Source: an uncultured Fibrobacterota bacterium (GTDB lineage: Bacteria > Fibrobacterota > Chitinivibrionia > Chitinivibrionales > WJKA01). Taken from it: DNA of 64,000 nt. The notes beneath the pieces are model-generated. The model was not told where the DNA came from. It worked only from the letters and a program-made list of their open reading frames with translations, and did not search any database. Both the position numbers and the translations under genes were made by a program. Positions 1 through 64,000 of the stretch are shown piece after piece; positions within the stretch are counted from its first letter, which is position 1, and each line of letters begins with the position of its first letter. The DNA is taken from the NCBI GenBank assembly GCA_964571815.1, contig CAZNDN010000007.1, positions 999-64,998 of the forward strand. Reading direction: 5' to 3'.

Positions 1-1333
1 TGCTCAGCTTCCCGTACTGTTCTTCGACCATTGCGTGGTTATCGTTACGGTAGGCGATACGCATGATCCCCAGCTCGGCCGGATCGACGGCATCGCTCCG
101 GGGATAGGTAATCGTCATGTCGCGGTAGCCCTCTTCCGCCGATTCGCGCATGTCCATCTCTTCACGGCAACTGCTGTAGTAGTAGCTCACCCAGTCGTTC
201 TTGTGGAACTCGGGATACACGCCCAGGAGTTGACCGTAGATCAGGAACGCTTCCCAGTACTTGCCCGCGTAGTACAGCGCCATGGCCTTGTTATACAGAT
301 CAAACGGCGTCGTGTCCATGAGCCGCGACATCTTCCGCGCCCACACTTCTTCACGATGCCTCCCGACTTCGGTGCGGAAATAGAGCGAATGCGACGTGGC
401 AAGGCCTTCCTGCACGGCCATGGTATACTGATACACGGCGGTGAGGTCGCGACCCATACTGAGCACCGCGCCGTTGAGACCGGCGCCCATTCCCCAGTAG
501 CCTAAATCGTTCTCGCCGAATCCGAAGAGTCCGTGGAGCTTGATCAGGCGAAGGATCCACACGCCCAGCCGCGAGGAGCCTTCGTACTCGAGTCCGCTTC
601 CTCCGAGGAATTCATCCGATTCGGTCCCGAGGTCCTTAAGGTTGAAGTCCACGCCGACATCGATGCGCTCTTCCCAGAGACGGGCATCCCAGTTGACCTG
701 CAGGCTCCGGGAGAGCTTCTCCGTCTCCCCGGTTTGCGTCTCGAATGTCGGCTGAAGAACATGCCGGCCGGCGATTCCCGCCACGTGGTAGCCGAGGATG
801 GGATGGTGAAGCACGCGGTAGCTCAGTCCCACGTCGATTCCCGGCGGCACGCTGTAGCGTGTCTCCTCCCCGAACACGTTCTGCATGACTACGGTCACGT
901 TGGTTCCCACCGACAGGCGTCCCCATACGTTTGCCGCGTACGACAGTACCAGCGCATTACTTTCGAACTTTACCGTGCCCGTACGATTGAACGACTCGTC
1001 GTAACTCGGGTGCTCGGGCTCTCCCTGTCGCACCCAGGTCAGTCCCGCCGATTGAAACAGGCCGATCGGCAGGGTTGCGCTCAGTTGATGCGTCTGGAAA
1101 GAGTTGCGCATGGACGGACTGAAGACACCGAGTAGAGTCGGATAGTCCTCCTCGGTCAGCAGCGAGGGATTGCTCAGCGCCGAGTACGGAGCGAACAGCT
1201 CCCGCCAGCGCTGGGTCAGCAGATGCTCTCCGGGGAGGCCGTCGGCCCGGCACGGCACGCACAATCCCGCCGCGGCCGGCAGGACCGCAAGGCACATCAG
1301 GCATGCCTTCACGGCACGAACGTTATCGCTCAT
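1..1333 (-). CDS. Secreted barrel-like N-domain / TPR protein, paralog of 2250..4526; 3'-partial (runs off left edge)
   Basis: Absent from the ORF track because no stop lies inside the window. My reverse-complement translation from ATG 1333..1331 stays open to base 2: MSDNVRAVKACLMCLAVLPAAAGLCVPCRADGLPGEHLLTQRWRELFAPYSALSNPSLL...DLYNKAMALYYAGKYWEAFLIYGQLLGVYPEFHKNDWVSYYYSSCREEMDMRE...ELGIMRIAYRNDNHAMVEEQYGKLS. This is colinear with the 2250..4541 product (NQLYNRAMTEYWAGRFWKAYFLYARIRNEFPDFFKNDLVTHYMGSCLEEMDMRE...ELGMMRIQYRDGD). GGGAGA lies 5 nt upstream of the ATG. The N-terminus is signal-like. Confidence 0.8.
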   Translation of the reverse strand, partial: MSDNVRAVKACLMCLAVLPAAAGLCVPCRADGLPGEHLLTQRWRELFAPYSALSNPSLLTEEDYPTLLGVFSPSMRNSFQTHQLSATLPIGLFQSAGLTWVRQGEPEHPSYDESFNRTGTVKFESNALVLSYAANVWGRLSVGTNVTVVMQNVFGEETRYSVPPGIDVGLSYRVLHHPILGYHVAGIAGRHVLQPTFETQTGETEKLSRSLQVNWDARLWEERIDVGVDFNLKDLGTESDEFLGGSGLEYEGSSRLGVWILRLIKLHGLFGFGENDLGYWGMGAGLNGAVLSMGRDLTAVYQYTMAVQEGLATSHSLYFRTEVGRHREEVWARKMSRLMDTTPFDLYNKAMALYYAGKYWEAFLIYGQLLGVYPEFHKNDWVSYYYSSCREEMDMRESAEEGYRDMTITYPRSDAVDPAELGIMRIAYRNDNHAMVEEQYGKLS

Positions 1334-2183
1334 GGGAATCTCCCGGTGATCGGTACGATGAATCGGGGATGGTTTCGTCCTTTCCCATCAGCCCGGGTGT
1401 GGTCGGACACTCGCCGCAGGTGCCCTTTGTTGTGAAATCCAGATTCCGGCGCGGGGAAACAAACGCGGGATCAAACGAGTAATTGCCCGGCGGCAGTTGG
1501 CCGGGCCGATCCATATTACCGTACAAGTTATTGTCTTGGAGCGTTACCCTTTCCGCTGCAGCCTGAATCAGTTTTGCCCCGAGGCACACATTGTGGGCGA
1601 TGATATTGGATTGGACCATGAAGCTCGACTTACCTCCCACGGCCAGCCCGTGATTGTGGTTGTAGGCGATCACATTGTGCTCAACCTTTGCTTTCCCGCT
1701 CGTGACGTCCCAACCCTGTATTCCCGAGGCGCGATTGAATACGATTGCGTTGTTGTGCAGTGAAGGGAGGTGACGGACGCAGACGATACCGCTCTGACGG
1801 TTGGTCATGATCCGGCAGTCGTGCACGGCACAGCCGTCGTGACGCGAGAATACGCCGACCGTGCCGTTGCGCACGGTGACGTGACACAGGACCGATGCGC
1901 CGCCAAGAGTCACCACCGTGCCCTTGCCGCCGCCGTCGATCACCGTGGATGCCGCGGAGGCGCCCTTGAGCACGGTCCCGTGCTTGACAAAGACCTTCTC
2001 GCGGTAGACCCCCGGCCCGACCAGAACCGTATCGCCGGCGCGGGCCTGAAGAAACGCGGCGGCAATGTCGGGCGTGTCGTGCGAAGGGGTCTGGATGGTT
2101 CTGCCGTACAGACAGTCGCCCCCGATCAGGAGCAGAGCTGCCGCCGGCAGAAGGCTTTTCGGGTTCACCATGCGTCCTCTCAT
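1323..2183 (-). CDS. Secreted right-handed parallel beta-helix (PbH1/NosD-like) repeat protein
   Basis: ORF 1323..2210. Internal ATG 2183 follows AGGAGGAGA with a ~6-nt spacer and gives a signal-like MRGRMVNPKSLLPAAALLLIGG. Repeated short turns (VIDGGGKGTVVTLGG, VTVRNGTVGVFS, HDCRIMTNRQSGIVC, HNNAIVFNRASGIQG, EHNVIAYNHNHGLAVGG, QSNIIAHNV) are typical of beta-helix repeats. The stop overlaps the next gene's start by 11 nt. Confidence 0.7.
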   Translation of the reverse strand: MRGRMVNPKSLLPAAALLLIGGDCLYGRTIQTPSHDTPDIAAAFLQARAGDTVLVGPGVYREKVFVKHGTVLKGASAASTVIDGGGKGTVVTLGGASVLCHVTVRNGTVGVFSRHDGCAVHDCRIMTNRQSGIVCVRHLPSLHNNAIVFNRASGIQGWDVTSGKAKVEHNVIAYNHNHGLAVGGKSSFMVQSNIIAHNVCLGAKLIQAAAERVTLQDNNLYGNMDRPGQLPPGNYSFDPAFVSPRRNLDFTTKGTCGECPTTPGLMGKDETIPDSSYRSPGDSHER

Positions 2184-2249
2184 TCGTCTCCTCCTCGGGT
2201 ATGGGCGCATGCGACATAGACACCAATCGCGCTACCGCCCCGCTTCACC

Positions 2250-4526
2250 TTACTCCCCAAGCTCTCGTTTCAGTTGCTCGATTTGGTCGTCGATCTTCTC
2301 CATCTTCTTCTCGGTCTTGTCCAGGGTTTCCCTGGATCGGCGCTCAAACCTGCCCTTCTGAAGGAAGGCGAGCATGAACTCAAGATCGCTTCGCACCGAT
2401 TCCCTGTTTCTGCCGAAGAAGGTGCCGCGCTCGAACCGGTCGACGTAACGCAGGTGGGCATCCAGCTTCTCTTTCACGGCAAGCTGTCCCGTATGAAGGC
2501 TGTCGTGCATCCGTTTCTTCATGTCCGACTCGCTCAGCCCCGCGCACGTGCGAACATCTTCGGCCAGTTGAGCGTATTGTATCCGGTTGTTCGAGTACAC
2601 GTACGTGCTCGCCTCCAGAGCATCGGGGTCGGGGCTTTCGTAGGAATCGATCGTCGCGAGACCGTCCTTGAGAATTGTTTCGGCCGCGGTCGTGTCACCC
2701 GTTCGCAGCAGCCCGTACCCCTGGACCAGCATGCCTTCACAGCGCAGCACCGTGTCCTCGGCCGCGGAGACGAGCCTCCCGCCCACGTCAACGCAGTCGT
2801 CGTACTGCGACGCGCGGATTGCGGCCCACCCCAGGCCCAGCAACGCCTCGGGATAGTAATGACTGTCGCGCGGTACCATGCGCAGCGCAACGACCGCCTT
2901 GCTGAGTGTCCCGTTCTCGTAGAAGATGTAGCCCAGAAACAGCAGCGACCGGTGCACGATTTCCTTCTGAACATCGGTCCGTGCATCATGGCTTACGCAG
3001 TTGCCCAGATGCACTTCGGCCTTTGCGGTTGAACCGGTTAGCAGCACGTAGGCCACGGCCAGCGAGTGCTGGGCGAAGAGGTAGGAGGGGTGCGTCTCAG
3101 GCACCATGGACAGGAGTCGAATTGCGTGAGAATAGTCTTCTTCCGCTATCGCGATCTGGCCGCGCAGATAGGTTGCGTGGTGACGTATGGAATCGCCGGC
3201 CGAGACCTCGCGGCCGAACGATGTCAAGCCTTGGTATATCTCCCGGGCCTTCCGCAGGTCCCCGTCCCGGTACTGAATGCGCATCATCCCCAGCTCCGAG
3301 GCCGCGACCATCTCCGAGGTCGGAAACGAATCGAGATGGGCGGCGTACGTGCTCAGCCCCGCCTCGCGCATGTCCATTTCCTCCAGACACGAGCCCATGT
3401 AATGAGTCACCAGGTCGTTCTTGAAGAAGTCGGGGAATTCGTTCCTGATGCGGGCGTAGAGAAAGTATGCCTTCCAGAATCTCCCGGCCCAGTACTCGGT
3501 CATGGCCCGGTTGTACAACTGGTTGGGGGAGATGTTCATCTTCTTCAGCCGCCGGTGCAGCTCCTGCTCGAACCGGTGCTCGCCGAAATCGGCGCGGCAG
3601 TACATGGTGTGTGACGGGCGCAGGTCTCCTTCCATCTCATGGCGAAGCTGCCAGGCGGCCGCCAGGTCGCGGCCGGCATTGAATGAGGGGAGGTTGATGC
3701 CGAAGCAGAGGCCCCAGTGTTCCAGGCGACGTTGGCCGATACCGGCAAACCCGTGTACGGTGAAGGCTCGAAGCAGCCACACGCCTCCCTGGAAAAACAC
3801 GTCCCACTCCGGTATTTGCTCCTCATCCGGGAAATCGATCTTCTTCGACAACAGATCGCTTACGTCCGCCTGGATATCCAGCTCCACACGGTGTTCGAGA
3901 AACGACGAGTGCAGCGTTGCATTGAGCTGCGTGGCCCGCACTCGCTCGATGTCGGGATTGACCGAAAAGAAAAGGTAGTTCCGGGCGGCCACGCCGATAC
4001 CGTGCGTGCCGAGAAACGAATGGTGGAGCAGGGGGTAAAACGCTCCGATATCAAGGCCCGGGCTGGTCCGCGGATCGCCGAAATTGCTCTGGTAGAGAAC
4101 ATTGAGATTGGCCCCCAGGGCAAGACGGTGCATTGGTGTGGCGGCGTAGGTCAACATGATGAAGGTGTTGTCGTTGCTGAGATTGGTCTCCTCGAATACG
4201 TACTCGCCGGTCTCGTTGAACCGGCCTCCGTCCACCGGCATCCCGTTTTCCCCCACCAGTGTCAGGGCCGCGGTCTGATACCGCCGGACCGGGATCACGA
4301 TACCCGCCTCCCACAGGCGGGCGATACTCTCGGGAGCAACGGACAAGGCTCCGCGGACGGAAAGATAGTGCTGCTCCGAAATCAGGGCCGGGTTGGTCAG
4401 GGGAGAGTGGTGCAGGAAAAGGTTGCGCCACTGGTGGGAGAGCAGATACTCCACGGGGAGACCGTCACCGACGGCCGCCGCCCGCAGGGACAGCAGCGCA
4501 ACGGCCCACATCCGGACGCGACGCAT
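2250..4526 (-). CDS. Secreted barrel-like N-domain + TPR + C-terminal coiled-coil protein
   Basis: ORF 2250..4541. ATG 4526 has AGGAG 7 nt upstream; the 4541 ATG is part of ATGAGGAG. Signal-like MRRVRMWAVALLSLRAAAV. The N-terminal ~330 aa has an alternating strand-like pattern and an HHSPLTNPAL motif. TPR-like helices follow (YNRAMTEYWAGRFWKAYFLYARI, ALLGLGWAAIRASQYDDC). The tail is heptad-like: EKKMEKIDDQIEQLKRELGE. Confidence 0.8.
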   Translation of the reverse strand: MRRVRMWAVALLSLRAAAVGDGLPVEYLLSHQWRNLFLHHSPLTNPALISEQHYLSVRGALSVAPESIARLWEAGIVIPVRRYQTAALTLVGENGMPVDGGRFNETGEYVFEETNLSNDNTFIMLTYAATPMHRLALGANLNVLYQSNFGDPRTSPGLDIGAFYPLLHHSFLGTHGIGVAARNYLFFSVNPDIERVRATQLNATLHSSFLEHRVELDIQADVSDLLSKKIDFPDEEQIPEWDVFFQGGVWLLRAFTVHGFAGIGQRRLEHWGLCFGINLPSFNAGRDLAAAWQLRHEMEGDLRPSHTMYCRADFGEHRFEQELHRRLKKMNISPNQLYNRAMTEYWAGRFWKAYFLYARIRNEFPDFFKNDLVTHYMGSCLEEMDMREAGLSTYAAHLDSFPTSEMVAASELGMMRIQYRDGDLRKAREIYQGLTSFGREVSAGDSIRHHATYLRGQIAIAEEDYSHAIRLLSMVPETHPSYLFAQHSLAVAYVLLTGSTAKAEVHLGNCVSHDARTDVQKEIVHRSLLFLGYIFYENGTLSKAVVALRMVPRDSHYYPEALLGLGWAAIRASQYDDCVDVGGRLVSAAEDTVLRCEGMLVQGYGLLRTGDTTAAETILKDGLATIDSYESPDPDALEASTYVYSNNRIQYAQLAEDVRTCAGLSESDMKKRMHDSLHTGQLAVKEKLDAHLRYVDRFERGTFFGRNRESVRSDLEFMLAFLQKGRFERRSRETLDKTEKKMEKIDDQIEQLKRELGE

Positions 4527-4600
4527 GCGTGCGCTCCTCATCGGGTGCCTGCTCCGTTGATCATTCGTTTCCTTCCCCCATCATGTCCAACCCCGGATAC

Positions 4601-7600
4601 CTATCGCCTGACACCGATCTTCAGCCTGCGTGTCTCCGTGTGATCCTTGTTGTCTTCAATAACCACCACCGCAAGGTAGGAGCCCGTGCCCACGTAGCGT
4701 CCGTTGAGATTCGTGCCGTCCCACACAAACGCAACGTATTCGTTGCCGCCGGCCGTGGTCCCTTTCATGCGATCCACGATCAGGTTCCCCATGCAGTCGT
4801 ACAGCGAAACCGTGCCCTCCAGTCTGATATCGCCGGGGATCGGGCCCAGGGGGCGAACCAGGAGTGCGGTGCCGCGCCGTGAGCCGACACCGGCGATCGA
4901 CGGGGTCGTGGCGGTGAGCGGATCGAACGGGTTGGGCGCGGATCTTACCGAGAAACGATACTTGAACGCCCCGACAACCAGAGGCGCCATTCGGTTGTTT
5001 TCGCTGTCCTGCACATTACCCTGCTTGTCCTTGACACCCGCGGTATAATCAATTCTGAGGGAATCGCCGGACGTCGGAAATTCCGTGCCCTCGATACCGG
5101 TCACCAGGTAGGTGTGTTCCGTGCCCGATCCGGAGCGTGTTCCCCGCAACTTCATCGTGTAGCGCTGCCCCGTGCGCCCGTCGAAGAAGACCAGGGGTGT
5201 CGGTTCGGCCGGAGCATCCACCGGCTCGGAGAACGTTACCACGATGGTGTCGGGGGGTATCGATGAAGAGTCGGTGACGAAGCGGGGCCTGAAACGGGCC
5301 CGGACAATCACCGGGGCCATGTCGTCGGTGATCGGCACACGGCCGGGGTGAATCAGGCCGCCGGTGGAGGAGCGGGTACGGGCGACGGTCAGCGAATCGC
5401 GATTGTCAACCGCGGTGAACGGCTCCGTGTCCGCCGGCTGCGTTACCGCTATCTCAAATCCCTCGTCGGTCAACGAGAAGTCGTCCGCGGTGTACGTGAA
5501 GTTGCGGTGGGCTGGCAGCTCGACGGTGGAGGTCAGCTTGTCGAGCATGGTGCGGTCGGGCGGCTGATCCATGGTCACCCGTACCGCATCGATCAGCCCG
5601 TCGTCGTTCGCGTCGATATATCGCGCGGCATCTACCATGTAAAGCAGATGGTAGTTCAGCCCGCGGCGTACGTTGTTGCCCCTCTGAGCAACCGGAAGCG
5701 TGTCGGATACGCCGGCGGTCGAATCGATCCATATCGAGTCCCCCGCCGCCGGCTCGGTCCGGCCCTCAACCGGCACGACCGCGAAACGGGCCTCGCTGCC
5801 GGCGTTGTCCACGGCGGAGAGACGCAGGGAATACCGTGTCGAGGATGAGCCCCGCAGGAAAAGAAACGGCGTGGCCGAACCGATCCGCTTCACCGACTCG
5901 GAAAAACGCACCACAAGGGTGTCGCGACCGTCGATGTCGGCGAGATCGTAGTAGTCGGCGCCGACGATCACCGGCCCCATGCTGTCGGCCAGTGCAATGT
6001 CGGTTGAAGGAAACGCTCCTCCGCGCGGCAGGTCCGGTACCTGGTCGATGTACAGCCGCTCTTGAGGGTAGAGCCCGGTGAACGGCTCCTCGTCGGCGCC
6101 GTGCTTCAGCAGGATGTCAAATCCGCGTGACGAGGGGATCACCGAGGTCACCTCCTGGTCCCGATCGGACTGTACCTGGATAAACGGCGTCACCGCCTCG
6201 ATTTCATCGGCGTAGAGCGTGTCGCCGAATTCCACCCTGATCACATCCGCGTACCCGTCGGCCCTGCCACCGCTCTGGTCCAGGTAGTACGCCTTGCTCA
6301 CCTCCAGGTCGCGAAGCGGCAGGACGCGCACGGCCAGCCGCACGACATCGCAGGGAATGTCGGGGTTGCGGTACGTGACGATCACCGAATCGTTAAGCCC
6401 GTTCTGAAGTGTGTCGTCGATAGCCGGGCTCCCGATTGCCCGGTTGAAACGGGCGCCGAAATAGCTCCCGTGATTCTCCGTGGTCAACACGAGTTCATCG
6501 GAGCCCGTTGCATTGGTTACCCGCAGCGTGACTTCATCGATCGGAAACTCCGACGGTGGATAGAAGCGCGCCTGCAGCGGAGTCCAGTCGCCCTCGATTT
6601 CGGTGACCACTTCGTTGGCGTAGCGCAGCTCCAATATGCCCTGATCCCAGCACTCCAGGCGAATGTAGTACGAATCCTCCTCGATTGCGGCCCGGTCCAG
6701 GGAACGGACCACATCGAAAGAAAACTCCCGGGTCGTATCGATATTGAGAGGATCAAGATAGTAGTAGCGGAAGCTGACATCGAATGTCGTGGTGTCCGAT
6801 TCCAGGATAAAGGGCTCGTCGAAGTACGCCAGGGTGGAGTCAAACGATACGGCCGACACACCGTTCATGGTGAGAGCACGCGGTTCCGAGGGAAAGATTT
6901 TTTGTCCCATTCCGGGAAACTTGTTGAGCAGCCGGTCGATCAGCTCCCCTTCCTTGCCCGACACTTTCCAGACTTCGCTCTGGATATTGGTGGTCGAATA
7001 CCCGTTGTCCTTAATATTGCCGGTCATGGTGTTGATTTGATCCGGTATGGGCTGAGTCTCGTTGATAAAGAAGGCGGTGAAGGTTGTCGGCACATCCTCG
7101 CCATCCTGGTAGTCGAGTTGGTTCGGCCGCCGTTCGACATCGACGTACTGATGCACGCCGTCGGAGAGAAAGATCGCGTATTGCCGGTCGGCGGGGTAGC
7201 GCGCCGTCTCGAATGCCTTCTTCGCCGCCTCAAAGGCCAGGGATATGTCGGTGGTGGTGTTGTACCCGGTCACGGGATTGCCGGCGATATCATGACCGCT
7301 GTGGCGTCCCGTGACGCCGTAATTGGCATTGAGGAGCCGGCGGTTTCCGCCGATATCCGTGTCGTTGGGTGTGGGGCTCAGCGCGATCGACCACTTGAGT
7401 TTCTCCACCGCCGACATGCTTCCGACCGTGGTGTCAAGCCGGGTGAGGGGGATGTAGGAATCGTGCCACTCGCCGGAGGGATCGAGCTGAACGAAATAGG
7501 AATCGTCGCGGTAGTCGTGCAGAAGCTGGTTGGAGAATACCGTGATGCCGACTTCCGAAGCCGGCGAACGCGCGGCAAGCGTGTCGATGAGCTTCTTAAC

Positions 7601-7915
7601 GACGTCGTAGCGTGAAGCGGTGGAATCCATGTAGCTCATACTTCCCGAATGATCGATAATGAAGAAGAGCGAGATGGTGTCTTCGGTTTCCACCACGGGT
7701 CCTTCCCTGAACGAATCGGGGGCACAGTGCTCGAAGATCTCAGAAACCATGACCACGCTGTCGGGCACGTGCACGGTATCTCCCTTCCAGTTCAGCGGAC
7801 AGTCGATGACGGCTTTGCAGATCCGGCCGCCCGACACTGGGCGCCCGCCCGCGGCGAGCAGCGCCACGAAGGCCGCGACGATCGCGGGGTTCGGTGCAGG
7901 GCAACGCTTTCTCAT
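4601..7915 (-). CDS. Giant secreted vWA-domain protein with C-terminal FlgD-Ig / T9SS-type sorting domain
   Basis: ORF 4601..7930. ATG 7915 is preceded by AGGAG with a 7-nt spacer. Signal-like N-terminus. vWA/MIDAS block LFFIIDHSGSM...ITVFSN...AIFLSDGV. C-terminus APNPFDP...VSLYDCMGNLIV...FVWDGTNLNGRYVGTGSYLAVV...LKIGVRR. Confidence 0.85.
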   Translation of the reverse strand: MRKRCPAPNPAIVAAFVALLAAGGRPVSGGRICKAVIDCPLNWKGDTVHVPDSVVMVSEIFEHCAPDSFREGPVVETEDTISLFFIIDHSGSMSYMDSTASRYDVVKKLIDTLAARSPASEVGITVFSNQLLHDYRDDSYFVQLDPSGEWHDSYIPLTRLDTTVGSMSAVEKLKWSIALSPTPNDTDIGGNRRLLNANYGVTGRHSGHDIAGNPVTGYNTTTDISLAFEAAKKAFETARYPADRQYAIFLSDGVHQYVDVERRPNQLDYQDGEDVPTTFTAFFINETQPIPDQINTMTGNIKDNGYSTTNIQSEVWKVSGKEGELIDRLLNKFPGMGQKIFPSEPRALTMNGVSAVSFDSTLAYFDEPFILESDTTTFDVSFRYYYLDPLNIDTTREFSFDVVRSLDRAAIEEDSYYIRLECWDQGILELRYANEVVTEIEGDWTPLQARFYPPSEFPIDEVTLRVTNATGSDELVLTTENHGSYFGARFNRAIGSPAIDDTLQNGLNDSVIVTYRNPDIPCDVVRLAVRVLPLRDLEVSKAYYLDQSGGRADGYADVIRVEFGDTLYADEIEAVTPFIQVQSDRDQEVTSVIPSSRGFDILLKHGADEEPFTGLYPQERLYIDQVPDLPRGGAFPSTDIALADSMGPVIVGADYYDLADIDGRDTLVVRFSESVKRIGSATPFLFLRGSSSTRYSLRLSAVDNAGSEARFAVVPVEGRTEPAAGDSIWIDSTAGVSDTLPVAQRGNNVRRGLNYHLLYMVDAARYIDANDDGLIDAVRVTMDQPPDRTMLDKLTSTVELPAHRNFTYTADDFSLTDEGFEIAVTQPADTEPFTAVDNRDSLTVARTRSSTGGLIHPGRVPITDDMAPVIVRARFRPRFVTDSSSIPPDTIVVTFSEPVDAPAEPTPLVFFDGRTGQRYTMKLRGTRSGSGTEHTYLVTGIEGTEFPTSGDSLRIDYTAGVKDKQGNVQDSENNRMAPLVVGAFKYRFSVRSAPNPFDPLTATTPSIAGVGSRRGTALLVRPLGPIPGDIRLEGTVSLYDCMGNLIVDRMKGTTAGGNEYVAFVWDGTNLNGRYVGTGSYLAVVVIEDNKDHTETRRLKIGVRR

Positions 7916-7951
7916 CGGTACACTCCTCATGGATATGTCAACCGCGGTCCG

Positions 7952-8437
7952 TTACAGCCCGGCCTCACCAAGGCGAAGCGAGATCCGGTAGCCGCTTTCC
8001 GATTTGGCAAGAAGGTAAATCGTGCTTGTTCCCCGATAGGAGTCGATCTCCCCGAGGTATTCTTCGGCGATCGAGACGCGCAAGGCCAGATCGCCGTTGA
8101 AATTTCGTCCGAAATAGTCCTCATAAAGCTCCGGCACGATCCGTTTGTGCCCGGGAGCGAGGGGACCGTCCCGAGCGCTGATCAGCCGCAAATCTCCCTT
8201 GCCGTAACGCATGCACATCCGTATGTGCTGCTTCTGCGCGGGCGAAAGGCAGTCGAAGAATGAGCGGGAAAGTTCGATATCGCCGTGTGCCTTGGCGATG
8301 GCACATACCAGCGAGTCCATGTTTTCTATTGACGGCAGCACGCGGCGCCACGCGCGGCGCGGAAGCGCGGAGGCATGATACCGCGGAGCAGTGCAACCCA
8401 TGGTCAGCAGCAAGGCAAAAGCAAATGCACGTGCCAT
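7952..8437 (-). CDS. Small putative lipoprotein, unknown function
   Basis: 161-aa ORF. GAGAAGG lies 8 nt upstream of the ATG, inside the end of the upstream gene. N-terminus MARAFAFALLLTMGC is lipobox-like. It sits between the two vWA paralogs with 12-nt and ~36-nt gaps. Confidence 0.6.
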   Translation of the reverse strand: MARAFAFALLLTMGCTAPRYHASALPRRAWRRVLPSIENMDSLVCAIAKAHGDIELSRSFFDCLSPAQKQHIRMCMRYGKGDLRLISARDGPLAPGHKRIVPELYEDYFGRNFNGDLALRVSIAEEYLGEIDSYRGTSTIYLLAKSESGYRISLRLGEAGL

Positions 8438-8449
8438 ACAAGAACCTTC

Positions 8450-11185
8450 TCAATTCTCTTTCACGCCGATTCTCAGCGTCATTCGTTTCGAAACATCCCC
8501 GCCGTCGATCGTGATTACCGCCAGGTACGTCCCTCCGCCGACCCTCCGTCCGTTGCGATTAGTGCCGTCCCAGACGAAGAAGTGGCGTGCGGTGCCGGAG
8601 GGAAGGTGGGCCGGCGGAGGATCCTCGAGTGCCATGGGCCGATTGAGCACAACCGGATTCTTGACGACGTCGTAGATCGAAAGTGTGGCGCTCGGGCGCT
8701 CGGTGCGCACGGTCAGACCCCGTGATTCCACCATAATCACCACTCCTTCGTGTGTTCTCTTTCCACCTTCGGACACAATCGCCCGGATGAAGGGTGGTAC
8801 CGGAGATTGGCCGGGCACGAACGGGTTGTTTGCCGCGTGGGGGGTGAATGTGACGGGGCCGGTGGTCAGCTCCAGCAACGCGCGGCGATTCAGCGGGTTC
8901 CGCTGGACATTGTCGCCGATATCGCCCACGAGCGCCGAGGGATCGATCCAGACCGAATCACCCTTCGTGGCGCGCTCGACACCCCGGATCTCGCGCACAA
9001 AAAAACCCGCTTCCATCCCGCCGGTTCCCTCCGGCGCAAGAACCATCGTGTAGCGCTCGCCGCCGGGTACGGTGAAGCTCAACGGCGTACTGTTGGTCAC
9101 GCGGTTGACCGTCTCGGAGAACCGGATGCTCAGGGTGTCTTCCCCCTCGATCGGGCCCAGGCTCAGCCGGGCGCTCAGAATCACGGGGGCAACCTTGTCG
9201 TCGATTCCGACGGTTCCGCCGTTGAGCCAGGTTCCCGAGGATATCGGGGCTTCCTCGATCGTGAGTTTGTCCTCGGCGGTGACGCCGGTGAAAGGCGTGG
9301 ATGAGCCTTCCGTTACCAGAAGGCCGATACCTCCGCCGCCGGCCGCCTCCGCGCCCGCAACCGCGAATTCCCGGTGCGGGGGGAGCGTGAACCGCGCGGC
9401 AATGGCCGCAATATCCCCGGCCTCGAAATCCCCGTCGATTCCCACCCACACGCTGTCGATAAGACCGTCGGCGTCGCGATCGAAATATGCGGCACTGTGC
9501 ACCGCCACGACCTCCCCGGCGTTGAACGGGACCGAGACGCGAAGAATGTCGTCGGGATTGTCGGGGTTTTCCCAGGTGACAATGATACTGTCCCGCGGGC
9601 CGTGCTGCAGCACCCCGTCGTTGCGGTCCGCATTCGTTTCGACCCTTCGGGGGAAGCTCCCCGACCACCACTTTTCCCGCCGCCCCAGGTCAAGCTCTTC
9701 GCGGTCTTCGTCCCCCGCGTGATTGGTCACTTCCACTTCGCATTCGTCCGTCGTGGTATCGCCGGTCGACAGTCGAACTTCCAGCGTATCCATAAAATTG
9801 AATACCTGGTCCACCTGCCTGCCGTCGTGAAGCAGTTGGATGCCGCGGCCGTACCGGCAGTTCACTTCCGTACCCTCCGGGGGCACGGCAGTGCCGATCC
9901 TGCGTACGTAGAAGTCGATTCCGTGCGTGGTGTCGCGCTGCTCTGCGGTCGTGACGTCACGCTTGCGATACGTGATATCGAAATTGAAATGGGTGAGTTC
10001 ACCGGTAATCGGAAAGCCGCCGTCGAAAATGAAAAAGCTGTCGGAGACCGTGGTCGTGGCGATCGAATCGTTGACCGAAAACCGGTAGGGCGTTCCGAGC
10101 GTGACCGTGAGCACGGTCTGCACGACCTTACCCATGAGAAGCTCCAGCAGGCTTTCGTGGGTGGCCTCCAGGGCCCAGACCTCACTGTAGCGGTTGGAAA
10201 AGGAGTACCCGTTTGCGCGGGTGTTTTCGGTCATCTGGTTGATACTCTCCGGACCTTCGCGGTCCGAGGTGAAAAAGACCGTGAAGGTGGTGGGCATGCC
10301 GACTCCCTCCACAAAATCCAGCGCGGGCTTGCCTGCCTGGCTTCCACCGCGCGGCTCGCCGTCGGAGAGAAGAACCATGAACTGGTTTTCTACGGGGTTG
10401 GCGGCGCCGGGAAGGATCTGTCGCACGGCCTCGAATGCGCCGTTGATATTGGTCGTGACATTGGCGCTGAAATTCGGTTCGTATTCCAGATCGACGAATT
10501 CGTAGGGGTCGGGCGGGTTCCGGATGCTTGCGCTGGGATCGCCCAGCGAGGTGTCGACGGCGAGAATGTCCTTGATGATGTCAATCCCTTCCCTGCCGTC
10601 GTATTCCCGGTGCAGATTTATAAACGGGAGAAAGGCCTGGTCGGGTTCCTCGTCGATCACCTCGTCGAAACGCTGAAAGTATTCGGCAAAGTATTCATCG
10701 CTCGTAGGATCGAAGTAGAGGTGCTCGCGGAAGACGACCAGGGCCACCTCGGCCGAATCCCATCGGGCGTAGATCGTATCCAGGAGTTGCTTGGTCACCG
10801 TGAAACGCGATCCCATGCGGTCGTGCGGGTAGGAGTCGCTGGTACTGATCCCCATCATGCTGCCCGTATGGTCGATGACAAAAACGATCGAAGGGGAGCC
10901 GCCTTGTACGGTCACGCCTTCACCCAGTTCTCTGAAATCGCACGCGCGAATACCGGCGGAGAGGTAGTTCACCGCCTCGGGAACATCGATCGTATCACCG
11001 TTAAAATTCTCGGGACAGCCGGTTACCACCAGTTCACAGATTTCTTCGCCGAGTTGGGCATGTGCCCGTGGGTGCATACAGAGGAGTATCCCGATCCATG
11101 CGCCGATCAGGCCCATGCCGGGAAACCTGCGTTTGTCCGGGAAGACCCTCCGTGAAGCTGGAACCGTGCGTCCGGGGGCGATCAC
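8450..11185 (-). CDS. Giant secreted vWA-domain protein with C-terminal FlgD-Ig / T9SS-type sorting domain (paralog of 4601..7915)
   Basis: GTG 11185 overlaps the upstream stop (GTGA). Alternative ATG 11116 gives MGLIGAWIGILLCMHPRAHA-Q. vWA block IVFVIDHTGSM...LVVFRE...MVLLSDGE. C-terminus NNPFVP...LSIYDVVKNPVV...FVWDGTNRNGRRVGGGTYLAVI...LRIGVKEN. Colinear with the other vWA giant. Confidence 0.85.
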   Translation of the reverse strand: MIAPGRTVPASRRVFPDKRRFPGMGLIGAWIGILLCMHPRAHAQLGEEICELVVTGCPENFNGDTIDVPEAVNYLSAGIRACDFRELGEGVTVQGGSPSIVFVIDHTGSMMGISTSDSYPHDRMGSRFTVTKQLLDTIYARWDSAEVALVVFREHLYFDPTSDEYFAEYFQRFDEVIDEEPDQAFLPFINLHREYDGREGIDIIKDILAVDTSLGDPSASIRNPPDPYEFVDLEYEPNFSANVTTNINGAFEAVRQILPGAANPVENQFMVLLSDGEPRGGSQAGKPALDFVEGVGMPTTFTVFFTSDREGPESINQMTENTRANGYSFSNRYSEVWALEATHESLLELLMGKVVQTVLTVTLGTPYRFSVNDSIATTTVSDSFFIFDGGFPITGELTHFNFDITYRKRDVTTAEQRDTTHGIDFYVRRIGTAVPPEGTEVNCRYGRGIQLLHDGRQVDQVFNFMDTLEVRLSTGDTTTDECEVEVTNHAGDEDREELDLGRREKWWSGSFPRRVETNADRNDGVLQHGPRDSIIVTWENPDNPDDILRVSVPFNAGEVVAVHSAAYFDRDADGLIDSVWVGIDGDFEAGDIAAIAARFTLPPHREFAVAGAEAAGGGGIGLLVTEGSSTPFTGVTAEDKLTIEEAPISSGTWLNGGTVGIDDKVAPVILSARLSLGPIEGEDTLSIRFSETVNRVTNSTPLSFTVPGGERYTMVLAPEGTGGMEAGFFVREIRGVERATKGDSVWIDPSALVGDIGDNVQRNPLNRRALLELTTGPVTFTPHAANNPFVPGQSPVPPFIRAIVSEGGKRTHEGVVIMVESRGLTVRTERPSATLSIYDVVKNPVVLNRPMALEDPPPAHLPSGTARHFFVWDGTNRNGRRVGGGTYLAVITIDGGDVSKRMTLRIGVKEN

Positions 11186-11970
11186 AGCCGAACCTCGCTT
11201 TCGCCGATCGTTTCACCCCGACCTGCGGTGCAGGTGATTCCCGACGCACGGAATGTGCTCCGACGGGGGGAGCAGCCGGCAGGTCCACGTTTTCTGCCCA
11301 GCAGGTCAACCGCCTCGGTCCGGCTCGATAGGTTCAAAGGATTGGCCGGCCCGGCGTAGTTTTCCGCGATGCCCGCGGGCTTCCCGGTGAGAACCAGCAG
11401 TCGCCTTTCGCCGGCAACGTAGATCCGGTCTCCGTCAACCGTTACCGCCCCGTACCGGCGCGAGGGATCGCTTCGGGCGCCGACAAGCTCGGGGATTTGC
11501 GGGTTGGACACATCGTGGATCCGCAGAAATCCCGGCGATCCGACAACGTAGAGATACGTGCCGGAAACACAGAGCGCGGCAATTCGTCCCGACGGGACCG
11601 GGAGCCCGTGTCCCAGACGCGCGATCTGGTAGGTGCTGTTGGAAGAAATGCTGAACATATATCCGTCGAGATCGTCGGTGAGATTGAAAAGCAGACCGAT
11701 ACGGCTGTACGAGGTGCAGGCCGGGTGAAGTGAGAGGGTGATGGAGCATTCGGAGGGAAGCACCAACGAGTGCCGCACCATGCCCATGGCGATCCCGTCG
11801 TTGGTTACCTTCAGTGCGCAATGGACCGAGGAGATCTCCAGGAATGCATCGATTCGTTCAATTTCCGTCCACTCTTCGGTGGTACAGAAATCCAAAGACG
11901 GCGGCAGTGCTCTGCTTGACAGCGTGGCCGTCAGCACAACGATGCTTACCCACCGAAGTGATCGTTTCAT
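11182..11970 (-). CDS. Secreted LVIVD-repeat-like protein with short T9SS-CTD-like tail
   Basis: The track ORF starts at TTG 12045. ATG 11970 has GAGGG 7 nt upstream and gives MKRSLRWVSIVVLTATL. YLYVVGSPGFLRIHDVSNPQIPELVG...VTVDGDRIYVAG resembles LVIVD repeats. The tail GPANPLNL...AVDLLGRK...RASGITC...SEVRL resembles a degenerate type-A CTD. Confidence 0.6.
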   Translation of the reverse strand: MKRSLRWVSIVVLTATLSSRALPPSLDFCTTEEWTEIERIDAFLEISSVHCALKVTNDGIAMGMVRHSLVLPSECSITLSLHPACTSYSRIGLLFNLTDDLDGYMFSISSNSTYQIARLGHGLPVPSGRIAALCVSGTYLYVVGSPGFLRIHDVSNPQIPELVGARSDPSRRYGAVTVDGDRIYVAGERRLLVLTGKPAGIAENYAGPANPLNLSSRTEAVDLLGRKRGPAGCSPRRSTFRASGITCTAGRGETIGESEVRL

Positions 11971-12016
11971 TGCGGCACCCTCGCTTGCACCGGGCCGGGG
12001 AGATACTCCTCTCAGG

Positions 12017-12045
12017 AATATAGATAATGGTTTTGGGGAACGCAA
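12017..12045 (-). promoter_or_regulatory. Putative sigma70-type promoter of the minus-strand operon (TTGCGT-N17-TATATT)
   Basis: Reverse complement of 12017..12045 reads TTGCGT TCCCCAAAACCATTATC TATATT. It lies 47 nt upstream of ATG 11970, in an AT-rich island within GC-rich DNA. Confidence 0.35.
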
Positions 12046-12284
12046 TGCGGCGTACTTCTCTCGTTTCTTCTCTCAGTCTTCGTTTCTTCACTCCGAAGCG
12101 TCCGTCTCGCGTGCCGTGTTTGCCGGGGTCTGTTCCGGCCCGCGGCGACAGGACCGCCCTGTTCCCGTCTTGCTCGGGAGAGAGGCGGGTCGGGGGGGGG
12201 CAGCGACGGAGGCACGCCGGAGCCGCCTGGTGCACCCGGTGTGGTGTGATTGCGGGGCTACAGGCCGATCGAGGTGCGGGGAAC

Positions 12285-12315
12285 TTGCCAAATCTCTACT
12301 ATAGTATTATTTTTG
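12285..12315 (+). promoter_or_regulatory. Putative promoter of the CHAP gene (TTGCCA-N17-TATTTTTG)
   Basis: TTGCCA at 12285..12290, a 17-nt spacer, then TATTTTTG at 12308..12315, ~100 nt upstream of ATG 12414. The -10 region fits the TAnnTTTG type known from Bacteroidota. Confidence 0.35.
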
Positions 12316-12413
12316 GGGAACAGGAACGTGTTGGCGGCACGACATGATCCACCGGGCTGTTGTATCGGGCCGGCACCACGGGAGACCCGCGGCAGGACAA
12401 AGGAGGAAGGTGC

Positions 12414-13562
12414 ATGAAAGGAGCCGGCCTGATCGCCGTCGTCGCGGGGATGCTACTCACGGCTGAGGCCGCGGTAATACACCTCTCGGGAACCATAGTG
12501 AATCAACACGAACTCCCGATGACGGGACTGGTGGTGGAGTTGCTCGATGCGGGCATGGTGGATACCACCGACACCGCGGGGACCTTTCTCTTCGTTGCGG
12601 ACGATATCGTGGGGAGCCGACCGCTGCGAGCCCTTCGGGAGGCGCCGCCGAGGGTTGCGGGCGGCCAACTGATCGTCCCGGTCCCTTCCCCGGCCCGGCG
12701 TCTTGTAGTGGCGCTGTACGATCTTGAGGGCGCGGTGATCGACCGGCAGAGGCGGGAGCCGCCCGGCAACGGGTGGTTGCGGGTTCCTCTGGTCCTCCCG
12801 GCCCGGGCATCGTCGATGCTCATCCTGGAAATTCGCTGCGGGGAGGATAGAGCAAGGTTCATGCTCCTGAACCATAGGTCAACATGCGGGGCGGTCCTCA
12901 GGTCCCTTGACGGCGGGGAGGCCTCGGGTTCGGCCCCGGCCAAGACGCGTGCTTCCGTGGACCGTCTTGCAGTATCCCGGCGAGATTCCCTGGAAGCCTT
13001 AGTCGACGTGGACGACTACGTGGATGAGCTTTCGCTCGTGATGGATTTCGTGCCCCGTGAGGTGATCGAGATCGCCATGGCCGAGGTGGGCCGGGGCCCC
13101 GGCGAAGTCGGTGAAGATCTGGATCATGAACCCCATGATCTCGGGCAATATCTGGACACACGAAATGGAAGGTACGAAGCGTGGTGTTCGGAGTTCGTCT
13201 CCTGGGCGTATCGGGCGGGCGGATATCCGCTGAGTTCCCGGTGGGAGCCGGACTGGATGCTCGGCGGGTCCACCAGCCTGCGGACCTGGTACCGGAACAG
13301 GGGACGGTGGGTTTCGCATGAGGAGCCCGGGTGGGACACGTTTGTGCCGGCGCCGGGTGATTATGTCCGGTACGACAACGCCTACGGAGGGCACAGCGGC
13401 CTTGTGCGGTATGTGTCCGAGGACGGCGGTACGCTGTATACGGTCGAGGGAAACGTGGGCAATTCGGTGAGGTCCCTCGGCAAAACACGGTGGAGAGACT
13501 ACGACGTGCGGCATATCGACGGGTTCGGGAGGATGAGCGGATTCCTAAAGCCCGTTCCCTGA
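12414..13562 (+). CDS. Secreted CHAP-domain cell-wall amidase/peptidase with N-terminal carboxypeptidase-regulatory-like and Ig-like modules
   Basis: ATG 12414 follows AGGAGGAAGG. N-terminus MKGAGLIAVVAGMLLTAEA. IHLSGTIVNQHELPMTGLVVELLD is CarboxypepD_reg-like. CHAP signature AWCSEFVSWAY...GDYVRYDNAYGGHSGLVRYV...YTVEGN has the Cys and His in the expected order. Confidence 0.7.
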   Translation: MKGAGLIAVVAGMLLTAEAAVIHLSGTIVNQHELPMTGLVVELLDAGMVDTTDTAGTFLFVADDIVGSRPLRALREAPPRVAGGQLIVPVPSPARRLVVALYDLEGAVIDRQRREPPGNGWLRVPLVLPARASSMLILEIRCGEDRARFMLLNHRSTCGAVLRSLDGGEASGSAPAKTRASVDRLAVSRRDSLEALVDVDDYVDELSLVMDFVPREVIEIAMAEVGRGPGEVGEDLDHEPHDLGQYLDTRNGRYEAWCSEFVSWAYRAGGYPLSSRWEPDWMLGGSTSLRTWYRNRGRWVSHEEPGWDTFVPAPGDYVRYDNAYGGHSGLVRYVSEDGGTLYTVEGNVGNSVRSLGKTRWRDYDVRHIDGFGRMSGFLKPVP

Positions 13563-13599
13563 TTGCAGCCGTGCCGGAAGGCCGCGAAGAAGCGCGGCA

Positions 13600-14097
13600 A
13601 TGGCGTCGAACAGGGAGCATGGTGTGCGGTTCCTGATACTAGTAGTATTCTGGAGTCACGTGAGCGCTCAGGTGGGCGTCCCGGTCGACGGGCTTCCCGA
13701 GTACGAAGAGCGGACCCTGTATGTGCTGATCAACGCCGCCCGCCTCAACCCTTCGGACTACGGCGAGCAGTATTGCGACGGGAGCAATCCGGTTCGCTCC
13801 TACGGTCCGCGAACGCCGTATATCATGCATCATGACCTCAACCGCGCCGCGCACGATCACTCCGTTGACATGGGGGAGTGCAACCGCATGAGTCACACTT
13901 CCTGCGACGGCACCTCGTTCATCACACGTATCCGGGCCTGCTACGGTCGGAGTGGAGCGGAGTGTATTGCCACCTACCGCACGTCCGTGGCCGTGCTCAA
14001 CGGATGGCTTTACAGCAACAAGGGGCACCGCGACGCGGTCATGTCCACCAGGTACACCACTATCGGCTGCGGCCACGCCGAAACGAGCAAGCACTGA
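13600..14097 (+). CDS. Secreted CAP/SCP/PR1-like (YkwD-type) domain protein; ends at an in-frame TGA (see finding)
   Basis: Signal-like VRFLILVVFWSHVSAQV. LINAARLNP...LNRAAHDHSVDM...LNGWLYSNKGHRDAVMSTRYTTIGCGHA matches the CAP-domain pattern. The domain looks cut just before its usual final (Y/W)W..(D/F) strand. Confidence 0.75.
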   Translation: MASNREHGVRFLILVVFWSHVSAQVGVPVDGLPEYEERTLYVLINAARLNPSDYGEQYCDGSNPVRSYGPRTPYIMHHDLNRAAHDHSVDMGECNRMSHTSCDGTSFITRIRACYGRSGAECIATYRTSVAVLNGWLYSNKGHRDAVMSTRYTTIGCGHAETSKH

Positions 14098-14142
14098 TGG
14101 ACCCTGGACCTGTCCACCGGCGGCAGGCGCCCCGGAAATCCT

Positions 14143-14694
14143 TTGTACGGGGGGTCACACATCTTCCCCGAGCGCGGTCGCATCTCGTTCATGGTGAACT
14201 ACTACGACGCTGCCGGCTCGGAATCTCCCGAAGTGCGGCTGGTGCTGGAGGGAGAACCGACCGTGCTGAGCCCGCTTTTCGGGAAGGAAACGAACACCAC
14301 CTTTGCCGTGGAGGCTCTAACGGCGACCCGCTGCAGGCCCTATTACTTCGAGACGGGCGAAGCACGCTATCCGGAATCGGGTGCTTTCCTTACATCTGGC
14401 GAGGGGAGTTGCGACAAAGACTACGGCGCCGAAACGGCTGTTCGTGGCGGCGGGCCGGTGAAGGATGTTCGAATCGCCGGCAAGGGGAGTACGGCGGTCT
14501 TCAGTGTTGACGGACGCTGTCTGTTCCGGGGGCAGTACCCGACGGAGCGTATCCCGCCGTTCGTGAGGGAAATGCGTGGTTCGGTAACGGACGCGGCGGT
14601 TGTGATTGTTGCCGATGTCGACCCGGCGGGGAAAATCATCGCCCGGGGAAGCCGCGCGGTTGTCGCGGGGCCCGCGGGGACGTGCCGGCATTGA
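14143..14694 (+). CDS. ORF in frame with 13600..14097; probable C-terminal part of the same (disrupted) gene
   Basis: Same reading frame as the CAP ORF, and codons 14098..14142 are open. The 'start' is only a TTG with no SD and no signal peptide. The C-terminus (STAVFSVDGRCLFRG...VVIVADVD...) looks like a sorting-type beta-sandwich tail. Confidence 0.45.
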   Translation: MYGGSHIFPERGRISFMVNYYDAAGSESPEVRLVLEGEPTVLSPLFGKETNTTFAVEALTATRCRPYYFETGEARYPESGAFLTSGEGSCDKDYGAETAVRGGGPVKDVRIAGKGSTAVFSVDGRCLFRGQYPTERIPPFVREMRGSVTDAAVVIVADVDPAGKIIARGSRAVVAGPAGTCRH

Positions 14695-14895
14695 TTGGAG
14701 AGGGGCCGGCCGTGTCAACACACCAATGGGGTCGGTTCCCCGGAATGGCGTGCCGTTTTTTGCGTGATTCGGCAGAGACCGTGCGGCTTCGTGCTCAGAT
14801 TGAGCGGGGACAAATGTATAACACATTGATATAGTTGAAGATACGAATGATGCGAGCCGCCGTGTTGTAATCGTCGGTCCAGCCGGATCGTTCTC

Positions 14896-14925
14896 TTGCA
14901 AAACAGGTGGAATTATGCTATTTTG
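14896..14925 (+). promoter_or_regulatory. Putative promoter (TTGCAA-N17-TATTTTG) of the TIGR02147-type gene
   Basis: TTGCAA at 14896..14901, a 17-nt spacer, then TATTTTG at 14919..14925, 73 nt upstream of ATG 14998. Confidence 0.4.
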
Positions 14926-14997
14926 TCACTAAGGGGGCCTTGACACCGTACACTACGGTGGAGGCACTACGCCGGGGCCACTTATCGAGGATGTGAG

Positions 14998-15855
14998 ATG
15001 CCCGACATCTATTCGTACACCGATTACCGCAGGTTCATCAGGGACTTCTACCGGGAGAAGAAGCGGCTCGACAAGGGCTTCTCCTATCAGAGGTTTGCCG
15101 CCCTGGCCGGGTTCAAGTCAAAGACGTTTCTGTTGAAAGTGATGAATGGTGAGAAGGCCCTGGCTCGGCAGAGCATTCGGAAGGTTGCCGAAGCCATGGG
15201 GCTGGGGAAGCGGGAGACCCGGTTCTTCGAACTGCTGGTCAATTTCAACGAGGGTAAGACGATTCAGGAGCGGGAGGAGCATTTTCGCCGGCTTCGCTCG
15301 TTTAAGTACACGCACAAACAGGTGCGCATGCGGTCCAATCAGTTTGTGTATTTCTCCCGGTGGTACTATCCGGTGGTACGTGAACTGGTGACCCTGTACG
15401 ACTTCGGCGACAACTACCAGCGGATTGCCAACGAGATCATGCCCCATATCAGTGCCGGTCAGGCCGAGCGGGCCGTGAAGTTTCTGCGGGACATGGGGCT
15501 GATTGAGCGCGATCGGTCCGGGCGGTACCGGCAGAGCAGCAGCGACCTGACCACGGGCAACGAAGTGGTGTCGGTGGCGGTGTCGCGTTTCCAGAAGGAC
15601 ACGCTGGCGCTGGCCGGGGAATCGCTGGACCGGTTTCCGCCGCAGGTCCGGGATATATCCACGCTGACTGTCGGTGTGTCGGAACAGGGTTTTCGGGCAG
15701 TCAAGAAGCGAATCCAGGAATTCCGCAAGGAGCTTGTCGAGCTTGTGCACGAGGACAAGGATTCCGACCGCGTGTATCAGATCAATTTTCAACTGTTTCC
15801 TCTTTCGAGCCTGCCCAAAAAAGAGGCGGCGAAAACCGGGCGGGGGCGGAAATGA
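14998..15855 (+). CDS. TIGR02147-family (DUF4423) HTH-like protein
   Basis: N-terminus IYSYTDYRRFIRDFYREKKRLDKGFSYQRFAALAGFKSKTFLLKVMNGEKALARQSIRKVAEAMGL...ETRFFELLVNFNE matches my memory of the family defined on Fibrobacter succinogenes paralogs. Confidence 0.75.
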   Translation: MPDIYSYTDYRRFIRDFYREKKRLDKGFSYQRFAALAGFKSKTFLLKVMNGEKALARQSIRKVAEAMGLGKRETRFFELLVNFNEGKTIQEREEHFRRLRSFKYTHKQVRMRSNQFVYFSRWYYPVVRELVTLYDFGDNYQRIANEIMPHISAGQAERAVKFLRDMGLIERDRSGRYRQSSSDLTTGNEVVSVAVSRFQKDTLALAGESLDRFPPQVRDISTLTVGVSEQGFRAVKKRIQEFRKELVELVHEDKDSDRVYQINFQLFPLSSLPKKEAAKTGRGRK

Positions 15856-16547
15856 CGGGCCGTCGAGGGGCATTCAAGACGGTGGCTGTCGCGGGCGTGC
15901 TGCTGTGGCTGGGCTGCGGCGGCGGGGAACGTATCGCGGGCGGCTCCACCGAAACCGGGAATCCGGGCGGAAGCGTGGTAACGGGCATGGTGGTTGACGG
16001 CCGGATGAAAGCTGTGGTGGGCGCCGCGGTCCGTCTGGTCCCGTCGTGGTACAATCCGATCGTGAGTTCGTTCGACCGTGATTCCATGGTCGACTACACC
16101 AACGAGGACGGCTTGTTCCGTATCGACGTGCAATTCGAGAGCGAGTACACGATTCAGGTTGAGGATCCCGCGACCGGCGCCGGTCAGATGCTGTTCCGGA
16201 AATCGCTGGGAAGCGGGTCATCCGAAAAGGAGCCCCTGAACCTTGGCTCCATCGCTCTTGTACCGCCGGGCTCGGTGACGCTGGTCATTGATACCTCGGT
16301 TTATGAGGATTCCACTGCGGTGTATATTCCCGGCACCGACCGCTTGGCCCGCGTGGGTGCTTCCCGTTACGTGACGATCGATTCGGTGAGGGCCGACCAG
16401 GTGGACTTCGCCTATTACGATCTCAGGAAGCAGCGTGATATCGGACGCGTCCGGGATATCGCGGTCGGCGATACCGCGGCGGTTGGTCATGCCTGGGCAA
16501 GCAAGTCCTCGATAAGCACGTTCCATTTCGGTACAGGCGGCCCTTAA
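15852..16547 (+). CDS. Putative lipoprotein with carboxypeptidase-regulatory-like domain
   Basis: The ATG overlaps the upstream stop (ATGA). VAVAGVLLWLGCGGG is lipobox-like. VVTGMVVDGRMKAVVGAAVRL...EDGLFRI is CarboxypepD_reg-like. Confidence 0.6.
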   Translation: MTGRRGAFKTVAVAGVLLWLGCGGGERIAGGSTETGNPGGSVVTGMVVDGRMKAVVGAAVRLVPSWYNPIVSSFDRDSMVDYTNEDGLFRIDVQFESEYTIQVEDPATGAGQMLFRKSLGSGSSEKEPLNLGSIALVPPGSVTLVIDTSVYEDSTAVYIPGTDRLARVGASRYVTIDSVRADQVDFAYYDLRKQRDIGRVRDIAVGDTAAVGHAWASKSSISTFHFGTGGP

Positions 16548-16801
16548 TGTCCTGTCCGGCTGCCCTCTCGGCCGGTAGGGAGCCGTGATGCCGCTGTGGT
16601 GCATATCCGCGGACCTGTTGTTACGGTTTCCCGAAAACCGGGACCACCGATGGCCTGCCGGGTTTCGAAAGCATCTCCGCCGGTCGAATCGTCCGGACGA
16701 TACTGTCGCTCATCTCATGACTGCACTTCGACTTCACGAGCCGTTGAAGCGAACGTGACCTGTTTCCGGTGATGGTGACTGTTCCGGGAGGCGGGAGCCC
16801 C

Positions 16802-16830
16802 TTACGCTTCCTATCGCGTATCGTATTTTA
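16802..16830 (+). promoter_or_regulatory. Putative promoter (TTACGC-N16-TATTTTA) of the PEGA operon
   Basis: TTACGC at 16802..16807 and TATTTTA at 16824..16830, 37 nt upstream of ATG 16867. The -35 is weak. Confidence 0.25.
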
Positions 16831-16866
16831 TGCGAAGCCCACAAATAGTGCCGCCGTCCGGAGGGA

Positions 16867-17607
16867 ATGCTCATGAAGAGTGCTGGTGTTGTTGTCGCGG
16901 GGATGGTATACATGTCGTGTGCGGCGGCGGTGTTAGGCCAGGCCGACACCGGCGCCGCGGAGCCGGTGGAGCAAAGTGCCCCGGAGATGAGCTCCGATAC
17001 GCTTTCCGAGCCCGAGCCGACCGGATCCCTGCGCATCGTCAGCGTTCCTCCCGGAGCCGCCGTAGTGCTTGACGGAGAAGAAAGGGGCGAGACGCCGCTG
17101 GAGCTTTCCGGTCTGAAACCGGGTGCACATAAGCTGCAGCTCAGGAAGCCCGGGCATTATCTCAAAAAGGCTACCCTGAGGGTCCGGGCCGATACGACCC
17201 TGGATATCAATCTGAAACTGACGAAACCCGCCTCGCTGCACATCCGTTCACGTCCCGAAAAAGCCACGGTGGGTATTGACGGCAAGAAAGTCGGCACGAC
17301 ACCCTGGTCCACGTCGACACTGAAGCCGGGTACGCACACGATAACGGTAACCACCGGCGGATACCGGGCCTGGGAGAAGAGTATCAAGCTCGGAAGCGGG
17401 CAGAGCGACACCCTGGACGTTGCTCTTGAAAAGACCGGCACGGCGGGGAAACCGACGGCTCCTCCCACTGAAGAGGCGGCGGAAGAGGATGTCGACGCCG
17501 TGGATGAGGAGGCCACGGAAGGCCCTCCGGTGGGAAGAATCGTCGTTCTGTCGGTTTTTGCCCTCTTCGGCATCGGCATCCTGCTGGCGGAGCTGACCGG
17601 ACCGTGA
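16867..17607 (+). CDS. PEGA-domain protein with C-terminal membrane anchor
   Basis: Two PEGA-like units (LRIVSVPPGAAVVLDGEERGETPLELSGLKPGAHKLQLRKPGH; LHIRSRPEKATVGIDGKKVGTTPWSTSTLKPGTHTITVTTGGY). Acidic linker, then hydrophobic tail VVLSVFALFGIGILLA. Confidence 0.75.
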   Translation: MLMKSAGVVVAGMVYMSCAAAVLGQADTGAAEPVEQSAPEMSSDTLSEPEPTGSLRIVSVPPGAAVVLDGEERGETPLELSGLKPGAHKLQLRKPGHYLKKATLRVRADTTLDINLKLTKPASLHIRSRPEKATVGIDGKKVGTTPWSTSTLKPGTHTITVTTGGYRAWEKSIKLGSGQSDTLDVALEKTGTAGKPTAPPTEEAAEEDVDAVDEEATEGPPVGRIVVLSVFALFGIGILLAELTGP

Positions 17608-18386
17608 GAATCCCCCGGTCGGCATGGTGTCTGATCGGACTTGGACTCCTGGTGCCGGCGGGACTCCGTTTCGGTGCGGCGCGGGCGGGTACGGTCGCAA
17701 TCGGGGGCGGGAGTTTCGTACGCGGTACCGAATCGGGCGAGGAAGACGAGCGGCCCGCCGTGCGCATAGGCATCTCAGCCTTTGCCGTCCAGTCTCACGA
17801 AGTGACCCGTGCGCAGTACGATACGTGCGTGCAGCGAGGAGCCTGCACGCCGGCGCACTACGACGACGGTTCGTGCCTTCTCTGGACCGGCAGCGGATTC
17901 ACGAGCGTTCGGATACCCCCGAAGTATCAGGAGCCCGATTTCCCGGTGGTGTGTGTGACATGGCGCCAGGCACGCCAATACTGCCGGTTCAAGGGAATGC
18001 GGCTTCCCACCGAAGCCGAGTGGGAGTACGCGGCACTGGCGGGGCGGACAGCTCCACGCTACGCCTGGGGGAACGCTTCCCCGGGCTCGTCGCGATGCGC
18101 ACAGCCTTCGGACAACGGCCCGCGCACGGTCGGTTCCGGACCGCCCAATCCGTGGGGACTTTACGATATGACCGGCAACGTGTGGGAATGGGTGGAGGAT
18201 CGGTATCGTAGAGATCAGTACACGCGTACACAGGGGGCGGACCCCGAAGGGCCGCCGGTGGGGCGCTACCGGGTGATTCGCGGCGGAGGGTGGTACAGCG
18301 GGGCCGCGCGGCTTCGGCTGCGCAATCGCCATTGGTTCGACCCGTTCAGGGCCGAGGCGAGTATCGGTTTCCGCTGCGTCCGGTAG
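17604..18386 (+). CDS. FGE-sulfatase / SUMF1-domain protein (formylglycine-generating-enzyme-like)
   Basis: GTG overlaps the PEGA stop (GTGA). Signal-like N-terminus. ERPAVRIGISAFAVQSHEVTRAQY...VCVTWRQARQYC...RLPTEAEWEYAA...GLYDMTGNVWEWVEDRY...RVIRGGGW...GFRCVR are the classic family blocks. Confidence 0.85.
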   Translation: MRIPRSAWCLIGLGLLVPAGLRFGAARAGTVAIGGGSFVRGTESGEEDERPAVRIGISAFAVQSHEVTRAQYDTCVQRGACTPAHYDDGSCLLWTGSGFTSVRIPPKYQEPDFPVVCVTWRQARQYCRFKGMRLPTEAEWEYAALAGRTAPRYAWGNASPGSSRCAQPSDNGPRTVGSGPPNPWGLYDMTGNVWEWVEDRYRRDQYTRTQGADPEGPPVGRYRVIRGGGWYSGAARLRLRNRHWFDPFRAEASIGFRCVR

Positions 18387-18432
18387 GTTGTTCGGTCCGA
18401 CCGGCTGCGCGTCGCCGTGGGAAGGAAAGGGG

Positions 18433-19089
18433 ATGAAGCTGATGCGAAATCGAGACTATCCGGGATGGGGGTTCGCGGTTTTCCGCCGATGTGTCCTGCT
18501 GTGTGTGGGGTGCGGATGCGTGAGTGCGGCGGCGGCCGCGGAGTTGCCTCGATCCGGCCGCCTGATTCAGCTTGACGGGTTCCTGCCGGAATGGCGGGGG
18601 GACGATGCGCGACCGTGGCCGGGGGATTCCTCGGTGTGGTGGGATGGAAGAATAACGCCCGAGGGCGTGGCGGGGTATTTCCGGATTATGGCCGCGGACA
18701 CCTGCGCGCCGTGGTCGTTCACGTTCCACAAGCCGGAGGATACGGGTGCGGTACTGGCGCACATGTCGCCGGCGTCAGGATCCGGTTCCGACGGCTACTA
18801 CCGGGTAAGCACGGCCGATTCGCTCGGCACGGTGATAGAGTGGATTCTCGAGTGGAACACCCTTGCCGTTGACGGCGTTGGAGGGTTTGAGGTGGTTGTC
18901 GATGCGGTGAACGACTGCGGCGACGGACCGCCGTCACTGCAACTGTCGGGAACCCCTTCCGAGTCGGCGCCTGTCGGATTCGTGTTCACACGTCGTATGA
19001 AAACCCGGCTTGCCCTGATAGCGATCCTGCTTGTTCTCTATATCCTGTTGCGTATGCGGGCCGGACGACTGCGGAAAGGAAGCACCTGA
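18433..19089 (+). CDS. Hypothetical exported protein with C-terminal transmembrane anchor
   Basis: ATG 18433 follows GGAAGGAAAGGGG. N-terminus VLLCVGCGCVSAAAAA. C-terminal TM LALIAILLVLYILL followed by basic residues. No recognisable domain beyond an LDGFLPEW-type start. Confidence 0.55.
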   Translation: MKLMRNRDYPGWGFAVFRRCVLLCVGCGCVSAAAAAELPRSGRLIQLDGFLPEWRGDDARPWPGDSSVWWDGRITPEGVAGYFRIMAADTCAPWSFTFHKPEDTGAVLAHMSPASGSGSDGYYRVSTADSLGTVIEWILEWNTLAVDGVGGFEVVVDAVNDCGDGPPSLQLSGTPSESAPVGFVFTRRMKTRLALIAILLVLYILLRMRAGRLRKGST

Positions 19090-19099
19090 CCGCGCGGCT

Positions 19100-19408
19100 T
19101 CAGCTACCGGAAGCCTCCCGGGGTTGCTCCGGGGTCTGCTTCGGGGAATCGTCGAATTCGGCAAAAGGGATACCTTCTTCAATCAGCATAATGGGGATAT
19201 CTTCACGGATCGGATAGAGATACCGGCGATCTTCGGTGCGAAGAAGGCCGGCGTCGATCTTCTCCTTCACCTTTTCCCCTCCACGGTTCTGCACCTTCCC
19301 CGCTTCGATACCGCGGTTGATCTTCTCGATGGTATCACCCTGGATCAACTCCAGATCCCCCTTGGTTTCGGGGCAGCAGAGAATATCGAGCAATTCCTTG
19401 TCGACCAT
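19100..19408 (-). CDS. Trm112/YcaR (UPF0434)-family small protein
   Basis: LLDILCCPETKGDLELI...RYLYPIREDIPIMLIEEGIP is the Trm112p-like signature. It converges on the previous gene with a 10-nt gap. Confidence 0.75.
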   Translation of the reverse strand: MVDKELLDILCCPETKGDLELIQGDTIEKINRGIEAGKVQNRGGEKVKEKIDAGLLRTEDRRYLYPIREDIPIMLIEEGIPFAEFDDSPKQTPEQPREASGS

Positions 19409-19460
19409 GATCGGCTCCGTCCGGTGCAGGTAGATATATAAACACTTCGATACAGTGAAT

Positions 19461-19491
19461 CAAAATAGAACGTGCGCCGCGGTATATGCAA
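19461..19491 (-). promoter_or_regulatory. Putative promoter of the trm112-like gene (TTGCAT-N18-TATTTTG, minus strand)
   Basis: The reverse complement reads TTGCAT ATACCGCGGCGCACGTTC TATTTTG, 53 nt upstream of ATG 19408. Confidence 0.35.
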
Positions 19492-19674
19492 CCGCAACCG
19501 GAGAGGGCATGAAGAAGCCGGGGCAGGCTCATCGGGCTCAAACAGCCGGCTATTATTTTGTCCGGGACGGTATAATAATAGGAATTCCACCACACCACCG
19601 TAGCGCGGACGATCGGTGTGCTGCCGGCGCCCGCGGGGAGTTTTTGCCCTATCGTGAAGAAATCCGAGGTGCGC

Positions 19675-20868
19675 ATGCGGTCGCTGTCCGAATTCTACGC
19701 CCTGATGCGTCGAACGAGAGACGTTCGTGCCGATATGGTGGGCCGATGTCTCGATGGTCGCCCACTCGAGCCCGAGCAGCTTGCACTGCTGCGGCGCACC
19801 GCGGAGATGCTTCGGGAGTCCACGGTTGAGGGGATGCGGGCCGAAGTCGAGCTGGAGCGGGGCGCCGGAATCCAACTGGATCTAACCTACGAGATTACCG
19901 AGCTTGAAAAGGATGTGATTTTTTTCAGTGAAGGCGAGGAAGCGCTTCTGGAGCATCTGCGCTCCGCACACCCGGGGTTTGCCGATGAAGTGACCGCGGG
20001 GCTGGATTTTCTCGGTACCTCGCGCTTCGATAATCTCGTTTCCGATCGGGACGGCACGGTCAACAATTACTGCGGCAGATACCTTTCCTCAATACAGTCG
20101 GCTTACAACGCCGTGTTTCTCACGCGGTTTGCGCGCCGCTGCCTGTCGCATGCGGTCGTGCTGACTTCCGCCCCCCTTGATCACGGCGGCTTGCTTGACA
20201 TAAGCACAACTCCCCCGGGGACGTTTGTTTATGCGGGCTCAAAAGGAAGAGAGTATATCGACACGCGGGGAACCCGCGGTTCGTTCCCGGTCGCTGCCGG
20301 GCAGCAGGAGAAGCTCGACCGGCTCAACGGTCGGATCGAGGAACTGCTGAATCGTCCCGCGTACGGGAAGTTTTCCCTGATCGGATCGGGATTTCAGAAG
20401 AAGTTCGGACAGAGCACCATCGCCCGCCAGGATATCAGCGGATCGGTGCGGCCCGAAGAGTCGGAGGCGTTCTTGAAGAAAGTCGAGGCGCTGGTGGCCG
20501 AAGTGGATCCCGGGCGCACGACCTTTCGTATCGAAGACACGGGCAAGGATATCGAGGTGATCCTTACGGTGGATGCCGAAGGTGGTGCGGGGGTGAGGGA
20601 TTTCAGCAAGGGCGACGGGGTAGCGTTTCTCAACGACCGATTGGGCCTGGGAATGGAGCGCGCATCAAATCTGGTGTGCGGTGATACGCACAGCGACGTG
20701 TTCATGCTTGATGCGGTCGAGGGGCAGGCGGAGAGGACAAAGAGTGTATTCGTGACGGAGGACCCGGCCCTGCGCGAGAGTGTCACCGAGAGGTGCCGAC
20801 AGGCGTTTTTCGTGTCGTGCCCCGATGTGTTGGTTGTGATGGTGCGTGAACTGGCCGGGCGGAACTAA
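19675..20868 (+). CDS. HAD-IIB phosphatase, trehalose-6-phosphate-phosphatase-like, with N-terminal helical extension
   Basis: ATG 19675 follows GAGGTG. HAD motif I LVSDRDGTVNNY, motif II VVLTSAP, motif IV VCGDTHSDVFML. About 130 aa of helical-looking sequence precede motif I. Confidence 0.6.
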   Translation: MRSLSEFYALMRRTRDVRADMVGRCLDGRPLEPEQLALLRRTAEMLRESTVEGMRAEVELERGAGIQLDLTYEITELEKDVIFFSEGEEALLEHLRSAHPGFADEVTAGLDFLGTSRFDNLVSDRDGTVNNYCGRYLSSIQSAYNAVFLTRFARRCLSHAVVLTSAPLDHGGLLDISTTPPGTFVYAGSKGREYIDTRGTRGSFPVAAGQQEKLDRLNGRIEELLNRPAYGKFSLIGSGFQKKFGQSTIARQDISGSVRPEESEAFLKKVEALVAEVDPGRTTFRIEDTGKDIEVILTVDAEGGAGVRDFSKGDGVAFLNDRLGLGMERASNLVCGDTHSDVFMLDAVEGQAERTKSVFVTEDPALRESVTERCRQAFFVSCPDVLVVMVRELAGRN

Positions 20869-20894
20869 CCGTAAGCGACGAAGGAGGCAGGCGG

Positions 20895-23294
20895 ATGGCA
20901 GGCAGAGGGAAGATGCGGCGTGACGAGTGCTGGAATCTTACGTACGGACGGTTCGATCCCGAAGAAGAGAAACTGCGCGAGACGCTTACGACCGTGGGCA
21001 ACGGGTATTTCGGTACCAGGGGCTGTTGCGAAGGCTGCTCTGCGTCGGAGCACCACTACCCCGGAACGTATCTGGCGGGAGTATACAACAAGGTTCCCAG
21101 CACCGTACACGACAGGCGGATCTTCAACGATGATTTTGTCAATTGCCCCAACTGGCTGCCGATCACGTGGCGTGTCGGCCGCGGCCGTTTCCGTAACCCC
21201 CTGGAGATGACGATTCGCTCCTATGAACAGAACCTGGACATGCGTGATGCCCTCATGAGCCGGCGCCTGGAAGTGGCGGATTCACAAGGACGGATTACAC
21301 GTGTGGAGAGCGCCCGGTTCGCGTCGATGGACAACCCCCACTATGCCGTGATCTCGTGGACACTGACACCGGTCAATTATTCGGCCGCGATTACCGTGCG
21401 CTCCTCGCTTGACGGTACGGTGATCAACGACGGGGTCGCGCGGTATCGCAACCTCACCAGTCGTCATCTGGAGCCCCTCGGAGGGGGCGGGATTCCCGAA
21501 GGGGTGTTTCTCAAGGTTCGCACGAGCAGATCCCGGACGGAGGTTGCCCTGTGCGCGCGCAACCGCGTGTATGAGGGAAAGCGGGAGATCGATGCGCGGC
21601 GGAAGGTGGTCGATGAGGAGGGGATGGTTTCGGAGGAGTTGAGCTTCGAGGTCGCCGAAGGCTCATCGTACCGGCTGGAGAAGACCGTAACGATTACGTC
21701 TTCCCGCGACCGGGACACGGCAAGTCCGCTCGACACCGCCCGGGTGCTGCTTGCACGGGCGTCCCGATTCGACGATATGTTCAAGGAGCACAGGAGCCGG
21801 TGGCGTGAGCTGTGGGACAAGATGGATATCGCGATTACAGGGGACCATTTTGCCCAGAAAGTGCTCCGTTTGCATATCTACCACCTGCTCGCCACGGCAT
21901 CGCCGCACAACGTCTCCATCGACGCCGGCATGCCGGCACGCGGTCTTCACGGCGAGGCCTACCGCGGGCATGTCTTCTGGGACAGTATCTACGTGCTGCC
22001 CTTCTACTACGAACGCTTCCCCGATATTGCCCGGGCCCTGCTCATGTATCGGCGCCGTCGTCTTGACGCGGCGCGAAACAACGCGCGCGGGGAGGGCTGC
22101 GAAGGAGCCATGTTCCCGTGGCAGTCGTCGCACGACGGTGGGGAGGAGACGCAGATCATCCACTACAACCCTGTCTCGGATTCCTGGGGACCCGATCTGA
22201 GCCGGCGCCAGCGCCACGTGTCCATCGCCATTTTCTACAACCTCCTTCAGTACTGGCTTCACAGCGGTGACAGGGAATTCCTGCACTCCCGCGGGGCGGA
22301 GATGCTGCTGGAGATCGCCCGCTTCTGGGCATCCATAGCCGGGGAGGACCCTCGTACGGGACGGTTTCATATCAGGGGAGTGATGGGGCCGGATGAGTTC
22401 CATGAGAAATACCCGGGAGCGCCGGATGAGGAGGGGGGAATCAACGACAACGCCTATACCAATATCATGGTCGTTTGGGTGCTGGAGCAGGCACTGGAGC
22501 TGCTCAGGACACTGCCCCGCGAGGTGGTATCCGCGGTCCGCCGCACGATCGGCCTGGAGCGTGGGGAAGAGAAACGATGGCAAGCGATTTGCCGACGTAT
22601 GTATGTGCCGATTACCGAGGAGGGAATTATCAGCCAGTACGAAGGCTACATGCGACTGCGCGAGCTGGATTTCGAGCAGTACCGGAGAAAGTACGGCAAT
22701 ATTCATCGAATGGACCGGCTCCTCAAATCGGAGGGGGATACTCCCGACAAATACAAGGTCGCCAAACAGGCCGATACGCTCATGCTGTTCTATCTGCTTC
22801 CGGTCGACGAAGTGCTGCGGATACTTTCGCAGCTCGGCTATCCGGTCAAGGACCGCCGCGCGTTTCTTCAGACCAACTACGAGTTTCATCTCAAGCATAC
22901 GACGCACGGGTCCACCCTGAGCAAGGTTGCCCATGCGGCTGTTGCGCGTGACATGAGCACTCCCACGGAGACATGGAAGTGGTTTCTTGAAGCACTGAAA
23001 AGCGACATTTACGATACCCAGGGCGGAACGACTATCGAGGGGATTCACACGGCGGTCATGGGCGGAACGATCAAGATCGTGACCCGGGTATTTGCCGGCG
23101 TGGCTATCGGCCCGGACGGTATTGACCTGAAACCTTCCCTTCCCGCCCACTGGAAACGGCTGAAATTCAAGCTGCTGATCAGGGGTGTGTGGTATCACTT
23201 CGATATCACGCCCCATGACGTCTCGGTACAGGTGGACCCGGGGGCGGGCCCGCCCCTGACCGTCAACGTACACGGCAAAGGCGGCGGCGAGTGA
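20895..23294 (+). CDS. Glycoside hydrolase family 65 disaccharide phosphorylase (trehalose / kojibiose / T6P-phosphorylase-like)
   Basis: GGAGG lies before the ATG. N-terminus WNLTYGRFDPEEEKLRETLTTVGNGYFGTRG. Catalytic-acid block GLHGEAYRGHVFWDS. The 799-aa length is typical of GH65. Confidence 0.85.
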   Translation: MAGRGKMRRDECWNLTYGRFDPEEEKLRETLTTVGNGYFGTRGCCEGCSASEHHYPGTYLAGVYNKVPSTVHDRRIFNDDFVNCPNWLPITWRVGRGRFRNPLEMTIRSYEQNLDMRDALMSRRLEVADSQGRITRVESARFASMDNPHYAVISWTLTPVNYSAAITVRSSLDGTVINDGVARYRNLTSRHLEPLGGGGIPEGVFLKVRTSRSRTEVALCARNRVYEGKREIDARRKVVDEEGMVSEELSFEVAEGSSYRLEKTVTITSSRDRDTASPLDTARVLLARASRFDDMFKEHRSRWRELWDKMDIAITGDHFAQKVLRLHIYHLLATASPHNVSIDAGMPARGLHGEAYRGHVFWDSIYVLPFYYERFPDIARALLMYRRRRLDAARNNARGEGCEGAMFPWQSSHDGGEETQIIHYNPVSDSWGPDLSRRQRHVSIAIFYNLLQYWLHSGDREFLHSRGAEMLLEIARFWASIAGEDPRTGRFHIRGVMGPDEFHEKYPGAPDEEGGINDNAYTNIMVVWVLEQALELLRTLPREVVSAVRRTIGLERGEEKRWQAICRRMYVPITEEGIISQYEGYMRLRELDFEQYRRKYGNIHRMDRLLKSEGDTPDKYKVAKQADTLMLFYLLPVDEVLRILSQLGYPVKDRRAFLQTNYEFHLKHTTHGSTLSKVAHAAVARDMSTPTETWKWFLEALKSDIYDTQGGTTIEGIHTAVMGGTIKIVTRVFAGVAIGPDGIDLKPSLPAHWKRLKFKLLIRGVWYHFDITPHDVSVQVDPGAGPPLTVNVHGKGGGE

Positions 23295-23367
23295 GAGCGC
23301 TTCCGTTGCCGCGGTCCTTTGTTCGGCCGCGTATCGAGACGATTGATCCGTAACGACACCCGGGGGC

Positions 23368-24090
23368 GTGGTGCGCGATCCGGCCCATCATCTCTTCTTC
23401 ACCCGTCAGGTTCGGGACAGTGAAGTAATCCTCGACAAGGAGGAGACGCATCACGCACGCGCCGTGCTTCGTTTGAAAACCGGCGATCGGTTCAGGGCTA
23501 CCGACGGTCGCGGGGCGATCTACGAGTGTGCGGTTGACGATTTTTCGGGGGGACTTTGCAGAGGCCGTGTCGGAGAAGTGGTTTCGCCGCCGATTGTGTT
23601 GCCGGCGCTTACCTTACTGGCAGGTATTCCCGGCCGCGACGCCGCGGAGGCGCTGATGCGTGACTGTGCCGTACTCGGGGTGGCCCGGATCGTGCCGGTC
23701 GTGTCCGGCAACTGCCGGGACCGGTGGTGGCGGGGCGGGTGGGAGAAGCACGGCGGGCGGCTTGAGCGAAAGATGATCGCCGGTCTGAAACAATCGTTGA
23801 ATCCGCGGCTGCCCGAACTGTCTCCGCCGCGTGATTTCAAGCAAGTCCTCGGTGACCCGCCCGGTGCGGAGTATGTGGCCGACGCCGGCGGCACGGTCCC
23901 CGGCTCGATCTCATTTCCCGACGGTGAGACACCCCTTCGCGCATGGGTCGGTCCGCCGGGAGGGTTTACTCCCGAAGAAGAACGGGCGCTGGGCGAGCGC
24001 AAGGTCGTGGGAATCCGGCTGAGCCGGCATCGGCTCCGCACCGAGACCGCGGCCCTTCTGCTCTGCGCCACGCTGCTGCAGCCCCGCTGA
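23368..24090 (+). CDS. rsmE: 16S rRNA (uracil1498-N3)-methyltransferase
   Basis: GTG start. HHLFF...DKEETHHARAVLRLKTGDRF N-terminal PUA-like part. C-terminal VGPPGGFTPEE...LSRHRLRTETAAL is the SPOUT knot motif. Confidence 0.8.
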   Translation: MVRDPAHHLFFTRQVRDSEVILDKEETHHARAVLRLKTGDRFRATDGRGAIYECAVDDFSGGLCRGRVGEVVSPPIVLPALTLLAGIPGRDAAEALMRDCAVLGVARIVPVVSGNCRDRWWRGGWEKHGGRLERKMIAGLKQSLNPRLPELSPPRDFKQVLGDPPGAEYVADAGGTVPGSISFPDGETPLRAWVGPPGGFTPEEERALGERKVVGIRLSRHRLRTETAALLLCATLLQPR

Positions 24091-24354
24091 CACTCTTTCG
24101 GACAAGGGGCACCAACCGGAGCCGGCGCGGCGTCGCGGTCGGGAATTTCCACCCGAAATCCGGACTCCATCAGGTGTGCCGCGGTCTGATCCGGCGGGGC
24201 GGAGCCGAAGGCGAAGACCGCGGGCCGTGTTTGCCATACCACTACCCCAACCTTCGATCTTCGCTCATCCGTGCCGCCCGCCGGCCGGTGTCCCCCCTCG
24301 ACGTCCTTTTGTATTTTCATGCACTTCATCCCGCCAAGGGGGAGAGGAGTGTCG

Positions 24355-25113
24355 ATGGTTACGTGTCAACGGCTGACTGCCTTCCTTGACAAATACCTTG
24401 ATGCGAACGCCGTCGAGGATTCGTCGTGGAACGGCCTCCAGATCGAGGGACGGCGCGAGGTACGACGGGTGATGTGTGCGGTGGATGCGGGCAAGGTGAC
24501 GTTCGAAGAGGCGGCCGCGAGATCGGCCGATTACCTGATCGTGCATCACGGCCTGTTCTGGAAACCCGACAACCCTTCGATTCGCGGCTGGCGAAGGGAG
24601 CGGATCGATCTGCTCCGCGATCCCGGCATTTCCCTGTACGCTTCGCATCTTCCGCTGGACCGTCACCGGGTAGTCGGCAACAACGCCCGTCTTGCGGCCC
24701 TGCTCAACGGCACGATCCGGGAAGAGTTTCTCTCCTGCGGCGGGAAGTGTATCGGATGGATTGCCCGTCTGGACAAGGCACGAACGGTTCGAAGCCTGGC
24801 GGGAAAGCTGGAGAAGGAGTTGGGCGGGACGTGTACCGTACTTGCCTGCGGACCGTCGCGGGTACGCAGCTTTGCCGTGGTAAGCGGCGGGGTCGGTATT
24901 CGCGGCGTGTCCGAAGCGATCGAGCGGGGCGTGCAGGTGTTCATCACGGGGGAGCCCTGCGATGTGTACCACCTGGCGAAGGATGCCGGGATCAACGTGA
25001 TCTTCGCCGGACATCATGCAAGCGAAACGCTCGGCGTGAAGGCGCTGGGCGGGCTGGTGAAGAAGAAGTTCGGGGTCGAGGCGGATTTCGTCGACATTCC
25101 AACGGGGCTGTAG
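24355..25113 (+). CDS. Nif3-family dinuclear metal centre protein (GTP cyclohydrolase 1 type 2 homolog)
   Basis: ATG 24355 follows GGGGAGAGGAG. DSSWNGLQIEG...YLIVHHGLFW...LYASHLPLD...ITGE...GHHASE pattern. Confidence 0.85.
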   Translation: MVTCQRLTAFLDKYLDANAVEDSSWNGLQIEGRREVRRVMCAVDAGKVTFEEAAARSADYLIVHHGLFWKPDNPSIRGWRRERIDLLRDPGISLYASHLPLDRHRVVGNNARLAALLNGTIREEFLSCGGKCIGWIARLDKARTVRSLAGKLEKELGGTCTVLACGPSRVRSFAVVSGGVGIRGVSEAIERGVQVFITGEPCDVYHLAKDAGINVIFAGHHASETLGVKALGGLVKKKFGVEADFVDIPTGL

Positions 25114-25147
25114 CGGCGGCCTTTACATTAATAAAGGGTTCATCGGT

Positions 25148-26674
25148 ATGGGAAAGAAGCAGGCAAAGACGGGGATCACGCCGCGGCGTGACGAAGACTA
25201 TCCGGAGTGGTATCAGCAGGTAGTGAAAGCGGCCGATCTGGCGGAGAATTCTCCGGTGCGCGGTTGCATGGTAATCAAGCCCTGGGGCTACAGCCTGTGG
25301 GAGAATATGCAGCGGGTATTGGACGGCATGTTCAAAGCGACGGGGCACAGCAACGCGTATTTCCCTCTGTTCATTCCGAAAAGTTTTCTCGAAAAGGAAG
25401 CCGAGCACGTGGAGGGCTTTGCCAAGGAGTGCGCGGTGGTCACGCATCACCGGCTTGAGGCCGGGCCCGACGGCGGATTGGTGCCGGCGGGTGAGCTTGA
25501 GGAGCCCCTCGTGGTCCGGCCCACATCGGAGACCATTATCGGGGCCATGTTCTCAAAGTGGGTTCAGTCGTATCGTGATTTGCCGCTGCTGATCAACCAG
25601 TGGGCCAATGTGGTCAGGTGGGAGATGCGTACGCGGCTCTTTCTGCGCACGTCGGAGTTTCTCTGGCAGGAAGGCCACACGGTGCATGCCGATGAGCGGG
25701 AGGCCCGGGAGGAAACGCGTCGCATGCTCGATGTCTACGCCGGTTTTGCCGAGAACTACATGGCCATGCCCGTGATCAAGGGGGAGAAAACCGAAACGGA
25801 GCGTTTCCCCGGTGCGGTGAATACGTACTGCATTGAGGCGATGATGCAGGACCGCAAGGCGCTGCAGTCCGGGACGTCGCATTTTCTCGGACGCAACTTC
25901 TCGCGCGCCGCGGATATTACGTTCCTTGACGACACCGGAAAGGAGCAGCACGCGTGGACAACTTCGTGGGGCGTATCGACCCGGCTGGTGGGCGGGGTGA
26001 TCATGACGCACGCCGACGATGACGGGATGGTCATTCCTCCCCGTATCGCACCCTCTCATCTGGTGGTGCTCCCCGTGATTCACCAGGAGGAGACGCGCGC
26101 CGAGGTGCTGCGGTACTGCGATTCACTGGTGAAGCAGGTGCGGGAGGTCGTTTACGACGGCGCGCCGGTGCGGGTTGAGTTTGATACCAGGGAGATTCGA
26201 GGCGGCGAGAAAGCGTGGAGCTGGATAAAAAAGGGAATACCGCTGTGGGTTGAGGTCGGTCCGCGGGACATTGAGAACGATGCGGTGTTTGTGGGACGCC
26301 GCGACAGGGAGCGGGGAGGAAAGCAAAGTATTCCGCGGCGGGAGTTCATCGCCGGGCTTCCCTCGATGTTGGAGGAGATACAGCAGTCCCTCTACCGTCG
26401 TGCCCTGGCCATGCGCGAGGAGCACACCCGGGAGATTGACTCCCGTGGGGAGTTTTACGAGTTTTTTACGCCCCGCAACAGGGAAAAACCCGAACTGCAC
26501 GGTGGTTTTGCGGTAAGTCACTGGAGCGGCGAGTCGGAGGTTGAGGAGCAGGTCAAGAACGATCTGAACGTAACGATCCGCTGCATTCCCCTCGAAGGCG
26601 AGGCGCGTCCGGGCACCTGTGTGATCAGCGGCAAACCGAGTCCCCGGCGGGTGATATGGGCAAAATCCTACTGA
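25148..26674 (+). CDS. proS: Prolyl-tRNA synthetase (archaeal/eukaryote-like type)
   Basis: ITPRRDEDYPEWYQQVVKAADLAENSPVRGCMVIKPWGYSLWENMQ...FPLFIP...FLRTSEFLWQEGHT...GTSHFLG. About 500 aa with no INS editing domain. Confidence 0.9.
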   Translation: MGKKQAKTGITPRRDEDYPEWYQQVVKAADLAENSPVRGCMVIKPWGYSLWENMQRVLDGMFKATGHSNAYFPLFIPKSFLEKEAEHVEGFAKECAVVTHHRLEAGPDGGLVPAGELEEPLVVRPTSETIIGAMFSKWVQSYRDLPLLINQWANVVRWEMRTRLFLRTSEFLWQEGHTVHADEREAREETRRMLDVYAGFAENYMAMPVIKGEKTETERFPGAVNTYCIEAMMQDRKALQSGTSHFLGRNFSRAADITFLDDTGKEQHAWTTSWGVSTRLVGGVIMTHADDDGMVIPPRIAPSHLVVLPVIHQEETRAEVLRYCDSLVKQVREVVYDGAPVRVEFDTREIRGGEKAWSWIKKGIPLWVEVGPRDIENDAVFVGRRDRERGGKQSIPRREFIAGLPSMLEEIQQSLYRRALAMREEHTREIDSRGEFYEFFTPRNREKPELHGGFAVSHWSGESEVEEQVKNDLNVTIRCIPLEGEARPGTCVISGKPSPRRVIWAKSY

Positions 26675-26784
26675 CCGGTGTTGCCGGTGGGGGAAACCGG
26701 GGGGATGAAGGTACCGGTGTCTTTGCGAACGCTGTTGCCGGGCGGGCGGTAAGCACGGCAATCGACGGGACCGGGAGTTGAGAC

Positions 26785-27477
26785 GTGGGAGTCCTGTATG
26801 TCATCGCAACCCCGGTGGGCAACACGGAGGATATCTCTCGACGGGCGCTACGGGTGATGGGGCAGGTTGATGCGCTTGCCTGCGAGGATACGCGTCGGAC
26901 GAAAAGGTTGCTTTCGCGCTGCGGCGTCGAAGCGCCGTCGGCGGTCTTCTCCTGTTTTGAGCACAACGAAGCCGCGGCCGCGGCGAAGGTTCGCGGGCTT
27001 CTCGATCGGGACAAACAGGTGGGGTTGTGCAGCAACGCCGGGCATCCCGGGATCAGCGATCCGGGATACCGCGTCATTGCCGCGGCGCTGGCCGGGGAGC
27101 ATGAGGTTGTCGTGGTCCCCGGTCCGAGTGCGGCCCTGATTGCGCTGCTGGCTTCCGGACTTCCCACCTCTTCGTTCACGTTCAAGGGGTTTGGCCCGAA
27201 AAAGGGCGCCCGCCGACGTTCCTGGCTCGAGGACGAGCGGAACGCGCCTCATACGCTGGTAATCTACGAGTCGGCGCACCGGGTGGCCGCCTTGCTTCGC
27301 GATGCGCGGGCGGTGTTGGGAGACCGACGGGCCGCGGTGTGCAGGGAGATGACGAAGATGTATGAAGAGACGAGCAGGGGGTGGCTTTCGGAGTTGGCCG
27401 AAACGTACGGTGCGACCAGGATCAAGGGAGAGATCACGGTCGTCATCGCAGGCAACAACCCCAAATTCAGCCGATGA
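26785..27477 (+). CDS. rsmI: 16S rRNA (cytidine1402-2'-O)-methyltransferase
   Basis: GTG start. LYVIATPVGNTEDISRRALRVMGQVDALACEDTRRTKRLL...ISDPGYRV...YESAHR. Confidence 0.85.
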   Translation: MGVLYVIATPVGNTEDISRRALRVMGQVDALACEDTRRTKRLLSRCGVEAPSAVFSCFEHNEAAAAAKVRGLLDRDKQVGLCSNAGHPGISDPGYRVIAAALAGEHEVVVVPGPSAALIALLASGLPTSSFTFKGFGPKKGARRRSWLEDERNAPHTLVIYESAHRVAALLRDARAVLGDRRAAVCREMTKMYEETSRGWLSELAETYGATRIKGEITVVIAGNNPKFSR

Positions 27478-27635
27478 TTCGATCGCCGAACATTTCTTTG
27501 CGGTCCGAACAGAGACCCGATGTGCCGTGAACATCCTCTTTGTGTGGGCTTCATGGAACATTGTATATTAGATGAGTTTACAGTTTCCGGAAGCGGGATC
27601 CTTTCTTCGTATTCTCAACGTACCAGAATCCAGGT

Positions 27636-28709
27636 ATGAATAGTCCACGGCCCATGCGCTATGCGGACGCGGGAGTAAGTCTCACGGCCTGGGAGCACAC
27701 CAGAGACAGGATTGCTACCCGGGTTCGCTCGACCTATACCGACGGAGTGCTCGGCGCGTTCGGGCAGTTCGGGGGGCTGTTTGACCTTGGATCGCTGAGC
27801 CGCTATCGGCATCCGGTGCTGGTCTCCTCCATCGACGGTGTCGGGACCAAGTTGAAGATTGCCTGCGAGATGGGAATCCACGCGACCGTGGGTCGCGATA
27901 TCGTCAATCATTGTGTCAACGACATACTTGTCCTGGGCGCCGAACCGCTCTTCTTTCTGGACTACATGGGGACGGGGCGGCTGGAGCCGGAAGTTGCCGA
28001 AAAGGTGATCGAGGGCATGGCGGATGCGTGTGCGGAGGCAAGCTGCGCGCTGATCGGCGGTGAGACCGCCGAGATGCCGGGGTTTTACCACGACGGTGAG
28101 TACGACCTTGCGGGCACTATTGTGGGGGTGGTTGAGCGCGAGGGGATTATCGACGGCAGCCGCATTTGTCCCGGCGATAGCGTTGTCGGGCTGGCCTCTC
28201 ACGGTCTCCATACCAACGGGTACAGCCTTGCACGGAAGATTGTCACCGAGGCGGCGGGCATGTCCTGGGAGGAGCCCTTCGAGCCGGGCGGACGGAGTAT
28301 CGGCGAAGAGCTTCTTCGTCCCCATCGCTCGTATCTGCCGGTACGGAAGCTCATGGGCGGGGGGATTGTCAAGGGATGCGCGCATATTACGGGTGGTGGG
28401 ATTCCGGGTAATCTGAACCGGGTGCTCCCGGGCGGGTGTGACGCTGTGATCGACACCGCTTCGTGGAAGCCGCGGCCGATTTTCGAGTTTCTGCGTCGGC
28501 GGGGACGGGTGGAGTCGGAGGAGATGTATCGAACGTTTAACATGGGGGTCGGGCTGGCGTTGGTAGTTGCACCGGAGCATGAGCAGGCGCTGTGTGCGGC
28601 CGATGAGCTTCGGGAGTACGAGCCGGTTCGTATCGGGACGGTGGTGGAGGGCAACGGTGAGGTTCGACTGAGCGCCGGAACACGGAGTGACGTGGGGGAG
28701 ATATCGTGA
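27636..28709 (+). CDS. purM: Phosphoribosylformylglycinamidine cyclo-ligase (AIR synthetase)
   Basis: YADAGVS...FGGLFDL...LVSSIDGVGTKLKIA...GRDIVNHCVNDILVLGAEPLFFLDY...GGETAEMPG. Confidence 0.9.
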   Translation: MNSPRPMRYADAGVSLTAWEHTRDRIATRVRSTYTDGVLGAFGQFGGLFDLGSLSRYRHPVLVSSIDGVGTKLKIACEMGIHATVGRDIVNHCVNDILVLGAEPLFFLDYMGTGRLEPEVAEKVIEGMADACAEASCALIGGETAEMPGFYHDGEYDLAGTIVGVVEREGIIDGSRICPGDSVVGLASHGLHTNGYSLARKIVTEAAGMSWEEPFEPGGRSIGEELLRPHRSYLPVRKLMGGGIVKGCAHITGGGIPGNLNRVLPGGCDAVIDTASWKPRPIFEFLRRRGRVESEEMYRTFNMGVGLALVVAPEHEQALCAADELREYEPVRIGTVVEGNGEVRLSAGTRSDVGEIS

Positions 28710-30199
28710 CGTCGCGGATAAAACTTTACAACACGGCCACAAGGAGCAAGGATCCCTTTGCTCCGTCGGGCTCCACGGTGGGGTTATATTGCTGCGGGCC
28801 GACCGTGTACGATTACGCTCATATCGGTAATCTCCGGACGTACGTGTTCGAAGATGTTTTGAAGCGGACGTTGAAGATGCTGGGTATGGACGTGAAGCAC
28901 GTGATGAATATCACCGACGTGGGGCATCTTGTCTCCGATGAGGATACGGGTGAGGACAAGATGGAGAAGGGGGCTCGTCGGGAGGGCAAGACCGTCTGGG
29001 AGATAGCATCGTTTTACACCGCGAAGTTCATGGAGAATATAGACGATCTCAATATCGAGCCGGCCGATATCCGGCCGAAGGCGACGGACCATATCGGCGA
29101 GATGATCGAGCTGGTGGCGAAGCTGGAGCAGAGGGGATACACCTATACATCGGGCGAGGGGATCTATTTCGACACGTCGAAGTTTCCCCGCTACGGGGAG
29201 TTCGCCGGGTTGGAGGCCGATGCGCTTCGGGCGGGCACGCGCGTAGACATGGGCGACAAGCGCCGGCCGACCGATTTCGCCTTGTGGAAATTCTCGCCTG
29301 TCGGGGTGAAGCGCCGGATGGAGTGGGAGAGTCCGTGGGGAGTCGGGTTTCCCGGATGGCACATCGAGTGCAGCGCCATGGCGTTGAAGTACCTGAATCA
29401 GCCGTTAGACATTCATTGCGGGGGCAGCGATCATATCAGGGTTCATCATACGAACGAAATCGCTCAGGTCGAGGCGGCCACCGACAAGCCGTTCGCTCGA
29501 TTCTGGGTCCACGGTGAGTTCCTGGTGATGGACAAGGGAAAGATGGCCAAGTCCAGCGGGAGTTTCGTAACGCTGGATACGGTCAAGGAGCGGGGAATCG
29601 AGCCGCTTGCGTACAGGATGATGTGTTTTTCGGCGCACTATCGCAATCCGCTGACCTTCTCCTGGGAGGCCCTTGAGGGGGCGGCGCGGAGTCTGACCAA
29701 CCTCAGAAAGCTGGTTGCGGAGCAGACCGGCGGCGAGTCGGGGCGGCGGGTGGACGGGGACGCGGTTTCGGCGGCCGCGGCTCCGTTTCGCGAAGCGCTT
29801 TGCGACGACCTGAACATGCCGCGGGCGGTAGGCTGGTTGTGGGAGTTTCTTCGGGACGGGTCGGTGGAGGACGGGGTGAAGGCGGCGGCGGTGGCGGCGG
29901 CCGATGAAGTGCTGGGGCTGAATCTGCTTGACGGCTCTCCGCGGGAGCGTGTGATGGAGTTCGGTGATGAGGGGGGGGCAATCAGAATTGTGTCCACATC
30001 GGAGGTGTCGCGGTCGACCGCCGAGGAAATAGTCGAAAACGTGCGCAGTCGGCGAGAAGCGCGGGCCGGGCGCGATTTCGCCGCCGCCGACAGGATCCGC
30101 GACCGCCTTCGGGCCGAGGGGGTTGCAGTGAAGGACCTTCGGGACGGCACAACGGAGTGCGTGGTCGAGACCGGCCCTTCTTCGGCCGTAACGGAGTGA
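28706..30199 (+). CDS. cysS: Cysteinyl-tRNA synthetase
   Basis: GTG overlaps the purM stop. LYCCGPTVYDYAHIGNLRTY (HIGH), GWHIECS, KMAKSSG (KMSKS). Confidence 0.9.
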   Translation: MTSRIKLYNTATRSKDPFAPSGSTVGLYCCGPTVYDYAHIGNLRTYVFEDVLKRTLKMLGMDVKHVMNITDVGHLVSDEDTGEDKMEKGARREGKTVWEIASFYTAKFMENIDDLNIEPADIRPKATDHIGEMIELVAKLEQRGYTYTSGEGIYFDTSKFPRYGEFAGLEADALRAGTRVDMGDKRRPTDFALWKFSPVGVKRRMEWESPWGVGFPGWHIECSAMALKYLNQPLDIHCGGSDHIRVHHTNEIAQVEAATDKPFARFWVHGEFLVMDKGKMAKSSGSFVTLDTVKERGIEPLAYRMMCFSAHYRNPLTFSWEALEGAARSLTNLRKLVAEQTGGESGRRVDGDAVSAAAAPFREALCDDLNMPRAVGWLWEFLRDGSVEDGVKAAAVAAADEVLGLNLLDGSPRERVMEFGDEGGAIRIVSTSEVSRSTAEEIVENVRSRREARAGRDFAAADRIRDRLRAEGVAVKDLRDGTTECVVETGPSSAVTE

Positions 30200-30209
30200 G
30201 AAGGGCGGA

Positions 30210-30830
30210 ATGGACGAGAGAGCAATTGCAGAACAGGAGCAGATTATGGGCGAGCAGAACAATGTTGTTGAGGATTTGAAGCGCATGTTTGTGGGACAGG
30301 AAATCGAGCAGCGGATGCTCAGTCGCAGGGAGATCTTTCTCTGGGGGGCGATCGACGATGATTCGGCGAAATCGGTTGTCCAGAGGATACTCTATTTCGA
30401 CGGGGAGAGCAAGGAAGATATTGCCCTGTATATCAACAGCCCCGGCGGCGTGATATCCTCGGGGCTTGCCATTTTCGACGCGATGCAGTACGCGAAGTCG
30501 GATATCGCCACTATCTGCATGGGGCAGGCCGCCAGCATGGGAGCCGTGGTTCTGGCCTCGGGCGCCAAAGGGAAACGTACGGCGTGGGAGAACGCCAGGG
30601 TCTTGATCCACCAGCCCTTGATCTCCGGTAATGTATTCGGCCCGGCATCGGACATCCAGATACAGGCCGAGGAGATCATGCGTATCAGGGGAGGGCTGAA
30701 TGCGATGCTGGCCGAGGCAACGGGGCAGCCGCTGAAGAAGGTGGAGGAAGACACCGACCGGGACTACTTTTTGTCGGCTGAGGAGGCAAAAAAGTACGGT
30801 ATTGTGGATAAGGTGGTGAAGACTCGCTGA
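30210..30830 (+). CDS. clpP: ATP-dependent Clp protease proteolytic subunit
   Basis: REIFLWGAIDDDSAKSVVQRILYFD...LYINSPGGVISSGLAIFDAMQY...CMGQAASMGAVVL...RVLIHQP. Confidence 0.9.
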   Translation: MDERAIAEQEQIMGEQNNVVEDLKRMFVGQEIEQRMLSRREIFLWGAIDDDSAKSVVQRILYFDGESKEDIALYINSPGGVISSGLAIFDAMQYAKSDIATICMGQAASMGAVVLASGAKGKRTAWENARVLIHQPLISGNVFGPASDIQIQAEEIMRIRGGLNAMLAEATGQPLKKVEEDTDRDYFLSAEEAKKYGIVDKVVKTR

Positions 30831-30846
30831 GCCGGCGGCTTGTGTC

Positions 30847-30877
30847 TTGACTATATTGGTACGCAGATACTATTTTG
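30847..30877 (+). promoter_or_regulatory. Putative promoter of the tRNA-tuf cluster (TTGACT-N18-TATTTTG)
   Basis: TTGACT at 30847..30852 and TATTTTG at 30871..30877, 29 nt upstream of the first tRNA. Confidence 0.4.
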
Positions 30878-30905
30878 AATAAGTTTTTCCAAAATCAGTA
30901 TTTCG

Positions 30906-30981
30906 GCCGATGTAGCTCAGTTGATAGAGCGTTCGATTTGTAATCGAATGGTCGTGGGTTTGAGTCCCGCCATCGGCTCCA
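30906..30981 (+). tRNA. tRNA-Thr (anticodon TGT), CCA encoded
   Basis: Hand-folded cloverleaf: acceptor GCCGATG/CATCGGC, D arm GCTC-AGTTGATA-GAGC, anticodon arm TTCGA-TTTGTAA-TCGAA, T arm GTGGG-TTTGAGT-CCCGC, then T-CCA. Confidence 0.9.
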
Positions 30982-31011
30982 GAAGAATATATCGCGGAGG
31001 GCCGTTTGAAC

Positions 31012-31094
31012 GGGTAGGTGCCCGAGTGGCTAAAGGGGATGGACTGTAAATCCATTGGCGCACGCCTACGGTGGTTCGAATCCACCCCTGCCCA
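31012..31094 (+). tRNA. tRNA-Tyr (anticodon GTA), long variable arm
   Basis: Acceptor GGGTAGG/CCTGCCC (one G-T pair), anticodon arm ATGGA-CTGTAAA-TCCAT, long variable arm TGGCGCACGCCTAC, T arm GGTGG-TTCGAAT-CCACC. Confidence 0.9.
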
Positions 31095-31164
31095 TTTTGA
31101 TACAGGGACGGCTGTGTGCGAAGGCCGGCGAGGCCGGGGAGACGGGGTTTTTTGTGAGAATTCG

Positions 31165-31237
31165 GCGGGCATAGCTCAATTGGTAGAGCTCCACCCTTCC
31201 AAGGTGGCTGTTGTGAGTTCGAGTCTCATTGCCCGCT
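31165..31237 (+). tRNA. tRNA-Gly (anticodon TCC)
   Basis: Acceptor GCGGGCA/TGCCCGC, anticodon arm CCACC-CTTCCAA-GGTGG, T arm GTGAG-TTCGAGT-CTCAT. Confidence 0.9.
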
Positions 31238-31246
31238 CTGATACTG

Positions 31247-31323
<77 letters not shown>

Positions 31324-31403
31324 GATCGTCGGGCGCGGTTGGGTGGTGTCGACGCGGGGTGGAAAAGAATACACAAGCTCGTTTCAACATCAACACGGAG
31401 AGC

Positions 31404-32599
<1,196 letters not shown>

Positions 32600-32600
32600 C

Positions 32601-32634
32601 GGAAGAAGCTTCGGAGACGAAGCGGCTTCTTCTT
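32601..32634 (+). terminator. Hairpin after tuf copy 1 (possible partial terminator/attenuator)
   Basis: GCTTCG-GAGA-CGAAGC is a 6-bp stem. It is extended by a 2x2 internal loop and 5 more bp (GGAAG/CTTCT), followed by TCTT. The U-tract is weak. Confidence 0.3.
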
Positions 32635-32651
32635 GAAATGAGGGAGCGAGG

Positions 32652-32804
32652 ATGCCCAGAGACAAGATAACCCTTGAGTGCACGTCGTGCAAAAACCGTA
32701 ACTATACGGGAACCAAGAACAAGCGGAAGCACTCGGGGCGTGTGGAATTCAAAAAGTACTGCCCTGTGGAGCGCAAGCGAACCATGCATAAGGAAGCACG
32801 GTGA
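32652..32804 (+). CDS. rpmG: Ribosomal protein L33
   Basis: Not in the track (50 aa). My translation: [60 protein letters not shown] lies before the ATG. Confidence 0.9.
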
Positions 32805-32837
32805 GCATGCCGGGAGGGCGCAATGTGTGGTTTTTAC

Positions 32838-32910
32838 AGGTCTGTAGCTCAAGTGGTAGAGTAGCGGTCTCCAAAACCGCTGGTTGGGGGTTCGAGTCCC
32901 TCCAGGCCTG
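32838..32910 (+). tRNA. tRNA-Trp (anticodon CCA)
   Basis: Acceptor AGGTCTG/CAGGCCT (one G-T pair), anticodon arm GCGGT-CTCCAAA-ACCGC, T arm GGGGG-TTCGAGT-CCCTC. Confidence 0.9.
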
Positions 32911-32929
32911 CTGACCGTAACGGACAATT

Positions 32930-33118
32930 ATGCTGCGTCAGTTGCTGCAATATATCAAGGATGTGCGGGTTGAGATGGCCAAGGTGACGTGGCCGACCCG
33001 TCAGGAAGTGCTCACGGGGACTATGCTGGTGTCTGTACTGAGCGTGGTTGTGTCGATCTTCGTGAAGTTGTTCGATGTGGCTCTGAGCAAAATCCTGGGG
33101 CTGGTCCTGAAACTGTAG
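32930..33118 (+). CDS. secE: Preprotein translocase subunit SecE
   Basis: 62 aa. VRVEMAKVTWPTRQEV followed by a single TM helix, in the canonical position before nusG. Confidence 0.9.
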   Translation: MLRQLLQYIKDVRVEMAKVTWPTRQEVLTGTMLVSVLSVVVSIFVKLFDVALSKILGLVLKL

Positions 33119-33154
33119 CCGCGGTTCGGTATTTCCTTAACGGCGGGAATCGAT

Positions 33155-33685
33155 ATGGCACCACGGTGGTATACAATCCACACCTATTCGGGGCAGGAAC
33201 CGAAAGTGTTGCTGCGGCTCGAAGAGCTGATTGAGAACGGCGATGCCGGAGGGAAGATCGTTCGTGCGCTGATGCCCACCCAGGATGTGGTGCAGATCAA
33301 GGGTGGCAAGAAAATCAAGACGACACGCAAGTTCTTTCCCAGCTATGTGCTGGTGGAAATGGAGCTTGACCGGGAGACCATGCATGTGGTGAACGATATC
33401 AACGGCGTGACCGGTTTTGTGGGTGGGAGGAAGCCGCAGCCGTTGCGGGAGGAGGAAGTGCGGCGGATTCTGGGCCGTACCGAGCAGACCGAGACGCGTG
33501 AGATTTCCGAGGTCCCGTACGAAGAAGGGGACACGATCAAGATAAAAGAAGGGCCTTTCAAGGATTTCGACGGGGTGGTGGACGAGGTGCATCCCGACAA
33601 GGGCAAGATCAAGGTAATGGTGAGTGTATTCGGACGTTCGACGCCGGTGGAAGTGGACTTCGGTCACGTCAGTCCGGTAAGTTGA
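33155..33685 (+). CDS. nusG: Transcription termination/antitermination factor NusG
   Basis: WYTIHTYSGQEPKV NGN start. KOW block GDTIKIKEGPFKDFDGVVDEV...KIKVMVSVFGRSTPVEV. Confidence 0.95.
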   Translation: MAPRWYTIHTYSGQEPKVLLRLEELIENGDAGGKIVRALMPTQDVVQIKGGKKIKTTRKFFPSYVLVEMELDRETMHVVNDINGVTGFVGGRKPQPLREEEVRRILGRTEQTETREISEVPYEEGDTIKIKEGPFKDFDGVVDEVHPDKGKIKVMVSVFGRSTPVEVDFGHVSPVS

Positions 33686-33712
33686 GCGCCCGCGGGCTAA
33701 AGGAGCGGATTT

Positions 33713-34135
33713 TTGGCTAAGAAAGTAGTTGCTCAAATCAAGCTGCAGATTCCCGGTGGACAGGCCAATCCCGCGCCGCCGGTCGGACCTGCTCTGGGGC
33801 AGCACGGTGTCAATATTATGGGCTTCTGCAAGCAGTTCAATGCGAAGACTAAGGAAGCCAACGGCACGATTATCCCCGTGGTTATCACGGTGTATGCCGA
33901 CCGGAGTTTCACATTCATTACCAAGACCCCTCCGGCGTCGGTACTGATTCTCAAGGAGCTGCAACTGCAGAAGGGCTCCGGCGTTCCCAATAAGGAGTTT
34001 GTCGGCACCCTGAGTACCGGGCAGGTGCGGAAGATCGCCGAGTCGAAGATGAAAGATCTGAATGCGGGCTCCGTGGAGGCGGCGATGAATATGGTGAAGG
34101 GTACGGCACGGAGCATGGGAGTCAAGATCGGCTGA
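33713..34135 (+). CDS. rplK: Ribosomal protein L11
   Basis: TTG start after [49 protein letters not shown]. Confidence 0.95.
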
Positions 34136-34178
34136 ACGTGACGACGGCCGCACAACGCAACGGTGGAGACAGCAAGGC

Positions 34179-34868
34179 ATGAAACACGGTAAGAACTGGA
34201 ACAACGTACGGGCGAAGCTTGACAAGACGCGGGTATATCCCGTGGCGGAAGCAATCGATTTTCTCAAGAACGGTTCGGCCGTGAAATTCGACGAGACACT
34301 CGAGATCGCGGTCCAACTGGGTGTCGATCCGCGAAAAGGCGATCAGATGGTCAGGGGCGCCGTCGTGCTCCCCCACGGACTGGGAAAGACGGTCAAGGTC
34401 CTGGCATTCGCGCAGGGGGAGAAGGTCAAGGAGGCGCAGGAAGCGGGAGCCGACTATGTCGGTGCCGAAGATATGGGCGAGAAAATCATGGGAGGCTGGT
34501 TTGAGTTCGATGCGGCCGTGGCGACTCCCGACATGATGAAAGTGGTGGGGAAGCTGGGCAAAATTCTGGGTCCGCGGGGACTCATGCCCAACCCGAAGGT
34601 CGGAACGGTGACCATGGATATCGGCAATGCGATTACCGAACTCAAGAAGGGCAAGGTTTCGTTTCGGGTCGATAAGGGAGCGATTGTTCATGCCCCGCTG
34701 GGCAAGCTGTCCTTTGATGCCGCGAAGCTTCAGGAGAACACCCGGGCGTTCATGGACGGGATCGTCAAGGCGAGACCGTCGGCGGCCAAGGGCCAGTACA
34801 TCAAGAAAGTGACGTTGAGCAGCACGATGGGCCAGGGGGTGCGGATTGACCCGGCCGAGTTGAAGTAG
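34179..34868 (+). CDS. rplA: Ribosomal protein L1
   Basis: [34 protein letters not shown], and operon order. Confidence 0.95.
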
Positions 34869-34872
34869 GGGC

Positions 34873-34910
34873 CGTGCCGGAGGCGGCACGTGGAGGCAGC
34901 CGGCCTTTTT
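34873..34910 (+). promoter_or_regulatory. GC-rich hairpin plus T5 tract in the rplA-rplJ spacer (possible L10-leader/attenuator element)
   Basis: CGTGCCG-GAGG-CGGCACG is a perfect 7-bp stem (34873..34890). TTTTT lies at 34906..34910, not immediately adjacent to the stem. Confidence 0.3.
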
Positions 34911-34940
34911 CGGAGTACACACTGTGAGGATGGGGTAGCG

Positions 34941-35468
34941 ATGTCGACGAGAACTCAACGGGAAGAGCAGGTCAGGTCGCTGGAAGAACGTTTCCGGGAT
35001 TCATCGGGCATATACCTGACCGGGTACAAGGGAATCAATGTGGAGCGTATGACCGGTCTGCGCGCCGATTTCCGTGAAAACGACTGCGGATACGTGGTCG
35101 TGAAGAACACGCTTGCCGGCCTGGCGCTTCAGCGATCCGGCAAGGATGGAGCCGCGGAGCATCTGACCGGGCAGGTGGGGATTGCATTCACCAGGGGCGA
35201 CGCGACGGCTCCGGCGAAAGTTATCAAGCGGTTCCAGGATGAGAACAAGGGGCTGCTTACGGTCAAAGTGGCCTATGTCGAGGGCGCGCTGGTTGACGGT
35301 GACAAGGTCAAGAGTCTGGCAGCGCTTCCCGGCCGCGATGTCCTGCTTGCGCAACTGCTTTCCTGTATGAACGCGCCCGTGGCCAATCTTGCGTCGGCGC
35401 TCAACGGAATTCTCGGCTCGGTGGTGGGAGCTATCGATGCGGTACGGCGCAAGAAAGAGGGTGAGTAG
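34941..35468 (+). CDS. rplJ: Ribosomal protein L10
   Basis: ATG 34941 gives MSTRTQREEQVRSLEERF...GINVERMTGLRADFREN...VVVKNTLAGLAL. The track ORF begins 51 nt earlier at a GTG. Confidence 0.93.
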   Translation: MSTRTQREEQVRSLEERFRDSSGIYLTGYKGINVERMTGLRADFRENDCGYVVVKNTLAGLALQRSGKDGAAEHLTGQVGIAFTRGDATAPAKVIKRFQDENKGLLTVKVAYVEGALVDGDKVKSLAALPGRDVLLAQLLSCMNAPVANLASALNGILGSVVGAIDAVRRKKEGE

Positions 35469-35533
35469 ACCGGCGGACCCGCCGGGGCACAACATTGCAG
35501 CAGAATAATGTTAACCGATAGAGGAGGTTTTCA

Positions 35534-35926
35534 GTGGCTACGCTGACCAACGAGGAGATCATTGAGGCGATCGGAAACAAGACGGCGCTTGAGCTGTCGG
35601 AGCTGGTCAAGAGCATCGAAGAGAAATTCGATGTGAAGGCGGCGGCGCCCATGGCCATGGGTGCGATGCCGGCGGCGGGTGCGGGCGGCGGTGAGGCGGC
35701 CGTGGCCGAGGAGAAGACCGAGTTCGATGTCGTGCTCAAGGATATCGGCGCGAAGAAGATCCAGGTGATCAAGGTGGTACGCGCCATAACCGGCCTGGGG
35801 CTCAAAGAGGCAAAGGACCTGGTTGAAGGGGCGCCCAAGCCGGTCAAAGAAGGGGTCGCCAAGGACGAGGCCGAGAATTTCAAGAAGCAGCTTGAGGAAG
35901 TAGGGGCGGGAGTCGAGATTAAGTAA
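35534..35926 (+). CDS. rplL: Ribosomal protein L7/L12
   Basis: GTG start. [33 protein letters not shown]...[31 protein letters not shown]. Confidence 0.95.
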
Positions 35927-36098
35927 GAGTATAACGTTGGGTCTACATACACATTCGGCGAGTTGCATCTGCCCGGCATCGGCGCGGGCGTATTCAATAC
36001 GTTGTTGCGACGGTGTGAGGTGCGGGGAAGGTGCGCTCGTTTCCGTATGTGAGGGTTGTTGCAGTTCGATTTTTTCCCCAACTCACGAGGGTAGGTGA

Positions 36099-39000
36099 AT
36101 GCCGACACGAACATCATACTCAAAGATCCCCCCAGTCATGGATCTGCCCAACCTCCTGGAAATCCAGACACGCTCGTACGAGGAGTTCCTCCAGCCGGAT
36201 ACCCCTCCGCGACTTCGGAAAAACCAGGGCCTTCACGGCGGCTTCCTCAACCTCTTTCCCGTCAACGATGTCAAAGGCTACTACACGCTTGAGTACGAAG
36301 GGTACAAGCTGGGAGTGCCGAAGTATTCGCTTCGGGAGTGCAAAGAGCGCGGAATGACCTACGCGGCGCCGCTCAAAGTGGATATGTCGCTTCTGGTCTA
36401 CGAGCGCGACGGGGAAACGAAGCGGTTTGTCGAGAAGATCACCAACGAAGTCTATATCGGCGAGATACCGCTGATGACCGAGCGGGGAACCTTCACGATT
36501 AACGGCGCCGAACGCGTGATCGTGTCGCAGTTGCACCGCTCACCGGGTATCACGTTCGACGAAGTCACGCATCCCAACGGCAAGCGGATGCTTACGGCCC
36601 GGATCATACCGCAGCGGGGCTCCTGGGTCGAAGCGATCCTGGATGTGGACGGGACGTTGTCGGTCAATATCGACCGCCGCAAGAAAATGCCCGGAACCGT
36701 GCTGCTTCGTGCGTTGGGCTACTCCACCGACGAAGAGATTCTGGCCTTGTTTCACGATACCGAAGAGGTCAAGGTTACGGTATCGGGTAAGGAGAATGTT
36801 CTGGGTCGTATTGCCGCGAAGGCCGCTTTTGTCATGGACACGGGCGAGATCGTGGTCGATGCCAACGAGGTGATTACCGAAGAGAGGTGGGAAGCTCTCC
36901 GCACCAACAAAATCGGGACGGTGGCGGTCCTCAAGGGAGTGTCGTCGACCGACAGCGCGGTAGTGCTCAATACCCTGCGCAACGATCCGACCAAGTCCGA
37001 GGAAGAAGCGCTGTTTTACCTGTACGGTACGATGCGGCCGGGGGACCCGCCGAATGTGGAAACCGCCCGGAATTTGATCCATCGAATGTTTTTCGATGAA
37101 AAACGGTATGATCTCGGCTGTGTGGGGCGGTATCGGGTGAACAGCAGACTGGGGATCGAGCCCGACGGCGACCAGAATATCCTGACCAGGGACGATTTCG
37201 TCGCGGCCTACAAGTACATGATAGGTCTCGGCAACGGCGTGGGTTTTATCGACGATATCGATCATCTCGGGAATCGGCGCGTCCGGTCGGTGGGTGAGCT
37301 TCTGACCGCGCAGCTTACGGTCGGTCTCACACGAATGGTGCGCACCATTCGTGAACGTCTCAGCCTGCGCGACACCGAGAATATCACGCCGCAGGACCTG
37401 ATCAACGCGCGAACCGTATCAACCGTCATTCAGGCATTTTTCGGCTCCAGTCAGCTCTCGCAGTTTCTCGACCAGACCAATCCTCTGTCGGAGTTGACGC
37501 ACAAACGGCGTGTGAGCGCCCTGGGGCCCGGCGGGTTGACCCGTGAGCGCGCGGGCTTTGAGGTGCGTGACGTTCACCATACGCACTACGGACGGTTGTG
37601 CCCGATCGAGACACCGGAAGGTCCCAATATCGGCCTGATCGCCTCGTTGAGCACCTATGCCCGTGTCAACGATTTCGGCTTTATCGAGACCCCGTACCAG
37701 AAAGTGGATAAGGGCAGTCTTACCAGGGAGGTTGAGTACCTGAGCGCCGACCAGGAAGACAAGCATATTATCGCCCAGGTGAATACGCCGGTGACCGACA
37801 AGGGCAAGATTTCGATGAAGAATGTATTCGCGCGGCACCGGGGTGATTTTCCGATCGTCTCACCCGATAAAATATCGTACATGGACGTTTCGCCGATGCA
37901 GTTGGTGAGTGTGGCGGCCGGCCTTATTCCGTTTCTGGAGCATGACGATGCGAACAGGGCGTTGATGGGTTCCAACATGCAGCGCCAGGCGGTCCCCTTG
38001 CTGAGCACCGAGGCCCCGCATATCGGCACCGCGCTTGAAGCACGGGCAGCGCGCGATTCCGGGTGCATGGTCATCAGCAGGTGCCGGGGTGTGGTGGAGA
38101 AAGTGAGCGCGGGTCGGATTCTCGTTCGCAAGACCAGGGACACGGGGGGCGACGATCTGCTGGGGCTTACCGAATACGAGCGCTACGACCTGACCAAATT
38201 CGAGCGGTCCAACCAGGACACCTGTATTACGCAGAAGGTGTGTGTGAACGTGGGCGACAAGGTCAAGCGCGGTGATGTGCTGGCCGACGGGCACGCGACC
38301 AGTGACGGCGAGCTGGCGCTGGGACGAAATGTCATGGTGGCGTTCATGCCCTGGCGCGGGTATAACTTCGAGGATGCGATTATCGTCTCGGAGAAGCTGG
38401 TTGCCGAGGACATTTATACCTCGATCCACATCGAAGTGTTTGAAACCGAGGTGAGGGACACGAAACGCGGTCCGGAAGAGCTGACGCGGGAGATTCCCAA
38501 TGTCAGTGAGGAAGCGCTGAAGAATCTTGACGAAAACGGTGTGGTTCGGTGCGGCACCGAGGTCGAGGCGGGAGATATTCTGGTGGGCAAGGTCACTCCC
38601 AAGGGGGAGACCGAGCTGTCCCCCGAGGAGCGTCTGCTTCGGGCCATTTTCGGCGAGAAGGCCGGTGATGTGCGCGATTCCTCGCTGAAAGCCCCTCCGG
38701 GACTGAAGGGGATTGTGGTTGACACACGCGTCTACTCCCGCAAGGAACGGGACAAACGATCGAAGAAGCGGGACAAGAAGCGTATCGAAGAGCTGAAGGC
38801 GGAGATCAGCGAGCGTATCTCCGAAATAGAACAGGCGTGTGTTGCGCGACTCTCCGAGATCCTGACCGGCACCATGACCGCCGAGATCAAGAACGTGCAT
38901 ACCGGGGAGGCGGTGGTACCCGCCGGGCGGAAGTGGCGCAAGTCGCTGCTGCAGAAGCTGGATTTCACCGCTATCTCTTTCGACGACGGTGTGTGTGACG

Positions 39001-39869
39001 ATACACGGAAGGGGAAGAAGGCCGAGCAGGTGCTTTTCCGTGCCAACGACATGATAACCAAGCTCGAAGACCGGCTTGACAAGGAAATCGACAAGGTGGT
39101 GCGCGGCGATGAACTCAAGCCCGGGGTGCTGCAGTTGGTAAAGGTCTACGTTGCCAAGAAGAGAAAGCTGTCGGTGGGCGACAAGATGGCCGGCCGTCAC
39201 GGCAACAAGGGCGTGATCTCGCGTATTGTGCCGCAGGAGGATTTGCCGTTTATGCCGGACGGGACGCCGGTGGAGTTGATACTCAACCCCCTGGGTGTGC
39301 CGTCGCGGATGAATATCGGCCAGATCCTGGAGGCGCACATGGGCTGGGCCGCCATGAAGCTCGGCAGGAGCATCGCTACACCGGTCTTTGACGGGGCTTC
39401 TTACGACGATATCCTGAAGTTGCTGGATGAAGCCGGGTTGCCGCGGAACGGAAAGACGGTGCTGCGTGACGGGCGGACGGGGGAGGCCTTCGACCAGGAA
39501 GTCACGGTAGGGCCCGTGTATATGATGAAGCTGTGTCATCTGGTCGACGATAAAATTCATGCGCGCTCGATCGGTCCGTACTCTCTGGTAACGCAGCAGC
39601 CGCTGGGCGGCAAGTCTCAGTTCGGCGGGCAGCGATTCGGCGAGATGGAAGTGTGGGCCCTGGAGGCCTACGGTGCGGCGTACACGCTGCAGCAGATGCT
39701 GACGGTCAAGAGCGACGATCTTGCGGGACGATCCCGGATCTACGAGGCGATTGTCAAGGGTGAAAACGCGCCCAAGCCCGGTATCCCGGAATCGTTCAAG
39801 GTAATGGTACGTGAAATCAAGGCACTGGCTCTTGATATGCGTGTGGGGACCAGTGGTGATATGTATTGA
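36099..39869 (+). CDS. rpoB: DNA-directed RNA polymerase subunit beta
   Basis: 1256 aa. [34 protein letters not shown]-type block ([21 protein letters not shown]), [47 protein letters not shown]. Confidence 0.97.
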
Positions 39870-39924
39870 GGCTGAGACGGCTCCCGGGTCGTTGATGTCG
39901 CCCCGTCTGAAAGGGGGATCGTAA

Positions 39925-44010
<4,086 letters not shown>

Positions 44011-44097
44011 TCCGAACCCGTGCGGTGCCGTTTGCCCCAACGAGTTGTCGCGAATTATTTTAACAAGTTTGTTCTGCGTTGAACAAGGAGTAACGGG

Positions 44098-44472
44098 TTG
44101 CCGACGATCAATCAATTAGTGAGAAAGGGGCGCAAGGCGACGTCCAGGGGAAATATTTCCCGCGCCCTGCAAGGGTCTCCGCAGAAGCGCGGTGTATGTA
44201 CCAGGGTCTTCACGACCACGCCGAAGAAACCGAACTCGGCGTTGCGGAAAGTGGCTCGTGTACGGCTCACGAACCATATCGAGGTAAATGCATACATCCC
44301 CGGCGAGGGACACAATCTGCAGGAGCACTCCCTGGTGCTGATCCGCGGAGGGCGGGTGAAGGACGTGCCGGGAGTGCGGTACCATATCGTCCGGGGTTCT
44401 CTCGATGCGCAGGGCGTGGAGAACAGGACGCGGAGTCGTTCCAAGTACGGGGTGAAGCGCCCGAAGAAATAA
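44098..44472 (+). CDS. rpsL: Ribosomal protein S12
   Basis: TTG start. [12 protein letters not shown]...[18 protein letters not shown]...[12 protein letters not shown]. Confidence 0.95.
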
Positions 44473-44484
44473 GGAGCCGGGAAC

Positions 44485-44955
44485 ATGGCCAGAAGAAGAA
44501 GAGCACAGAAGAGGCCGGTCAAGCCCGACCCGAAATACGGAAGCACGCTGGTGACGCGGTTTGTGAGCAACATGCTCCGCTGCGGAAAGCGACACACGGC
44601 CGAGACGGTTTTCTATCGGGCGATCGAGTTGGCCGGGGAGCGGACCAAGCAGGATGGGCTGCGTCTGTTCCAGAAGGCTCTTGAAAATGTCAAGCCGACG
44701 CTCGAGGTGAAGTCGCGTCGGGTAGGAGGGGCCAACTATCAGGTGCCGCTGGAGGTGTCGGCCGAGCGTCGTACATCCCTGGCGATCAGGTGGCTGATCC
44801 AGTACTCGCGGCAGCGCTCCGAGAAGAGCATGGCGGAGCGACTTGCGGGCGAGTTGGCACAGGCGGCACGCAACGAAGGGGGAGCGTTCCGCAAGAAGGT
44901 GGACACCCACAAGATGGCCGAGGCCAACAGGGCTTTCGCTCATTTCAGGTGGTAG
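44485..44955 (+). CDS. rpsG: Ribosomal protein S7
   Basis: ARRRRAQKRPVKPDPKYGS...VEVKSRRVGGANYQVP...MAEANRAFAHFRW. Confidence 0.95.
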   Translation: MARRRRAQKRPVKPDPKYGSTLVTRFVSNMLRCGKRHTAETVFYRAIELAGERTKQDGLRLFQKALENVKPTLEVKSRRVGGANYQVPLEVSAERRTSLAIRWLIQYSRQRSEKSMAERLAGELAQAARNEGGAFRKKVDTHKMAEANRAFAHFRW

Positions 44956-45011
44956 CGGAACATCTTTTACGGTAATTATGGTGAACGGGCAATGAAAGAG
45001 CGGTTGAAGAT

Positions 45012-47123
45012 ATGTCGTCCGGGCTGTCGTTGGAGCGCGCAAGAAATATCGGTATCATGGCCCATATCGATGCGGGCAAGACAACAACGACCGAGCGGCT
45101 TCTCTACTATGCCGGCATTGTCCACAGAATGGGAGAGGTACATGACGGCAACACGGTGATGGATTGGATGGTCCAGGAGCGGGAACGAGGGATCACCATT
45201 ACGTCTGCCGCCATAACGTGCATCTGGAACGATCATCATATCACGATAATCGATACGCCTGGGCACGTTGATTTTACCATAGAAGTTGAACGTTCTTTGA
45301 GAGTCCTGGATGGTGCAGTTGCCATATTCGATTCGGTTGGCGGCGTAGAACCTCAGTCGGAGACTGTCTGGAGACAGGCCGACAAATACCACGTGCCCCG
45401 AATTGCATTTGTTAATAAGATGGATCGGACGGGAGCCGATTTCACCAATGTCGTGTCCATGATCCACACGAAGCTGGCCGCGGATGCCGTGCCGATACAG
45501 GTCCCGATAGGGGCCGAGCAGGGCTTCGAGGGAGTGATCGACCTGGTCCGGATGAAGGCGTACCGTTACGATGAAGAGGCGCTGGGGATGAACGTATACG
45601 AAAGCGAGATTCCCGACGCGTATGCCGATGAGTGCGCGATTCGTCGTGAGGAGATGCTGGAGAAGGTGTGTGATTTCGACGACGAGTTGATGCAGGTGAT
45701 GCTGGAGGGAAACAGGCCCCGACCGGCACTCATCGATCGCGCGATCAGAAATGCCGTGTTGCAATACCGTATCTGCCCGGTGCTCTGCGGCGCGGCATTC
45801 CGAAACAAGGGAATCCAGCAGTTGGCCGACGCGATTGTCGCGTATCTGCCTTCGCCGGCGGAGCGCGGGGGAGTTGAAGGCACCGACCCGTCGAGCGGTG
45901 AAAAGCGGTTCAGGAAGCCCGATCCCGGCGAACCGTTCTGCGCGCTGGTATTCAAAGTAGCCACCGACCGTCATTTCGGCCGGCTGGCCTTTGCCAGGGC
46001 GTACTCGGGTGAGCTGAAGGTCAAGGGCTCGGCGCTCAATCCGCGGACGGGCTCCACTGAGCGGCCGTTGCGGGTGTTCCGGATGCATTCCAACAAGCGC
46101 AAGCCGCAGGATGCGGTGCGAGCGGGGGATATCGTCTCGCTGGTTGGACTGAAGGATACGACCACCGGGGATACGCTCTGCGACCCGGCGAAGCCGATTC
46201 TGCTGGAGAAGATGACCTTCCCGGAGACGGTGATATCGCGGTCGATCGAGGCCAGGAGTACGGCCGACGAGGACAAGTTACAGAAAGCGCTCGCGAGGCT
46301 GGAGGATGAGGATCCGACGTGTGCGGTCCTGGAGGACCGGGATACCGGTCAGACCCTGATTTCGGGCATGGGCGAGCTTCATCTGGAGGTGTTGGTCGAT
46401 CGGCTGGTCAGAGAATTCGCTACGCCGGTGCATGTGGGGAAGCCCCAGGTTTCGTACCGGGAGAGTATCACGGCCGAGGCGACCGAAGAATCGGAATTCA
46501 CCCAGCCCCTGGGAGGCAAACAGCAGTATGCGCACGTGCTCTTGCACGTGCGACCGGCTCCTCCCGAGCAGGCAGTGGTGTGCAGGGAGGCTCTCGGTAA
46601 AGGGGGGGGGGAAGTCCCGCCGGAGTTTGTCGAAGCGGCGCGGCGGGGGGTTGTGGAAGCCGCGAGTGCCGGTGTGCTTTCGGGCTATCCTCTGCTGGGC
46701 GTAGACATCGAGCTGCGAAAACTGCGGTTCCGTGAAGAGGATTCGACCGAACCGGCGTTCAAGATCGCGGGAGCGGCGGCGTTCGAGGCGGCCTGCCGGG
46801 CCGCGCAGCCGGCAATCATGGAGCCGATGGGAGCGCTGGAGGTTGTGGCGCCCGAGGAGTATGTCGGCGCGGTGATCAACGATTTGAACGGGCGCAGAGG
46901 GAAAGTGCTGAATATCGTCTCGAGAAAAGACGCGCGGGTGGTGGATGCCCTGGCGCCGATAGCGGAAATGTTCGGCTATGCAACTGCACTTCGATCCCTG
47001 ACTCAAGGCAGAGCGTTGTATTCGTTACAGTTCAGCAACTATGCGCGGGCTCCCGCGCAGGTCCAGGATGAGATCCTGAGGCGTATTGGGAGATATGATT
47101 TGAGGGAAACCACCGAGTCCTGA
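45012..47123 (+). CDS. fusA: Elongation factor G
   Basis: [23 protein letters not shown]...[17 protein letters not shown]...[10 protein letters not shown]...NKMDR. 703 aa. Confidence 0.97.
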
Positions 47124-47129
47124 GGGGGT

Positions 47130-48325
<1,196 letters not shown>

Positions 48326-48351
48326 CCATGAACGGACGGGGAGCGTGAGCA

Positions 48352-48660
48352 GTGCCAAGTGAAAAGATTCGAATTCGCCTGAAGTCGTTCGATCACAACA
48401 TACTGGATCGCTCGGCGATGGATATTGTTCGGACGGCGAAGGGGACGGGGGCGCGTATCTCTGGACCCGTGCCGCTTCCCACGCAGAAGACCGTGTATAC
48501 GGTGCTGCGGTCTCCTCATGTGAACAAGAAATCGCGGGAGCAGTTCGAAACCAGGATACACAAGCGTCTGATCGATATTCAGGAGTCGACGCCGCAGACG
48601 GTGGATTCACTCATGCGGCTGGACCTACCGGGCGGCGTGGACGTGGAGATAAAGGTATAG
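48352..48660 (+). CDS. rpsJ: Ribosomal protein S10
   Basis: GTG start. [22 protein letters not shown]...GPVPLPT...[16 protein letters not shown]. Confidence 0.95.
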
Positions 48661-48708
48661 GCGCGGCCGTGTCGAGGCGGACGGCAAAGCAACAACGGAC
48701 GGGAAATC

Positions 48709-49350
48709 ATGCAGGGATTAATCGGCACCAAGATCGGGATGACGAGGATTTTCGACAAGGACACGGGTGAAGCGGTACCCGTATCGATCATCCGGGTCGG
48801 CGAGAACGTGGTGCATCAGCGGAAGACGATGGAGAAGGACGGCTACGATGCGGTGCAGATGGGGTACGGGCCGGTGGGTGAGAATCGTCTGACAATGCCC
48901 CGGGCGGGGCATTTCCGGAAGCTGGGGTCGACGCCGACGCGGCTGATCAGGGAGTTTCGGCTCGACAGTGTCGATGAGGAGTTGAAGCCGGGTGTGCGCG
49001 TGGGGGTTGAAGCGTTCGAGGGCGTGGAGCTGGTCGATGTTACGGGGGTGTCGAAAGGCCGGGGCTTCACCGGGACGATCAAGCGGTACAATTTCCAGCG
49101 CGGTCGTGAAACGCACGGCAACACCAATCATCGTCAGCGCGGCTCTACCGGCAACAGTGCCTATCCGGGCCGTGTCTTCCCGGGGATGAAAATGCCCGGT
49201 CGTTACGGTGCGCGGCAGGTAACCACCAGGGGGTTGAAACTGGTGGCCACCAACAGTGAAGAGGGGTTGTTGATGGTTCGGGGAGCAATTCCCGGCAGGA
49301 ACAAGGGAATTGTGCTTGTCAGGAAACACACGGCAACGAAGAAGGCGTAG
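48709..49350 (+). CDS. rplC: Ribosomal protein L3
   Basis: LIGTKIGMTRIFDKDTGEAVPVS...GKGFTG-type block (GRGFTGTIKRYNF). Confidence 0.95.
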   Translation: MQGLIGTKIGMTRIFDKDTGEAVPVSIIRVGENVVHQRKTMEKDGYDAVQMGYGPVGENRLTMPRAGHFRKLGSTPTRLIREFRLDSVDEELKPGVRVGVEAFEGVELVDVTGVSKGRGFTGTIKRYNFQRGRETHGNTNHRQRGSTGNSAYPGRVFPGMKMPGRYGARQVTTRGLKLVATNSEEGLLMVRGAIPGRNKGIVLVRKHTATKKA

Positions 49351-49358
49351 GGATCTGC

Positions 49359-50003
49359 ATGGCTATCAACGCGGTGGTATACAGCGCGACGGGTGAGAAG
49401 AAGGGGAGCATGGAGCTGCCGGAGGAGCTGTTCGGCGAAGAGGGGATCAACGAGGCGCTTCTGCACCAGGTGCTCACTCAGTATCGAGCCAATATGCGTC
49501 AGGGCACGGCCAAAACCAGGGGCCGGGGCGAGGTTCGCGGCGGCGGCGCCAAGCCGTGGCGTCAGAAGGGCACGGGACGTGCCCGGGCGGGAAGCAATGC
49601 GTCTCCGCTGTGGGTTCGCGGCGGCAAGTCCTTCGGTCCCGCACCGCGAGACTATCGTTCGACGATCCCGGCGAAGATGCGCAGGGCGGCACTGAAGCAG
49701 GCTCTGTCGGCGCGGGCGCGCGAGGAGCGCGTGGCGGTTGTCGACAAGGTGGTGTGCGAGGAACCGAAAACCAGCGTTGTTGCCGGCCTGCTCAAGGCCA
49801 TGGGGCTGGATGCGGGGCGGAAGCTGCTGATCGTTGCGGGGGGTAAGGACAGTCCGTTGGTGCGCTCGGCGCGCAATATCAGGGACCTGCGGATTTGTTC
49901 GGTATCGGATATCAATGCCTGGGAAGTTATCACCAGCGAACATGTCATTTTTGCGGATCCCGACCTGGTCGGCGGATTGAACAAGGCGGTACATCGTGAG
50001 TAA
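49359..50003 (+). CDS. rplD: Ribosomal protein L4
   Basis: LLHQVLTQYRANMRQGTAKTRGRGEVRGGGAKPWRQKGTGRARAGS. Confidence 0.95.
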   Translation: MAINAVVYSATGEKKGSMELPEELFGEEGINEALLHQVLTQYRANMRQGTAKTRGRGEVRGGGAKPWRQKGTGRARAGSNASPLWVRGGKSFGPAPRDYRSTIPAKMRRAALKQALSARAREERVAVVDKVVCEEPKTSVVAGLLKAMGLDAGRKLLIVAGGKDSPLVRSARNIRDLRICSVSDINAWEVITSEHVIFADPDLVGGLNKAVHRE

Positions 50004-50286
50004 GCATCATCGTATCATTCGCGCTCCTTCCGTGACGGAGAAGAATACCATGCTGCGGGGCACGCAGAACAAGTATGTCATGGAAGTCGATCGGAAGGCA
50101 ACGAAGGCGCAGATCAAGGAAGCGGTCGAGCAGTTGTGCGGGGTTACCGTGATGAAGGTCAATACCATGATTGTCAAGGGTAAGCGAAAGAGGATGGGCA
50201 GGTTCGCGGGCTATCGCCCCGATCTGAAGAAGGCTATTGTGAAGGTCAAGGAAGGTCAGACATTGAAGCAGTTCGGCGAGGTGTAG
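49996..50286 (+). CDS. rplW: Ribosomal protein L23
   Basis: GTG start overlapping the rplD end. IIRAPSVTEKNTMLR...KYVMEVDRKATKAQIKEAVEQL. Confidence 0.93.
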   Translation: MSKHHRIIRAPSVTEKNTMLRGTQNKYVMEVDRKATKAQIKEAVEQLCGVTVMKVNTMIVKGKRKRMGRFAGYRPDLKKAIVKVKEGQTLKQFGEV

Positions 50287-50334
50287 GCGCGGTATGTCCG
50301 GGCGGGGATCACCAACGAAGACAGGGTAGGGAGT

Positions 50335-51171
50335 ATGCCGATAAAGACGTTCAGACCCAAGACTCCGACGCAGCGGTACAAGACGGTGCTGCACAATCCG
50401 CGGCGTACGTCGGACGAGCCGTATGCGCCCCTTCTACGGCGGAAGAAACGTATCAGCGGGCGCAACAACTCCGGACAGATCACGGTCCGGCATCGTGGAG
50501 GCGGCCACAAGCGTCATTACCGGCTGGTCGATTTCAAACGCGACAAGGTGGGCGTTCCCGGAGAAGTCGAGACCATCGAGTACGACCCGAATCGCACCTG
50601 TGATATTGCGCTGGTGAAGTACCGCGACGGGGAGCGGCGGTACGTGCTGGCCACGATGAATATGAAGAAGGGAATGCAGATCATGTCGGGGGAAGATGCG
50701 GAGATTGCCGAAGGCAACTGCATGCCCCTGCGGCGCATTCCCACGGGGACGATGGTGCACAACGTGGAGCTGCGTTCCGGCAAGGGCGGGCAGCTTGTCC
50801 GGAGTGCGGGGGCTTGCGCCGAGGTTGTTTCCAGGGAAGGGAGCATGGTACAACTGAAGCTGCCTTCCAGCGAGATTCGCAATGTTCCGGAGAAGTGCAC
50901 GGCCACGATCGGGCAGGTGGGCAATGCCGAGCATGTAAATGTTGTCGGCGGATCGGCCGGTCGCACGCGGCACCGGGGAGTACGGCCCACGGTTCGCGGT
51001 GTGGCCATGAACCCGGTGGATCATCCCATGGGCGGCGGGGAAGGAAAAGCATCCGGAGGCGGACATCCCGTCTCACCGTGGGGAAAGAAGGCCAAGGGCG
51101 CGAAGACGCGGCGGGCGAGGAAGAGTTCGGACCGCATGATTGTGCGCCGGCGGAAAAAGAAGTCCAGATAA
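50335..51171 (+). CDS. rplB: Ribosomal protein L2
   Basis: [15 protein letters not shown]...[19 protein letters not shown]...[16 protein letters not shown]. Confidence 0.95.
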
Positions 51172-51193
51172 TTATCGGGAAGGGTTTGCGCTT

Positions 51194-51481
51194 ATGAGTC
51201 GGTCGATCAAGAAGGGTCCGTTTGTCGACGATCACCTGTTGAAGAAGGCTTCGTTGATGAACAAGACGGGGCAGAAGAAGGTGATCAAGACGTGGTCGCG
51301 GCGCTCGACAATTCTTCCGGAGTTTGTGGGTATGACCTTTGCGATTCACAACGGCAGCAAGTTCGTGCCGGTGTATGTTACCGAGAATATGGTGGGGCAC
51401 AAGCTGGGGGAGTTCGCTCCGACCAGACTCTATCGAAGCCACAGTGGACACGTACGTGTCGACAAGACGGTGAAGCGTTGA
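51194..51481 (+). CDS. rpsS: Ribosomal protein S19
   Basis: ATG 51194 gives [18 protein letters not shown]...[22 protein letters not shown]...GHKLGEF. The track ORF starts upstream inside rplB. Confidence 0.93.
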
Positions 51482-51500
51482 CGACGGGAGTTGAGAAGAG

Positions 51501-51842
51501 ATGGAATCCAGAGCAATACTTCGATACTGCAAGACGACGCCGCGGAAAGCCAGGGTGGTGGCTGATGCCGTCAAGGGGCGCATGGTGGGTGATGCGCTGA
51601 GTGTGTTGCGGTTCGGTATCGGCAAGGCGGTTGCCGTCGACGTCTCCAAGACGATCAAATCGGCGGTGGCTAATATGCAGAGCAGGCACGAGGATGCCGC
51701 GATTGATATCGATTCCTTGCGGATCAAGGAGATTCGCGTGGACGAGGGCCCGGTGCTTCGGCGATTCCGGGCGCGTGCGCAGGGAAGGGTCGGGCGGCGG
51801 CTGAAGCGCATGTGTCACATTACGGTTGCCGTTTCCGATTAA
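51501..51842 (+). CDS. rplV: Ribosomal protein L22
   Basis: RYCKTTPRKARVVADAVKGRMVGDALSVLRF...RFRARAQGRVGRRLKRMCHITV. Confidence 0.95.
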   Translation: MESRAILRYCKTTPRKARVVADAVKGRMVGDALSVLRFGIGKAVAVDVSKTIKSAVANMQSRHEDAAIDIDSLRIKEIRVDEGPVLRRFRARAQGRVGRRLKRMCHITVAVSD

Positions 51843-51860
51843 CGGAGGGGAGGAGAGATC

Positions 51861-52520
51861 GTGGGCCAGAAAACGCATCCTGTCGGTTTTCGTCTGGGAA
51901 TAAACAAGACGTGGTGTTCCAACTGGTATGCCAGGGAGCATTTCGCCGACTATCTGTACGAAGATATTCTGATTCGAAGTTATCTGAAAAAGCGGCTGGA
52001 GCACGGCGGTGTATCGAGTTTTCAGATTGAGCGCACGGCCAAGAAGGTGGTGGTGAACATTCACACGTCGCGGCCGGGTATTGTGATCGGCAAGAGGGGC
52101 GAGGAGGTGGAGCGGCTGCGGGGCGAGCTGCAGCACCTGACGCAGAAGGATATACAGATCAATATTAAGGAAGTCAAGAAGCCGGAGATGGATTCGCAGT
52201 TGGTTGCGCAGAATATCGCACGGCAGGTTGAGCGGCGTATTTCGTACAAGAAGGCGATCAAGAAGGCGATTGCCACGGCGATGCGCATGGGGGCGGAGGG
52301 AATCAAGGTGATGGTTGCGGGGCGGCTCAACGGTACCGAAATCGCGCGGACCGAGACGTTCAAAGAGGGGCGTATACCGCTCCATACGCTCCGGGCTGAT
52401 ATCGATTATGCAACGGCGGTATCACATACGACGTACGGATGTATCGGGTTGAAAGTGTGGATATGCAAGGGCGAGGTCATTCCCCGCACGGAGCGGGCGA
52501 CGACCGGCGCGGCGGCGTAG
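51861..52520 (+). CDS. rpsC: Ribosomal protein S3
   Basis: GTG start. [17 protein letters not shown]...KH domain...[12 protein letters not shown]. Confidence 0.95.
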
Positions 52521-52565
52521 TGTACCGCTTCTTTTGACCCGGGCACGAGGAGACAGGACGGAAGC

Positions 52566-52982
52566 ATGCTGGCACCGAAGAAGGTGAAATGGCGGAAACA
52601 GCACCGGGGAAGGCGTACCAATGCGGTGTCGCGGTGCAATACGGTGACATTCGGAGAGTACGCGCTTCAGTCAATGGAGCCGGGCTGGATCGACAGCCGT
52701 CAGATCGAGGCGGCCCGTGTGGCAATGACTCGATTTGTCAAACGCGGCGGGAAGGTGTGGATCAGGATTTTTCCCGACAAACCCTACACCAAGCATCCGG
52801 CGGAATCCCGCATGGGCAAGGGCAAGGGTGCTCCCGAGGGCTGGGTGAGTGTGGTTCGGCCGGGGACGGTGATGTTTGAGATGTCGGGCGTGCGTAACGA
52901 TATTGCCAGGGAAGCCATGCGTCTGGCGGCGCACAAGCTGCCGGTGAAAACCAGGTTTGTCGATGTGACGGAGACGGGGTAG
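52566..52982 (+). CDS. rplP: Ribosomal protein L16
   Basis: [16 protein letters not shown]...[11 protein letters not shown]...[12 protein letters not shown]. Confidence 0.95.
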
Positions 52983-52986
52983 GGAC

Positions 52987-53184
52987 ATGAAGGCACATGA
53001 GCTGAGGGAATTATCGCCGGTGGAAATTCAGGGGAAGGTTGAGGACCTGGAAGAGGAACACTTCAACCTTCGTTTTCAAGCCAAACTGGGGCAACTGAGC
53101 AACGCGCTTCGTATGCGCGAGGTGCGCAGGGACATTGCCCGTTGTCTGACCGTCCTGGGAGAGAAGCGGCGTGAGGGCCGGTGA
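52987..53184 (+). CDS. rpmC: Ribosomal protein L29
   Basis: [31 protein letters not shown]. Confidence 0.92.
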
Positions 53185-53203
53185 AGGGGCGGAGGGAGTA
53201 TCA

Positions 53204-53461
53204 ATGGCGGAGAGAAACAGCAGGAAGTCTCGAGTCGGCACCGTGGTGAGCAACGGGATGAACAAGACGGTTGTGGTGGACGTCCAGCGGCAGGTGGTCC
53301 ATCCCATGTATGGTCGTACCGTGCGCAAGCAAAAGAAGTACATGGCGCACGACGAAGAGAACGGGTGTAACGTGGGCGACCGGGTGGTGATCGTGGAGAC
53401 GCGCCCGTTGTCCAGGCACAAGCGGTGGCGGGTCAGCGAGATCGTCACCAGGGCCGTATGA
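53204..53461 (+). CDS. rpsQ: Ribosomal protein S17
   Basis: ATG 53204 follows [50 protein letters not shown]...[13 protein letters not shown]. Confidence 0.93.
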
Positions 53462-53497
53462 CACTGCATGCGAGCACATTGACCGAGGCGAACTACA

Positions 53498-53866
53498 ATG
53501 ATTCAGGTACAGACACTGTTGAATGTGGCGGACAACTCCGGCGCGAAGAAGGTAGAGTGTATTCGCGTTCTCGGCGGGACGCGGAGGCGGTATGCGAGGG
53601 TGGGGGACGTGATCGTGGTGGCGGTCAAGGATGCCATTCCGAACTCGCCGGTGAAGAAAGGCAGTGTCGCCAGGGCGGTGGTGGTGCGGACGGCAAAGGA
53701 GTACGGCCGGAAAGACGGGACGTTTGTGCGCTTCAGCGACAACGCCGCCGTGGTGGTCAACGATGCCGGTGAGCCGCGGGGAACGCGGATTTTCGGTCCG
53801 GTCGCACGCGAGTTGCGCGAAAAGAAATACATGCGTATTGCTTCCCTTGCCCCGGAAGTTCTTTGA
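53498..53866 (+). CDS. rplN: Ribosomal protein L14
   Basis: [27 protein letters not shown]. Confidence 0.95.
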
Positions 53867-53881
53867 GAGGAGCAGGTTGTC

Positions 53882-54199
53882 ATGCCGAGCCGATTGCGAA
53901 AAAACGACATGGTTCAGGTGGTTTCGGGGGAGTATCGCGGCCAGACCGGCAGGGTGGTGAGGGTGATGCCGGGTAAGGGCAGGGCCGTAGTGGAGGGCTG
54001 CAACATGGTCAAACGACACACCAAGCCCAATCCACGGAACCAGCAGGGCGGTATCCTTGAAAAGGAAGCACCGATCCATCTGTCGAATCTCATGCTGTTG
54101 TGCCCCAAGACCGGCAAGCCGACGCGGGTGGGGATGCGTGTGCTTGACTCCGGCAAGCGGGTAAGGTATTCGAAGAAGGCGAAGGAGTTGTTAGATTGA
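53882..54199 (+). CDS. rplX: Ribosomal protein L24
   Basis: KNDMVQVVSGEYRGQTGRVVRV (KOW)...GGILEKEAPIHLSNL. Confidence 0.95.
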   Translation: MPSRLRKNDMVQVVSGEYRGQTGRVVRVMPGKGRAVVEGCNMVKRHTKPNPRNQQGGILEKEAPIHLSNLMLLCPKTGKPTRVGMRVLDSGKRVRYSKKAKELLD

Positions 54200-54756
54200 G
54201 CGCAGAAACCAACACTATTCCTCGAATGCAGCGGGAGTACCGGGAGCGGGTTGTCCCGGCGCTTCAGAAGCGCTTGGGGATCGACAATGTCATGCAGGTC
54301 CCGCGTCTGGAGAAGATCGTGATCAATGCGGGTGTAGGACGCGCGGTGCAGGAGCCGAAGTTGCTTGACGAAGCGGTTATGACGCTGCGCAATATCAGCG
54401 GCCGGAAGCCGGTGGTCACGCGCGCACGGCAGGCCATTTCGAACTTCAAACTTCGCAAGAACAACGCTATCGGCTGTAAGGTGACCTTGCGCAGAGCCCA
54501 CATGTACGAGTTCTTCGACCGTCTGGTTTCCGTCTCCATTCCCCGGATCAGGGATTTCAGGGGACTTTCGCGGAAGTCGTTTGACGGGCGGGGTAACTAC
54601 AGTGTAGGGATTAAGGAGCAGATCGTGTTTCTGGAGGTCGACCGGGACAAGATCAGCCGGATTACGGGAATGGATATAACGATGTGCACGAATGCGCCGA
54701 GGGACGACTGGGCGCTGGCGCTGCTTGAGGAAATGGGAATGCCGTTTCGCCGGTAA
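54196..54756 (+). CDS. rplE: Ribosomal protein L5
   Basis: TTG start overlapping the rplX stop. NVMQVPRLEKIVINAGVG...GRKPVVTRARQAISNFKLR. Confidence 0.95.
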   Translation: MSAETNTIPRMQREYRERVVPALQKRLGIDNVMQVPRLEKIVINAGVGRAVQEPKLLDEAVMTLRNISGRKPVVTRARQAISNFKLRKNNAIGCKVTLRRAHMYEFFDRLVSVSIPRIRDFRGLSRKSFDGRGNYSVGIKEQIVFLEVDRDKISRITGMDITMCTNAPRDDWALALLEEMGMPFRR

Positions 54757-54780
54757 GCGCGGCAAGGAAGGGAGAGTGGT

Positions 54781-54966
54781 GTGGCGAAGAAGGCGTTGAT
54801 GGAGAAGGCAAGGCGGAAGCCGAAATTCAAGGTGCGCGCGTACAACCGGTGTCGACGGTGCGGAAGGGCGAGGGGGTATTACCGCCGGTTCGGACTGTGC
54901 AGACTCTGTTTTCGGGATTTGGCGCGCGAAGGTGCCGTACCGGGAGTGGTTAAGTCGAGCTGGTAG
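54781..54966 (+). CDS. rpsN: Ribosomal protein S14, short zinc-ribbon (type Z) form
   Basis: GTG start, 61 aa. [24 protein letters not shown] carries CxxC...CxxC. Confidence 0.93.
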
Positions 54967-55012
54967 ACCGGAGCGGGAAAAGGAAACGACAAACCGGAGG
55001 GTGTGAAGGATC

Positions 55013-55408
55013 ATGCTGACGGATCAGATTGCCGACATGTTCACCAGAATTCGCAACGCCATTCAGGCGCAGCGGCGTACCGTGAGCGTGCCCGCGTCAC
55101 GATTGAAGAAAGAGATCGCGCGGATACTCCACGAAAATCATTTTATCAGCAAGTATGCATTCGTGGACGATGGGGTTCAGGGGGAGATCAAGATATTGCT
55201 GAAGTACGACGACGAGATGCGCAATGCCATACAGGGAATCCGCCGGATCAGCACCCCGGGCCGCAAGCATTACGCCCCGGCTTCGGGTATTCCCAAGATT
55301 CTCAACGGGATGGGTATTGCCATTGTCTCGACGTCCCGAGGGGTCATGACCGACCGTCAGTGCCGCAAGAACAACGTGGGCGGCGAGGTCGTTGGATCGG
55401 TGTGGTAG
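55013..55408 (+). CDS. rpsH: Ribosomal protein S8
   Basis: MLTDQIADMFTRIRNA...GIAIVSTSRGVMTD. Confidence 0.95.
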   Translation: MLTDQIADMFTRIRNAIQAQRRTVSVPASRLKKEIARILHENHFISKYAFVDDGVQGEIKILLKYDDEMRNAIQGIRRISTPGRKHYAPASGIPKILNGMGIAIVSTSRGVMTDRQCRKNNVGGEVVGSVW

Positions 55409-55459
55409 TGGTGGTGAAGGACGAGCGCCGGCGTTGAGCCGGAGAAGAGGAGATTACAG

Positions 55460-55999
55460 GTGTCTCGCCTGGGTAAACAATCAATAGCGCTTCCCGATGG
55501 TGTCGAGGTACGGATGCAGGGGAGCACGGTAACGGTAAAGGGGCCGAAGGGGACGCTTTCGGGTGAAATGAGCCCGGACGTAACGGTCGCGGTCGAGGAC
55601 AAGCGTGTGGTGTGCAGGCCCGTGTCGGACGATCCCAAACTGAAGCCGGCGTGGGGACTGGTTCGCATGCTGATCAACAACATGGTGGTGGGCGTCTCGA
55701 CCGGATATCGGCGCGAGCTTGAGCTGGTGGGCGTGGGGTATCGAGCCGAAATGAAGGGCAAGGACCTCGGGCTGTCGGTGGGCTATTCTCAGCAGGTGGT
55801 GGTGAAGGCAAGCGACGGCGTGACATTCAAGACCGAGAGTCCGACGAAGATCGTGGTTGAGGGTATCGACAAGCAGCGGGTCGGCCATGCGGCCGCCAAT
55901 ATCAGGGAAGTACGTCCGCCCGACTCCTACAAGGCAAAGGGAATCCGCTATGCGGGTGAGCAGCCGAGGACCAAGGCGGGTAAATCGGGAGTGAAGTAG
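55460..55999 (+). CDS. rplF: Ribosomal protein L6
   Basis: GTG start. [32 protein letters not shown]...[15 protein letters not shown]. Confidence 0.95.
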
Positions 56000-56030
56000 C
56001 CGCGGGGGAAGCCGCACGAGGCGAAACGAT

Positions 56031-56408
56031 ATGGGTACAACGAATCAAAGAACGGTCGACAGGAAACGGCGTGCTCGTCGTATCCGCAAAAAAGTGTTCG
56101 GTACGGCCGAGCGTCCGCGTTTGTGTGTGCGGAGAAGTCTCCGGCATATCTACGCGCAGATTGTGGACGATGAGGCGCAGCGGTCTCTGGTGCAGGTGGG
56201 CAGCAGCTCAAAAGAAGTCGCGGAGAAGGCGGCTTCGGCGAAAGCCTCCAATGCAACCGAGGTGTCCCGGGTTGTCGGCGAGTTGATTGCGGTACGTGCC
56301 CGGGAAAAGGGAATCGGCACGGTGGTCCTGGACCGCAAGGGGTACAAGTATCACGGCAGGGTCAAGGCTCTGGCCGAAAGCGCACGCGGCAACGGACTGG
56401 TGTTTTGA
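56031..56408 (+). CDS. rplR: Ribosomal protein L18
   Basis: [34 protein letters not shown]...[23 protein letters not shown]. Confidence 0.95.
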
Positions 56409-56464
56409 TGGGCCGTTGCGGCGGTCCGACCGGAGTACGATATCGGGAGAAAGGGGCGTAGTCG

Positions 56465-56959
56465 TTGAATAAGGAATCGGCAGCAGGTGGAAGAGATGCG
56501 GAGCTGACCGAACGGTTGATCGCGGTCAACCGCGTGGCCAAGGTCGTGAAGGGCGGACGTCGTTTCGGGTTCAATGCCCTGGTTGCAGTCGGTGACGGCA
56601 AGGGCAGGGTAGGCATTGCCATGGGCAAGGCCAACGATGTCACGGAGGCGATTCGCAAGGGTGTGGAGAGCGCAAAGAAGAATGTCGTGCATGTGTGCCT
56701 TGTCAACGGTACGATTCCGCACGGGGTGCTGGGGCGTTTCGGCGCGGGACGAGTGGTGCTTCGTCCGGCCTCACCCGGTACGGGCGTGATTGCCGGCGGG
56801 CCGGCGCGGGCGGTGCTGGAGCTGGTGGGCATTCATGACATTCTTACCAAGTGCCTGGGCACCACTACGGCGCACAATGTGGCCAAGGCGACGATCGAGG
56901 GTCTGAAGCAGCTCAAGAGCTGGGAACAAATAAGGAAATTGCGGCAGGTACCGAACTGA
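56465..56959 (+). CDS. rpsE: Ribosomal protein S5
   Basis: TTG start. [33 protein letters not shown]...[14 protein letters not shown]. Confidence 0.95.
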
Positions 56960-56985
56960 GATCCCTCCAAAAAAGTGCGGAGCAG

Positions 56986-57174
56986 ATGGGAAAGAAACTG
57001 AAGATAACGCAGGTGCGCAGCGTGATCGGGTGCCGGAAGAACCAGAAGCTGACAATGCAGGCGCTGGGTATTCGCAAGCGGGGCCGATCGGTCGTGCACG
57101 AGGACACCCCCGGGGTACGGGGAATGGTCAATACGGTGAAACACCTTCTGGAAGTGGAAGAAGTCGATGGATAG
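56986..57174 (+). CDS. rpmD: Ribosomal protein L30
   Basis: ATG 56986 gives MGKKLKITQVRSVIGCRKNQKLTMQALGIRKRGRSVVHEDTPGVRGMVNTV. The track ORF starts inside rpsE. Confidence 0.9.
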   Translation: MGKKLKITQVRSVIGCRKNQKLTMQALGIRKRGRSVVHEDTPGVRGMVNTVKHLLEVEEVDG

Positions 57175-57631
57175 CATGCTGAAACTCAACGGATTGCGGC
57201 CGGCCGAGGGCTCTCGTCGCCGGGGACGTCGCGTGGGACGCGGTCCCGGAAGCGGTCGGGGGAAGACCTGCGGGTACGGCAGCAACGGTGCGAAGTGTCG
57301 AAGCGGAAGGAGTTCGCGTCCCTATTTCGAGGGTGGGCAGACGCCGCTTTCGCGGAGAATTCCCAAGCGGGGATTTTCCAATCGGAACCGGACGGTCTAC
57401 CAGATAGTCAACGTGGGCGCGATCCAGAAGGTGGCCGAGGACGGCGGGGAGGTCGACAAGGCGTTTCTGCACGGCAAGGGTCTGCTTCCTTCAAAGCAGC
57501 TTCCGTTGAAAGTTCTGGGCAACGGTGAGCTTTCGAGGGGCGTGACCGTCAAGGCGGAGAAGTTCTCGGCTTCAGCGCGGGCCAAGATCGAAGCGGCGAA
57601 GGGCAAAGTGGAGGAAGTCAAGGGTGCTTGA
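57167..57631 (+). CDS. rplO: Ribosomal protein L15 (alternative start ATG 57176)
   Basis: MLKLNGLRPAEGSRRRGRRVGRGPGSGRGKT. Alignment with typical L15 N-termini favours 57176; the longest ORF starts at 57167. Confidence 0.93.
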   Translation: MDSMLKLNGLRPAEGSRRRGRRVGRGPGSGRGKTCGYGSNGAKCRSGRSSRPYFEGGQTPLSRRIPKRGFSNRNRTVYQIVNVGAIQKVAEDGGEVDKAFLHGKGLLPSKQLPLKVLGNGELSRGVTVKAEKFSASARAKIEAAKGKVEEVKGA

Positions 57632-58946
57632 GAAACTGGCAAATATATTCAGGGTTCCCGAGCTTCGCAAGCGGATCGGGTTTACGCTGGCCATGATTTT
57701 CATCTACCGGGTGGGAGGACACATCCCCACCCCGGGGATCAATACCAGGGTGCTGGCCGAGTTTTTCAGTCAGTATCAGAATACCCTTTTCGGGCTGTAC
57801 GACATGTTCGTGGGAGGGGCGTTCAAGAAGGCGACGATTTTCGCGCTGGGAATCATGCCCTATATTACGGCCTCGATTATCATGCAGTTGCTGGGCACGT
57901 TGTTTCCGTACCTGCATAAACTCCAGCGCGAGGGGGCCGAGGGGCGCAAGAAGATAACCCAGTATACGCGTTACGGCACGGTGGTGCTGGCGTTGGTGCA
58001 GTCGACGGGAATCAGCATCTGGCTGCAGAGCATTACGTCGCCCGAGACCGGGGCCTCGGCGGTGGTTCCCATGCTCAGCGGCGTGTCCTTTACGTTTGTG
58101 ACCGCGATCAGTCTGACCACCGGTACCATCTTTATCATGTGGCTGGGAGAACAGATAACCAACCGGGGTATCGGCAACGGTATCTCGCTGATCATATTCG
58201 TGGGCATTGTCGCGCGGCTTCCCGACGCGGTGGCGGGGGAGATTCAGCAGGTAGCCGCCGGCACGCGGCACCCGTTTTCCGCTCTGGTGGTTCTGGCGAT
58301 GGTGCTGGCGATGACCGCCTTCATAATCATGATGTATCAGGCGAGCAGGCGGATACCGATTCAGACGCCGAAGAAGGTGGTGGGTACGAAGATGTACGCG
58401 GGGCAGAACACGGTGCTCCCGCTGCGGCTGCTCATGGCCGGTGTCATTCCCATGATCTTCGCGTCGTCGCTGATGTTCTTCCCCAGTCTTCTGGGGAATT
58501 TCTTTCCCGACTCGGAAGTAGTGGAAAGTATCACGGGGGTGTTTGTGCCCGGTCATCCGGTATACTCGATCTGTTTTGCTCTGTTGATTATCTTCTTCAC
58601 CTATTTCTATACGGCGATCATCTTCAATCCCGTGGATATTGCCGACAACCTGAAGCGCTCGGGCGGGTTCATTCCGGGGATCAGGCCGGGGAAGAAGACG
58701 GCGGAGTTTCTGGACCGGGTACTGACCAGGATTACTCTCCCGGCCGCCATCTTTCTGGCGTTCATCGCGGTTGTACCGTTTCTGTTTGTGGGCATGTTTG
58801 ATATATCGTTTTTCTTCGGGGGCACGAGTGTTCTGATCGTGGTCGGCGTCGCCCTCGATACGCTTCAGCAGTTGGAATCGCATCTTCAGACGCGCAACTA
58901 CGAAGGGTTTTTGAAGAAGGGGCGGTTGAAGGGCAGGCGGTTATAG
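57624..58946 (+). CDS. secY: Preprotein translocase subunit SecY
   Basis: ELRKRIGFTLAMIFIYRVGGHIPTPGIN...GIMPYITASIIMQLL. Ten hydrophobic segments, 440 aa. Confidence 0.95.
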   Translation: MLEKLANIFRVPELRKRIGFTLAMIFIYRVGGHIPTPGINTRVLAEFFSQYQNTLFGLYDMFVGGAFKKATIFALGIMPYITASIIMQLLGTLFPYLHKLQREGAEGRKKITQYTRYGTVVLALVQSTGISIWLQSITSPETGASAVVPMLSGVSFTFVTAISLTTGTIFIMWLGEQITNRGIGNGISLIIFVGIVARLPDAVAGEIQQVAAGTRHPFSALVVLAMVLAMTAFIIMMYQASRRIPIQTPKKVVGTKMYAGQNTVLPLRLLMAGVIPMIFASSLMFFPSLLGNFFPDSEVVESITGVFVPGHPVYSICFALLIIFFTYFYTAIIFNPVDIADNLKRSGGFIPGIRPGKKTAEFLDRVLTRITLPAAIFLAFIAVVPFLFVGMFDISFFFGGTSVLIVVGVALDTLQQLESHLQTRNYEGFLKKGRLKGRRL

Positions 58947-58970
58947 GCGCGGGAGAAAGGAACGAGGGTT

Positions 58971-59087
58971 GTGAAAGTAAAGGCTTCAGTGAAAAAGATC
59001 TGCCGGGGTTGCAAGATTGTCAGGCGCAGGGGCGTGGTACGGGTGTTGTGCACGCGTTCGCCTAAACACAAGCAGCGTCAGGGCTGA
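58971..59087 (+). CDS. rpmJ: Ribosomal protein L36 (Cys/His zinc form)
   Basis: Not in the track (38 aa). GTG start. [38 protein letters not shown]. Confidence 0.9.
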
Positions 59088-59120
59088 GGCGCGGCAACAC
59101 AAAGAGCAGGAGGTTGATCG

Positions 59121-59504
59121 GTGGCGCGTATTGCGGGAGTAGAAATACCCAACAAAAAGCATGCGGTGATTGGACTGACCCATATCTTCGGTATCGGTCG
59201 TTCGTCGGCGACCGTCGTGCTGGAGAAGGCCGGCATTGAGCCGGGGCGCAAGGTGGGTGATCTTACCGAGGCGGAGCTGGACAAGATGCGGAAGATCGTG
59301 GACCATGAGTTCACCACCGAGGGCAGCCTGCGTGCTCAGTCGCGGATGAATATCAAGCGCTTGATGGATATCGGCTGCTACCGCGGGCTTCGGCACCGCA
59401 AGAACCTTCCGGTTCGGGGGCAGCGGAGCAGGACGAACGCGCGGACGCGCAAGGGTCCGCGGAAGACGATTGCGGGGAAGCGCAAGGCACCGAGTAAAGG
59501 GTAG
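59121..59504 (+). CDS. rpsM: Ribosomal protein S13
   Basis: GTG start. [27 protein letters not shown]...[24 protein letters not shown]. Confidence 0.95.
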
Positions 59505-59527
59505 ATCCTGAGAGGGGAAAACGGGGC

Positions 59528-59905
59528 ATGAACAAATCCAGGAAGATCAAGAAGAAGGCGTCGGCGGAGGGCATTGCGCATATCCGCTCGACGTTCAACA
59601 ACACGGTGATCAGCATCACGGACAAAAGCGGCAACGTGGTTGTCTGGAACAGTCCGGGCCGCTCGGGTTTCAAGGGGTCGCGCAAGAGCACGCCGTTTGC
59701 GGCTCAGATCGCGGCGGACACGGCCGGGCGACAGGCGTACGATGCGGGGATGAGGAAGGTTGAGATTCATGTACGGGGTGCGGGCAACGGTCGGGAGAGT
59801 GCCACCAGGGCCCTGGCAACATCGGGCCTGCGGGTCACGGCGATGAAAGATTTTACGGCGATACCTCACAACGGTTGCCGTCCACCCAAGCGAAGAAGGA
59901 TTTGA
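59528..59905 (+). CDS. rpsK: Ribosomal protein S11
   Basis: [30 protein letters not shown]...[11 protein letters not shown]...[18 protein letters not shown]. Confidence 0.95.
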
Positions 59906-59917
59906 GGAGTAGTCGGC

Positions 59918-60541
59918 ATGGCAGTGAATCACGATCCACGGTGCAGACAGTGTCGGCGTGAGGGAGGGAAGCTGATGCTGAAGGGGGAGCGGTGCAAGAC
60001 CGACAAGTGTGCGTTTGAGCGGCGGCCGTTTCCGCCCGGGCAGCGCTCCATGCGTCGACGGCGCAACGCCTCGGAGTATCATCTGCAGTTGCGCGAGAAA
60101 CAGAAAATACGCAGGATCTACGGCGTCCTGGAGCGTCAGTTCCGGCTCTGTTTCGAGCGGGCGGCGCGGAGGGAAGGTGTCACGGGCGAAAACCTTCTGC
60201 GGATACTGGAGATGCGGCTGGACAATGTCGTGTACCGCATGGGTCTGGCTCCGTCCCGCATGAGCGCCCGGCAACTGGTTCGTCACAACCATTTCCTGCT
60301 CAACGACCGCAAGGCGGGGATTCCGTCGATGCAGGTTTCGGCCGGCGATCGAATTCAGGTGAAGGAGAAGAGTAAGTCGTTGGAAGCGATACACGGTGCG
60401 TTGCGTAATGCCCGGGAGATTCCCGACTGGATGTCGATAGACAAGGTCAAGTTGACCGGCACCATACTGAAAGAGCCCGATCGCGGTGCGATGCCGTCGG
60501 ATATTCAGGAACAACTGGTGGTTGAGTTGTACTCCAAATAA
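59918..60541 (+). CDS. rpsD: Ribosomal protein S4
   Basis: CRQCRREGGKLMLKGERC...SEYHLQLREKQKIRRIYG...RLDNVVYRMGLAPSRMSARQLVRHNH. Confidence 0.95.
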   Translation: MAVNHDPRCRQCRREGGKLMLKGERCKTDKCAFERRPFPPGQRSMRRRRNASEYHLQLREKQKIRRIYGVLERQFRLCFERAARREGVTGENLLRILEMRLDNVVYRMGLAPSRMSARQLVRHNHFLLNDRKAGIPSMQVSAGDRIQVKEKSKSLEAIHGALRNAREIPDWMSIDKVKLTGTILKEPDRGAMPSDIQEQLVVELYSK

Positions 60542-60558
60542 CGAGGAGCCGTTCCTAC

Positions 60559-61557
60559 ATGAAGTGGAAAAGCCTGTTGATGCCCAGGGAGATTGTGGTC
60601 GAGAACCCGGAGAAGGTTCCCGATTACGGCAGAGTAGTAGTGGAACCGTTGGAGCGTGGGTGGGGACATACCGTGGGCAATGCGCTTCGTCGAATCCTTC
60701 TTTCGTCGCTGCAGGGAGCGGCGGTGGTGTCGGTGCGGATCGAAAACGTTCTGCACGAGTACACCACGATCGACGGCGTGCGGGAGGATATTACCGATTT
60801 GGTGTTGAGCCTGAAGAAGCTTCGGGTGAAGCTGTTGTCGGACGACGATGCGATACTGCGGCTTGACGTGAGCGGTGAGGGAGAGGTGAAGGCCTCCGAT
60901 ATGGAGAGCAATCCCGACGTGGAAATTCTCAATCCTGATCTGCATATTGCCACGATCAATCCGGACGCCAAATTGAAAATGGAGATGCGGGTGTCGGACG
61001 GACGCGGGTACGTGCAGGCGGAGCAGAACAAGCGCGAGGACGACCCGATCGGAACGATCCCTATCGATGCGATGTTCTCGCCGGTGGTGAAGGCCAATTA
61101 CGTGGTGGAGAACACCCGCGTTGGGCAGCGCACGGACCTGGACAAGATTATCATGGAGATCCGGACCGACGGGAGCCTGTCGGTGGAGGATGCGCTGAGC
61201 TATGCGGCCAAGCTCCTGCACGACCACCTCGAAGTGTTTATCAGCGTGGAAGGTGAGCTGGAGCCGGTGGTGCAGTTGCGGGCCGACGAGAAGCTTGATA
61301 AGATGCGGCAGTTGTTGAAGATGCGCGTGGATGAGCTTGAGTTGTCGGTACGCTCCAACAACTGTTTGAAAGCGGCCAATATTCACACGCTGGCCGACCT
61401 GGTGCGCAATCAGGAGGCCGACATGCTCAAGTACAAGAATTTCGGCCGCAAGTCGCTGATCGAGCTTAACCAGGTGCTTGAGAACATGGGATTGAAATTC
61501 GGAATGGATGTGGACAAGATTATGGGGCAGGACGAGCGGGAGGGTGTAGGCGAGTAG
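60559..61557 (+). CDS. rpoA: DNA-directed RNA polymerase subunit alpha
   Basis: GRVVVEPLERGWGHTVGNALRRILLSSLQGAAV...ELELSVRSNNCLKAANIHTLADLV (CTD HhH). Confidence 0.95.
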   Translation: MKWKSLLMPREIVVENPEKVPDYGRVVVEPLERGWGHTVGNALRRILLSSLQGAAVVSVRIENVLHEYTTIDGVREDITDLVLSLKKLRVKLLSDDDAILRLDVSGEGEVKASDMESNPDVEILNPDLHIATINPDAKLKMEMRVSDGRGYVQAEQNKREDDPIGTIPIDAMFSPVVKANYVVENTRVGQRTDLDKIIMEIRTDGSLSVEDALSYAAKLLHDHLEVFISVEGELEPVVQLRADEKLDKMRQLLKMRVDELELSVRSNNCLKAANIHTLADLVRNQEADMLKYKNFGRKSLIELNQVLENMGLKFGMDVDKIMGQDEREGVGE

Positions 61558-61591
61558 CCCGGCCGCGGTTTTTCATACGAAGGTTACATCA

Positions 61592-62242
61592 ATGCGTCAT
61601 TTGAAATCGGGAAGGAAGCTCAACCGCACGGCCGCTCATCGCAAGGCGATGCTGGGCAATCTGGCGGTGTCGATTCTTGATCACGAGCGGGTAACCACCA
61701 CGGTTGCCAAGGCCAAGGAAGTGCGGGGTGTTGTCGAGCGCCTGATAACGTATGCCAAGCGCGGAGGATTACACAATATCCGTCAGGCGGCACGCACGGT
61801 GAAGGACAAGACGGTGCTGAAAAAGCTTTTCGACGATCTGGGACCGGCCTACGAGAAGCGCGAGGGCGGCTACACGCGTATCGTTCGTGTCGGCGAGCGC
61901 AAGGGCGATCATGCGCCCACGGCGATTATCGAGCTGGTCGGGCGCGATGGGGACGAGCCGCGCAAGCGCAAGAAAAAGGCATCGTCGTCGGGGCGCGCCG
62001 GCAAGCGCGGTGCTTCCAAAGAGCAGCCGACCGGCAAGGCGGCCGAACAGACGGAGCCGAAGGCGGAGGAAGAGGCCCCGGTAGTCGAGAGTGCTGAAGA
62101 GGCGCCGGCGCCGGACACGAAAGAGCCGGTCGAGGAGAAGAAGGAGCAGGGGGAGGAGCAGTCGGATTTGTCACAAACCACGCACGGCAGCGATTCCGGG
62201 AAAGACGAGGAGTCGGCCGAGAGCACCACGGACAAGGAGTGA
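61592..62242 (+). CDS. rplQ: Ribosomal protein L17 with ~90-aa acidic/lysine-rich C-terminal extension
   Basis: MRHLKSGRKLNRTAAHRKAMLGNLAVSIL...GGYTRIVRVGERKGDHAPTAIIELV is a complete L17 core. A low-complexity tail then runs to residue 216. Confidence 0.93.
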   Translation: MRHLKSGRKLNRTAAHRKAMLGNLAVSILDHERVTTTVAKAKEVRGVVERLITYAKRGGLHNIRQAARTVKDKTVLKKLFDDLGPAYEKREGGYTRIVRVGERKGDHAPTAIIELVGRDGDEPRKRKKKASSSGRAGKRGASKEQPTGKAAEQTEPKAEEEAPVVESAEEAPAPDTKEPVEEKKEQGEEQSDLSQTTHGSDSGKDEESAESTTDKE

Positions 62243-62248
62243 GCGGAT

Positions 62249-63271
62249 ATGTCGCTGGTACCGATGAAATTGATTCTTGATGAGGCGAACAAGGGCGGTT
62301 ACGGAGTCGGCGCGTTCAACGTCAACAACATGGAGCAGTTGCAGGCCATCTGTGACGCCGCCAATGAGACCGAGTCGCCGGTAATTATTCAGGTAAGCCG
62401 CAATGCGCTGAAATACGCCGACAAGGGTTTGCTTGCCGCCATGGTCAACTATATGGCTTCGGTGAAGTATCCTCAAGTCCCCATGGCACTTCATCTGGAC
62501 CACGGTCCCGATGTCGAGACCGTGAAGGAGTGTGTTGAGCTGGGATTCACGTCGGTGATGATCGACGGGTCGCTGGACTACGGGACCAAGGACGAGAAGG
62601 GCCGTCATCCGGCGCGCTCATTTGAAGACAATGTCGCGGTTACGAAAGAGGCGGTGGCGATTGCGCACGCGGCCGGTGTGACCGTCGAGGGTGAGATCGG
62701 GACGCTGGGTGGTATCGAAGACGACACCGCGGCCGGATCGGTGCATCTGACCGATCCCCAGGAGGCCGAGGAGTTTGTCAAGCAGACGTCGGTGGACGCC
62801 CTTGCCCTGGCAATCGGCACATCGCACGGTGCCTACAAATTCCCGGTGGGAACGGAGATCAAGCTGGCGCTGAATATTGTCGATGATGTGCACAAGCGGA
62901 TGCCGGAGCTGGCGCTGGTCATGCACGGAAGCTCGTCGGTGCCCACGCACATGGTCGAAGAGGTCAACAAGTACGGCGGCAAGGTGCCCGATGCGGTGGG
63001 CGTACCTACGGCCATGATTCAGGACGCGATCAAGCGCGGCATGCGCAAGGTGAATATCGACACCGACGGCCGGCTGGCCATCACGGCGGCGATTCGCAAG
63101 GTGTTCACGGAGAAGCCCGAGGCCTTCGATCCGCGCAAGTATCTGGGTCCGGCCAGGGACGCGGTGCGGGCATGGATGATCGAAGAGATGCGGGCGTTCG
63201 GCTCGGCCGGTCACGCGGGAGACTACGAGCCGGTGAGCCTTGAGGAGATGAAGAAGAAGTATCAGGGCTGA
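62249..63271 (+). CDS. fba: Class II fructose-bisphosphate aldolase
   Basis: LILDEANKGGYGVGAFNVNNMEQLQAI...SPVIIQVS...LHLDHG...MIDGS...GTSHGAYKF...MHGSS. Confidence 0.9.
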   Translation: MSLVPMKLILDEANKGGYGVGAFNVNNMEQLQAICDAANETESPVIIQVSRNALKYADKGLLAAMVNYMASVKYPQVPMALHLDHGPDVETVKECVELGFTSVMIDGSLDYGTKDEKGRHPARSFEDNVAVTKEAVAIAHAAGVTVEGEIGTLGGIEDDTAAGSVHLTDPQEAEEFVKQTSVDALALAIGTSHGAYKFPVGTEIKLALNIVDDVHKRMPELALVMHGSSSVPTHMVEEVNKYGGKVPDAVGVPTAMIQDAIKRGMRKVNIDTDGRLAITAAIRKVFTEKPEAFDPRKYLGPARDAVRAWMIEEMRAFGSAGHAGDYEPVSLEEMKKKYQG

Positions 63272-63517
63272 GGGATTGCGGATTATTCGCGTCACTCACC
63301 CGGTCCTTCCCAAAGAGCGGCACGTACCGATTTCGGATTTTCGATTGCGCACTATGGTGCGGCCCCAGCCGTCGTTCCGCGAACGGCGGTCCGGCAGGCA
63401 GAGCGGTACCGGGAAGAAGTATTTTACGTTGGGCGGTTGGTGATTGAGCATCGATTACGAGCACGAACGAGGGCGGGTGTTGCTCCTTTGCACCTCTGAG
63501 ACCAGAAGGGGTCCTTC

Positions 63518-64000
63518 ATGAAAATTGCAGCGAAGATGTGTGGCTGCACGCTATTGGTGGTGATGCAGGCATGGGCACAGTCGGTGACGTTCAATACGCC
63601 GGTGGATTGGATGACATTGAACGGCGAGGAACTCACGGCGCAGGCGATATTCGATACGGCGGCAATCGGCGGCAAGACCGTGACTGTGCGGGCCGAGATT
63701 TTCGAAAACGGGAAGAACCGTCGCGTGGGTTCGGCAAGGCTGAAGATCGATGATGCGTCGGGGGACCTGAATCTGGGTTCGATATCGCAGAAGGTCCTGG
63801 GCGGGACCGGTTTCATGAAGCTCTCCTGGAGTGTGTCGGGCACCGATGAAGACGGTGAAATCGGGCCGATCGGTGTGCTTCGGCTTGAAGAGCTTCCCGA
63901 GTATGACGATTACCGGGCGAGCAAAGTCGAAGAAGGCGCCGGTGCGGGGGCGGTTGCGAAGCAGGCCGAGGAGAACGGCTTTGTGGCCGTTGGCGGTGCG
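63518..64000 (+). CDS. Secreted hypothetical protein, 5'-partial view (continues past right edge)
   Basis: Not in the track (no stop in the window). ATG 63518 is open to 64000: MKIAAKMCGCTLLVVMQAWAQSVTFNTPVDWMTLNGEE...; signal-like N-terminus. TATTTTA lies at 63420..63426 upstream. Confidence 0.6.
   Translation, partial: MKIAAKMCGCTLLVVMQAWAQSVTFNTPVDWMTLNGEELTAQAIFDTAAIGGKTVTVRAEIFENGKNRRVGSARLKIDDASGDLNLGSISQKVLGGTGFMKLSWSVSGTDEDGEIGPIGVLRLEELPEYDDYRASKVEEGAGAGAVAKQAEENGFVAVGGA

Follow-up and report, generated by a model that had tools for sequence, protein, structure and literature searches.

Two large paralogous genes on the minus strand of the window (the whole stretch of 64,000 nucleotides analysed here, from an uncultured Fibrobacterota bacterium) each encode a protein that, judged from its sequence, carries a highly divergent vWA domain with an intact MIDAS metal site. 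We are modestly inclined to regard the two products, A and B, as lineage-specific, multi-copy surface adhesins of the Fibrobacterota (Chitinispirillaceae/Chitinivibrionales), which are sorted by Sec and a T9SS-like route and are served by a dedicated outer-membrane partner. Both the adhesin function and the T9SS dependence of A and B we infer from the features of the proteins and of their gene neighbourhood.

The two open reading frames have exactly the boundaries given in a preliminary description of this DNA, and, like all the features located below, they lie on the minus strand. Gene A (8450..11185) is a 911-codon vWA surface-protein paralogue with one stalk module and a GTG start at 11185; an alternative start at the downstream ATG (11116) would yield 888 aa. 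Gene B (4601..7930; 1109 codons) is its paralogue with two stalk modules. The small lipoprotein gene noted earlier between A and B is indeed there (7952..8437, 161 aa, lipobox LLLTMG|C). The apparent operon begins with an ORF of 287 aa (11182..12045) bearing a weak LVIVD repeat; this ORF is a hybrid made by a deletion of ~1.77 kb relative to a close relative. Downstream of B lies partner 1 (2250..4541), whose 763-aa product has a signal peptide, a beta-rich N-terminal domain of ~310 aa, and a YbgF/CpoB-like TPR domain. Its paralogue, partner 2 (1..1333), has the same N-terminal domain and TPR and is cut off by the start of the window. Between the two partner genes, a NosD-like right-handed beta-helix protein is encoded (1323..2210; 295 aa, Pfam Beta_helix and NosD). 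The intergenic gaps are short: 12 nt from A to the lipoprotein gene, 21 nt from there to B, 59 nt from B to partner 1, and 39 nt to the next gene. The NosD-like gene occupies the same position in the related loci L003, L005, and L006, and partner 2 corresponds to a 764-aa gene of L005 and L006.

BLASTP aligns B with A at 29% identity over 785 positions (E 7e-72), colinearly from the N-terminus to A residue 770, and finds a second segment, B 758–1108 against A 554–909, at 34% identity (E 2e-38). Because of the colinear alignment and this second segment, the similarity far exceeds chance and extends beyond the ends. The colinear paralogy proposed earlier is thus borne out end to end, and a resemblance restricted to the vWA and C-terminal ends was not seen. 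The architecture described as shared is so in the order of domains, whereas a module of ~215 aa occurs twice in B and once in A. Similarly, the unassigned stretch put at ~600 aa does exist, but with a different length in each protein: A has about 430 aa of it, B about 650 aa. Every motif string quoted in the preliminary description is present in the translations: the Cys-region strings CPLNWKGDTVHVPDS (B 44–58) and CPENFNGDTIDVPEA (A 57–71), the MIDAS strings DHSGSM (B 93–98) and DHTGSM (A 105–110), the loop strings DADGLID (A 571–577) and DDGLID (B 776–781), as well as RFSETVNRV with RFSESVKRI and GDSVWID with GDSIWID. The recurring blocks are real, but the pairs in which they had been quoted mix module copies: the first half-module of A resembles the second copy in B, while the second half-module of A resembles the first.

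The N-terminus of B comprises a signal peptide (about aa 1–35), which was called by eye from the sequence as was that of A, and a Cys-containing segment (aa 36–85; 7676..7930 for the two together), delineated by direct reading and conservation. In the homologue alignment, C38 and C44 of this segment are nearly invariant, and H68 and C69 are invariant. The divergent vWA domain follows at aa 86–340 of B (6911..7675) and at about aa 99–356 of A (10118..10891), where it was recognised by homology to that of B. B matches Pfam VWA_2 (PF13519) above the cut-off of 27 bits, scoring 33.0 bits over its full length and 37.4 bits when the sub-region is searched alone, the match covering profile positions 2–48 only; A reaches 15 bits, below the cut-off, and is homologous to B across the vWA region. 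All 37 members of the homologue set match VWA_2, and 23 of them match VWA (PF00092). A search of PDB sequences with the vWA region and the B family, by sequence and by profile, returned no vWA structure. The DxSGS MIDAS motif attributed to both proteins is complete in B, where all five positions are present (D93-x-S95-x-S97, T227, D257) and invariant in 37 full-length homologues; A has the hydroxyl-conserving variant DxTxS, with Thr replacing the first Ser (D105-x-T107-x-S109, T245, D275).

A vWA domain with MIDAS, Ig-like domains, and a C-terminal sorting domain follow the same logic as fimbrial tip adhesins of the Mfa5 or RrgA kind, which are built into a pilus shaft (PMC7835359), and Cys69 together with the neck residue Cys427 could mean that an Ig-like domain hosts the vWA domain as an insertion, like D2 of Mfa5. 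It is nevertheless very improbable that A and B are such proteins, since neither Mfa1–4/FimA-type nor sortase-pilin genes occur in the operon of the window or in loci L001–L006, CnaA/CnaB and pilin structures are missing among the Foldseek matches of neck and module, and no PDB sequence match was obtained to Mfa5 (6tnj/6to1), RrgA, or GBS104.

The region between the vWA domain and the tail consists of a neck and stalk modules. The neck is formed by two beta-sandwich domains at aa 341–545 of B (6296..6910; AF2 pLDDT 90.5, pTM 0.74), with an invariant C427, and by two predicted ones at about aa 357–560 of A (9506..10117), which align with B 342–545. A has a single stalk module X (aa 563–773; 8867..9499) of two Ig-like half-modules with a DRDADGLID loop of the DxDxDG type. 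In B, module X1 (aa 546–758; 5657..6295; AF2 pLDDT 94.5, pTM 0.87), consisting of half-modules Xa and Xb, is followed by X2 (aa 764–986; 4973..5641), which has a DANDDGLID loop of the same type. The internal repeat was missed by BLASTP of B against itself and was revealed by direct comparison of X1 with X2 (B 546–758 against B 764–986: 30% identity, E 2e-23). The repeat unit joins two unlike sandwiches: Xa has the DxDxDG loop and one helix, and Xb bears the signature DSMAPVI...DTLxVxFSE...GDSIxI.

That the central region contains no nameable domain proved correct: neck, X1, and X2 have zero Pfam matches even at E<=10, and a profile search with the stalk module and the B family gave no sequence match in the PDB. 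AlphaFold2 confidently predicts an all-beta structure in which each stretch of ~210–220 aa forms two beta-sandwich domains. Foldseek against the PDB returned nothing at E<0.001 for neck or module, only generic Ig-like folds (TM 0.2–0.47), among which the neck matches are SiiE BIg, archaeal S-layer, and complement MG domains. Big_5 (PF13205) gives no match at E<=10 on half-module Xb of A or B; it is found in 2/37 homologues at E<=0.01 (best 6e-4), with Xb below the curated threshold. Since the alignment, MIDAS, Pfam/PDB, and AlphaFold/Foldseek checks were all favourable, the earlier suggestion of an undescribed beta-sandwich module is fair, and it can be refined to a two-domain module that follows a separate two-domain neck. 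According to the models, the fold class of the module (Ig-like) is ordinary, and its sequence family has no name.

A profile search with the module retrieved 1218 cluster representatives with one to five full-length copies per protein, and the relatives therefore form a length series (near 880, 1100, 1320, 1560, and 1780 aa) with a step of ~220 aa. Relatives of ~880 aa include in-register hybrid modules (X1a+X2b), the sequences of which suggest in-register recombination. The module also occurs at the C-terminal end of a cadherin/Big_9/Calx-beta giant.

Ig-like arrays could instead self-assemble into an S-layer-like or matrix lattice, in which MIDAS would serve protein contacts, either inside the lattice or to an adjacent cell, and not substrate binding. 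Such a role in a surface coat or in cell–cell cohesion is unlikely. It would agree with the presence of SbsC (2ra1), Nitrosopumilus S-layer (8c8k/8c8o), and RbmA among the best Foldseek matches, with the high copy number of the family per genome, and with tandem pairs or arrays of paralogues, which could form hetero-oligomers. However, these fold matches are weak (E > 1e-3, TM 0.2–0.4) and stand among generic Ig matches such as antibodies, and a variable stalk length with a single terminal head is typical of adhesins, not of lattice proteins.

Both proteins end in an FlgD-Ig-like putative sorting domain, located at about aa 790–911 of A (8453..8818), where it contains an inserted PPPAHLPSGTARH stretch, and at about aa 995–1109 of B (4604..4948). 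Its matches to FlgD_ig (PF13860; B 21.8–22.2 bits, A 16.5–18.8 bits) and to CHU_C (PF13585, the T9SS type B signal; B 13.9 bits, A 12.4 bits) stay below the cut-off, which is 27 for either model. Among the homologues, FlgD_ig is matched in 23/37 at E<=0.01, with about ten bearing precomputed PF13860 matches, and CHU_C in 11/37 at E<=0.01 (best 6.4e-6), with a precomputed PF13585 match in homologue P0037. The family profile finds the FlgD structures 3c12 and 3osv in the PDB at E 0.03–0.05. TIGR04183 and PF18962 gave no match at E<=0.1 with whole A and B or at E<=10 with the last 120 aa, and neither protein passes any curated T9SS model. Weak matches connect the tail of B with the PorU and PorZ C-terminal domains and that of A with the PorZ C-terminus. 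The tail of a neighbouring lineage protein passes both TIGR04183 (27.2 vs 23 bits) and FlgD_ig; hhalign compares it with the B tail at E 0.0044 and a probability of 7.9%, and the two have a common F-WD-x4-GR-V-x-G-Y motif. In all ~56 homologues, an FlgD-like tail forms the very C-terminal end.

The partner protein (~760 aa) has TPR in its C-terminal half and recurrent sub-threshold PorV/PorQ matches in the N-terminal 330 aa. In 26 loci, its gene begins 18–178 nt downstream of the last vWA gene; for 18 further vWA genes the next gene is another vWA gene of the same array. The strongest matches of the partners are to YbgF/CpoB (37/37) and BamD-type TPR (25/37). PorV_fam is matched at E<=0.01 in 16/37 partners (best E 5.6e-7), in the non-TPR N-terminal part, and PorQ in 2/37 (best 8.1e-8); the best score with these models (NF033709, NF033711) is 28.8 bits against a cut-off of 90. 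The partner of the window itself has no PorV match, and a profile search of PDB sequences with the partner N-terminal domain returned nothing, though PorV structures exist. PorP/SprF is absent both among the matches of 37 partners (E<=0.01) and among those of six N-terminal domains (E<=10). The N-terminal domain shows a beta-type amphipathic periodicity, unlike the TPR half.

These data bear on a reading according to which A and B are secreted or vesicle-borne vWA proteins independent of T9SS, the FlgD-like tail being merely a structural Ig domain and the TPR neighbour a YbgF/CpoB- or BamD-type factor of the periplasm or outer membrane that is unrelated to them. The lack of a passed curated T9SS CTD model, the identity of the best partner matches, and the failure to find a PDB PorV by sequence all speak for it. 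We consider it improbable because the tail keeps its extreme C-terminal position throughout the family and resembles the PorU and PorZ C-terminal domains and the TIGR04183-passing lineage tail, the PorV/PorQ-family matches fall specifically in the N-terminal non-TPR part of the partners, and the tight gene adjacency is kept across genera.

The combination of vWA and TPR genes in one operon also recalls the Bat-like (BatA–E) envelope complex of the Bacteroides aerotolerance operon, a complex whose vWA and TPR proteins work jointly in the periplasm or inner membrane, and a giant TPR neighbour of a distant paralogue has a weak BatC-type TPR match. This reading is extremely unlikely, given that no MoxR ATPase or DUF58 gene occurs in the operon or in orthologous loci, and that A and B, unlike Bat proteins, have cleavable signal peptides with no later membrane-spanning helices, Ig-like domains over ~400–650 aa, and a sorting-type domain at the C-terminus. 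The Bat-operon and the Mfa5-type pilus readings were both rejected on gene context.

Twenty more distant paralogues have no adjoining partner; the next gene encodes a TonB-dependent receptor, an unrelated giant TPR protein, or a histidine kinase, and their other neighbours include TonB-dependent receptors, a hybrid histidine kinase, and small CTD proteins. A diverged partner after these genes was considered and dismissed, the 1598-aa TPR giant that follows L035 and L044 having no similarity to the partner N-terminal domain.

The lipoprotein has the leader MARAFAFALLLTMG|C and an evident lipobox, judged from sequence and conservation; Cys15 is invariant in five homologues, which are 30% identical overall. 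While a word-indexed homologue search returned only the protein itself and profile searches matched it to no family, tblastn against fetched loci found homologues (30% identical) in three further MAG loci, where each immediately follows an array of vWA genes.

The 56 homologues of B all come from Fibrobacterota or Chitinivibrionales where the source is named, and all 59 genomic loci belong to MAGs of Fibrobacterota, in which one genome holds several paralogues, the highest number being 9 or more. The tight adjacency of vWA and partner genes is conserved across genera. In the cultured organism Chitinispirillum alkaliphilum, the gene order is conserved around CHISP_0528: an A orthologue (37% identity) lies directly upstream of a B orthologue, which is directly followed by an orthologue of partner 1 (35% identity). 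The family is annotated merely as hypothetical protein, and in the literature searched, vWA proteins were never mentioned together with Chitinivibrionia taxa. Chitinivibrionia are specialists living on insoluble chitin or cellulose. The window, which is only part of the genome, contains no T9SS core genes. T9SS has been reported for Fibrobacterota (PMC11285876), and in C. alkaliphilum, Por-type sorting domains have been reported on surface hydrolases, and a chitinase is thought to sit on the cell surface (PMC4814513).

Under the adhesin reading, A and B would be exported by Sec and then cross the outer membrane on a T9SS-type route that recognises the C-terminal domain. The vWA head would be displayed on the end of a stalk whose length can be adjusted; the DxDxDG loop with which each module begins may bind Ca2+ and so stiffen the stalk. 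Through the MIDAS cation, the head would bind a ligand located on the insoluble polymer food or on another cell. The gene that follows the array, represented here by two paralogues, would encode an outer-membrane barrel, remotely PorV/PorQ-like, that has its TPR domain in the periplasm. This partner would most likely be a dedicated shuttle or anchor for the A/B cargoes, on the model of PorP/SprF with type B cargo or of PorQ with PorZ, and the small lipoprotein may be a recurrent accessory. Several of the results above speak against this reading: A and B match no curated T9SS model at its cut-off, the partner has low PorV scores and empty PDB searches, T9SS core genes are absent from the window, twenty distant paralogues stand without a partner, and the vWA domain matches only the first ~48 positions of its Pfam profile. 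A bolder proposal, to which we give only tentative credence, is a third, Fibrobacterota-specific T9SS cargo–shuttle pairing, in which an FlgD-Ig-like tail, which curated models assign to neither type A nor type B, is recognised by a PorV/PorQ-derived barrel fused to a periplasmic YbgF/CpoB-like TPR, coupling a length-adjustable vWA adhesin to the envelope.

The multi-copy, lineage-restricted A/B family offers a concrete adhesin candidate for polymer attachment. It also supplies an unnamed two-domain Ig-like module that recurs across more than 1200 protein clusters, a natural series of protein lengths with one to five modules including hybrid ones, and a conserved candidate cargo–partner pair. 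If true, this pairing would carry the notion of a T9SS "dedicated shuttle" beyond Bacteroidota. The idea is testable in the cultured C. alkaliphilum, where the genes around CHISP_0528 stand in the same order.

Among known proteins, Mfa5 of Porphyromonas gingivalis (6tnj, 6to1) is a vWA, Ig-like, and T9SS-CTD adhesin (PMC7835359). Like A and B, it is a surface protein of a Gram-negative FCB-group bacterium with a signal peptide, a vWA domain that has extra insertions and a complete MIDAS (as in B; DxTxS in A), Ig-like domains, and a C-terminal outer-membrane export domain (surface location and export being proposed in the case of A and B). Unlike Mfa5, with which they share no detectable sequence similarity, A and B have the vWA domain near the N-terminus followed by a series of non-Cna Ig-like repeats, their tails do not pass the type A CTD model, and instead of an mfa-type fimbrial operon there is a dedicated partner gene (putative barrel–TPR). 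SiiE, the RTX adhesins, and SbsA/SbsC with Big_5 resemble A and B in that a tandem Ig-like extender with Asp-rich loops links an anchor to a ligand-binding head, a putative one in A and B; the best fold matches of neck and module include SiiE and SbsC, and Big_5 appears weakly in two of the 37 homologues. In contrast to SiiE and RTX adhesins, however, the repeat of A and B is a specific two-sandwich pair with no Pfam model, and export is not by T1SS.

PorP/SprF proteins, whose genes adjoin those of their cargo, anchor or shuttle T9SS type B cargo (PMC9143113, PMC12618676). In SprB–SprF and PG1035–PorP, as is proposed for the A/B array, the gene of a large repetitive adhesin with a C-terminal signal domain immediately precedes that of an outer-membrane protein, its plausible binding partner, and weak CHU_C matches occur in 11/37 homologues of the A/B family. 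The differences are that the partner matches PorV/PorQ families remotely and PorP/SprF not at all and is fused to a TPR domain of ~430 aa, that FlgD_ig scores better than CHU_C on the A/B tails, and that the lineage is Fibrobacterota, not Bacteroidota. With PorV/PorQ, the N-terminal ~310 aa of the partner share recurrent model matches (16/37 and 2/37) and the beta-type periodicity; however, the scores do not exceed 28.8 bits (against 90), solved PorV sequences are not matched, and the partner has a TPR fusion, whereas the PorV/PorQ proteins described in the literature searched have none. PorQ holds PorZ through the uncleaved C-terminal domain of PorZ, and the tails of A and B, with their weak similarity to the PorZ and PorU C-terminal regions, provide a parallel to this pair.

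Genes A and B, two minus-strand paralogues encoding vWA proteins, constitute a real and well-defined feature. Gene A (11185-8450, minus strand) comprises 911 codons from a GTG, an alternative ATG at 11116 giving 888 aa; gene B (7930-4601, minus strand) comprises 1109 codons, and a small lipoprotein ORF of 161 codons (8437-7952) lies between them. The preliminary description had reported two colinear paralogous vWA proteins flanking a small lipoprotein gene; the coordinates match exactly, and all the sequence strings quoted there are found in A and B. The paralogy is borne out by a BLASTP comparison of B with A, in which 785 aligned positions are 29% identical (E 7e-72) and the two proteins run colinearly from the signal peptide as far as A residue 770. 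B 758-1108 also matches A 554-909 in a separate segment (34%, E 2e-38), and B thus holds one extra unit of ~215 aa in comparison with A. Within B, residues 546-758 and 764-986 are 30% identical (E 2e-23); these are the copies X1 and X2 of a module, X, each built of two halves, Xa and Xb.

Only two regions of A and B are matched in Pfam: the start of the vWA domain and an FlgD-Ig-like domain at the extreme C-terminus. By its sequence the vWA domain is highly divergent: VWA_2 reaches 33-37 bits in B (cut-off 27), aligned over profile positions 2-48 only, and 15 bits in A (cut-off 27), and no solved vWA structure was found by sequence with either the family profile or the vWA domain alone. When B is aligned with 36 full-length homologues, the residues of its MIDAS metal site (D93, S95, S97, T227, and D257) do not vary at all, and A has MIDAS-type residues D105-x-T107-x-S109, T245, and D275. 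The same alignment reveals four conserved cysteines, three of them N-terminal of the vWA domain (C38, C44, and C69) and one C-terminal of it (C427).

Between the vWA domain and the tail, Pfam gives no match even at E<=10, and the PDB offers no sequence match. AlphaFold2 models built with family alignments confidently predict all-beta folds, namely two sandwiches in the neck that follows the B vWA domain (B 338-548; pLDDT 90.5, pTM 0.74) and two sandwiches with one short helix in X1 (B 544-766; pLDDT 94.5, pTM 0.87). Foldseek searches of the PDB with these models returned nothing at E<0.001; the weak matches are generic Ig-like folds with TM 0.2-0.47 (SbsC, scFv pairs, SiiE BIg, archaeal S-layer, RbmA, complement MG domains, and PorU). 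Xa starts with A-x-Y-x-D-x-[DN]-x-DG-x-x-D, a DxDxDG-type loop represented by DANDDGLID in B and DRDADGLID in A, which, by analogy with the known motif class, may bind calcium. Xb bears the motif DSMAPVI...DTLxVxFSE...GDSIxI...D..GN.Q.

A word-indexed search has yielded 56 homologues of B, all annotated as hypothetical proteins, and every named source among them is a Fibrobacter, Chitinivibrionales, or Chitinispirillaceae MAG, or Chitinispirillum alkaliphilum (CHISP_0528). Scanning a single genome for each species revealed 59 loci, all from Fibrobacterota MAGs, with up to at least nine in a single MAG. When a module profile of 25 copies and 213 positions was searched against 1.84 billion cluster representatives, 1218 proteins matched at E<=0.001, 307 of them at E<=1e-30. 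The matching proteins contain from one to five full-length module copies, their lengths cluster near 880, 1100, 1320, 1560, and 1780 aa, and the module also forms the C-terminal end of a 2093-aa cadherin/Big_9/Calx-beta protein. According to half-module HMMs, single-module B-like proteins are of two kinds: X2a+X2b is kept in P0025 and P0028, and an in-register hybrid X1a+X2b is present in P0038-P0051 and P0153, which are B relatives of ~880 aa. Such in-register hybrids point to unequal recombination, of which they would be a signature, as the process changing copy number. A-type and multi-copy proteins have a generic X2a-like plus X1b-like unit, and for this reason the block pairs of the preliminary description cross between copies; its account of the shared architecture and its reading of the recurring blocks as a possible undescribed beta-sandwich module both hold with these refinements. 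Partial profile matches, 15-25 times each, are found in the giants P0141 (3398 aa; profile positions 84-157), P0170 (2981 aa; 120-146), and P0193 (6012 aa; 2-137). P0141 is also a protein of Pfam DUF7239, a hint that this family and the module are remotely linked.

In the tail, the FlgD-Ig-like domain is below the Pfam threshold (22 bits in B and 19 bits in A). Among 37 homologues, FlgD_ig is matched in 23, CHU_C (the T9SS type B signal domain) in 11, and the T9SS type A model in none. The tails weakly match the C-terminal domains of PorU and PorZ. The tail of a small protein encoded beside a distant paralogue passes both TIGR04183 and FlgD_ig; hhalign aligns this tail with the B tail at E 0.0044, yet with a probability of only 7.9%. 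T9SS has been reported in Fibrobacterota (PMC11285876), and surface hydrolases with Por-type sorting domains have been described in C. alkaliphilum by Sorokin et al. (PMC4814513). Since A and B fail the curated thresholds of the T9SS families, their relation to this system is one of "works like" rather than "is a member of". In a termite Chitinivibrionia genome, the FlgD domain of a fibro-slime protein has been read as evidence of flagella-mediated attachment (PMC4704652); the recurrence of the same FlgD-Ig-like domain as the C-terminal part of numerous surface proteins of the lineage suggests instead that it serves for sorting or anchoring.

The A/B locus is chromosomal, and its gene order is a hybrid ORF, A, the lipoprotein gene, B, partner 1 (763 aa), a NosD-like beta-helix gene, and partner 2, a paralogue of partner 1, with intergenic gaps of 12, 21, 59, and 39 nt. 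Partner 2 (1-1333, minus strand) starts at 1333, overlapping the stop region of the NosD-like gene, and runs off the window. The same order is kept in a 90%-identical relative, and in C. alkaliphilum the orthologues of A (37% identity), B, and the partner (35% identity) are adjacent. Other genera have vWA-partner units, sometimes two in succession, or vWA-vWA-partner-NosD-partner. Among 67 vWA gene ends that are followed by 1.5 kb or more of sequence, a partner follows within 18-178 nt in 26, another vWA paralogue in 18, and a small-lipoprotein homologue in 3; 20, all of distant paralogues, have none of these downstream. As the operon encodes two vWA proteins and two partners, one-to-one pairing is a possibility. 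Some distant paralogues without a partner are followed by TonB-dependent receptors (L052:12073-14166, L056:8962-11109) or by a TPR protein of ~1600 aa that bears no relation to the partner N-terminal domain (L035:5190-9986, L044:8881-13662). On a JGI metagenome contig, a type VI secretion cluster (L002:17431-22652; TssA/VasJ, VipA, VipB, Hcp, gp25, and TssF) has a vWA-partner cassette ~2.5 kb upstream of its start; the cluster is probably a coincidental neighbour.

The partner has a signal peptide, an N-terminal domain of ~310 aa without a Pfam match, and a C-terminal TPR region that is YbgF/CpoB-like in all 37 family members. The N-terminal domain matches the NCBIfam PorV/PorQ family below threshold in 4 of 6 orthologues (best 28.8 bits, E 8.8e-7, cut-off 90); PorV_fam is matched by 16 of the 37 members and PorQ also by two, at 8.1e-8. 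The window's own partner has no PorV/PorQ match, and a search with the N-terminal domain did not find solved PorV by sequence. The hydrophobic periodicity of the N-terminal domain is beta-like, unlike that of the TPR half, which is no more than suggestive of a barrel-type domain.

The close relative retains the lipoprotein gene, with 17 changed codons, 11 of them synonymous; the gene is absent from the C. alkaliphilum locus. In three other MAG loci, one to four vWA genes in tandem are immediately followed by a homologue with 30% identity and an invariant lipobox Cys (L021:14310-14792, L023:2671-3174, and L024:14522-15004), in the place taken elsewhere by the putative barrel-TPR partner. The hybrid ORF opening the operon (11182-12045, minus strand, 287 aa) consists of the first part of a 459-aa gene fused to the last part of a 393-aa LVIVD-repeat gene; compared with the close relative (L005:4092-6731), the window lacks ~1.77 kb (L005:4545-6311), and DNA identity is 90% downstream of the junction and 77% upstream. 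Beyond it (window 12360-64000), the large ORFs checked from ~12 kb onwards are on the plus strand (nine ORFs: CHAP, DUF4423, trehalose-6-phosphate phosphatase, GH65, ProRS, CysRS, rpoB, rpoC, and fusA), and GC skew is strongly positive.

The best-supported reading is that A and B belong to a family of putatively surface-located adhesins. A MIDAS-bearing vWA head, which would contact the ligand, would be carried on an Ig-like stalk that is longer or shorter in steps of one complete module. Export would proceed through Sec and then a T9SS-like route that recognises the C-terminal domain, with the adjacent putative barrel-TPR protein as a presumed dedicated shuttle or anchor. The analysis directly documents architecture, conservation, predicted folds, distribution, and synteny, and from these the localisation, the T9SS dependence, the role of the partner, the Ca2+ binding, and the ligand are inferred. 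What is new is that the putative adhesin is built of an Ig-like module that has no name and has as its companion a partner fusion not described before; the overall kind is already known, its closest described analogues being Mfa5, which combines vWA, Ig-like domains, and a T9SS CTD (PMC7835359), and, for the proteins together with their partners, the pairs of T9SS type B cargo and PorP-SprF (PMC9143113, PMC12618676).
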